From the NCBI RefSeq assembly GCF_009914755.1, contig NC_060933.1: a stretch of DNA of 64,000 bases, one strand, 5' to 3'. The notes beneath the pieces were generated by a model. That model was given only the letters and a program-made list of their open reading frames with translations. It made no database searches and was not told the origin of the DNA. Below, piece after piece: positions 1 to 64,000 of this stretch (the first letter of the stretch is position 1; every line of letters starts with the position of its first letter). Both the position numbers and the translations under genes were made by a program. The stretch comes from the human T2T-CHM13v2.0 reference genome, Homo sapiens.

Positions 1-1460
<1,460 letters not shown>

Positions 1461-1535
1461 CAGTTTTAAAACATTAATTAAAATAATTTACCAACAGATT
1501 TGTTAATGCCAAATTTATGACAAAGACTGTCTCAA

Positions 1536-1840
1536 ATTTTTTCTTTTTTTTTTTTTTAAGACAGACTCTTACTTTGTAGCCCAAGCTGGAGTGCAGTGGC
1601 GTGATTTCAGCTAACTGCAACCTCCACTTCCTGGGTTCAAGGGATTCTCCTGCCTCAGCCTCCTGAGTAGCTGGGATTACAGGCATGCACCATCCCACTC
1701 AGCTAATTTTTGTATTTTTAGTAGAGATGGGATTTTGCCATGTTGGCCAGGCTGGTCTCGAACTCCTGACCTAAAGCCATCCATCCATCTTGGCCTCCCA
1801 AAGCGCTAGGATTACAGGCGTCAGCCACTATGCCCAGCCC
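1536..1840 (-). mobile_element. AluS element
   Basis: Poly(T) followed by a full antisense Alu dimer; flanked by caaattt on both sides. Confidence 0.95.
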
Positions 1841-2235
1841 CAAATTTGCTTTAAAATCTTAAATCTGTTTGAATTTGGCAGTAAATATTGTCTTTGATTT
1901 CTACATTGTCATATGTTGCCTTAAATTTTGTTTTAGTAGTTTTAATAGATTTTTGTCATCACTACTAAGGTTACTTGATTAATAATGAAGTTATGCTCCT
2001 TTATAGGGGAAATATTTTATGTCAGTTATAACTACAAATGCTAATGTATAATCATGTAATGATTTAGGCTTTTTATTATTAAAATCTAGAAATAATATCA
2101 CATGAAAATAAATGTCATAAATCACTCAATTTGAAGCCACAGATATAATCAATTTTTAACATTTTAGATATAAGCATAATTGGATGTATCAAATCATTCC
2201 AGATGTAGAGTTCAAGAGTTCTAATTTCTTTTTTA

Positions 2236-2562
<327 letters not shown>

Positions 2563-3497
2563 TCAACAGTGAGTGTCTGTGAAAAACAGTTAAAATTTAT
2601 TAGACACTGTGACAAAGGCTTTAATAAAGTGCTTCGTTATTTAACATATATATGTTGATAAAATTTAATTTTCGTTCATATAGATGAGAAAATACAGCTT
2701 TAAGTAACCTAAAACATCAAAAATTACCCCAATAATCAGTGACTATGCCAAAATACACCCTTTCTTTTAGAGATAGAAGTCTATATGGCACTGAGAGCTC
2801 AAGTTTGCTCCTTATCACCTTCTTCATGAGTCTTGGCCCTAACGTGTCAGTTAACTGTGATATTTAATATTATTTTGACACATTCCCTATAGGTAAATGG
2901 TCACAGTCTTGCCTATCTAAGTAAAGGCTTTCAGCAAATTAATATAATCCTTATGTAATATAATTCATTTAGATATCTTTCCTCTAAAAAACTCTGAGCC
3001 CTTTTTCTATGGCCATTTATACCAAAACGATTCTAATGACCTAGATAGACACTAGTCTCATCTAAATCTGGTATCTGGTTTTTATTATGTTGCTTAACCC
3101 TGGGAATGAAACCTTTAAAAGCTAAGTCTGAGGAATTGATGTGAATTTATCCATATAATGAAAGTGGGACTTAACCAACTCAAATGATTTTTCTTTGTTC
3201 AGATTCTCAGCCTGATTAGACCTCTATTTTGATACATTCATTCAACATATTTATCAACTGCTTGCTATGTGAAAAATGCTATCCTAAGTACTAGTCATGG
3301 TCTGATTGGTAAGTTTCATTACTTGCAGAAAAATGAAGTAATTGTTTATTGAATGACCAATGTGTGCTAGGCATGTTTATATATAATCTCTATATATGCA
3401 GTACCTAATATAATCCATATATATGTAATACATATAATCTAATTTAATCTGTATGAATCTCTATTATCATCCCTGCTTTAAAAAGAAGGAAGCTTCT

Positions 3498-3823
<326 letters not shown>

Positions 3824-4279
3824 TCAATAATGTTAACTTGCCTAATAAATACTAGGTTTTTGTGTTGTAATACAAAGTGAAATATAAGAAATTATTCGGG
3901 TTTTTTCCAATGTATGTTTTGGCTGAATCCATGTGTCTTATATATCAGTAGTTTGGGAAATACTTAGAAAACAATTAGATTATCAGGGGCAAAACACCAA
4001 AATGCATAAACATCAGGGTGCAACATGGTGACAATTTGTCTACTAATTATGATCTCTTCCTTGTGTTCAGTTCAGTTGTGTTGCGACTGAATGACTTAAC
4101 AAGACTGAGATTTTGGAGGTTATTCACCATAAGATCTTAAGGAGATGATAATGATCCTTTACAGTGATGATATAGAAATTCTTGAAAAGAAGTAGGCCTT
4201 TAGGGATTGAAAGAATGAAAACAAAGAGGATGGATGTTTTTTAACTGAAGGTAGAATAAATTACTCTCTAAGGGGAATG

Positions 4280-4700
4280 ACATCACTTGGATAAGATTAC
4301 CCAGATGATTAAAGGCTTGGAAAATGTCCCATTGAGAAAAGTCTAAACCATCTGAGATAGCTTAGTGTAAAGAATGGAAACTGAGAGATTACATATTAAT
4401 GAATAGTTTTTTAGTTTATAAAGGGGTATCATTTAGAGGAATTTTCTGTCTAAATGGAAGTCTGTACATAAAGAATTAACTGATGATACAGCAAAGGAAA
4501 CTTTTGCTAAATATTTTTGAGGTCATTAAAAACTGAATTAACTACCAAGCAATGTTGCAGGCTATCTTCAAAGGCGACTGTTACAAACACATACTTATTC
4601 AGCCATCTGGAATAGTTTATCTGTGATACGATAGAACATCATGTGATAAGGAATAAATCAGAATTCCCCTTAAGTACCCTTCCAGCTTTCTAATTTAAGG
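4280..4700 (+). mobile_element. Ancient CR1/L3 LINE 3' remnant
   Basis: Decayed CR1-like text (gatgattaaaggcttggaaaatgtccc...gaattaactaccaagcaatgttg); approximate limits. Confidence 0.45.
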
Positions 4701-4807
4701 CTCAATATGAACTTTCACTTTGCTTCCTTTTTCAGGACTCTGCAACTGATAACTCAAGCGCTATTGTGTAAGGATACCAGATTTAGATGAGACTGTCAGC
4801 AGCCCTC

Positions 4808-4975
4808 TGGGTCCTCACTGCTCGCAGTGTCCACAGGCAGCAGCAGCAGAATCTGGGAGTTTATTAGATATGTAGGATGGCAGATCCACTGCAGGCCTCC
4901 TGAGTCAGAATCTGTCCTTTAAGAAGATCCCCAGGTAGTGCATATGTGCACTGAGGTTTGGGAAGCACCAGTCTA
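4808..4975. mobile_element. MER5A-like hAT-Charlie DNA transposon remnant
   Basis: cagcagaatctgggagtttattaga...gagtcagaatctg...aagatccccaggtag...gcactgaggtttgggaagcac. Confidence 0.7.
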
Positions 4976-5356
4976 GTCCATTCTCTCTGTCACTAGAATA
5001 AACTGTCCTGGCCTTTTTCCTAAGCAGATTTCTTTTCAGATTGTTCCAAAAGATAATATGGAAAAAAAATCTCCCTTGACTCCAATGATTATATTGATGG
5101 GTATACATTGATTTTTATTGCCAAGTTTCTATTTTATGGGAAAACTATTCTCCAAAAAAATCAAAACAAGAGACTCAAGGTTGTCTCACTCAGAGGCACT
5201 TAAAAAATAAATAAATAACCTGGCCACCAGGCTTTCCACAAGGAAAAGGAACAATTAAGCATTATACCAGAGGTCTGGTATAATGGTTTCTATTTCATAC
5301 AAAACTAAAGGTAGTTTTTGTCTCTCGTTCTCTGTTTCTGCTCAAATATCCATCCT

Positions 5357-5420
5357 GCTCTCTCTCTCTCTCTCTCTCTGCCCTCTCTCTCTCCTTGTCT
5401 TTGTGTGTGTATGTGTGCAT
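5357..5420. repeat. (CT)n followed by (GT)n microsatellite
   Basis: Directly visible dinucleotide runs. Confidence 0.85.
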
Positions 5421-7463
5421 GCAAAGATGTGTGTTTGTACAACCAAAAACCTTGGAAATTTGTGGTGTTTTTACTCCAGCATCCTGACTTTATTTAAATC
5501 AAGATGTAAATAAAACTCTTTTGTTTTGAAGACCAATAGGAATTAAATCCAAGAAGGAAGGCTTTGTAAAATATGGTGCAGGTCAACCACAAACATTTCA
5601 AAGGGCACCACCATTGAGACAACATGGAAGTGGAGGAAACAATTGAACAACATTAGAGTCAAGTGAGAGTTGACTGTGAAGGGCATGGGGAGTTTCACAG
5701 TGACTCCTGGGTTTTGAGCTTTTGTGAAGATAACAAAAGATGCCTCTTGATTTTAATTTTTCTAATCAGCCTTCCCAAATTTATTATGGAAAATTACTTT
5801 AAGTGTTTATACTTTCCACCTCTTCTCTGTATGATCTGTATAAAATAAAATTACTTTACATGACATTGTACCCTGTCTGCCTTCCTCCTTATTTGTCCCA
5901 GTGCCCTTGTAAGGAGAGAAGCACTGGACTGTAGAAAAATGAAATATCTGATGGTAAGCATCATTCTAAAGACAACAAGTAATGCAGTTTAAATTATGGA
6001 ACATTCTCCCTAAACTAATTTAGAAAATGATTACCACTATAGTGGCCAAGTTAGCGCAAACTCATTTAGGCCACCTTGTTTTCCCTGAATGAAACATGAA
6101 CTCCGGGGAAGCCTGTTGTAACTTTAAAGTTTTCATTTAAATAACTACAGCTTTATTTTAAGTATTTCTTTCATTTTTTTCAGTTTACAAACTAACAGAT
6201 AAGAAATACCTCCCATGATGCTGTGCATTCGTCTGGTGCTTCTGCAGTAATTAGTGAGATTTCTGGATGAATTATGCCATTTAACATCTGTTATTAATTA
6301 TAACCACATTTATTGCCTCATAACAATATCATTACAAAGGAAAGCTGTGCAGATGAGAAGCATTTCTTTGTAAACCCTAATAAGTGTACAATGTGTGTGT
6401 AAATATTTACTTTTCCATAATTCTCTCACTGTTTAATTGTGACTCTGTGTTTAGCCATTTTAATTAGGTTGAATTTCCAGCCCTTTGGCATTTAGATATT
6501 TAAGTTTAATGCTCTGTTGATGAAATTTTCTTGCTTTTAATCTATATTACATGTCACAGAAGCTCTGTCTGTGCTACATCAAAGTTTTTAAAAGGGAATT
6601 TGGTAAAAGGAAGGCTAGCAGGGCAATCAGAATCCATTCTGGGGCAAGGGGGGCCACTGTCGATTTCAGTGACCTGCTACAGTATTTTTTAAGTTATTAT
6701 ACTACTAGTCAAAAACTGGAAAATGTGCAAAGCTTGACATTAGTATTTTTATGAGAAGCATGCTAACCGCATTCTTTATTTTTCTTGTGTCCTTAGGTAG
6801 AAAAGCAATAGCTAAATAGAAAGGGCTGGTGCCTGGCTAGGAGGAAAACAGAAGCAAACTATGGGATGAAAGAGACCCTCATCTTTAAGCACTAGGGATT
6901 TCTCCTGGAGGAAGAAATATTCAGTTAAACACTTTACATGTATTTAGATTTGGGTTTAGTGGTTTTTGCAGTTGGGAATCACATATCTTGATTTTTAACC
7001 CTTCAAATTCTGGGAAAACACTTACCATAGTTCTATCATTGGTATTACCTTTATCTCAACCCAAATTGTTTGCATAGGAAACCAGGCATGGTTTTGATGA
7101 TGGGCTGAGGGAAGGAAAGGAGAAGGAAGCCAGGAAACTAGAATGAGAAGGAGCACTATAAAGTGAGAATGGAGAACAATCTAGCTGACCTTCTCCCAGC
7201 CCTTTGAAGTAAGAGTGGAGTTACAGACAGAACCACTTTTGCTGGCAAAACTGCCACGGCTTTTGGAGAAGCTCAACAAGCAGGAGTGAAAGGATTTATT
7301 CTGTTGATGGAGAGTCTGAGCTCTTCAAGTCAAGAGGCAAGTAGGGAGGTAAGATAAAAAGAACATATTCTTGTGTGGAAGGAGGCTAAAAAAGTCATTG
7401 CCAGGCTGTGATTGCCAGGATGACTATCAGGAGCTCTCAGTGGAGATAAGAATTTGCAAGTAG

Positions 7464-7880
<417 letters not shown>

Positions 7881-9899
7881 TGATAGCATTCTGAGTCCTT
7901 GGGGGCCTTTGCATCTTCTCTCTTTGGGGGGAAGAATGCAAAAAGGATCTGCAGCAAAAAATACTGGGTCTTGATAACTTTGCTTGATGAAGCAAGGAGG
8001 AAGATATAAGGTCAGAAATAATTGCGCATTTACACGCCTAGAAGAAATGTCAGGAGAGCAAGCTTGTGTTGGCAAGGAAAAAAATATGCCTTGATTTGCA
8101 TGTACTAAGTTTAATGGGTCCTAAATTGTGTGATTTTTCTTCCCAAACTACCTACATGGTTCTTCTCACCCAGTCTAATGTCCTTATGCTGATGTTCTGG
8201 TGCTACACATTAAGGAATAGCTATGATTGGTGTCACCTGGGCCAGACAGATACTGATCACCAGAAAAGTGGATGCAGTACTCAATTTGATGTGGAGCTTC
8301 AAACATTAGCCTCTTAACTGAAGTATGTTTAATTTCTTTGGTGAATCATTAAAATTCAAGGCCAATCTATAAAATTAGCTTCTATTACTACATCACAGTT
8401 GTACTTTTATTAAGTTAGAAAGCCTCATAACTATCTTCTGCCAGAATCTCAGCTGTTAAGAAGAGAATTTAAACCTTCCAATTTCTTCTCCCTTCTACCA
8501 TTCACTCAGGCCCTCCATGATCATAATATTGATTTCATGACCTTATTTCCTCTTCTAAAGAGATACCGTCTTAACAGTGCTCTCTTTGGCCATCACTGTT
8601 ACTGATGCTTATATTTATATAGCTGTATTAAAATATTAGATTGATGCTTTTGCGTTGTCCTGGATTCACAAAGCATCATCCAGAAGAAACAATCTAACAG
8701 GAGTGGTAATGTCCCAATTTTTTAAATCAAAATCCTAAGTTCAATTGAAACCCAATGGCCCCATAAGACCACTTATGTGTGGCATAACCAGAACTGAAAT
8801 TGGTTTTCTGATCCCTAGACTGATGATTTTTTTTTTCATGTTGCCACTTTCGGACTCAACTCCAAAGCTCAAGAACCACTAAGATTGTAAAGACAATGAC
8901 AATCTTATCTCTCTCTGGAAGAAGATGCACAATTCCCAAATTAACTCCGATGTAATGTAGGAAGACTTTTATTCGTCCTCGAGGGAAGAAAGTTTTTACA
9001 TTTAACCCAAAGAGATTGAAAAACACTAGACTTTGCTAACAGCTCTCCATAACTTCTATACAAATCATATGAGCCTATTTCTAAGAATACTTATATCTGG
9101 CTGTCACACTTGATTTCTTCCTCTCAGAAGTAGAGTGGCTTTCTTTTGTAATCCTCAAATCACTTTGCTTCCCACTCTGAAAAGTCACGAGCAGGGCAAT
9201 AGTTCCACAACATAACTAGTGGTTGAGAAACACAAGGCCATGCTGCAGTACTTCCCGAGTTTCAGGAATACTAGTCATAGTCCTGGGAGTCTCCCTGACC
9301 TGAAAATTTCATTGAAGAGTAGCTGACATTGTTAATTTAACCTCCTCCTCTTTATCCAGTATGGCAACTTCATGCAACAACAACAAATTCCAGGGACTTG
9401 CCAGTGTGGTGATTTTTATAAAGATGAGTTGTTGACAAATGTAGTAGTTTTCTTCCTCCTTATTAAACAAGACCTAGGCTAGATCTCCTATAGCTAATGT
9501 GTTGACACTCTAGTGTGAAGCACTCTGTTGAGCACTTCTAACACAGCAATCAGAAAAACAAATTATCCCCTGAGTAGTCCCCCTTACTAGCAGGTAAGAA
9601 TATAAAAATACATTTGCTTTTTCCCAGTGGTTAATTTTCTGTTCCTCTGGAGATCAATATCTATTTACATTTACTTACCTAAGGAGAGAAAGGCTAGAAA
9701 TTTTTCAGAGGACAAGGTTAGAGGTCAGGAAATTATTCAGTTGCATTCAGAAACTTCTAAGAAACACTTGAAACATTTGACATGTTGAAGCCAAGCTCAA
9801 CAGCTCAAACAAGATAAATCTTATTCTGACTTATCAATATGAAGGAAAAACTATTAGCTTTGACAAAGTCATTGCTAAAAAGTATTCCAAAGCTGAAAA

Positions 9900-10380
9900 T
9901 TTGGACATGTCATTGTCCTCCTAAAAGTTTTCCATATCTTTCTATCACCTATAGGATAAAACCTAAACTCTATAACATCATTTTCATAATCTGGGCTTCA
10001 TCCATCTGTTCACTTGCATCTCTTGTCATCAAATCTCCCCACTCTACTGTATTTAAGAATTTACAATTCTCTGAATACTCTGTGTGTGGGCCTCTGGGTA
10101 TTTGCTTATGCTATGCCTTTTGCCTGGAATGACTCATCACCTTGCTCAACTGGAAAACACCTACTCTTCTTTCTAAATGCAACTCAAATGACACCTGCTT
10201 AATGGAGTCTTTCCTGCCTTCTCCAGCTGACATAGAGGATCCAAGATAGGTTATACACAACTCTACCCTGATCATTATCATCATCCTCTATTAGATTTGT
10301 CTCTTTCCTGGCTGTCTTTATCCCAGAAGGCAACCTCCTTACGAGTAGGTATCATATGAGAGAATAAATGATTGTGTCCT
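9900..10380 (+). mobile_element. L2 LINE 3' remnant
   Basis: L2-like motifs (cacctataggataaaacctaaactc; tttgcttatgctatgccttttgcctggaatg). Confidence 0.5.
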
Positions 10381-13300
10381 ATTCCCAAAATGATTCCCTC
10401 TATATACGTACTCCCAAAGGTGGGAAAGTATAGGTAACCAATGACTCTCACGTGTACTTCTTCTTCAGTAAAATGTTTACTGTCTTCAGTAAGTCTTTGC
10501 TTTTTGAGGTGAGCATTAACTTAAGACCTAGATTAAAACCAAAGCAGGTCATGAACTGTTGTGGTCATTCTCTTACACTTTGCCCACACTTCCTATCAAA
10601 CTCCTGCCTCTGTTCCTCCTTCTCCATGTCAACCCTTGCCCAGAGTGACAACAGTAGAAAATGTCTTTCTAACCTCAGAGTAACAGTCAAAGGTAGCTAA
10701 GATTTCATAATCTCCCAACATGATGACAAAAAACACACAGGTAAAAGCATGCTTTATAGACATATGAATCCTAAGTAAACCTTAAATGTTTTTCTATTCA
10801 CCTCCCTCCTTCTCTCTTGCATTTTTGGAATTAGTCCAAATTCCTTTTGAGATTACCTTGATCTTTAAGTCCTCAAACACATCTAAAACTTGTCTTGCTT
10901 CATCTGGTATAGTTTCTTTTTCATGACATTATAAGAATCAACTAAAATTTCAAGAGTCCAGAATGTTGCAGCTGAAGCACTTTCATATTTGAAAAAAGCA
11001 TAATCACAATTCTTTCCCCATATGCTACCTTCTCAGCAGGGCTATTTTTTTCACCCTCAGAAATGTATAGTGTCAGAATTCCTCAAATAAGTTAAGAGTT
11101 GAGAATCAAACTCAGAATGATCCTGTCACTACATTCCAGAGGGAATGCCTCTTTGCCCAGGTCCCTGGAATCTCCCATTTCCAATTCTGTGCTGTAGACC
11201 TGGAACAAGCTTAAAGAACCACTGTTCAAAAAGGATACAGGTATCTATTTTCATTCAATTCAACATGTGGTCTGAGATGCATATCTGAAAGCATAGTTTA
11301 AAATTTTTTTTTGGTCTTATGATATTTAAAATTTTCTTGAGACCATCTGGAAAGAGGTTTCCCTTTAACAATGTCAGTCTTTCTCCACATTTCTCTAGTT
11401 ATTGCTTCCTTTCTGTCTGTCCTTCCAATATTTCTAGGCTGTGGTTGGAAAGGCATTTTTTTCCTTTTATACTTAACATTTGGTGAACTTTTCCTCAGGT
11501 TACACAAGGTGCGGGTGAGGGTGGAGGTGGCTTTCGCTTTCTCAGCCCTGACCCCTCCAGCTCACACATCCTAGGTTTCTGTTCTTTCTAAGTACCTCTT
11601 CTCAGTTTCTTCCAGAACAGCCTGGATCCATATCTGCTTCACCTTGGTAACTTGAACCTTTGATGGATCTTGGGGAATAAGCAGCTCGTACTGTGAACTC
11701 TGATACCTTTTACATAATAGCATATCAATAAATGCTTGAATGAGGGAAAAAGTGAATGACTTTCACTAATTATGAATTTCTTTCCTTGAGCTGTTTGCCT
11801 CTGACTTTTTATATATTCTGAAAGGGAATACTACGTCTATATTTACTAAGTCCTTTCTCTCATTTTGTTACTTTTTATCTGGTAAGAGAGCATTGATTGG
11901 GGAAATTCTTTAATATAAAAAGGTGTAAAAGAGGTGATGATATAGAAACAACTATATGCATCCCCAAGTGTGCAGCAAGAGTGAGGACTGATTTGACATT
12001 GAAATGCTCTATGTCTATAAAATTCACTCATTAGAAGGCTTTTATCTTGAGGCTGTAATACCTCGAATTAGCATAACTTTGAAGTCTTCCTTCTATGAAG
12101 CTGCCCAAGTAAGTGATTCTCAGTCTTTGCAAGTCATCTTTTAGCCATGGCTTTGTTAAAGCAAGCTGACTTAAGCTTAGTCATAATTACAAAATTTTGG
12201 GTGGGCAAAGCAAGATACTTTGATATTTCTACTTTATCATCTGAAGGAACTTAAGGAAGATGAGCTCATTTGGAGAGAATGAATATCAATGGCCATTACA
12301 AGCTGTTACTGCTAATGGTCTCTGAATATCCCACATCACTTAGCACTGGAAGTGATGAAATTGATTTTAAGAAAGTTTGCTGTTCTAAAAAATTCCATGG
12401 TTTGTACGTGGGATTGCTTGTCTCTGAATTGAGGGCACAGACATTTCTACATGTAAGCATTCCATCAGGGGCCTTGGGGCATTGGAGCAAGTTTGGACTG
12501 GAACCACTGCCTCTGCTTCTGCCTGCATGGTCTTAATCCAAAGCACCCAGAACATGTATTCTGTAGTGGCAGCAGTTCATTGGAGGTGGAGATTCGCAAA
12601 GACTTCAAGTAGTTGGAGAGACTAAAGCCAGGGATAAGTTCCTTTGCTTATCTGCTATTGTAGCTAGAAGAGCTAATCTCAATGAGAAGCACAAGACTTT
12701 CCAATCTTGGTATTTATGGCTGGAGCATAGAACACATTTTTTTAAAAGAAAGAAAGTAAATGAGGTGTGTGCAGTTGGAATAGTGCTGTTATTGCCTTCC
12801 ATTGCTTGAAATTAAGTCATTTGTGGGTAGGACCAGGACTCAAGCCTCCAGTAATTATATACTTGCAAGACTACACCAACTTAAACACAAAAATTGAGGA
12901 TATACTTATTTATACAAATATAAATCAGAATTTTGTCAAAACAGAAATGTCAGTGCCCAGCTAGCTACCATTGTTGGTAGTACTGGAGTTGCCCAACCAT
13001 GCAGTTCTTCCTCACCAACCTAAAACTTCATGTTTAGAACTGGAAACAATTGCCTGAATTGCACTCACCAAGGTTAGAATAAGTATTATACTTATTTCAG
13101 CATATAGTACAAAAGCTAGGTAATACAAGAGAAAATTAGTAAAACATTAAAAGAAAGCAATTAAATCTGAGTTGCAAGAAGGAGGGAAATATTACCTCAG
13201 TGTGAGGGAGTTGGATTTGAAACTCTTCTGTTATAATTTCAGCCTCAATCAGCCTCCTTTATAATTTTGCAGCCAGCAGTAAATTTCCTTTAAACTTACA

Positions 13301-13451
13301 GTATCTTTTATGGTCAAGTTATTGACAAAGGAAAAGCCAGCTTCTTAAAAGTAATCTTTTAGGCTTTATGAAAGTAGAGAATAGTCTATTTCTGATTTTT
13401 TGTTTTGTTTTGTTTTCTATTTTGTTTCCTTATTTACCTTAAGAAGTATAG

Positions 13452-15270
13452 GTTACAAAATCAATATACACAAATCAGTATCACTGCTATATACCACCAG
13501 TGACCAAGCAGAGAATCAAATCAAGAACTCAATTCCTTTTACAACAGCTGCCAAAAATTTTAGGAATACCTAGGAATATACTTAACCAAGGTGGTGGAAG
13601 ATCTCTACAAGGAAAACTACAAAACACTGCTGAAAGAAATCATAGATGACACAAACAAAAGGAAACACATCACGTACTCATGGATGGGAAGAATCAATAT
13701 TGTGAAAGAGACCATACTATCCAAAGCAATCTACAGATTCAATGCAATTCCCATCAAAATACCATCATCATTCTTCACAAAACTAGAAAACTTCTAAAAT
13801 TTATATAGAACCAAAAAAGAGCCCATCTAGCCAAAGCAATACTAAGCAAAAAGAGCAAATCTAGAGACATCACATTACCTAACTTCAAATTATACTACAA
13901 GGCTATAGTTACTAAAACAGCATGGTACTGGTATAAAAATAGGCATGTAGACAAATGGAACAAAATAGAGATATCTGAAATAGAGCCAAATACTTACAGC
14001 CAACTGATCTTCTACAAAGCATACAAAACATAAATTGAGGAAAAGACCACCTATTCAATAAATAGTGCTGGAAAAACTGGCAAGACATATGTAGAATGAA
14101 ACTTGATCCTTATCTCTCACTTTATGCAAAAATCAACTCAAGATGGATTAAATACTTAAATCTAAGATCTGAAACCATAAAAATTCTAAAAGATAATATC
14201 AGACAAACTCTTCTAGACATTGGCTTTGGCATGACTAAGACCCCCAAAGCAAGTGTAACAAAAATAAATAAATGAGACCTAATTAAACTAAAAAGCTTCT
14301 GCACAGCAAAAGAAATAATCAGCAGAGTAAACAGACAACCCAGAGTGTGTGAAAATATTTGCAAACTATGTATCTGACAAAGGACTAGTATCCAGAATCT
14401 ATGAGGAACTCAAACAAATCAGCAAGAAAAGAACAATCCCATCAGAAAGTGGGCAAAGGACATGATTAGACATTTCTGAAAAGATGATATACAAACAGCC
14501 AACAAACGTGAAAAAATGCCCAACACTACTAATCATCAGGAAATTACAAATTGAAACCACAATGAGATACCACCTTACTCCTGCAAATAATGGCCATAAC
14601 TAAAAAGTCAAAAAACAGTAGATGTTGGCATGGATGTGGGGAATGCTGGCACACTGCTGGTGGGAATGTAAATTAGCACAACCACTATGGAAAATAGTAT
14701 GGGGATTCTGTAAAGAACTAAAAGTAGAACTGCCATTCGATCCAGCAATCCCACAACTGGGTATCTACCCAAAGGAAAAAGAGTCATTATATGAAAAAGA
14801 CACAATTTGCAATTGTAAACATATGGAACCAACCTAAGTGCCCATCATACAGCATACAGATAAAGAAAATGTGGCATATATACACCATAGAATACTTCTT
14901 AGCCATAAAAAGGAACAAAATAATGTCTTTTGCAGAAACTTGGCTGGAGCTTGAAGCCATTATTCTAAGTGAAGTAACTCAGAAATGGAAAACCAAATAT
15001 TGTTTATGTTCTCACTTATAAGTGGGAACTAAGCTGTAAGGATGCAAAGGCATGAGTGATGTAATGGACTTTGGGGACTCAGTGAGGGAGGTCTGGGAGA
15101 GGGGTGAGGGATAAAAAACTACACATTGGGTACAGTGTACACTGCTCAGGTGACAGGTCCACTGAAATCTCAGAAATCACCACTAAAGAACTGATACATG
15201 TAATCAAAAACCACCTGTGTCTGAAAAACTATTGAAATAATAGAAGTAAATTGGATAGGAATAAAAAAAG
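13452..15270 (+). mobile_element. 5'-truncated L1PB-like LINE-1 (ORF2 3' part, 3' UTR, A-rich tail)
   Basis: ORF2 fragments ([14 protein letters not shown]...WMGRINIVK...[13 protein letters not shown]; [14 protein letters not shown]); L1PB-type 3' UTR (gggtacagtgtacactgctcaggtgac); multiple stops and frameshifts. Confidence 0.92.
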
Positions 15271-15459
15271 AGGAATCTAGCTAGGGTTTTCCAAAATTAA
15301 TCATATACCAGAAAGGTGAAAGAGATAACTTCAGAAAAAGTCCACTTACTCAAAAGGAGAGTAGATTAATTCATTAATTTTATATTTGAGTGCCTGCCAT
15401 GGGCCAGGGATGCATTTGTGCATCCTTGCCCATGTACCAGCTCATAAAGTCAGATACAA

Positions 15460-15935
15460 TGTTAAAGAAAAAAATACTCATGACACTTTTTAAAGATTTT
15501 ATTTAGTACTATCAAATAGGTATAGGAACCACTGTAATGGAGTTTTGTGGAGGCGAAAGATTGGGCTCAATTGCAGATACACCAAAAAAAAAAAAAAAAC
15601 TGGGAATTTGGAGTCGGGGGTCAGTGGACGGAAATTGCTAAGAAGAAACATCAGGGGTAAAGGGATAATCTGGCTGAAATGACCCAATAGTATTCTTGCT
15701 GAGGACAGGCCAGGATGATCAGACATCACCTGGAGGATGGTGGGGAATACGAATCTGATCAAATATCGAGGGTAATCAGATACGGAGGGTGGAGAGTTCT
15801 GGTAAAACTGACTTTGCAGGATTCTTGCTAAAATTGCACAATGCAGACAGATATGGAGACATAAAAGTTGAGGCCTAGTTGGGAAGAGGGTTTAGAGGAG
15901 CATCACTAGAGTTTGGTTAAGGAAAGAATCTGTCA
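15460..15935 (-). mobile_element. Solo ERV1 LTR (MER31-like) inserted into an L2
   Basis: TG...CA ends (tgttaaagaa...gaatctgtca) and MER31-like internal text; L2-like sequence on both sides. Confidence 0.65.
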
Positions 15936-15939
15936 GTAG

Positions 15940-16610
15940 CCCCTGCCCATCCTAGTGGGAGATGATTGTAACCCGTGCTGTGAAAGGAAGGTCCATAATA
16001 TTATGAGTACATACAGCAGGGGATCTGACCTGGCCTGGAGATCAAGAAGGTTTCTCTGAGGAAGCTGGGATCTCAAGGAAGGATAAAAGGGGACAAGAGG
16101 GAGAGTGGAGAGAGAGGAAGTTCCACTGTGAGACTTTGAACATAATGTGAGGAGTAGAACCCATTATTGGAACTGGAGGAGATGTGAGTACACAGAGCAA
16201 GGAGGAGAGTGGTAGGAAGCAGCAGCAGGAAGGGGGCATGAAACAGACCGTGAAGGGTATGGTGGTGGGTGGTGATCTGATCACATTTTCATTTTCAATG
16301 CTATCTCTAGCTGTAAAATGGAAAAAAAAAGATGGAGACAAATGCCAGAGAAAGATCAGGTGGTACTAGAGAGAGAAGGTAAATTCAAGAGATATTTAGT
16401 AAATAAACTTAATGTCACTTAGTGATGGGTTTAATAAGAAAGGAAAAGTGAATCATAGGTTTTTGGATTTAGATCTGGGTGAATGGAGGTGCCATTGTAA
16501 TAGAAAATAATGGAAAAGGCCCAGGTTTGTGGTTGGGAAATTTCTATGATTTTTCTTTTAGCCATGTTGAATTTTAATGCCTTTAAGATGTGGCAGGAGA
16601 TTTAACAGAT
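15940..16610 (-). mobile_element. L2 LINE remnant
   Basis: Purine-rich antisense L2 text (gatcaagaaggtttctctgaggaag; aattcaagagatatttag; gaatggaggtgccatt). Confidence 0.55.
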
Positions 16611-18568
16611 TTTAAAATGTGGCATATGTAATTCAGATGTATAGCAAATATTGTCTTTATTTTCCATAATTGATTCTATCTTCCTCATAGACTCTTCCTG
16701 TTAGCACGGGTCCTGGAGTAAGTTGACAGCTAATATATTTCTGTTTATCTTCTGGTTGAAATAGTATCTTTTCATTTTATTCAGTCTCTTTGAGGTAAAT
16801 TCAGTCTTTGAGATTTCTGCTCCTTCTTCCCTAGGCCTCCTAAGATTATGTCCAGATGTAGGGTTCAAAGGGGTTTCTGTGAGATGGCAGCAATGGGCAG
16901 AGGAGCGTTGGACTCTCACACTGATTTCTGGTTATCTCTGGGCTTTGGCCTAAGGATGGCCAGTCAAGTCTAGACCCATGATATTCCATGAAATGTAACT
17001 CATCTCTTTAGCCCCTGGGGCCATGACACAGGCCTCCATTTCCAAAGTAAGTTTAAGTATCATACATTCTATGAGTGTCTCAGGAAATTCTTGTTTCTTC
17101 TTTTACCATAGCACCATTTACATTTTTTCTACTTTCAAGTGTTAGATTATATTCTGACTTCTACTTCTTTCCACCACTACCAGTTAGAGAATTTACAAGG
17201 GTAGGGACTTTGGTCAATTTCTTTTCTGCATCTGAGCTCTGAGCATACTGCCTGTCATAATAGATACGTAAAGAATACTTACTGGATTGAATTGAAATGG
17301 GATCTCTTACTTCCCAAAGCTTGTTGGCACAAGTCTGAGGTACCAAAATTATTTCCATGTGCTGTTTCATTTTTTTAATGCAAAATCGAGTTTATTTTGT
17401 GATGCTGACTGGTATGGAGAAGAAATAGGGCAATCTGAATGAAAGAAAACTTCTTGTGACATTGGAAACTCTCTTAAATCTCTTTTGTCTCATCCTGAAA
17501 TAGTTACCCCCTTTTGTAAGCATTAAACAGCAATTCTTATCCATTGTCCAGTTCAGAAGAATCATGGCTTAAGAATAGCAATGTCTCAAGGACCTTTTGA
17601 GCCCTGAGTTGGTGGGTTAGGAATTTAGACAGGATTTTTTGTGGGAAATGGGTAATCAGAGGTACAAAAAGAAAAGGCTTCCACGGCCTTTTGGTTTCCT
17701 GCTGCATACCTTATTGTAGAAATTTGCATGCTCTATTGTTTGCAAAAGCAAGAAAAAGGCAACAAAATAAAACTACCAAAAACCCAGAACTCTTGCCATC
17801 TTAATTCCTGGTACAAGTTCTCCCCTCCTGACAGGCTTTGGCAATAATGAAACACTGAATCTCAGCTCTGGGAACATTTTATAGATGATCTAGACTATAG
17901 GTTCTAGAATCTAGACTCTAGACCAAGTCAAAGAAAGTCCTTCCTTTTTCTGTTCACTAAATTGTCCCCAGAATATGAGTGTATTTAGTGCAATGGGAGC
18001 TCGATACATGTTTAATGAATGAGTAAGTGAATGAATAAAATTTCTTTCTTTGCAGTTGAGAAAGCATCGGTTGAGAAAGGCCAGGGGACTTGTGTAGGGT
18101 CACACCATTTGTTCGTGGTAGGGCAGGTGAGGAACCACGGTCTCCTGATATCTCATTTGCTGCACTTCAAGTTACACAATAATATTTCCTGCAGCTTAAA
18201 CCACAGAAGCACTCACCCTTGAGTGCTGTAATAGGTTTCTAGAATTTATTTAAACTATAAAAAAACACAGGACGAATGGTTGTTTTGGCTCACGTAATGG
18301 ATCAGATATCTAGGAATGCCAAAAGCATATTTATTTACTCACAGGTAGCAAAAACATCATATAATTCTTTTTGTGGCTGTCCAGGCAATGTAAATTTTTT
18401 TTTTCTGTTCCAGTAAAGTGTACATTGATTAGAAATTATTGTTGTAAAAAGACCACCACTCAAACAGAGGGTCTGCACTAGGCAAGATATATGAAACCCA
18501 AAGTGCCTGTTAGGGTGCTGTGAAAATGTACGCCTTCCTTTTATTTATTTTTTTAAAGATTTGTTCCA

Positions 18569-18880
<312 letters not shown>

Positions 18881-19590
18881 AAAGATTTGTTCCATGCAGG
18901 AATAGAAGCCTTTTTTGTGTGTGGTCATATTGCTGAGAATCATCTGGTAAATGAGCCAAGAAGAGAGAGCAAGCAAATAATCTTAATCACTTGGGAATAT
19001 AAGAATCAAACATCACATTGTGTGCAGTAATGAGGAGAATACATTTTAGACATTGGTGCAAAAATCTAACTTCTATCTTTTTGCTATAGCTTACTCAATT
19101 TGAGCTATAGTATGGATTGGGATTAAAAGCTCTAAGTTAAATGGTGGTGTAATTATGTGTTAACATTTCTTATATATAAGTTTATTTACATAGCATATTT
19201 GGAATGGCTCTATTTTTAATTTAGTATTGAATCGCTGCACATTTGCAAACTGCTTCAGATGCACTTTCTGAAAAGGTGCTGTTCCTTGGGGCTCCCTGGA
19301 GGTAAAATCTCCATAGACTCTATAAAGCACACGTGGCCAATAATTGTTGCTCCTGATGGAGGGAAAGTTCCTTTAGCAATGGAAAGAATAATCTTCCAGA
19401 CTTTTATTAAAATAATACTAGGGAAATACCTTCAATCACATTGTCTTGTTAGGTAACATCTCTTGCATATGGCTATGTATATAGTTTTTGTGCAATAAAC
19501 ATTAGAACAAAACTTTAAAATCATAAAACTTTATGATCTTTATGTGCTGTTAAACAAAGTTTATGATATACCTTTATGATCTTTATGTAC

Positions 19591-20831
19591 TGTTAAACGA
19601 AGTTTATGGGAGGCTGTTGTTTTGTGCTAAGCTCCTGTATTAGGCCCTGGCACACCAGACCAAACCAGAATGGAGCCACTTGTGCTAAGTGCCATGTAAT
19701 CAAGCTGAACCTTGAAATGGGCCAATTTTCAAAAATAAATAAATAAATAAAATAAAATAAAATAAACCATGGGATTCCAGTCAGCCTGAGTCAGTGTAAT
19801 ATGGAAGTCCCCTCTGTTAATGCTGTAAGGAAAGTTACCGTGAAATGACCAATCTGCTATTTGTCCACTGTTTCTGCTTTCTTTTTATTTTATTTTATTT
19901 TATTATTTTTATTTTCTTAATTTTCTTTTTTTTATTTTATTATTATTATACTTTGTTTTAGGGTACATGTGTATAATGTGCAGGTTAGTTACATATGTAT
20001 ACATGTGCCATGCTGGTGTGCTGCACCCATTAACTGGTCATTTAGCATTAGGTATATCTCCTAATGCTATCCCTCCCCACTCCCCCCACCCCACATCCCC
20101 AGAGTGTGATGTTCCCCTTCCTGTGTCCATGTGTTCTCATTGTTCAGTTCCCACCTATGAGTGAGAACATGCGGTGTTTGGTTTTTTGTTCTTCCGATAG
20201 TTTACTGAGAATGATGATTTCCAATTTCATCTATGTTCCTACAAAGGACATGAACTCATCATTTTTATGGCTGCATAGTATTCCATGGTGTATATGTGCC
20301 ATATTTTCTTAATCCAGTCTATCATTGTTGGACATTTGGGTTGGTTCCAAGTCTTTGCTATTGTGAATAATGCCGCAATAAACATACGTGTGCATGTGTC
20401 TTTATAGCAGCATGATTTATAGTCCTTTGGGTATATACCCAGTAATGGGATGGCTGGGTCAAATGGTATTTCTAGTTCTAGATCCCTGAGGAATAGCCAC
20501 ACTGACTTCCACAATGGTTGAACTAGTTTACAGTCCCACCAACAGTGTAAAAGTGTTCCTATTTCTCCACATCCTCTCCAGCACCTGTTGTTTCCTGACT
20601 TTTTAATGATTGCCATTCTAACTGGTGTGAGATGGTATCTCATTTTGGTTTTGATTTGCATTTTTCTCTGCTTTCTTTAGCCCTTCTGTGCCTGTAAGAC
20701 CAACCTCCTCTGCTCAGCTCATCAGAACACTCACTCTGTTATATAAAATGAGGTGTTACCTGATTCGAGAATCACAAATAAAAGCCAATCAGACCCTTAA
20801 ACTAAATTTGTTGTAATTTTGTCTTTTGACA
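19591..20831 (+). mobile_element. Solo ERV1 LTR (MER34/MER39 group) split by an L1PA insertion
   Basis: Starts tgttaaacgaagtttatgggaggc and ends ttttgtcttttgaca; AATAAA near the 3' end; halves resume either side of the L1. Confidence 0.7.
19882..20662 (-). mobile_element. Young 5'-truncated L1PA2/L1PA3-like LINE-1 (ORF2 C-terminus plus 3' UTR)
   Basis: ORF 20239-20661 is near-consensus ORF2 C-terminus ([46 protein letters not shown]); T-rich tail; TSD tctgctttctt. Confidence 0.93.
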
Positions 20832-21529
20832 GTGCTAATGATTATTTTGTAACTAGCGTGTTTTTTATGGGAGTGGGAGAAAGAAAAGGGAGACAGGGTA
20901 ACTGGTTCTTTCTGAAACAAGTAATCTCATAATTTTAAAAATCCTAGGAAATATCAAAAGCAGCTCAGGCTCAGTTTAGCCATTTATGCTGCTTTAAATA
21001 GCTGTCTACTTTTACAAAAGTTCTAATTTTTTTCTGATTCCTGCCACATTTCTGATATTGCCCAGCCATAAGCCCTGCTGCCTTGCAGGCGTGCCCCATG
21101 GAGGGAGCAGAGCTGAAATTAGACACAACAAACTATGTGCTCTCTTATTCATGGGCTCAATAAAAGCACTTCCTCAGGGAGATATTATATTTCCATCTTC
21201 AAGTCTGGGAGTTTGGGCACCCCAAAGCGATTGTCAGCAGCCCAGCCAGAGCAAATTTAACCTCGCCCTGAACCTTGGTGGGGCTCCAGCGGGACTGTCA
21301 CGAAAATGTCGAATTTTGGCCCTGTGTCTCCAGCTCCAAAGTAGGGTTCGGACAGCCAAAGAAAACAGAGCCTGAGTTAAACAGTGAGAAGAGAAAGAGG
21401 CCAAAACTCTTACCTAAAGGTCTCTACAGCTCAGCAAACTCAGTGAGAGTCAAGGAGTTAGAAGGAAGGCCTTTCCCTTGTGCATGACACCTCTTAGTGC
21501 CTCTATTTTTCCTTCCGTAAAATGAACAT

Positions 21530-21690
21530 TTTCTAAATCCTCACTACTCAAATTGTGGTACTCAGACTAATAGCATTGGTATCACCATGGAAGCTTGTTA
21601 GAAAAGCAGAATCTTAGGCCCCATCCTAAAATTACTGAGTCAAAATCTACATTTTAACTTATGCATCTTAAAGTTTGAGAATCTCTGATG
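21530..21690. mobile_element. MER5-like DNA transposon remnant
   Basis: gcttgttagaaaagcagaatcttaggccccatcc...actgagtcaaaatctacattttaac. Confidence 0.6.
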
Positions 21691-21693
21691 TAA

Positions 21694-22037
<344 letters not shown>

Positions 22038-22177
22038 GGAAAACCCTTTTTTAAACATAAAGAGTGTGACCGTAAAGTTATAAGCTGCCCCTCAGATAGG
22101 GAGCATTTCACAGCCTTGACCTGTATAAACTAGATCAGCATGATTCACTGAGCTCCTACCAATGCAAGGACACACCC

Positions 22178-22540
22178 CGATATTGTTTGGCTGTGTCCCC
22201 ACCCAAATCTCATCTTGAATTGTAGGTCCCATAATTCCCATGTGTCGTGGGAGGGACCTGGTGGGAGGTAATTGAATCATGGGGGGAGGTTTCCCCCATG
22301 CTGTTCTTGTGACAGTGAGTGTGTGCTCACGAGATCTGGTGGTTATAAGCATCTGGCATTTCTCCTGCTGGCACTGATTCTCTCTCCCACCACCCTGTGA
22401 AGAGGTGCCTTCCACCACGATTGTAAGTTTCCTGAGTCCTCCTCCGCCATGCAGAACTGTGAGTCAATTAAACCTCTTCTCTTTATAAATTACCCAGTCT
22501 CGGGTATTTCTTCATAGCAGTGTGAGAATGGACTGACACA
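22178..22540 (+). mobile_element. THE1 (B/C-like) MaLR solo LTR
   Basis: Consensus-like start gatattgtttggctgtgtccccacccaaatctc; 5-bp TSD caccc on both sides. Confidence 0.9.
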
Positions 22541-23816
22541 CACCCTGAAGGCTGCCTGACCAGAGTGGTTCCCTGAACGCCCCAAAGTTTGAAATCTGAC
22601 TGTAAGGATGCAAGAAGCAAAGAAAAAAATACATTCATACACTCAGGAATCTAACCCAGGGGCACTATTAAACCTGAGTTTGCAAATCTATCTTGGGAAA
22701 GAACAGGATAACAGAGCTTGTGCTAGGTTTACTTGTAAAGGTGTTCCTGAGACTTTTCCAGATTTATGCAAAGAAGGATTGGGGACTTTTGCCAAATCCT
22801 CATCTTCTGAAATCCAGGGTTCAGACACTGTCAGAAAGGCACACTTGATGTTTATCTTCTGGAAGACAAGCCCTACAGAGACTGAAAGTTCTCCTCAGCC
22901 CTGAGACTCAGGAGACCCAGTCCTCCCCAAAGCCCGCCCCAAGGAGACTAAAGAGACAGATGTGATGCACCACCATGGGACAGTCACTGCTTTCTCTCTT
23001 AATACCACCCTGGGGCCTTCTCATCAGTTCCTTGAAGAGCGATGCTACCTTATCACTGCCCTTCCAGGGCTTAGCAAGAACCAGAGGGCTGACGCAAAAA
23101 TAACCTTGAGTCTTCCATCTGCCCAAAGCTCTCCAAGGAAGCAGGAGGCATCAGGGCACTTAAGAAGCCACAGGCAGGAGACATGCGGCACATGGCTGGG
23201 CCCCACTGATGATGTAGCTGCTAAAAGCTCTAGAGAGTCATTTTGGATAGAAACAGACTCTGACAGGAGCCATCAGTTGCATGAAATTATGCTGAAAGCC
23301 TGTAGGCAAAATCCCTGCTGATGGAGGTTGCTAGCACCCAAAGTAGCAGAGATAACCATACTACTGGACTCTGTGTCAGGCACTTTATTATACAAACTCT
23401 AGGGAAAGTATTGTTATCTGCATTGGGCATATAAGGAAACCGGAGCTCTAAGAGCTCGAATAGTTTGTACACAGTTGAATCAGGGTTACTTTTGAATTCG
23501 GGCCATCCTAGCTCCAAAGTCCAAGCTGCTTTTGTTGCACTGCAAAACCTCCCCTGGGTGGATGCGACTTGCCAACAAGAATCAAGGCAGAACTTTGCAG
23601 GGAGGCATTGGGTGACTAGAGCCTTATACTGGGAGAAGCAGGTTGGAGTGCCAGGCTGGTGGGAATTTCTTGCTCAGAGTTATCCAGTTCAACCCATTTG
23701 TGGCCTACAGAGAGGTTAGGCTTCTGAGACCATCTTTTCCTCCATACCTTGACAGATACTTTATACCTCTTGAGAAGGAAGGAATGGTTCCTAGCCAGAA
23801 AAATTTAATGGCTGCA

Positions 23817-24227
23817 TCAGGGCCAGCTTCAGGGACACTGCAGTCACATAGACCCCCTCACTTATGAGGCCCCTGTGCTTGGGTTTTAATCCTCTGCCAT
23901 TGCTGTCTTGAAATGCTAAACAATTTTGTCTTTGAATTTATGTTGTGTAAGGAAAGTCTGATGGGACAATGACACATGCACCCAGGTCTTAGAGCCTTGC
24001 CTCATGTGCAGTCTCACCTCCCACCCACTCCCTGTCTCCCTGGGATGGGTTGTCTGCTGCCTACTTCCTGTCCCCTGCCACTCTTCACCCAGGGATCCAG
24101 GTACTGAGAGATCTAGGTACGCTTGGGGTGACCTGTCTGTAGAGCAGTAGGCCTGACTTTTCTGCCTCTGGCTGGGTCCCTACATAATTATTTTGCACTA
24201 GACCTGCAAATTATGTAGCCATCTCTG
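23817..24227. mobile_element. MER45-like hAT-Tip100 remnant
   Basis: cagggccagcttc start and tgcaaattatgtagccatctctg end. Confidence 0.55.
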
Positions 24228-25849
24228 AACTACACTTTTCTAGGGTTGGAACTGTCAAAGTGATTAAAAGTTCAGCATGCAAAGGCTGGGCTCTTCCTGC
24301 CCTGAGGGAAGTAGTCTCAACCATCCTTTTCTCTCTTTCCTCAAATACTGTCTCCTCCTTCTAGGAGCAAGACTGCTGCCTGGTTTACAATCAGGGCCAG
24401 CTTGATACCAGGCAGTAAGAGCAAACTTCCTCTCTCTCTGCTTTTGTCTCTCTGGTTATAGATTCTTAAGCTCTGACAGGTGCATTTTTAATTAGCCTTT
24501 TGATATGGTTGTAAGATCTGAGATTAGGGTTTACACATTGGAGGTGAAATACATGAAGCAATCCTCTAGGAGTGCTTTGTTTCAACATTACTTGGACCTA
24601 TTTAACTTCAGTAAAAGGAGCCTTCCACATAGTTTAACTCACTGTTATCTGAGGTTAAAGTCCCCCAAATAATGAATTACTATGTTGCTTTAGCTTTTTT
24701 GTGCATATATTTCCCTTAGAGAACTTATTGACAGGAGAAAACCCAGAGTCAAAGCAATATTCATATACTGCTAACCTCTGGCCTAATGTCATATTAATAC
24801 CATGCTAATAATACCTAATGCCACTCTAAGCCCAGTGATGAGAGGAGGGGTGCAGATACGAATTTGCGATCTTTCAATAAGGTCTCCTTAGTGACAAAGC
24901 AATACATTTTCCTATCAAGAAACCTTCAGGGACCGAGAATATTATCCAGGGACTTAAGGCAGCTTTAGCAACCATAGGGTATAATCCAATCTCAGAATTC
25001 CAGCATGGTAGAATGAGTGAGGAAAGAATTAGAAGGTCATACAAACAACACTCAAGAGAGGTCATAATGTCACTCATGACTAAGTCATATTTTTGATACA
25101 GGTGACAAATTATAAAACCAGAGCTCTTTAGATCTTGAAGCAGCATGGGTACTACACATTTCAAAGCCCTCAAGTTTCAAATTAAGAAACCGAGGATCTA
25201 AGAGTTGTAGAAAGGCATATATTATTACTCAGGATATTATTGTAATCACTGGTATTTGAGACCCATAGCCAGCAGCCGAGACACCATTCTTTCCATTATA
25301 CTGTATCCATTGAGGTTTATTAACCATGGTAGATAATTTTATCTAACAAGAGTAAAATTGTGTCTAATGTGAGATGAGCATTTCTTATACAACTTTATAA
25401 ATTAGAATTAATCTCTGAACAAAGTATAAATGGAGAAACACATGTACCCTACTTTATTACGTGGGCATTCTTTATTAGTAGGGAGAATAATGTGATAGCC
25501 CTATGACAAGGTTTAGGGGTTCTAGAAAATCCTCAAAACTTATTGCCATACATAACAAAATAACTAAAATTCTAAAATTACAGGTTGAATTCTGTGAACT
25601 AAGCCAAAAGAGCTCGGTTCCTGGTAGAGTATGATCAATTCATGCATGAAACCCAGATCTGAGGGTGCAAAAGGGCCTTACCAGTTTTCTAGTCTAATCT
25701 TTGCATATTTACCTCCAATATATCAATGCCTAAAGAGTAGTGCCCTATTCTATGAGAATATATCCATCATCCATTCCTCCATCCCTCAATTATTCATTCA
25801 CTAATTTAGCCAATATTTTTGCATCCCTCTTTTCCACCAGTATGCCAGA

Positions 25850-26418
25850 TACTGTTTCTTTTCTCTCAGTAGCAAACCCACCCTCTTTATTCTCTTTAGA
25901 TTCTCCCATTGAGAAGCATTTCTGTGAGCTCTGGAAGTCAGGTGAAAAGGAGAAGTCATAATCTATGGCAGCAGCTATGGGAAGGTACATTTATTAGAAA
26001 TTAGAGGAACATCAGATATTAGAGGATATGTTAGATTAGATATTATTGATAGATATATTAGATATTATTGATATATTAGATATATTGATAGATTGGATAT
26101 CATTAGCTAGATTAGATATATTTGGCAGATATTAGAGGAACACCAGATTTCATCAGTATGCTTCTGAGATTTATCCAGTTTTGCACTGCAAGCATCTGAT
26201 AATTTTGTGGCAGCTTTTCTGCATTGCTGGTACTTCTAGACTTCCTCAGAGGCTGGGCCTCCCTGACCTTAGCTCACTAGTCCTTCTGAAGCTTGTGTAA
26301 ACTTTTAATTCCCTGTATTAAATTCATTGTTGTTCAGAATACCTACAGTTTTTTGTTTTTTTGTTTTTTTGTTTTTTTGTTTTTTTGGTTTTTTTTCCTG
26401 ACAAACCCTGACAGAAAT
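25850..26418 (+). mobile_element. Old ERVL LTR remnant (LTR16/LTR33-like) containing an AT-rich simple-repeat expansion
   Basis: LTR-type 3' end (ttccctgtattaaatt...cctgacaaaccctgacag); GATAT(A)TT-type repeats at ~26015-26135. Confidence 0.45.
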
Positions 26419-26864
26419 AGCCAAGCACTGGGCAATGAACACAAGATACAAAATTGAGTCAACCTGCTCTACTATCTGAAGCCGTTCCTTATTTTGGAAA
26501 GCATCCTGGCTCTCTCTTATGTACATTGGTCCTTTGCCTGTCCTAAGTAGCCACACATATTAAGTCTTGCTTATTAATTTATATTTCAGCTCGTATTAGC
26601 CTTCCTGAGAGGAGGTGTCTACAGGGAGAGAAAGGTGAGGACATGGGTACATGATTGGTAGGAAGAGAGCACTACTGAGTTTGCAAAGATGAAACTTTTT
26701 CTTTTTTAGTTTTTCTGACACTTAGAACATAAAGGTTGGATTCTATTCTTAGAGAAGAGTGAGTAAATCCTACTATGTTCAGTGAGAATCGCATATATTT
26801 TGCAAGACAGTGGAGTAAGATAGATAGTCTTGGGAAGTCGGCCATGTCAATGTAAGGGTCTACG

Positions 26865-26955
26865 GGCTGGTCTCGAACTCCCGACCTCAGGTGATCTGCC
26901 CACCTCGGCCTCCCAAAGTGCTAGGATTACAGGGATGAGCCACCATGCCTGGCCT
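26865..26955 (-). mobile_element. Truncated AluS left-arm fragment at the left edge of the mosaic block
   Basis: Begins abruptly mid-arm (ggctggtctcgaactcc); no right arm, tail or TSD. Confidence 0.88.
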
Positions 26956-27632
26956 AAAATGAAATTTTAATTGGCAGAGAAGGCAGATGGTGAGAATTGT
27001 TGATCCAATAATAACATGAAGTCCATGAAAGCCTGTGGCTGTAAAGAATGTTGAGCTGTAGATTCCATCAGAGATAATAAAGGGGGCCTCGAAATATTCT
27101 GAGATTTGTGGAAGGGTGAAATAGACTCCTAAGAGGATTGTGGTAAGTAGTGCTTGAATTGTTTGTTTTTGGTTACCTTCTGTTAGGCTGTGATGGGCTC
27201 AAGTCATTGAAACTCCTGATGCAAGTAATACGGACGTATTTAGGAGAGGTACTTCTGAAGGGTTCAGGGGAAGAATACCTGTTGGGGGTCAATGTCCTCC
27301 TAATTCTGGGGTCGGTGCTAAACTGGAGTGATAGCATGCCCAGAAAAAACCGGCGAAGAAGGATACTTCTGAGATAATAGGAGCATCCTGTATCAGAGGC
27401 CTTTTTGGACAATTGCTGTGTGGTGGCCTTGGAATGTACTTTCTCGGACAATATCACGTCATCATTGATATATAGTCAGTGTGTTGGTTAGTAGGCCTAA
27501 AGTTAAAAGAGTGGTAGAATTAAAGTGAAATCCTATGGTTAGGCCAGATGTTATTAGGAGAGCCGAGAGAGCTCCTGTTAGTGGTCAAGGGCTAGGTACA
27601 ACTATATGGTAGGCATGTGTCTGGTGGGTCAT
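26956..27632 (-). pseudogene. MT-CO3: NUMT: mitochondrial COX3 pseudogene fragment (start codon to about nt 680)
   Basis: Minus strand begins ATG ACC CAC CAG ACA CAT GCC TAC CAT ATA GT (MTHQTHAYHMV in the mitochondrial code); later a ...[23 protein letters not shown] motif; degenerate and clearly diverged from modern human mtDNA. Confidence 0.93.
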
Positions 27633-27783
27633 TATGTATTATGCGAACAAAGACTAATAGTGTGAAGACATAAGCTTGAATAAGAGTGACAGCGAACTTG
27701 AGAACAGTTAGTAGAATTAGAATAATAGGAAATACTGAAGTTGCAGAGACACTAATAATTGATAATATTAGCACTGCACTGTA
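27632..27783 (-). pseudogene. MT-ATP6: NUMT: mitochondrial ATP6 3' end
   Basis: Translates to ...IILILLTVLKFAVTLIQAYVFTLLV; TAA overlaps the COX3 ATG (TAATG) as in mtDNA gene order. Confidence 0.92.
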
Positions 27784-27806
27784 TTTTAATTCTTTTTCTC
27801 CTGTAG

Positions 27807-27902
<96 letters not shown>

Positions 27903-28893
27903 TAAATTGATTTTGCTACCTGAAGTACTTGTATTTGGCTTCTTGTAGTAACCTGCAGTCTATAGTGCTTTATATGTAGTAGTCCTTTTTTATCTGAAAC
28001 AAAACATTTTGAAGTTCCCAGGAGTAACAGCTTTAGCTCCTGATTTTAAAAAATTTATTCTAGGGGTGATACAGGCATTTTTTAAAATCTCCAATTTAAG
28101 CATTAATGTTTGCCCTTTTTTCCAAGAATGCACACGTGTTAATATTTCAAATGGTTGAACACTTAAAATGAAAAGCAACAGACTCCTGCTTTTTACCCAT
28201 CTGGTTATTTTCTGATTTTAAATCTGTCGCACGTTACCCTCATAATTCTAGATACTGTAGTATGCTTAACTACCATTTGTTAATGGTAGTTGTTGTTGTT
28301 GTACAGACAACACCTGTTGATCCCCACAATATGAATTATGGAGCTTCCACTCACTTATGCCTCTTTCCTCCTTGCTTCCAGTGTCTCATCTATTTTTTAC
28401 TTTTCGTTCTCTTGGCTATCTTTGCTATATTGTATGTATTTTCATTAATTAAGAAATACATTAAGAATACAGAAAGTTATCAGATACAGATATAGATATA
28501 GATATCAGACACCTATATACCTACCACCCAGAATTAATTGGTGTTAACATTTTGCTATTTTTAATTCAAGCTTACTTTTACAGGTAAATACAATATTACA
28601 AATGCATCTTAAGAAATTCCTTCACATCCGTCACTTACTCTTGCCTCTCATACAGATAACCACTGTCTTGAAGTTGGTGATTGTTTTCTTTCTTTGCTGA
28701 TATTTATAATTTTACCATATGTGCCTGTTGCCATAAAAATATTTGGTTTATTTTAAAATGTGATACAAGATATTTTCCTGAGTATTATTGTTCTGATTCT
28801 GATCTGATCAAAGAGGAGCTTCTATTCTTTACTTCTGTAGAACTCTTTAGTCTTATAAAAGTTTTATATATTCTGAAATCAAACCTACCAATC

Positions 28894-29188
28894 TTTTTTT
28901 TTTTTTTGAGACAGAGTCTCACTCTGTCGCCCAGTCTGGAGTGCAGTGGCGCAATCTCGGCTCACTGCAAGCTTCGCCTCCCAGGTTCACGCCATTATCC
29001 TGCCTCAGCCTCCTGAGTAGCTGGGACTACAGGCAAACGCTGCCATGCCCGGCTAACTTTTTGTATTTTTAGTAAAGACGGAGTTTCACCGTGTTAGCCA
29101 GGATGGTCTCGATCTCCTGACTTTGTGATCCGCCCACCTCGGCCTCCCAAAGTGCTGGGATTACAGGCGTGAGCCACCGCACCCGGCC
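28894..29188 (-). mobile_element. AluY element within old L1ME-like sequence
   Basis: Antisense dimer with Y diagnostics; TSD taccaatcttt. Confidence 0.93.
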
Positions 29189-30087
29189 CAAATTTACCAA
29201 TCTTTTATAGTTTGGTCTTTTGAAGTCTTAGGGAATCGTTTCCTACCCTAAAGGTCTAATTTGATTGTTTTCCATATGATGGTCAGTTGTCTCAGCATTA
29301 TTAGTTGAATAATCCAGTATTTACCTACAGCTTGGAAATTTCCCTTCTTTGGTAAGCCAGATTCCCTTCTAAAGGGTCTATTTCTGGCTTTTATTTTTAT
29401 TCATTGGATATATTCATATCTCCATATACCAGAGACTCATTCATGTATACCACAGCTTTATAATAAACGTTGATTAGAGTGTTTTTCTACCTCCGTGTTC
29501 TTCAAAATTGCCTAGACTATTCTTGACCCTTCTTCACTGTGAGTTTAGGTTTAGGTGATCATATTTAACCAAAAAAAATGCATTTGGGTTTTTTATTAGA
29601 AGTGTGTTGAATTTATGGATTAATTTAGGAGGCTTGGTATCTTGCTGATACTTAATCTCACTACCCATTTACATGGTATATATTGCTTGCATACTTGGGT
29701 CTTTTGTTTTCTATAGTAAAGTTGCTGGAAGAGGAGTGGGGGAGGAAAGAGGAGGAGAGGAATGCACACATATGGGTGTAGGAGGCACCCTTCTGAAGGG
29801 AGGCTGGAAGGAGAAAGATGTGGGGCTAGGACGTGTGGGGCATGGGTCAGAGGTCAGAGGCACTGAAACTGCAGCTGAATGAGAGCAGCCTCCTTTTTCA
29901 TTAGGTGGAACCCCCAAAATGGGGGCAAGGTCAGTGGGAAGAGCCAGGGAAGAGTTAGGAATTATGGATATCAAATTTTACTCAATTCTTGGTGTGGGAG
30001 AAGGTGGAGGGACAGGCAAAATGAGGGGCCCAACAGCACGTGGGCCGAGTCAGAGTAGGACGAGGAGCTGGGATCTGTGAAGTGTAG

Positions 30088-30383
<296 letters not shown>

Positions 30384-30398
30384 TGATCTCGATCTCCT

Positions 30399-31441
30399 TT
30401 TTTTTAATTAAAAAGTAAACTTTAATGTCGAAAATGCAAGCTTGAGGAGGGCAGAAAGATCACACACAAGGCTGTCACTTCACACTTGGAAGGTTGCACA
30501 GCAGCCGGGCAGAGACGCTCCTCACTTCCCAGATGGTGAGGGGGCTGGGCAGAGGCGCTCCTCACTTCTCAGACAGTGCAGGGGCTGGGCAGAGGCGCTC
30601 CTCCCTTACAAACGGTGAGGGGGCCGGGCAGAGGTGCTCCTCACTTTCCAGACAGGGGGGCGGCTGGGCAGAAGCGCTCCTCACTTCCCAGATGTGATGG
30701 TGGCCAGGCAGAGGCGCTCCTCACTTCCCAGAGTGTAAGGGGGCTGGGCAGAGGCACTCCTCGCTTTGCAGACTGTGAGGCAGCCGGGCAGAGGCGCTCC
30801 TCACTTCCCAGACAGGGCGGCGGCCTGGCAGAGGCACTCCTCACTGCCCAGACGGGGCAGGACCCAGGCAGAGGTGCTCCTCACTTCCCAGACTGTGAGG
30901 CAGCCGGGCAGAGGCACTCATCACTTCCCAGACAGGGCGGGAGCCGGGCAGGGGCGCTCCTCACTGCCCAGACAGTGCGGTGGCCAGGCAGAGGCGCTCC
31001 TCACTTCCCAGAATGTAAGGGGGCCGGGCAGAGGCACTCTTCGCTTCACAGACAGGACGGTGGCGAGGCAGAGGCGCTCCTTACTTCCCAGACAGGGCAA
31101 TGGCTGGGCAGAGGCGCTCCTCACTTCCCATACCATGAGGTGGCCAGGCAGAGTTGCTCGTCACTTCCCAGATGGGGTGGAGGCCAGGCAGAGGCAGTGC
31201 TCCTCCTCAATTCCCAGATGGTGGGCAGCTGGGCAGAGGTGCTCCTCACTTCCCAGACAGGGCAGTGGCCAGGCAGAGGCGCTCCTCACTTCCCAGACGG
31301 TGGAGCAGCCGGGCAGAGGCGCTCCTCACTTCCCAGATGGTGGGGCGGCTGGGCAGAGGCACTCCTCACTTCTCAGACGGTGGAGCAGCCGGGCAGAGGC
31401 GCTCCTCACTTCCCAGCTGGTGCAGGCAGAGATGTTCCTCA
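30399..31441 (-). mobile_element. SVA2-type retroposon (GC-rich VNTR + short unique 3' region + poly(A))
   Basis: SVA-type VNTR, then the unique tail gtgcaaccttccaagtgtgaagtgacagcc...gacattaaagtttacttttt and poly(A) on the minus strand; no SINE-R or CCCTCT hexamer; ~14-bp imperfect TSD gatctcgatctcct/ggtctcaatctctt. Confidence 0.85.
30500..31430 (-). repeat. VNTR of about 24 units, mostly 40 bp (core ggcagaggcgctcctcacttcccaga on +)
   Basis: gcagag core recurs at ~40-nt spacing from ~30509 to ~31425. Confidence 0.95.
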
Positions 31442-33354
31442 GGTCTCAATCTCTTGACCTCCTGATCCGCCCACCTGAGCCTCCCAAAGTGCTGGATTAC
31501 AGGCGTGGGCCACCACGCCTGCCCTGCCGTCTCTTCTTTCTCCTCATAAGCAGCTCTCTTAGTCTCCTGAATTTTGATGTTCTACTTAACATCCTCATGT
31601 TCTTATGCATGTTGCCCTGCTGGAGGCGTCCTTCTCTTTGGGAAGCCTGACCCACCAACAGTGCCTCAGGAGATAGAAATGGAAGCTTAGCCAGTGGGGG
31701 ACCCTCATCTCTATCCCACCTCAGTTGCAGGGGAGGGGTTGGTTGCAGCTGCAGCAGTGGCCCCGACAGTTTTCTTTTGCAGGACCTGTGGCTGGCAGCT
31801 CTGGGTGGAGAAGACCTACTTGATCCAAGAGCTGCAGGATCCTTGGGCTGCGTGTCCTCCCCCACCATCACCATCAGCTGGGCAGGTGGTCTTTACCCAG
31901 CACCTTCAAGGCCGCCTTCTCTGGCCACAGGGAGCAGCCCGGAACTGGGGCAGGGAGCACCGTTGGAAGTGGGTCAGGCTTCCCAAAGGGAAGGATGCCT
32001 CCAGCAGGGCTGTGTGAACTGGCGACTCCATGGCCCTTGGAGTAGAAACTCACTGCATGCACCTGGGCCTTGTCAGTCTGGTTGTTTTCTGTCAAGCTCT
32101 TGAGGTGGACATTTCCCTCCAAGGGCCTGGGATTGTACAAGGAGGAAGTGAGGTTTCCCTGAGTCTCCAGGGGCCTAGAGGTGGAGGCTGCTTCCCCATT
32201 GCTACAGGGGCCCCTTTTATTGTCCTCCTGCCCCTGGGTCTCTACCTGGTCTTTCACCTCCGTTGCTTCTTTGGGCTCTTTTGCCCTCACCTCCATCTTC
32301 GGGAGCCTGGCTGGGATCACCTGCTCATCTAATGAAGGAAGTCGGAGGTTAAACTTGCCTCTGAGACGAGGGATCCTCACGGGGCTGAGGTGTCCAAACA
32401 TCCTGGAGTTGTGAGCAGACAGCATGGGTTTCTTCCTTGAGGGGGGGCTCCAGACCACAGGAGGCAGGACCCTCTGTGGGGTGCCCGTGTTCCGAGGGAT
32501 AAGACAGCCTCATAGGGGCGCTGTCCCACCTGACTGGAAAAGAAGGCCTAAGATGTCACTGTCAGTTGAAGAGGAGTGGGAAACGGCCCCAGATTCCCGG
32601 GGCAGGCACAGGTGCAGGAGCCGCGGGGTGAGCCCGGCCAGCTGGGAAGGCCTCACGGACAAGACGAGCAGGTTGCCGATGGCATGGCCAGGACCTGCGG
32701 TGGGACCAGGAGCAAAATATGCTTAGTGAGTTGCCCATTTTGAGCAAGTTGTGCACAGATGAAACCAAGGGTCAGAAGTGGAGAGGATACTCCTAAGTCA
32801 CCCACTTCTCTGTGGCCGGGTGCACACTGGGCATCTGGGAGTTTATGACATCACCATGGGGCTGGTGACAGAGCCAGGGTGTGGAGGAGTGCTTAGGAGC
32901 CCAGCGAGGGTGCCTACAAGAGGAGTCAAAGGGCAAAGGGTGAGACCCTTCCACTGGTCCCCCTGGACTCTAGCCTCAGGGACATCCTGCTCCTGGGGGC
33001 AGGTGTGTGGCCTTGGATGGGCCTCCCTGTGGGGCTGTTGGGGGTGCGGGACTGATCTGCCAGAGCCCTTCCGCCTGGCGTCTGGCCCAGGTGCTGGCTG
33101 GCACCCAGTGGCCCTGTCTTGGCCGGCCCTGTCCCACGGGTTACAGGGCCAGAACCTGGAAGCAGAGCGCAGGACCAGCCAGATCCCGCCAGGCTCCCCG
33201 GGGGCCTCTCCAGTGCCTCTGTGCCACCTGGAGCCAGGCCCACCTTCTCCATGGCTGCTGTGGCCTCAAGGGCCACCAGCCTCACTCCGCAGGTTTCCAA
33301 AGAGAGGACGCGGTGCCCTGACCTGACTGGTTGCGCCTCTTACCACGTGCCTCC

Positions 33355-33475
33355 CTGGCAGGCAGGGTCTCCACTTTTTACAAATTTGCCTGAGACCATT
33401 CCTCAGGTCATTCAGGTGGTCATGGCCTAGCCAGGCTTTGAACCCGGGCTGTGCAATTCCACAGCTGGTGCTCTG
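33355..33475. mobile_element. MIR remnant
   Basis: caggtcattcaggtggtcatggcctagccaggctttgaacccgggctgtg. Confidence 0.55.
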
Positions 33476-34089
33476 GCCTGTGTGCCTCATGATCATGGAT
33501 ACAGCATCTATTCTTAATTTTTCCTGTAGTCCTGGGGTACTTAGCACCGTGGCATATCTGTAATAAGCACATGCACACCTCGAAGGAGGTCTTCACTTCA
33601 ACATACAAGTTGACCATGGCATGCTCTGGGCTCCAGTCCTCTACAAAGTTGTAGGGCAGGAACTACCAGTTGTCAGCACAGCACCATCCCACATTGCTCT
33701 TCTAATGGAGCCTTTCACCCCAGATGTTCTTTCTCGTCTGATGGGAAGGATCCAAGTATGTAAATATTATGTTCTAGATCAGCTTTGGTCTGTCCTAAAA
33801 GAAATTTGCCAGTGGATTATTCCATATGGATAAAAGTCAGTTTCTCTGGTCTTCCTGGAATGTGTCTAGAAAGCAAATACATTATTTACAAGTTCATAGT
33901 AGATCAATGTATTGGATTAAAATATGACAAACATAATTTGGTCATTGTGAGAATGCCAGCTCGGTCAACTATTCACCACACATGATGCCCTAAATATAAC
34001 TCTAGGTTTTCTTATGCCCAAGAGAGGGACATACTCTTGGGTGTCTGGACTAGGGAAACATGTATGAAAAACCATTTGGCCACTCTACA

Positions 34090-36697
<2,608 letters not shown>

Positions 36698-36699
36698 GC

Positions 36700-36817
36700 T
36701 AGAGATGGGGTTTCACCGTGTTGGTCAGGCTGGTCTCAAACTCCTGACCTCTGGTGATCTGCCTGCCTTGGCCTCCCAAAGTGCTGGGATCACAGGTGTG
36801 AGCCACCATACCTGACC
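36700..36817 (-). mobile_element. Isolated Alu left-arm fragment without tail
   Basis: Starts at tagagatggggtttcacc directly after L1 sequence. Confidence 0.85.
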
Positions 36818-36904
36818 TACCTTTTTTTTGTTTTGTTTTGTTAAGAAACTTGCTTATGTTGTTCTTTATTTTCTTCTTGACTTTTTTTTCCCCAGGTTTC
36901 CTTA

Positions 36905-37574
<670 letters not shown>

Positions 37575-38989
37575 TATATCCATTAATAGTAGGTGATTGA
37601 GACTGGCTCTCTGAAAACACATCTACACTCACTGTCCCCAGGCCTGGAATAGCTCCCGTCATGCCTTTGTGTGGATTAGGGGAAGGTACTCTTCCTCCAG
37701 CAAGTGCAGCAGCCTGGTGCAGACCTTGGGCTGTGGTGCCGATCCCTGAGTGCCCCTAACAGGACCCCAGCTCATGCAGCAGCCTTGCTCTGCCCTTTCT
37801 TCGGAAGTCTTCTAATGAGATGTGCATGCAGTGCCCCCACTTTTGCCTCTTACAATCACTCAGGAGATGACGGCAGGTGTACTTTCCTGCAGAAATAGAG
37901 AGATTGTAATCTTCTCTATTCTTTACTAATTGGCTAATAAGACAAAATGTCATGAACTCAAGAGGGGCCTTCACATTCCAAAAGAACTATCACACGGCTG
38001 GGCTGTGAACCAGGTTTGACTCCTCTGTTCTCCTTAAGCTGCTGGAAAACTTCGTGGCCATGAAATGCTTTGGTCATCTTTCATAGTGGCCAACTCTTGG
38101 CCATGTGCTTAATGCGAGGAGAACTGGAATTAGGTGGATAATATTTTATGTGAATCAGGAAACTCTTTAGGCATGAAGTTATTATCAAGTCAGCTCTGAA
38201 TATTCTATAAATATTTATTCTCTCAGAGGAAAATATTACTTCAAGACTGCCCAGTTTTTCTTAGATTTTATAGCCTTCTCAGTATTTTCTGGCTACATAT
38301 ATGGGGTTTCTAAAGAGGCTGTTACCTAAGCAATGACCTGTGTGTGTGTATGCACATGTATTAGTCACATTAAACACCCTAGTGGTATTTAATACCCAAT
38401 GGAATTGAAGAACAATGGAACCAATTGCACAATAAACCATCTTATAAGTTAAAATGGTCTCCATCTAATCAGGCCATAAATGTTGTGAAGAGTGTGTAGT
38501 TTGATGTTTCTCCTATATCTCAAGCTTCTAATGTAAATGAAGAGAACTTGGAGATGACAGACAGTGAAAATGACTTGCAGGAAAATCCTGAAGACTGTTA
38601 AGTAACAGGAGAGTTTCATGTTTGACAGTGTCTGGAAATGTTGAATCTGTTTCACTGGCTGACCTTGGCTTTCATGCGTGTTTGTAAGAAGGCTGCCTCA
38701 TTTTTACCCAGAAAAAAATGATTTTACTTTTTGTTTATCTGGGCTAGTTAATCTTTTTCCTCCAAAATATTTATTTAATATTTACTCTGGGCACAGCATT
38801 GCCTTGTGCAGTGTGTAAGGAATTCCTCAGTGGATTTATAACTGAGATGGGTATTTACAACATCATACCCAATATATAAAAATGAAACTTTTGCTCTTAA
38901 ATACATGGACTAATTTTGTAAAAAAAAAAAAAAATTCTTGTGCCTTTTCTTTGTGCAAGGCATGGTGCTAAGCACTTCTCTGCATATCA

Positions 38990-41932
38990 TTTGTTTTTCT
39001 CCAGATTAATTATCCACTCTTTCCTCAATTGCTCTCAGCACAGGATGGTGAATCTTCATAGATTACATTCATCCAGGGTCCCTTGCCTTTTGGCTTCTGA
39101 TATAGTTTGGATATTTCTCCCCTCCAAATCTCATGTTGAAATGTAATCCCCAATGTTGGAGGTGGGGCCTGATGGCAGGTGTTTGGATCATGGGGGTGGA
39201 TCCCTCATGAATGGGTTGGGCCATTTCCTTGGTGATAAGTGAGCTGTCACTCTGAGTTCACAGGAAATATGGTTGCTTAAAAGTGCATGACACCTCGCCT
39301 CCAACCCTCTCTCTCTTGCTCCTGCTTTTGCCATGTGACGTGGCAGCTCCCACTTCACCTTCTGCCATGAGTAAAAGCTTCCTGAGGCCTCCCCAGAAGC
39401 CAAGCAACGTCAGTGCCCTGCTTTTACAGCCTGGAGGACCATGAGCCAATTGAATCTCTTCTCTTTAGAAATTATCCAATCTCAGATATTTCTTTATAGC
39501 AATGCAAGAATGCCCTAATACATAAAATTGGTACTAGGCATGGAGTATTGCTTAAGATACTGGAAAATGTGGAAGCAGCTTTGGAATTGGGTAAAAGGTA
39601 GAAGTTGGAAGAGTTTGGAGGGCTCTGAAGAAGACAGAAAGATGAGATTAAGTTTGGAACTTCTTACAGACTGGTTAAATTGTTGACACCAAAATTCCGC
39701 TAGTGATATGGACAGTGAAGTCCAGGCTGATGAGAACTCAGATGGAAATGAGGAAGTTATTGGGAACTGGAGCAAAGATCAGCATGTTATGTTTTAGCAG
39801 AGAGGTTAGCTGCATTGTGTCCATACACTAGGGATCTGTGGAAGTTTGAACTTCAGAGTGATGATTTAGGCTATCTATCAGAGAAATTTCTAAACAGCAA
39901 AGCATTCAAGATGTGGCCTGGCTGCTTCTAACACCCATGCTCAGATACAGGAGCAAATAAATGACTTAAAGTTGGAATTTATATTTAAAAGGGAAGCAGA
40001 GTGTAAAAGTTTGCAGCCTGGCCATGTGGCAGAGAAAGAGAAAACCTTTCTGGGAGAGTAATTTAAGCAGTCCATGGAGCAACCACCGGCTAGAGATATT
40101 TGCATAACTAAAAGGGAGCCAAGTGCTAATAACCAAGACAATGGGAAAAAGCCTGGAAGGCATTTCAGAGACCTTCCTGGCAGACCCTCCCATTGCAGGC
40201 ACAGAGGTCTAGGAGGGAAAAATGATTTCATGGGCTAGGCCCAGAGCCCAGCTTCCCTGCACAGCCTCAGGACACTGCTCCCCATATCCCTGCTGCTCCA
40301 GCTCCAGCTGTGGCTCAAAGGGCCCCAGGTATAACACGAATGACTGCTTCAGCAACAAAGGGTAAAAGCTGTAAGCATTGGCATCTTTAATGTGATGTTA
40401 AGCCTGTAGGTGCACAGAGTGCAAGAGTGAAAAAGGCTCAGCAACCTCTGCCTAGATTTCAGAGGGTGTATGAGAAGGCTGGAGTGCCCAGGCAGAAGCC
40501 TGCTGCAGGGCTGGAGCCCTCACAGAGAACCTCTACTAGAGCAGTGTGGAGGGAAAATGTCGGGTTAGACCCCCACACAGTGTCCCAGCTGGTGCACTGC
40601 CTAGTGGAGCTGTGAGAAGGGGGCCACTGTCCTCCAGACCCCAGAATAGTAGATCCACTAACAACTTGCACCGTATGCCTGGAAAAGCTGTAGGAACTCA
40701 ATGCCAGCCCAGGAGAACAACCATGGGGGCTGAACCCTGCAGAGCTGCAGGGGCAGAGCTGCCCAAAGCTTTGAGCACCCACACCTCATATTAGTGTGCT
40801 CTGGATGCAGGACATAGAGTCAAAGGAGACTCTTTTGGAGATTTAAGATTTAATGGCTGCCTTGCTGGGTTTTGAACTCACATGGGGCCTGTAGCCCCTT
40901 TGTTTCAGCTGATTTAACTCTTTTGGAATGGGAATTACCCAATGCCTACACCCCCATTGTATCTTAGAAGTAAATAACTTGTTTTTTATTTTATAGGTTC
41001 ATAGATGGAAGGGACTTGCCTTGTCTCAGATAAGACTTTAGACTTTGGGCTTCTGAGTTAATGCTGAAATGAGTTAAAACTTTGGGGACTACTGGGAAGG
41101 CATGATAGTATTTTGCAATGTGAGAAGTCCATGAGATTTGTGGGAGGAAGGTGGGAATGATATAGTTTAGAGATTTGCCCCCACCCAAAACTCATATTGA
41201 AATGTAATCCCCAATGTTGGAGCTGGGGCCTGGTGGGAGGTGTTTGAATCATGGGGCAGGTTCCTCATGAATGGCCTGGGCCATCTCCTTGGTAATAAGT
41301 GAGCTTTCACTCTGAATTCACAGGAGATGTTGTTTAAAAGTGTGTGGCAACAACCCCCCAACTCTTTCTCTCTGTTGTTCCTGTTTTTTCCATTTGACAT
41401 GCCAGTTCCTGCTTCACCATCTGCCGTGAGTAAAAGCTCCCTGAGGTCTTTCCAGAAGCCAAGCGATGTTGTTGCCATGCTTGTATAGTGCACAGAACCA
41501 AAAGCCAATTAAACCTATTTATTTACAACTTATCCAGTCTGAGGCATTTCTTTATAGCAATGCAAGAACACCCTAATATAGCTTCCGTTAAATTTAGCCA
41601 ATGGGAGATGCTGGCATGAGATCTAGGGTGGGAAGAGAATGAAGTTGCAGTAGTTATCCTCCTTGCCACCTTCTTGCTAAATCATCTTAGATGGGTTGCT
41701 TTACTCACAGAGCCACCGTCCTTAGGTTCTTGTAAATGTTCACTGCTTTGCCCCTTAGGACTCAATAATGGCTCCCCATAATTTCTGCTGTTAGAGTATT
41801 GAACTGTCTTCTCTTGGCTAGGGAAAACATAAACCCTGCCCTCAGTTTTGCAAATGGTCTCTTTATTAAATTCAATACAAACTACCTAATTTTAATTTGC
41901 CATCTTTTCCTAGCTAGTCCTGAACTCATACA
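38990..41932 (+). mobile_element. LTR33-like ERVL LTR split by the MST element
   Basis: cccttgccttttggcttc | cgttaaatttagccaatggg is continuous across the MST insertion. Confidence 0.55.
39098..41580 (+). mobile_element. Full-length MST (MSTA/B-like) MaLR: LTR 39098-39522, internal 39523-41157, LTR 41158-41580
   Basis: Two homologous LTRs starting tgatatagttt, an MST-int body and a 5-bp TSD gcttc on both sides. Confidence 0.93.
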
Positions 41933-42560
41933 AAAGTAAATCAGATGGGTATCTAGTCTTCAAGGTGAAGATAAGCCATGTTTCAACATAAGTATGACAA
42001 GATAGAATTTAAGTAAGAGGCAGTGTAATACACCAGTGAGAACAGTCAACTTGAAATTAGGTTGTATAGATTATAATCACTGCTCTGCTTCTAGTTGTGA
42101 TTACCTGGGTAAAATACACGACTTCCTTGGATGACAGTTTCCCTAGGTATATAAAGAAACTAGATGTGCTCAAAATTCTCTCCAATGTTGAGATTTTATA
42201 CTGACTGCTCTCTTTGAGTTCTTTAAGAAAGTAGCAATTAAATGCTAGAAGGGAGTGGCAGCTAAAGTACCATGGAAACCTGGGGAAAACATAGATTAAC
42301 TCGTGACAAAATTACTAAGAGCAATGACATTTCTGAGGAAGAAGAGATTGCTGGAATAAGGGAAAGCTTCAGGGAACAGATGATGCATGGGAAATCTTTA
42401 TTTCATATGTTGGGTTAGAAAATCATTAAGTGAGTAAATAAGTGTTGGTAAATCTTCCTGAGTTAAAGCAAAGTCTGTGGAGTTCCTGACATTCCTTGTA
42501 GAGCCATCCAGCTATGGAACATGACTTAACTATGGTAGTTAGCAGGTACATGATGCCAGT

Positions 42561-42912
42561 TGTATTAGTCCATTTTCACACTACTGATAAAGACATACCC
42601 AACACTGGGAAGAAAAAGAGGTTTAATTGGACTTACAGTTCCACATAGCTGGGGAGGTGTCAGAACCATGGTGGGAGGCAAAAGACACTTCTTACATGGT
42701 GGTGGCAAGAGAAAATGAGGAAGATGCAAAAGCGGAAATTCCTGATAAAACCATCAGATCTTGTGAGACTTATTCACTACCACGAGAACAGTATGGGGAA
42801 ACCAAGCCCATGATTCAAATTATCTCTCACTGAGTTTCTCCCGCAACATGTGAGAATTATGGGAGTACAATTCAGGATGAGATTTGGGTGGGAACACAGC
42901 CAAACCATATCA
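42561..42912 (-). mobile_element. THE1A-like solo LTR
   Basis: tgtattagtcc...ccaaaccatatca; 5-bp TSD ccagt. Confidence 0.9.
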
Positions 42913-45900
42913 CCAGTGTTTCCTGAGTTGTCTCTGCAGAGACTCTTGTATCCACTTTAGGATACCTAAGATAACTGCTGCTCTTGCCAGAACATGTACT
43001 TCTGCTGCCTTTATATTTTCCTTAAGATCCCCTCTTTGCCTTCCATGTCACATGACATTGGATTTTCCAAAGCATCTGGACAGCTTCAGTGCTTCTTTGC
43101 TGATAATAACAGAGACTCTTCCAGGAGCAAAAAAGTTCTAAGCAATCTCCCTGTTGTGTTGAGCAAGAAGGGAGGGAGATAGTGTATTTCATGGGAACTC
43201 CTGAAGACAGAACTTGTATGACTGCCAGTTATGTAACTATTTAAGAAAAATTACTGATCTATTATTTATTAGGCATGATGTTGACCAAGCCCTCAGGGAA
43301 CTTAAGACTAGTAGAGGAAAGGGAAGGTTAATAAGAATACTTTAATCCAATGTTGTAAGCACTATGGTGTGACACAGTGGATGCCTAGATTATTATGGGA
43401 ACCCAGAGACCCTACATAACTCAGCTGGAAGGTGGGTGGGCTTGGAAGGAATCAGAGAAACTCCCTAAGAGATAATGCTAATATTAGCTCATTCAGAAAG
43501 GTTGTACAAGAGTTAGTCACAAGGAGAGAGAAGGGAAGGATGTTCACAATGAGAATAGGATGACCTAAACCTTGGAAGTATAAAATAGTGAGGGATGTGT
43601 TTGAATTGTGTGCGTATGGGTGTATCATGTGGACATAGACTAGCTTGGTGTATCAGAAGTATAATATAAATGTGGGTAAGTGTCCTTTTAAGGGTTAGTT
43701 GGGTGTTTATGTGCTAGCTGGAGAACCTAACCACACAAGATAGCCTTATTTGTCTGGGAAGTACATTTTAATATCCATTAAGTCAATTTAGGAAGGAGAT
43801 TGTGAGTGTAGTAGATGGGTAAGTTGAGGCTCCCTGTGCAGCATTTTTTCCCACACATCTCTTGGCAAGGAGCCTTGACAAATAGCAACAATAAAAGCTT
43901 TACATCTTTCAATCAATATATAATGGAATAATGTAATTCCATTCATGGATGATTTGGCAATCATACCGTCTTGCCAAAGAGGGGGAGATTGATGCACCCA
44001 GCCAAACAAAGGTCTGTGTGGCAAGGGAAGCTTGGTAACATGCTCTTGCAGTTTTCTCTGGGTTTGGGAATTATTGCTGTTTTTCTCACTTCTTGGTTTT
44101 AATGGGTGCCTGAGAAATACTCTGACTCCCAGGGCTTTGCAGGAAGGGGAAAAAACAGATTTAATGCTATTCTAAGTCTTTAGACACATTTACACATCCT
44201 CCATCTGCTTGGGAGGGAAAAAAATTCAGATTTCAATAACAAAAATTGTACAGGTCTTCCTTAAGGCAACAGAAAATGCATATGATAAGGGAATAGCCAT
44301 GAAGTGCAAAGGCGCATTTAGGTCTTAGTGCTTATTGACTGGAGCTGCAAAGAAGATGTGAAGGATGTGTGAAAAATCCCAAATAAAAGAGCTCGAGTAA
44401 CATACAATATGGATAAGAAAATGTGCTTTAAAGAAAATGCAACTGTAACAAATGAACATGGGTTATGGAAAAGAAGTGGGGCCGAGGACGAGCAGTGTGT
44501 GACAAGAATGACGATAAGCAATATTCTCTTCTTAGAAGTTTGGCTCGCAGAAACAATATTCTGTTCTGCAGTTATTGGTTTGCATTACATTTATTCAAAA
44601 TACAATTTGAAATGCAAGAATCATGAACTAGACCTACTTTTCCTCTTCTCCCTTGCTACCTGTAAGGGAGATTTCAATCTTACAACCACTGAAAACCATA
44701 ATCAATGTGAAGAGGGATTGGGATGGCTACAGTACCAGTCCTAGGAGGAGGCTAGAAAGCACAAAACCTCACAATTCCCTGTCAGGCTGGTATAGGGCAT
44801 GTTGAACCAACAATCACATTCAAGGTAGACATTTGATGGGAAGTATATTAAATGTGTGCTACTGCTTATAAAGACTTTCTGGGATGAAATACTGGATGTG
44901 TTTTAGGTTGGTTACAGCCAATCTGGTGAACTTGTGCAGCACATTGTGAAATGTCACTTTTCTATTTAAACTCAAAAAAGGCAATGGATTCACGTGCTTA
45001 CCAGTTGTCATTTACATGGTATTCTACAGCATAAGCCCATCTGATTCATAGCATATACCTTGTGTGCCAGCTATGTATAACAGCCTTGATATTAGCACCT
45101 GGCCAACTGTTTAGGACCTTAAAGAATTTTTAGAGTCCCTCTCTCCCCTTCACCATAGGCCTGGAAGAGATTTTTTAAAAGACTGCATATAAGTTCCATC
45201 ATTTTTGGGGGGTGGATTCTTATGAGATTTTAGCCACTGGGATTCATGTCAAACCAGATAAATTTCCATTAGCCCACACCCTTGGCTTGGTGAGACAGAA
45301 CGGTGCCTATACGAAACGAATATCTTGGCCAACAACCAGCCTCTGCCAACAGAGCCCATGTCTCACCTTCTTGTATGACAGGCAACTCTCTGGATCTGCC
45401 TTGCTCGTGGCTCACCCCTGCTTTTTGCCACCCATCCTGCTAGCACCCTAACCGTGACTCAGCCACTTTGTAACTTCCAGCCCTGACATGGTAACTATTT
45501 GTGTTTCTCATGCAGCTTGGTGAATCCCACTGACAAGTTTTGGGGCATACATCCAGTTTACCTAGTACTTAGTCTAGGAACTCCTGCAGCCAGACATTGT
45601 ATTCACTGGAAGTTCTTTACTACATTTCTCTCTGCCGTGTAGGCAGAGCTAAAGGAATTTCCCTGACATTGAATGTATACTCTCAGGGTAGGCATTCAGA
45701 GTTTTTTTAAGACCACTTAATTCACAAACATTTACTGTATTCTTAAGAGATGCCAGGTATTGTTAGGGTTATAAATTATAACTGAGGTGTGGCTAAGAGT
45801 GTAGTAGGAAAGAAAATGGATGCAGGTAGCTGTAATTAGAAGATGATTGACAGTAGGTCAGTAATCTTAGAGACAAACCCTAAATGGAGACACCATAGGA

Positions 45901-46240
45901 AAAAAAGACATAATTTCTGTAAGCTGTATCACAGAAGGCTCTAGAAGGGGCAGCTTTTGGGATAGACTTCAGTGGATGGATGGAATTTCAGAAGGAGAAA
46001 CTTACCAAAGTGTGCATTCAGATAGAAGAAATAGAGTAGGCACGAAGGGCATGAAGACAGGATGTATCTAGGTAACAACAATTGGGATAAATTTGCAGGA
46101 GCAAGGAATGCACACAGAAGAGATGATGTAGATAAAATAAATCTGGAACTTTGTCCTGAAATATGTTGAGCCAGGGAGTTACCCTATCAAAGTTAGCTAT
46201 GCATTTGGATGCTTAACTGTTGATGGTGACTAGTATGTAT

Positions 46241-46484
46241 CGGTGGTTCTCAACTAGAGGTTAGTCTTGCTTGCCCTCTGCCCAGGGATGTTTGGCAAGA
46301 TCTGAAGTCACTTTTGGTTGTCACATATCAGTAGGGAGAGGAAGTAGATAATCTGAGATGTGGTTGTTACATCTCAGTAGGGGGAGGAAGTGGACTTTTC
46401 CACTGCTACATGTCCCATTGTGCATCCAATAACAAAGAATTATCTGGCTCCAAGTATCAGTAGTGCCAAGGCTGAGAAACCCTG
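46241..46484. mobile_element. MER20-like hAT DNA transposon
   Basis: gtggttctcaac...acaaagaattatctggc...gccaaggctgagaaaccctg. Confidence 0.75.
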
Positions 46485-46980
46485 CAATGGATTAAAGGAG
46501 GAATTGACTGCTGAAAGGGGAAACAAGGGTTAAAACAGTATTGGAAGGGTCTAGCCAAGAGAAAGGAGGATCTCTACAGGGCAGTGGTGGTAAAAATGGA
46601 AGAGGAGAGACAGCTGTACTGAATATTTAAAGGTAGAATTGACAAAAATTTGGCAACAAATTCTTTGTGGTGAGGAGGAAGGAAAGAATAAAAAGAAAAT
46701 CCAAGGCTTTGAACTGGTTTTGCTGGGAGAATGATTTGTCTAATCACAGAAGTGAAAAAGGCAGCAAGAACAAAAACTATATATCCTTTCGATGGGAAAA
46801 AACTATATATCCTTTTGTCTAACAACATTGATATAAAGCTGGGTTCAGATCCCAGCTTTTCCACTTACTATTTGTATGGTTTAGAAAAATTTCTTTAGTT
46901 CCATGGGGTTATTTTCTCATTAGTAAAATAGTGATAATATCATCTCCCTTACTGGTCACCATTAAAGTAAAATCAGATCA

Positions 46981-47451
46981 TGTTCATTCAGGGAAGTTCT
47001 CTAGGTGATCTTAGACTAACCGAGTTCTCCCCACTTTCTCCCTTGTATTTCTCAAGAATAACTGTGTAATGTTCTGGGAATGCAACACTGTGAGACAGGG
47101 AAGAACTGACCTTAACAGTCAGCTCTGTTCCTGTACCCCTGAGAGACAAGACGTCCGTCAGTGCTTTAGCTCAGCAATTCACAGTGTCACAGAGTATAAA
47201 ACCCATGTGGGCTACTTTCCAGAGTCTTTCAGCTGTGGTACAAGTGGCGAATGCACAGATGAGACTTCATTCACCTCAGGCAACTTTTCTGAGCCTTGGA
47301 GGACTGTTTTTTCATGAGCCTCTAGGTTTCCGTTGTCTCCTGCTGCTTACTCTAAGTAATCCATTTCATGTAATTTGTTGTGTCTGTGGGTGTTTTGTCT
47401 CATATCACTCAAGGCAAGGTGGTAACCAGTGCACAGTGGATCTTCTTTACA
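46981..47451 (+). mobile_element. Solo ERVL-class LTR (LTR53-like)
   Basis: TG...CA ends, TATAAAA at ~47195, ctcaagaataactgt...gggaatgcaaca motif. Confidence 0.55.
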
Positions 47452-48806
47452 GTCCATAGAACACATTGCCAGGCACATAATTTTGCTCCATAAATGGAGC
47501 TATTATTCTGCCTCTGCTGCTCTTATCTCTTATTGTCCAGCCTGGGGAGATGTCAAATGTGCTTGAGAAAAATCTTAATGACAGCTCCTTTGATAAACAC
47601 TGATGCTCAATAAAATCAAAGCTACCAGTTGCAGTGATTTGAAAGACATTTTGGCAAAATTCTTTCATTTGGAAATTCTACTGTGGTTTTGGACTCAAGG
47701 AACAATGTGGAAGTGGTCCCATTTGTTGTGTTTATGACCTTTAAGTTAATTAAGATGTTAATCCTTGACAATAGCAATTCTAACTGAAGAACTGAAGACC
47801 AGGTGGTCTTGAAGAAACTTAAGACCCGACTTGCATGGCTTAATGATAGGAGAAGATTGATTAATGTATATTAAGTACTTGCCCTATACAAACAAATTGT
47901 GAGAAACAAAGTACCCAGTGCCTTGTTTGCACTGTGAATGACAAGTAATAATTTAATCACAAATATCTTGTTGTGGTCAATGAGAAGCAAAAATAGACTT
48001 AACATCACTTGAAAAGTAATTTGACTTAACTTTGTTTTTTGAAAATCTGATAGACTTGAAAGTTTGTCTTTGATATCACTATATTAGAATATATTGCTAT
48101 ATTAAAATTATTTTTATTTAAAATATGTAATGTATACTACTTTTTTGTCTTTCTAGTTGACTACTGTTATTTTTGAATGAAAATGTGCTATTATTTTCTA
48201 TTCTGTTATACATCTGTGTATTTCTGTGTCTGTAAGTGGAAGAATGCATCTCACCAAGGAAACTTAGACTCTCTCTTTGAGAGTTTTACAGGTGCCCTCT
48301 ATCAAATGACCTGGGTATAGTCACAGTACATTCAGTAGACATGATGATTAGGGTGACATGGATTTCTGAGCATTTGGATTAGGTGGCTCTTTTTCAAATT
48401 CTGAATGTGTTGCCTTCATATTATCATCTTCCTCCTGCCACCATTCTCTAAGATTTCTTGCATTTATTTATTTTATTGTAGAGTGCTTTTATCTGAAGAT
48501 TTTTTTCAGGTGCTAGACAGAAATGGGTATTTATTATAATAAAACAGAGACATTACCAAGTGGGAAAAAAGACCAGAAGAAAAGAAGTAGGTGGGGAAGG
48601 GCAGCAACAGGTGAAAGAATTGCAAGGTAGATGAAAGGGAAGAATGAGTGAGAGGAAGACAAACAGCTAAGTTGTTGGTTGCAAGTCCCTGTTACCTCCG
48701 AGACAGACCAAACAGGTTCTGGGGGTGTTGAGGTTGATTTTGCAGATCTTGTCAGTTCTGAGAGCAGAGCAGCACTTCTTTTTCAGCTTCATCATCTTTT
48801 AATATT

Positions 48807-48808
<2 letters not shown>

Positions 48809-48848
<40 letters not shown>
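48809..48848. repeat. (TG)~20 microsatellite
   Basis: Directly visible. Confidence 0.97.
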
Positions 48849-48849
<1 letters not shown>

Positions 48850-48920
48850 TTCTTTAATTATTGTTTAATTGAGCACAAAGAGTACTTGCAAAGGTGTGGC
48901 TTGAAGTAGTAACTAAATTA

Positions 48921-49254
48921 TAGTCATGCATCACTAAAGACAAGAATATCTTATAAGAACCATGTTGTTAGGTGATTTCATTATTGTACAAACATCATAG
49001 AGTGTACTTAAACAAACCTAGATGATGCTATACACCTAGGCTATGTATTCTATTGTCTCTAGGCTACAAACCTGTACAGCATATTACTGTACTGAACACT
49101 GTGGGCAGTTGTAACACAATGGTTAACTATTTGTGTATCTAAACATATCTAAACATAGAAAAGGTACAGTAAAATACAGTATCATAATCCTATAGGATCA
49201 CCATTGTATATGCAGCCCATTGTTAACTGAAATGTCATTGTATGGCACATGACT
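48921..49254. mobile_element. Tigger3a/MER7A-like element
   Basis: Homologous to 36905-37574; agtcatgc...cacatgactg ends. Confidence 0.85.
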
Positions 49255-50274
49255 GTAGTAAGAGTTTTTTCATTCTTTCCATAGGTAGATAAAAATTTGT
49301 AAATACAAAGAAATGCTTATTTTCCATTAACAATCCTTAACCATGGGACTAATATTTGTCAAGGCAGACTCTTACTTAGAACTTGGAAAATATTGTTTGC
49401 CATTTCTTCCTAAAAATCTTCTACAAAAGGTAACACATTCTCTTTGTTACAAAACATCATTTCCTTTGCAATGCCTGTGATGCAGTTCAATACTGTGTCC
49501 AATGTGGCATATCATAGATACTTAATAAATATTTTTTGCATACATAAACGAATTAATTCAAAATTAGATTTGTAGAGTTGCCAAGGCAGTCATCTCCCAA
49601 TATTTTAAGCTTTCATGGAAACAATTCTTGGTTGTATACTAACATATCTGAGTGTCTATATATGCATATATATGCACATTTATGCATATGTATTCCTATA
49701 ATTATATGCATGCACACACATATTCTGGACTTCTTTTGAAAGGTTTATGTGTGATGATACACTGTATATAAAGTGTATCTTATGTTGCTATCCTTTCAAG
49801 ACATGTATACCAACTGTACATATGTTGCACCATATGGCAGAACTTCAATGCCCATCTCTCAGCCTTATTCTTAGAGTCACTGAAGAGATGCCTCTTGAGA
49901 TAAGACAGCCTTAAAATAGGTCAGAGACTTCAGATGTCAATTTTTTTCAATGGTAAATGACATCATGAGGAAACAGCTAAAACAGGGAAATACCCTTGCT
50001 AAATAAGCTAGCTTCCATATGCAGAATGCAAGCTATTGAGGCTCCTTTTTCCTGGCATACTGCTTTTGCAAATACTGCACCTATCACTTCTTTCTTTGGT
50101 TGCTGTGACCCAAGGATTGATGCATTTAAAGCTCCTACAATCATAGAAGACATGAACTTGAAAAGTCCACAAAGTACTAGTTTTGGTAGCTACATAATGT
50201 TGGGCAAATCGATTGAATAGACAGTATATTTTGTCTTCAGTACAAGCAAATTAAGAGCAAAGTGTGTTTATGAA

Positions 50275-50572
50275 TTTTTTTTTTTTTTTTGAGATGGAGT
50301 TTCTCTCTGTCGCCAGGCTAGAGTGCAGTGGTGCAATCCCGGCCGGCTCACTGCAACCTCTGCCTCCCAGGTTCAAGCAATTCTCCCACCTCAGCCTCCC
50401 AAGTAACTGAGACTACAGGCATGCACCACCATGCCCAGCTAATTTTTTATTTTTAGTAGAAATGGGGTTTCACCATGTTGGCCAGGATGGTCTCGATCTC
50501 TTGACCTCGTGATCTGCCTGCCTCAGCCTCCCAAAGTGCTGGGATTACAGGCATCAGCCACTGCGCATGGCC
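50275..50572 (-). mobile_element. AluSc element
   Basis: ctgtcgccagg and gatctcttgacctcgtgatc diagnostics; poly(T). Confidence 0.92.
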
Positions 50573-51249
50573 TGTGAATATTTTAATATCATTATTCTAA
50601 TCCATATTGCAAGAAAACCAAGCTTTAAAAAACCCATGCTAAGTGGCTACTCACTAATTCATTTATTAAAATAATCATCTAGCATAATATACCTACCACC
50701 GATAATGTGCTGCAGGCTGTGTGTTTTATTCCATTTTCACAACCACCTTACTATTTAGGTACTATTATTTTAATTTTATAGATGAGTAAACTAAAGCTGA
50801 AGAACATTAGTAATTTACCTAAGCTCACTCAGCTAGTAAGAGGCAGAGATGGTTTTCAATATTTTTTAATGAATAGATGAATGAAATAATAAACTTGCTT
50901 GAAAGCATCTTCCAGTTTGTCTGATTCTTAAACCTATAATGTCTGTCTGATACATTGTACTGACTCAAAATAAATAACTTCTCTTTCGTATGCTAATAAG
51001 CAGGAGGAGAAGAAATTGTCAATTTAAAGATCCCATTATAAATTGTAAGGGCATGGCTTTTGACAGGCCCTTATCATATCGTATTTGATCTCATTAGATA
51101 TTCAAAACTACCATACAGGGAAGACTTAGTATCCTCAGGTATAGATGAGCAAAGTATAACTCACTGAAGCTTACATTGTGTCTAGGCTTGCACAGCTAGG
51201 ACATGCATTATATAATTAATAATCAAACTAATGTTTGTCTTGTCAGCTT

Positions 51250-53190
51250 TTTAGTGCACCATTCATAAATATGAACAGTATCCAGTAAATACCAAACATT
51301 TGAAGAAAGGGTCTACAATAGAAGAGAGATCAAAACAAATGAATAGAACAAAGGAACTTAGAAGAAATGTCAGGTGAAGAAGAAAATTTTAATCAAACAA
51401 TTCTATAGCTATTTCATCTATAAATACTAGGGATATGTTTACTCAGAATCTCTGTTGTGTAATACTTGTCATCCAAGGCTGTACTCCCCTGTGAGAAGGT
51501 TCTGGGAAGGTTCCTGAGATGCCTACGTCCTTCCATACCAATATTCCATTCTTGTGTGCTTTGTGTAAACTGGCTTTGTAAGTTTCCAAACACTTTGCCA
51601 TCAAAAAACGTTTACATCCTCTAATTGTGATTCTTTGTATATTTTCATCTATTCATGTTTTATTGTAACTTCCATGCTGGTTGGAAGTTAGAAGATAAAG
51701 TTAAAAAAAACACTATCCTCAAAAATAGAACCAATATGCTCAGAGATGGGAAAAGGGAGTAAAAAGATAGGATGAATTATAGAGGTCTTGAGTAGTAGGA
51801 ATTCCAGAAAAGAAGATCATATTGGAGACAATTAGCCAAAAAATTATTCCAAAAAAATGCCCCAGAAATGATAGCCATACATTTTGATATTGAAAGAATC
51901 TATTGATTCTCCAATACATTGGTAGAAATAAGAACAACAACAATATGCATCATCATAAAATTTCCAGACACTGGAGAAAAAGAGAAAAATCCTGAAGGCT
52001 GCCAGTAAGAATAAATAAGTCACATAGGAAAGATCAAGACTTGGAATAAAATCATATTTCTCAATTAGATTTAGAAGCTCAAAGAAATAAAGATATGGTT
52101 CAAAATTCTGAGGGGAAAATTCTTTCTAACCTAGAATTCTATACCCAGTAAAAGTATCAAAAATATATGTGGATAAAATAAAGTCATTTGAGGTACCTGC
52201 ATGGTCTCAAACAATTGACCTTCAATTCACTTTTTCTTGGTAAGCTATTGAAAGGATGATGGAAAGCAAGAAAGACATGAGAGTGAGGAAAGAAAGGATT
52301 CAACCTAGGAGAGAGGTATGGGGAAATGTCAGGTAATGGCTTTGCAGCAGTTGTACACAATCTCAAGTCCAGATTAAAGCAAGAGAATCAAAATGTATGG
52401 GAGGAATATTTTCAAGAAAACAAAAAAACCGATAGATCACCTGATACAAGACCAGGGGTCAGCAAACTGAGGCTCAGGCCAAATCCAGCCCCCAATCCCT
52501 CTTATTTTTGTAAATAAAGGTTTATTGGACCACAGCCTTGCCCAGTAATTTACACTGCTACAATGGTAGAGTAGAATAGTTGCAACGGAGACCATGTGGC
52601 TCACAAAGCCTAACCTATTTACTCTCCAGTCCTCTATAGAAAAAATTTTCCATCTCTGTATTGGCTATTAAAAAAAGCTTTAACTCTTGGGGATATATTA
52701 ATTATAGATATATGGAAAACAACAACAAAAAACAACAATTATTTACTCCACAGAAAACAAAAAGTTGAACAAGAAAGGCGCTATGAATATTAGTTTAACT
52801 AAAAATTGTGACATAGTTTTACAATAAAAAAAGTGGTGTGTGAGTATGTCTTTTTGGGGTGGATTTGTAAGGAAGCTGAGATCCTACTTCCACATATTTG
52901 TTCCACAAATTGAAAGATAATGTATGCCACAAATTGAAAGATAATGTATGCCATAAAAACAGATTTTTTTTCTGTTTTTTTATAATAGAAAAACATCAAG
53001 AAAAGGGCAGTAAGAATGTTATTTAAAAATATGGAGGTAAATTTCAGAAGAAAATGCCGAAAATGTTTGCCTTTGGAAAACGAGAATCAAGGGTGAGAAT
53101 GGGTAGGTCAGGGAAAACTTTTTAAAATACCTTGTAGTAGTATTTGATTATGTAAATCATGAACACATATTACTTTGCTAAAAACAAAGT
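51250..53190 (+). mobile_element. HAL1-like LINE remnant with nested insertions
   Basis: ORF1-like decay (caaaattctgaggggaaaattctttctaacctagaattctatacccag) and a HAL1-like 3' region; approximate limits. Confidence 0.55.
52453..52658. mobile_element. MER58A-like hAT element
   Basis: caggggtcagcaaact...tttttgtaaataaagg...gcaacggagaccatgtggctcacaaagcc. Confidence 0.8.
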
Positions 53191-55492
53191 TAAAAGTGTG
53201 GCAAATATTAGAGAATCATTGAAATGCAGTGAACCTCGATTGTGATGAGTTATTTGAATCTTGGTATATAATTTGTTTTAGAAACATCTGCGTGAGAAGG
53301 GCCCCTCTCATAAAATGAAAACAAAGGACAGAAAGCATTGCTGAGGGCTTAAGGTGTGGATGAAATGACACATTGAAGCTGAAGAATCCCCATGTTGACA
53401 GCATTCAATCCAAGAAAAGCTCCACTGTACACATGTTCTAACATATGGTAAAATTTCAATCTCTTATCTCTTGATATTAGTGTTCATCCTCAGAATCACC
53501 AAGGGACCATTTTGCAGAAGGAAGATCTACTAAAATAAGTCAGGGACTTGGTGGCTAGGAATCAATGCATTTTTTTTTAACATGGAAAAAGCATATGAAT
53601 CAGTACTCTGTAAATAACCAAACAAATACAGTTCCCAAACTCTGAATATATGAGACAATTATTTAAATAACTTGTCACTTTTTATATTTTGAGAATATTG
53701 CATCTGTATTTTTTTTGTGTCTTTCTGTATTTTTGGTTTATGCAGCCAATATTCTTGATCAGAGAGCAGGATCATTCATTTTAGTTTATTTGGTTTTAAA
53801 AAATACAAATGGCTATATTAAAGTGTAAACGCATTAGTCTCACCACAGGTGAAAATTAGTCACCCTCATCTGCCAGGTTTATGGTATTTTACAATGAACT
53901 AGGTCAAAAGGAGATCAGATGTACATAGCTGTGAATTTTTCTGTGTGAAAAATGTATTTAAAAAGTGTGTGTGGGTATAAACCTACATACATACATATAT
54001 ATACATATGAACGTATGTACACATGCATATATACACACTGTCTGTTTATATACAAATGTGTATATAGATATATAATTTTAAGAAAAATATTTTAATAAAT
54101 GGTTTGTTTTATTGTAATATGATGCCATCCTTAATATTTCTGTAAGAAAAATATAATGTTTAAGCAATAAGTCAATGGACAGACAAAAATAACCAATAAA
54201 TTAGCTTTTCTTTTTCTAAGGCCCATAGGATGTTGGTCTAATGCTATGAGCTTACTAAGTAGAAAACAAGTCTAGATTGGAGTCCCTGGAGGACTTTCAA
54301 AAGGTCAGAACAGTACCTGGTTTCCCACATGCCTGTGCCTGGACTTTGCTACTCTGGTAAAATGTCTCTGTAGCAAACAAACTAGCAGTTCAACCTGAAA
54401 TCTGCAGAGTGGATCACAATGGTATTCACCAGAGTGAATGTTGTTCTTACTTCTTATCTTGTTCCACACTTCCAAAGGGCTCATCCAAGCGTTGATTTAC
54501 AGGGACAGTTTGTGATTTGTTCCAGATTAGCTTTTTTTTTTTCTTGACAGAGTGATCCAAAAGAGAGAGCTTCACATACAATATCCTATGCCTACTTTCT
54601 CAGCTCAGAGAGAGAGGCTCAGTCATTCATAAACTGGAGCAACATTCATGTACTGCGGACCACTTTGAAAGACTTATCTGTCTCCTGTTTACAGATGTGT
54701 ACAGCAAGCTGCAAAGCACTGCCTGTCCTTTTACTCACAATCAATTGCAGAGAACATGAAGTACAGAAGACAACAGCTTTTTTTTTCTTTTGGAAAATCC
54801 CTTAAGTCCTTTCCGTGCTGTGCTATCATTGTTCAGGTGCTAAAGTGAAATAAATGTGTCGTCTAATCACTAAGGTGTCATGAACTCAAAAATTTAACTG
54901 GCAGTGAAGAGTCAGGGAACATTGTAATTTTGCCTTGTCACAGGAATACTAGTTCAAAAGTGGGAGGAATGTATTTGCCAATATGGTCTACATCTTCAAA
55001 TGCACATTGTTTACTCAAACTTCATAGGCACATGTTCAATGAAGGGCATAAAAAAGACATTTACAAAGCTCATTGAAAGCTGGCATTAGGAAGCCCTGCC
55101 ACAGAATAAAGGACCTATTAATCATATTGGTGATCATAGTGCTTTCTGCACAAGGACAACTGATGATTTGACTGAAGTCCAGGGTAAAGAGCAGAAAACA
55201 TTAAGCTTGCTAGAGACTTAGCTGCAAGTCCTGCTCACTGCTCCAGGGTGGAAGGAGTCTTGGAGTGTTACCTGAAGCTTTGTTTACCTGGGGTACATAA
55301 TTGAATATTCCTGTTCAATAACTTGTTGATTTAATTAAGCAACAGACCTGACACTTTAATTAATCAATTATTTACTGGGCATCCATAGCATGAGTGAGTG
55401 GGTGATGGTATAGTGGATTGAAATAGATCTCTGTCCTAATTTTTTAAGTCCTTTTTTCCTCATAGCAATCAGGGCATTAAAATAGTAACAAA

Positions 55493-55783
<291 letters not shown>

Positions 55784-58700
55784 GTTAACAGTAGTTGTGT
55801 CCACTCAATGCAAGTGTTTCACCTTAACAATATGTGCATTTTTTAAATTTGGAAATTTAGAAGAGTAGCAAAAGACCACCTGGAGAATGAAGCCCACATT
55901 TGTAAAATGATCTTGGTCTACTTTGCCAACAGGAAAGTTAGATGCAAATGTTTGTCTTGAAATTCAGAATATACACAATGTGATTTGTATGAACTAGGCA
56001 TTCTTCATATCAGGGAGCTGGTGAAATTTTGAGACCACTAATGAGAACATGTGTGGGCCTGGTGCTCATCCCAGGCCTGGTCTAAACTCACTTCTTGAGC
56101 CATCACTCTGCTTTTATCCACTTTATCGGCTCATGTGTCACACCCTGGACAATGTTGGAAAGGGCCATCAGCAAAGTTAATAAGATGCTTCCTCTCTCTG
56201 TGAGCAACTGCTCAGAGCAAGCACTTTCTGGTTCATTTACATCAAACTGTAACTGCATTTCTCCCGTGATCACTAGTTTTATTCTTGAGAATCCATGTAA
56301 CATAAAAAGAGCAAAGGGAAGGTGTCTTATGAATACCTTCAAATGCTAGGAATTCTTACTGTTCTTAGAATGAGAATATAATCTATTTGGTATTGGGTGA
56401 CTCTGCCTCACGACACATGCTCATTAAGTCTTTGGTGGATGAGTGGATGAATGGTTCTTAGCAGATGACTCACTTTCCTTTTGGCTGTTTTCTTTTTCAC
56501 TAAGACATCTCCTCTGCTCTCTGTGAAGACCAAAGGCCTCATCTTGAAGCTTCCTGCTTCCCTTGGGCCTCTATCATTTACATATTCCATGCTCTATTCA
56601 TAAGCACTATACTGGATAACTTGAAGAGCTTGGGGAAAAAGTGTCTAAATCATGATCCTGGTCAGTCTTCAAGATATTCTGAATGTGTCAGGAAAGCAAA
56701 CCTCACATGACAAAGCAATGAGAAATTAGGCACTGGATTAAAGACTTATCTTTCAATGGCATGCAGAGTGGATGGAGTGGAGAGCTCTGAAAAGCAGGAC
56801 ATCTAATTAGGAGGGCCTAAGTTGAACAGACCTAGTCTGGGAGGGGGACTTCGGAACAAAAAGGGAGTGAGTGTTTGGTTCAATCAAGCAGGTGACCACT
56901 AGTAGCTGTGATTTTTTTTTTTTTTTTTTTTTTTTGGCATTTTAGACTTTTCTCTGCTAAAGAGGTTGGCAACCTTTCAACGGTCCCAGGTTGTAAGAAG
57001 GTGGTCCCCTCTTCTCCAGTGTTTTTATACATCATAGAGCTACAGAATTGTTCCATTAAAAGCCTATCTCTAATCATGAAATTTGCATGTGGAAAGCACT
57101 TAGCTCATCTGGAAGGAACTCTGAGGGCTAGAGTGTGCACTTAGCAGGTTAGGCAATCATGAGCTTAAAGAATTATGTTCAGTTGCAGTAGGCCGATTTG
57201 AGTGCACTTCTGGAAAATAATTTAAATATTCAAACTTAGACTAAGATATTCCCTTCTTAAACCTTGTGCCTAGCAAGAATTCTCAGTTCTGAGGTCCCCT
57301 GCATGATCATAAGCTAAAGCACCTAACAAGTAGTGAGAGGTTGTGGAAGGAGGTACTGAAAATGATCTCTTTCTTGAGCATTTCACGGACCTTGAGCCAG
57401 CTCAACATGCAGCCCTTCTGGAATTTTCCCTCTTAGGTTGAACACTGGGCTTAGAGACGGATTTTGAGTCTGTTATACTGTAATTCTATTTGGGCCTTAT
57501 AAACTGCTTTATTTTAAGCCTGCTTGAAAGCAGTGCAGTGCAAGCAGATTATTCATTTGCTAGCTGCACCTCGCTGAATTTCGTTTTATAAAGAGTTCTG
57601 GGTTCACCTTCTGTGGGGTGTTTCATTTTTCATAAACGAAAGGCACAAGAAAAGAAATGTGACTACCTGAGAATGTGAAAAGCACCACAAGTGGATTCTG
57701 CAGATGAGCTAGAAATGACAGGTGAACATTGTGTCTTAAAGTCACCCCAGGGGATTCTCTCTCTGAAGTGAAGAAAACAGCAGGGTCCATCCTTTCTGAT
57801 TTAGTCTTTGACAGGCTGCTTTTCTGAGTGGCTGCAACGTCCTAAGTGCTGGATTGGGAAAAGGATAACGTCTGAAGGGCACCATTTGCCACTGGCAGGG
57901 GAAAGAAGTGGATCCTGAGAAGCAGCTGAGATGAAATATGCAAAAGATTGAAATTAGGACCATCTCTCAAGAAGCAGTCGTATATTTAACTTTGCAAACG
58001 TCAGAACCTTTACCCTGATGATAATGTTTTTGGAATGAATGAAGAGACTGAATTATAATGTGTCTCTTTGTAGATGTCATTTTAGTTAAGAACTAACACA
58101 CTCTCATAGATATGAACTTTGGGGATTTAGCAACAGGGCTAACACATCTTTAGTAGGCTGGCAAACAGATAGCAGTTATTTTCCAGCTGTTTTAAGCAAA
58201 ACAAACTATCTAATTCTGCCTTTGGAGAAATAGGGAAATAAGACCAAGATTTTTTTCTACAAGTGCTCAGGGAAAATCATGGTTCATACCAAGAAAGTGT
58301 AAAAATGGAGTTTTACATCATTGTTAGAAGTACATATATATAGATTATTTACCTTAACAACAAAAATTCTCAAAAGGACAGAAATGTAGACATCAAAGTG
58401 GCAATGGGAAGATAGCTGTAACTCTAATTTTTCTCTAATTTCTCCTCAAGGGCAATCTAGAGACATCAGACAAATAGATTTGCCCTCTTGATTGTCTTGG
58501 GTCAAGTTTTTGAGACACAACTCCTGTTCCATTTCTTTTTTGTAGATATAAAAGCATTTTTCCTCCAAACTCAGAGTTACATTGATACCTTGAATGAATT
58601 TATTTCCCCCAGGGTGCACGGTTTATTCTTGGAAGATAGTGTACTTAGACTCTTTCAACATAGCTATTAGCTAACTAAGTATTTTATAGGATATGTCTTT

Positions 58701-59375
58701 TTTACCCCATAGTTTTTCTTCAAATGGGAATCAGTGAACTAGATGATATATTTAATTGTGCAGCCAGCAGATGGTCAGGCTGAGATGAGAACATATGGTT
58801 GAATATATTGTGTGGTTCAATCTTCCATTGGCACAGAAGGCATATTCGTCTTAATAGTCCCCTTTAGCACCTGAGTCAAAAGGGTAAAAGATTTCTCTCA
58901 ACTCTAGAAAATCTCTATGGCCATCATTGGAAGAACTTTACTATATCACATCTAAATAAAGATTTAAGTTGGGCATTTAAAAAAAAAACCACTATGTAAG
59001 TTTAGCAAAAAGAGGTTTTTTTCCTTCTTTTAAAAATTAATTTTCTTAAGGTATATTTTACATACTGTACATTCACTAATTTTAGATATTTCAATTTCAG
59101 TGAATTTTGACAAACATATACAGTCATGTAGCACCACTAACATCAAGATATGGAACAGTTTTATTATCCCAAGAAGTGACCTTATTCCCCTTTTCAGTCA
59201 ATTTACTCCCATGATATTTGCATCTAATAACTTATGAAATGTTTTCTGTTACCATAGTTTTGCCTTTTCTAGAATTTTATATAAATGGAATCATACCGTT
59301 TGTAGTCTTTTGAATCTGGCTTCTTTCACAAAACAAAATATTTTTGAGATCCATTCGCGTTATATGTATTGGTAG

Positions 59376-59735
<360 letters not shown>

Positions 59736-60960
59736 GCCAGAAATATTCTATTCTTTCTTATGGCTGAATAATATTCCATTGTATGTATATACTATAATTT
59801 GCTTATTCATTCACTCATTGATGAACATTTGAGTTATTTTCACCTTTTGAATATTATGAATTATGCTGCTACGAGCTTTCATGTGCAAGTATTTGTGTCT
59901 ATGTTTTTAATTCTTTTGGTCATATGCTTAAAAGTGGAAATGCTGGTTATATTGCAATTTTATGTTTAAGTTTTTGAGGAAGCCCCAAACTATTTCCCAC
60001 AGAAGCTGAACCATTGTATATTCCCGTCAGCAATCTAATAGGGTTGCAGTTTCTCCACATGCCTGCCAACACATGTTATTTTCCTTTTTTAAAAAAATTA
60101 CAGCTCTCCTAGTAGATGCAAAGTAGTATTGCATGTGGCTTTGGTTTGCATTCTGCCAATGTTTGCTTCATATATTTTGGGACTGTATTTTTGGTACATG
60201 TTTATAAGTTTTATGTATTCTTCATGTGTTGATATTTTTACCAAATAAATAATGATTTTCTAAATCTTCTCTAACCATTTTTATTCGAAATTGGTTTTGT
60301 CTGATAATATAGGCACCCCAGCACTCTTTTCATTACTACTTGCATGGAATATTTTTTTTCATCCTTTAAAATTTACTCTACTTTGTCTTTGGATCTAAAG
60401 TGAGTCTCTTGTAGACAACATATATTTGAATTATTTATTAAATTTATTCTGCCAGCCTCTGTCTTTTAACTGGTGGGTTTAATCCATTTATGTTTAAAGT
60501 GATTACTGGTAAGGAAATACTTACTTCTGGCATTTTGCTACTTGTTTTTATATGTTTTTCATTTTTTTTTGTTCTTCAGTTATACCAATACTGCCTGGTT
60601 TTGTGTTTAGTTACTCAGTGTATCATTTTTATTCCCTTCTCATTTCCTTTTCTATATACTTCTTAGTTATTTTTTAGTGGTTAGCATGGGGATTAAAGTT
60701 AGCATCCTAAATTTATAACAATCTAGTCTGAATTGATACCAACTTTGCTTCTATATAGCTCTATAAAACTAAATAGCTCTATAAAAACTTTGCTTCTATA
60801 TAGCTCCATTTTTCCCCACCCTCTATGTATTTATTATCATAATTGTACCTTTATACCTATATGCCCATTAACACTAATATATAACTATTGTTTTATGAGT
60901 ATGTCCTTTAAATTATGCACGAAACAAACAAAAAAAGAGTTACCAACCAAAAATACAATA

Positions 60961-61223
<263 letters not shown>

Positions 61224-61349
61224 TGGAGTTTTTATTTCTTCATATAGCTTCAACTTACTATCTAAATTATTTGCATTTTAACCTGAAAGTTTTAGTATTT
61301 CAGGTAGGGCAGGTCTACCCGTAATGAACTTCCTCAACTTTATATAATC

Positions 61350-63480
61350 AGCAGGAAATACACATTTGTTATTGTCAACCACTGAATTTTACAAATGTTT
61401 GTTAGGCATCATTATTAAAGCAAAACTTTATTCAAAAAATGGTAGTAAGGATGGGATGCATTTCTCTGATGATTAGTGATATTGAGCATCTTTATATATT
61501 TGTTGGCTGCTTATATGTCTTCTTTTGAATCTAAAATAGAAGTTGAAATTTTAAAAAGAATGGCATGTAGCCGTGACAACAACCTAAAATATAGGGCATT
61601 GGCTTTGGAATGAGATAGTGAGGAAACTGTTGTAAATAACCTATAAATGGCAATCCATGGTATTTGGGGGTGAAATACTTGGTAAAACTGAAACCTAATG
61701 AACTATCATTCTCATCATAAATAATGACCTTCTAAATATTTTGTAACAATTTTGACATAAAATCTGTTTTATCTGATATTAGTATGGACACCCCATTTCT
61801 TTTTTGGTTACTACTTGCATGGAATACCTTTTCTCCATCTTTTCAACCAATTTTTCTCTTTGGATCTAAAGTGAGTCTTATCTGTGCATTGGGTACAGAA
61901 GTTTTGATGCAAATTGTTGATAGGATGAGCTGATTATTACTAGTTTCATTTGGAGTGGTGCCTCAAGAGAGGAACATAGAAAAAAATAATCAAAATTGAA
62001 AGGGAATATAGAATGATCAGAAACTCTAGAATTTAAACCTTCTAGAAAGTAAAAAAAAAATATTTTTTATCTTCACAAGCTGAAGATAAAATAAAGAAAT
62101 ATTTTGAGTTTAAAGGCTTTCTAAGACTCAGTTTCATGGTTATATCCCACATCAGGGACTCAATTTTAAAGAAATGGCTCCACAGCAAACATCAAAATAT
62201 GGATGTAGTTATCATATCTTCAGTTAGAAACTCTAAATGGCTTAATATGGGGCTCAGCAGATCATTATAATTGGACAAAATGCCTCCTATACTGGAGATG
62301 AAAGGTGTAATATCACTGGAGGAAGATATAGCCAAAGGACCTGGAAATGAGAGAGAGAGAGAGAGAGATTCTGCAAAAGGAATTCTGGGTATGACTTTTG
62401 ACATATAGGGCTGACTGGATCAAACTCATTGCCTAAAAAAAAATTACAAAAGTACATCAGGCTGAATTTAAGAATGAACAATAAAAGAGAACATTGGGGT
62501 TCCAAATTTATACAGGCAAGAAACAGGCTTAGGAAGCTGGTTAAGTTCTAAGAAAGTTATATTCTCTGATGGTCTTTTCAGATGTGGATGGATCGAAGGG
62601 TGGATCGAAGAACCATGTTGAACAATGGACTGGGGAGTCACTCCTAGAAGTTGTATCTAGGATCTAATCAGGGTGATTTACCACTCTCAGTGGGACTTGT
62701 GCCCTCAATTCTTTTCCAAATGAGGATGTTTACTGCAGTTAACGTATCTCTTTTCATTTTGTGTGTATGACTTGCCATATATACAAGCAGATGACTTGCC
62801 ACTTTAATTCATAAGTCTCTAGATCATGAGTTGCCAAATCAGTCCAATATAGATACTGTCATAAGATCCTAGACTTTGATCCTGATTGAATATGAGTCTT
62901 GGAGTATCATTGATTTACATCTAGGAGTGAAAATTGTGACAATAGGGCACACTGTGTTATATTGTTGGGGTAAGCAAACTATAAGCCATGGGCTATCTGG
63001 AACATAGCCATACTTTTGTGATGCTCTTTGCTATTTGACTCCTTTAAGGAAAAAGTTTGAAGACCTTTGGTATATTGTATTATTTGTCAAAAAATATTTT
63101 CCTTCTCCCCTTCCTCACCCAACTAATGCCATGTGAGCAGAGTGGAGATACTTCCTTGATCCATTATCTTTGGGTTTGATCATGTGATTTGTTTTGGCCA
63201 GTTGAATGTGGGTGGAAGGGTTACTATACAAGTTCTAATACGAAGTGCTAAGAGGCATTGCACATTTCTCTTCACCTCACTTGTGCTTAGACAACTCACC
63301 ATGATAGAAACATATGCTGGGTAACTGCTGGGCCCCAAATGAGAAAATACATCAAATATATCTCAGCTAAACCTTAACTTGGGCTAGGCCCAGGTTATCC
63401 TCACTAAGCTCTGCAAAGACCAAATGCACATGCAGAAAGATCTGTGACAGACGAAAGAATATTTGTTTTTATAAGCCACT
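61350..63480 (+). mobile_element. Decayed MLT1 MaLR (LTR end, internal region, LTR at ~63070-63480)
   Basis: MLT1-type LTR text (gatcatgtgatttgttttggccagttgaatgtgggtggaag; tgtttttataagccactg); approximate. Confidence 0.5.
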
Positions 63481-63481
63481 G

Positions 63482-64000
63482 TGTTATATGTAATAAATAA
63501 ATATTTGGTCTTTATTGACAATTCCTGGCACAAAGCTCCTAAGATCCCTGGAATTTACTATCTTTTGTATGCTAATGATATACCTGATAAGGGTGCCCTA
63601 GATGGCTTCATGGTGCGGGCTGGTCACCAGAAAATCCTATCATGTGATTAGAAGGTTAGAACTTTCAGCCCCACATCCCAGCCTCTGGGGAAGAGAAAGG
63701 GCTGGAAATTGAGTTCAGTCATCAATAGCCAATGATTTAACCAATCATGCCTTCATAATGACACCTCCATGAAAACTCTTGAACTATGAGATTCAGAGAG
63801 CTTCTGGGTTGGTAAACACATTGATGTGCCAGGAGGGTGGTCAGCCCAGAGAAGGCATAGAAGCTCTCCATCTCCCACCCCCTCCACTTCCTACCAATAC
63901 TCTGCTCTATGTATCTCTTCCATTTAGCTGCTCCTGAGCTGTATATTTTAAAATAAACGAGTAATTGTAAGTAAAGCACTTTTCTAATTTCTGTGAGTGG
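63482..64000 (+). mobile_element. MER21-like LTR (runs off the window end)
   Basis: ggctggtcaccagaaa...catgtgattagaaggttagaactttcagcccc...ccaatgatttaaccaatcatgcc. Confidence 0.8.

What the first reader, a model, noticed from the sequence alone, without database searches (positions are those of the whole stretch)
30399..32900. NPAP1-like 5' region + Alu arm + 40-bp VNTR + poly(A): candidate VNTR-composite retrotransposon layout
Seen on the minus strand: GC-rich upstream region, NPAP1-like ORF, 5' Alu segment, ~24 x 40-bp VNTR, SVA2 unique tail with ATTAAA (30421-30426) and a poly(A). Established: SVA2 supplied the VNTR core of the SVA, LAVA, PVA and FVA composites, which L1 mobilises, and upstream promoters generate 5' transductions. 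Inference: a retrogene promoter reading into SVA2 gives a ready-made L1 substrate, which could explain why UPF0607 is multicopy. This copy is not such a retrocopy itself, because Alu and NPAP1-like sequence continue beyond the poly(A).
Basis: partly seen in the sequence, partly recalled or inferred. Interest (0 to 1): 0.75.

Follow-up and report, generated by a model that had tools for sequence, protein, structure and literature searches.

The report
SPTLC1 chimeric RNA spread UPF0607 backwards
This stretch is a DNA duplicate of part of the lipid-synthesis gene SPTLC1, and nine other places in the human genome are intron-less, poly(A)-tailed copies of an RNA that joins SPTLC1 exons 1-3 to the same repeat cassette read backwards, likely pasted by LINE-1, while no such copy of the normal SPTLC1 message was found.

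Summary
The anatomy is real: an SVA2-type VNTR element sits inside an Alu inside NPAP1-like DNA, each with its own target-site duplication. UPF0607 is nonetheless multicopy by retrotransposition, on the opposite strand. Window 26865-37802 is a 10.9-kb DNA duplicate (96-98%) of SPTLC1 intron 2-exon 3-next intron. At the SPTLC1 locus, exon 3 joins an antisense-Alu acceptor (window equivalent 30191-30192), and the RNA runs through SVA2, UPF0607 and ends ~14 nt after ATTAAA (34133). Nine dispersed copies carry spliced SPTLC1 exons 1-3 plus this terminal exon and a poly(A); 9 of 9 are full length (3.3-4.5 kb), 7 of 9 have TSDs above chance, and they form a star tree (~1.1% non-CpG divergence). The normal SPTLC1 3' end has no retrocopy. 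So 'UPF0607 retrogenes' and SPTLC1 pseudogenes are two strands of one insertion. It is a single-source chimeric processed-pseudogene burst, not an SVA-like family; the 9:0 isoform bias is a natural test of what makes an L1 substrate. Not found in the papers searched; key SVA2 papers were not held.

The parts
26865..37802 (+). 10.9-kb DNA duplicate of the SPTLC1 locus (C9:104265648-104276267, opposite strand): end of intron 2, exon 3, start of the next intron; no poly(A) or TSD at its ends
   Evidence: 96-98%; ends mapped
26865..27781 (-). Alu fragment plus mitochondrial insert (annotated MTCO3P40), part of SPTLC1 intron 2
   Evidence: hub annotation
27807..27901 (+). copy of SPTLC1 exon 3 (95 nt) with intact AG acceptor (27805-27806) and GT donor (27902-27903); exons 1-2 absent from the window
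29725..36698 (-). ~7-kb NPAP1-like cassette shared with C9:100.01M (89-92%), lying antisense in the SPTLC1 intron after exon 3
30168..30397 (-). 3' part and A-tail of the host Alu; on the + strand its T-tract and AG (30191-30192) are the 3' splice site used by the copied RNA
30193..34152 (+). homologue of the terminal exon of the retrocopied RNA (source C9:104272956-104269280, 3677 nt)
30398..30503 (-). SVA2-type unique tail, ATTAAA 30426-30421, A8 30405-30398; not the end of any UPF0607 copy
30504..31441 (-). 40-bp VNTR, 22.7 copies by TRF (30504-31416); span 621-1224 bp in other copies, deleted in one
31442..31521 (-). 5' arm of the host Alu, ending in the 5' copy of the SVA2 TSD (31455-31442)
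31497..32509 (-). UPF0607/NPAP1-like reading frame, interrupted by a stop at 31874-31876 in this copy
   Evidence: hub annotation LOC442427
34133..34152 (+). ATTAAA (34133-34138) and cleavage site (~34150-34152; 4 and 8 nt later in two copies) used by the retrocopied RNA, inside an old dispersed repeat read as antisense L1 (family name recalled, not from a call)

Best explanation
The window holds a DNA duplicate of part of SPTLC1, and nine dispersed UPF0607 copies are intron-less, poly(A)-tailed copies of a plus-strand RNA made of SPTLC1 exons 1-3 spliced to an antisense Alu and read through SVA2 and UPF0607 backwards, likely reverse-transcribed and inserted by LINE-1 proteins in trans. Steps: (1) an Alu inserted in an NPAP1-like paralogue and an SVA2 inserted in that Alu (shown: nested TSDs, empty sites); (2) a ~7-kb piece was copied at DNA level into the SPTLC1 intron after exon 3, antisense (shown: shared with C9:100.01M, no retro hallmarks; direction inferred); (3) the reversed Alu A-tail gave a 3' splice site and an ATTAAA 3.7 kb downstream gave a 3' end, making a truncated SPTLC1 isoform with a 122-codon frame (shown as fossils in 9 of 9 copies; present-day expression untested); (4) this RNA was retrocopied full length at least nine times from the one source, probably in the great-ape ancestor (star tree shown; date inferred); (5) the window arose in the same period by DNA duplication of 10.9 kb of the source, lacks the promoter and exons 1-2, and left no copies.
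For: Close copies: 11 loci at 94-100% over the whole 1381-nt query, 20 of 20 candidates scored. Nine share both ends; two (window, C9:104.27M) share flanks. Junction exon 3|Alu identical in 9 of 9. Translation matches human SPT1 1-87, E 3.5e-50; three separate source exons with GT-AG at C9:104.275-104.282M. Poly(A) after ATTAAA in 9 of 9. TSD scores 17, 17, 15, 13, 12, 9, 8 in 7 of 9 against a maximum of 7 in 72 cross-pair controls; TT|A at the insertion point in 5 of those 7 (read). Flanks unrelated between all 36 pairs. Different 5' starts (15-36 nt before ATG) and three cleavage positions argue for separate RNA molecules. Star tree, 0 of 9 inner branches starred.
Against: 2 of 9 copies have no TSD above control (C2 ties at 7, C6:23.7M scores 4). 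No present-day transcript evidence: SPTLC1 had no hit in the held supplements of three intronic-polyadenylation papers. One pair (C13, C6:64M) groups at 87/94, and a few shared non-CpG sites conflict, so a lost intermediate source or ancestral alleles cannot be excluded. No ape genome was available, so order and date rest on divergence alone. L1 involvement is inferred from hallmarks.
Confidence: 0.9

Rival explanations
1. One reading: a retrogene promoter on the minus strand reads through the Alu arm and VNTR to the SVA2 poly(A), and L1 spreads that sense RNA as a VNTR composite.
For: The layout, ATTAAA and short A-run exist; SVA2-tail elements are themselves retrotransposed (6 of 6 fetched have VNTR, tail and A-rich end).
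Against: 9 of 9 dispersed copies continue through the Alu 3' part to spliced SPTLC1 exons; tails and TSDs are on the other strand; the Alu-arm/VNTR junction has 12 genome matches, none new; 6 of 6 unrelated SVA2-tail loci fetched (of 29 listed, 210 candidates) lack the adjoining Alu arm and NPAP1-like DNA.
Confidence: 0.02
2. On why 9 copies versus 0: the Alu/VNTR cargo made this isoform a preferred, full-length L1 substrate, i.e. an incipient VNTR-composite retroelement assembled independently of SVA.
For: 0 retrocopies of the canonical last exon and 3' UTR (1 of 1 match is the gene) and none among 13 matches to exons 1-3 versus 9 of the chimera (0.5^9 = 0.002 if equal chance); 9 of 9 full length with no truncated close copy among 19 and 27 candidates; an older 5'-truncated copy (C8:36.6M) used the same poly(A) site; SVA RNAs exceed pseudogene formation 12-300-fold and an added AluSp raised mobilisation ~25-fold in HeLa-HA cells (PMC3287187, passages).
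Against: The VNTR is antisense in this RNA, unlike SVA; no hexamer; no second-generation source; isoform abundance in the ancestral germ line is unknown and could explain the bias alone.
Confidence: 0.3
3. On why 9 versus 0: plain abundance or localisation. The new acceptor and poly(A) site made the truncated isoform the dominant SPTLC1 RNA in ancestral germ cells for a limited time (or freed it from ER-bound translation), and ordinary processed-pseudogene formation did the rest.
For: Single source and star tree fit an ordinary processed pseudogene (PMC3287187 passage on one source locus per mRNA pseudogene); all copies fall in a narrow divergence band, 0.55-1.73%.
Against: SPTLC1 is a needed enzyme, so full-length mRNA must have persisted (own knowledge); no truncated copies were found, which abundance alone does not predict for 4.3-kb RNAs; the chimera still encodes the N-terminal membrane segment.
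Confidence: 0.5
4. The dispersed copies are DNA-level duplicates of one first retrocopy.
For: All nine have nearly the same ends; DNA duplication acts on this cassette (window, chr10 trio).
Against: Unrelated flanks on both sides, copy-specific TSDs, different 5' starts and cleavage positions.
Confidence: 0.02

Closest known systems
L1-generated processed pseudogenes of alternatively processed or chimeric mRNAs (e.g. the partly processed TMF1 insertion using a non-canonical poly(A) signal, PMC4859970 passage; PIPSL recalled)
   Same: Introns removed, poly(A), TSD, one source locus, RNA ended at a non-canonical intronic site
   Different: Nine full-length copies of the chimeric isoform and none of the normal mRNA; 3.7 of 4.3 kb is antisense NPAP1-like/Alu/SVA2 cargo
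VNTR composite retrotransposons SVA, LAVA, PVA, FVA (PMC4432496, PMC3287187, PMC5174737, passages)
   Same: SVA2-derived 40-bp VNTR, antisense Alu sequence near the 5' end, assembly by splicing, high full-length fraction, VNTR length varies among copies
   Different: VNTR and SVA2 tail are antisense in the mobile RNA; no CCCTCT hexamer; splice is into the Alu upstream rather than out of the VNTR; promoter is SPTLC1's and is not copied; no second-generation source
SVA exon trapping / 5' transduction (MAST2-SVA_F1 recalled; general statement in PMC4859970)
   Same: Host 5' exons spliced into Alu-derived sequence of an intronic VNTR element and co-mobilised
   Different: There the SVA lies in sense and supplies the poly(A); here the element is antisense, the acceptor is in an ordinary Alu and the poly(A) site lies 2.7 kb beyond the VNTR
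UPF0607 / NPAP1 / NPAP1L family of POM121-derived retrogenes (PMC3942032)
   Same: The minus-strand frame is UPF0607-type and intronless
   Different: That paper treats UPF0607 as two groups arising by duplication or retrotransposition of the gene itself; here most human copies are antisense passengers of an SPTLC1 transcript
SPTLC1P1-P5 pseudogene names (names seen in search listing; SPTLC1P4 placed beside THEM4 in PMC5780481)
   Same: Probably the annotated 5' ends of five of these nine insertions (mapping recalled, not from a call)
   Different: Annotated apart from the UPF0607/NPAP1P models on the other strand of the same insertions

Membership tests
VNTR composite retrotransposon (SVA/LAVA/PVA/FVA) | SVA2-derived 39/40-bp VNTR core | tested here: met
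   period 40, 22.7 copies
VNTR composite retrotransposon (SVA/LAVA/PVA/FVA) | 5' (CCCTCT)n plus Alu-like region of antisense Alu fragments ahead of a sense VNTR | tested here: not met
   no hexamer array; the Alu arm is part of one Alu split by the insertion; in the mobile RNA the VNTR is antisense
VNTR composite retrotransposon (SVA/LAVA/PVA/FVA) | copies end at a poly(A) 3' of the VNTR with their own TSDs | tested here: not met
   0 of 9 dispersed copies end at the SVA2 poly(A); 12 junction matches, none new
VNTR composite retrotransposon (SVA/LAVA/PVA/FVA) | multiple source loci / repeated rounds of retrotransposition | tested here: not met
   star tree; no shared flanks or transductions among 36 pairs
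VNTR composite retrotransposon (SVA/LAVA/PVA/FVA) | trans-mobilisation by L1 above pseudogene rate | not testable with these tools
   needs a reporter assay
SVA2 | VNTR fused to a short shared non-SVA tail, poly(A), TSD, dispersed copies | tested here: met
   tail has 210 candidates, 40 scored at 93-100%; 6 of 6 unrelated loci fetched show VNTR + tail + A-rich end; TSD and empty site
SVA2 | match to the Repbase SVA2 consensus | not testable with these tools
   no repeat library held; the name rests on the description in PMC3287187 and PMC4432496
L1 processed pseudogene (the nine dispersed copies) | introns removed at GT-AG junctions | tested here: met
   exons 1, 2, 3 contiguous in 9 of 9, separate in the source; third junction at the Alu acceptor
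L1 processed pseudogene (the nine dispersed copies) | untemplated poly(A) after a poly(A) signal | tested here: met
   9 of 9
L1 processed pseudogene (the nine dispersed copies) | TSD at an L1 endonuclease-like site | tested here: met
   7 of 9 above the cross-pair maximum, 2 not; TT|A in 5 of the 7
Segmental (DNA-level) duplicate (the window copy) | >1 kb, >90% identity, introns kept, no poly(A) or TSD at the ends | tested here: met
   10.9 kb at 96-98%; junctions

The most novel reading that the evidence does not exclude
An independent, aborted birth of a VNTR-composite retroelement in the great-ape ancestor: capture of an antisense Alu-SVA2-Alu cassette as a terminal exon turned an ordinary housekeeping mRNA into a preferred, full-length L1 substrate (9 copies against 0 for the normal mRNA). 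The source acceptor and poly(A) signal are still intact in human SPTLC1, so the RNA may still be made and mobilisable, and 3 copies keep an ATG-initiated 122-codon frame for the SPTLC1 membrane-proximal N-terminus.
Probability: 0.3. Interest if true: 0.78.

Novelty: new variant of a known kind. Interest (0 to 1): 0.58.

Why it matters
Why some mRNAs are retrocopied often and in full while others never are is an open question usually confounded by gene-to-gene differences. Here one promoter and one set of 5' exons give two isoforms with a 9:0 outcome, a within-gene control that can be rebuilt directly in a standard L1 trans-mobilisation assay with Alu and VNTR deletions, and that tests whether VNTR orientation matters. 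It also re-explains the UPF0607 'gene family': most human members are antisense passengers, and the SPTLC1 pseudogenes are the other strand of the same insertions. Nine 95-97% copies of SPTLC1 exons 1-3 and a tenth genomic copy of exon 3 with its splice sites (this window) may confound variant calling in a neuropathy/ALS gene (disease link from own knowledge).

Tried and rejected
Sense-strand copies ending at the SVA2 poly(A): none. Copies ending at the Alu A-tail (first impression): rejected, the apparent end is a splice junction. Window as source: rejected, it lacks exons 1-2. Window as a retrocopy or transduction: rejected, introns kept and no tail or TSD. 5'-truncated close copies: none among 19 and 27 candidates; very short ones inside the old repeat could be missed. 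Shorter isoforms using plus-strand ATTAAA at 30407 or 33916: no such copy among 13 matches. Internal deletions in C8:36.6M and C8:27.3M as spliced introns: no GT-AG seen. Exon 4 in the duplicate: recalled peptide motifs not found (weak test). Subfamily structure: unresolved (C8:36.6M was left out of the tree). Placement of C8:36.6M: 48 versus 43 informative sites, unresolved. Present-day isoform in three intronic-polyadenylation supplements: no SPTLC1 row. Literature: ten searches; the listed papers (30 of 590, 30 of 327, 25 of 81, 25 of 76) had zero SPTLC1 occurrences. Damert 2009, Hancks 2009 and Hancks 2010, the papers most likely to list SVA2 groups, were not held, so prior description there is not excluded. 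Earlier scan findings were not available.

Full report
Observation. The parts are nested insertions, not modules of one element. The VNTR plus tail is flanked by a 14-nt duplication of Alu sequence (13 of 14 identical at C9:100.01M) and 3 of 3 chr10 paralogues show the empty Alu; the Alu has its own 15-nt duplication. The tail belongs to a dispersed family (210 candidates, 40 scored, 93-100%); 6 of the 29 unrelated hits were fetched and all are VNTR + tail + A-rich end without the adjoining Alu arm or NPAP1-like DNA. This fits the published description of SVA2 (PMC3287187 and PMC4432496, passages); no repeat library was available to confirm the name.

Copies. The unique 1381 nt upstream of the Alu match 11 loci end to end at 94-100% (window included; 20 of 20 candidates scored), plus older paralogues. 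Only C9:104.27M shares both flanks at close identity; nine others (C1:151.2M, C2:68.5M, C6:23.7M, C6:64.4M, C8:27.3M, C9:28.2M, C10:31.4M, C13:76.9M, C16:66.1M) lack window 29400-30170 and stop at window ~34152. None ends at the SVA2 poly(A): 9 of 9 continue through the Alu 3' part. The Alu-arm/VNTR junction occurs 12 times in the genome (control 0): window, C9:104.27M, C9:100.01M, C8:36.6M and 8 of the nine (the ninth has lost its VNTR).

What the nine copies are. Read on the window's plus strand, each ends 14-22 nt after ATTAAA (34133-34138) in an untemplated A-rich tail where the window and C9:104.27M continue with genomic sequence. At the other end each carries the same ~275-295 nt joined to the Alu exactly after the AG that follows the Alu's reversed A-tail (window 30191-30192). 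That sequence translates to residues 1-87 of serine palmitoyltransferase 1 (E 3.5e-50) and maps as three GT-AG exons at C9:104281800-882, 104278941-9051 and 104275228-323, just upstream of the C9:104.27M cassette. The copies start 15-36 nt before the ATG and are 3321-4545 nt long. TSD scores are 17, 17, 15, 13, 12, 9 and 8 for 7 of 9 against a maximum of 7 in 72 cross-pair controls; C2 ties at 7 and C6:23.7M has none. The insertion point reads TT|A in 5 of those 7 (by eye). Flanks are unrelated in all 36 pairs. These are the hallmarks of L1-mediated processed pseudogenes (PMC4859970, passages). The spliced frame is 122 codons in the source and stays open in 4 of 9 copies, 3 with ATG.

What the window is. 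Window 26865-37802 matches C9:104265648-104276267 at 96-98%, including intron 2 with its mitochondrial insert, exon 3 (27807-27901, splice sites intact) and the cassette. Its ends show no tail or TSD and exons 1-2 are absent. It is a promoterless DNA duplicate of the source. The cassette itself (29725-36698) is shared with C9:100.01M at 89-92%, an older relative that already has the SVA2; that it was copied from there into SPTLC1 is inferred.

Timing and sources. Over 2.6 kb, the window, the SPTLC1 copy and the nine retrocopies form a star (0 of 9 inner branches starred; one pair at 87/94; C8:36.6M left out). Non-CpG divergence from the majority is 0.55-1.73% (mean of the nine 1.1%) against 5.3% for C9:100.01M; pairwise values are. 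With recalled hominoid rates this suggests roughly 10-15 million years, the great-ape ancestor; no ape genome was available to test it. PMC3942032 (text parts 1-3 of 4 and Table S2 seen; one supplementary file not searchable) lists UPF0607 proteins in human, chimpanzee, gorilla, orangutan and marmoset, and describes two groups by duplication or retrotransposition; the parts read do not mention SPTLC1. No copy carries another's flank, so there is no sign of second-round mobilisation.

The asymmetry. The canonical last exon and 1.3 kb of 3' UTR (identity confirmed) have 1 match, the gene itself, and all nine intron-less matches to exons 1-3 are the chimera (13 matches in all). Nine against none has probability 0.002 under equal chance. 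No truncated close copy was found (19 and 27 candidates, all scored). An older, 5'-truncated copy at C8:36.6M (12% non-CpG divergent) used the same poly(A) site and has an 11-nt TSD. Two explanations remain: the Alu/VNTR cargo favours L1 capture (SVA RNA 12-300-fold over a pseudogene control and ~25-fold gain from an AluSp in HeLa-HA cells; PMC3287187), or the isoform was simply abundant in ancestral germ cells. I put these at about 0.3 and 0.5. Against the first, the VNTR is antisense here. The source still has its acceptor and ATTAAA, but SPTLC1 had no row in the held supplements of three intronic-polyadenylation papers (PMC5928244, PMC11289681, PMC2784480; supplement searches only), so present-day expression is not shown.

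Relation to known things. It works like SVA exon trapping and like VNTR-composite assembly by splicing (PMC5174737, PMC4859970, passages) but fails membership: no hexamer, antisense VNTR, foreign promoter, single source. It is a member of the processed-pseudogene class, with unusual composite content and copy number. SPTLC1P1, P2, P4 and P5 appear as names in 11 papers (listing); SPTLC1P4 is placed beside THEM4 (PMC5780481, passages), consistent with the C1 copy (location of THEM4 recalled). UPF0607 appears in 3 papers. Ten searches showed no paper linking the two, but only top-ranked listings were seen, PMC2584115 passages were not relevant, and Damert 2009, Hancks 2009 and Hancks 2010 were not held; Ianc 2014 is recalled only.

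Verdict. Observation confirmed; interpretation partly supported, with the mechanism on the opposite strand and at another locus. New variant of a known kind; interest 0.58.

Noticed in passing
window 26865-27781; G000:C6:32528611-32529538: The Alu fragment plus mitochondrial insert of SPTLC1 intron 2 matches a chr6 locus at 93% across the Alu junction, suggesting the chr6 (MHC-region, recalled) insert and this one are one event duplicated with its Alu.
   Followed up: no
L014/L022/L023 (G000:C8:36596827-36599391): Older plus-strand retrocopy, 5'-truncated inside the VNTR, same poly(A) site, TSD AAGAAAGAGTG, 660-nt internal deletion, later Alu insertion; 12% divergent from both the SPTLC1 group and C9:100.01M, source unresolved.
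   Followed up: partly
L006:1395-1445 (G000:C8:27.29M): This retrocopy has lost the whole VNTR; about 30 nt of one repeat unit remain at the join in inverted orientation, as from a template switch or later repair.
   Followed up: no
L016, L018, L019 (C10:88.26M, 80.73M, 51.54M): Three near-identical chr10 copies of the NPAP1-like/Alu sequence without SVA2 (empty site), cut at window 31956 and continuing with C9:100.01M sequence beyond the cassette end.
   Followed up: partly
L012 (G000:C9:100.01M): An extra antisense Alu sits inside the SVA2 tail with a 14-nt TSD, and a ~60-bp tandem array at window-equivalent 32660-32730 is longer than in the window.
   Followed up: no
nine retrocopies, minus strand: The UPF0607 frame is stop-free for 384-393 codons in 6 of 9 copies (340 in the SPTLC1 copy), whereas the window copy has a stop at 31874; likely just youth, selection not tested.
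   Followed up: partly
window 27805-27903 and 30191-30192: The duplicated exon 3 and Alu acceptor keep intact splice sites on the same strand as the annotated lncRNA LOC112268046, which ends 22 kb upstream; read-through splicing is possible but not shown.
   Followed up: no
window 39100-41580: A 2.5-kb repeat with many 73-79% matches genome-wide, LTR-element-like by recall; outside the duplicate.
   Followed up: no
window 26032-26122: AT-rich (TAGATATAT)n array 740 nt left of the duplicate's junction.
   Followed up: no
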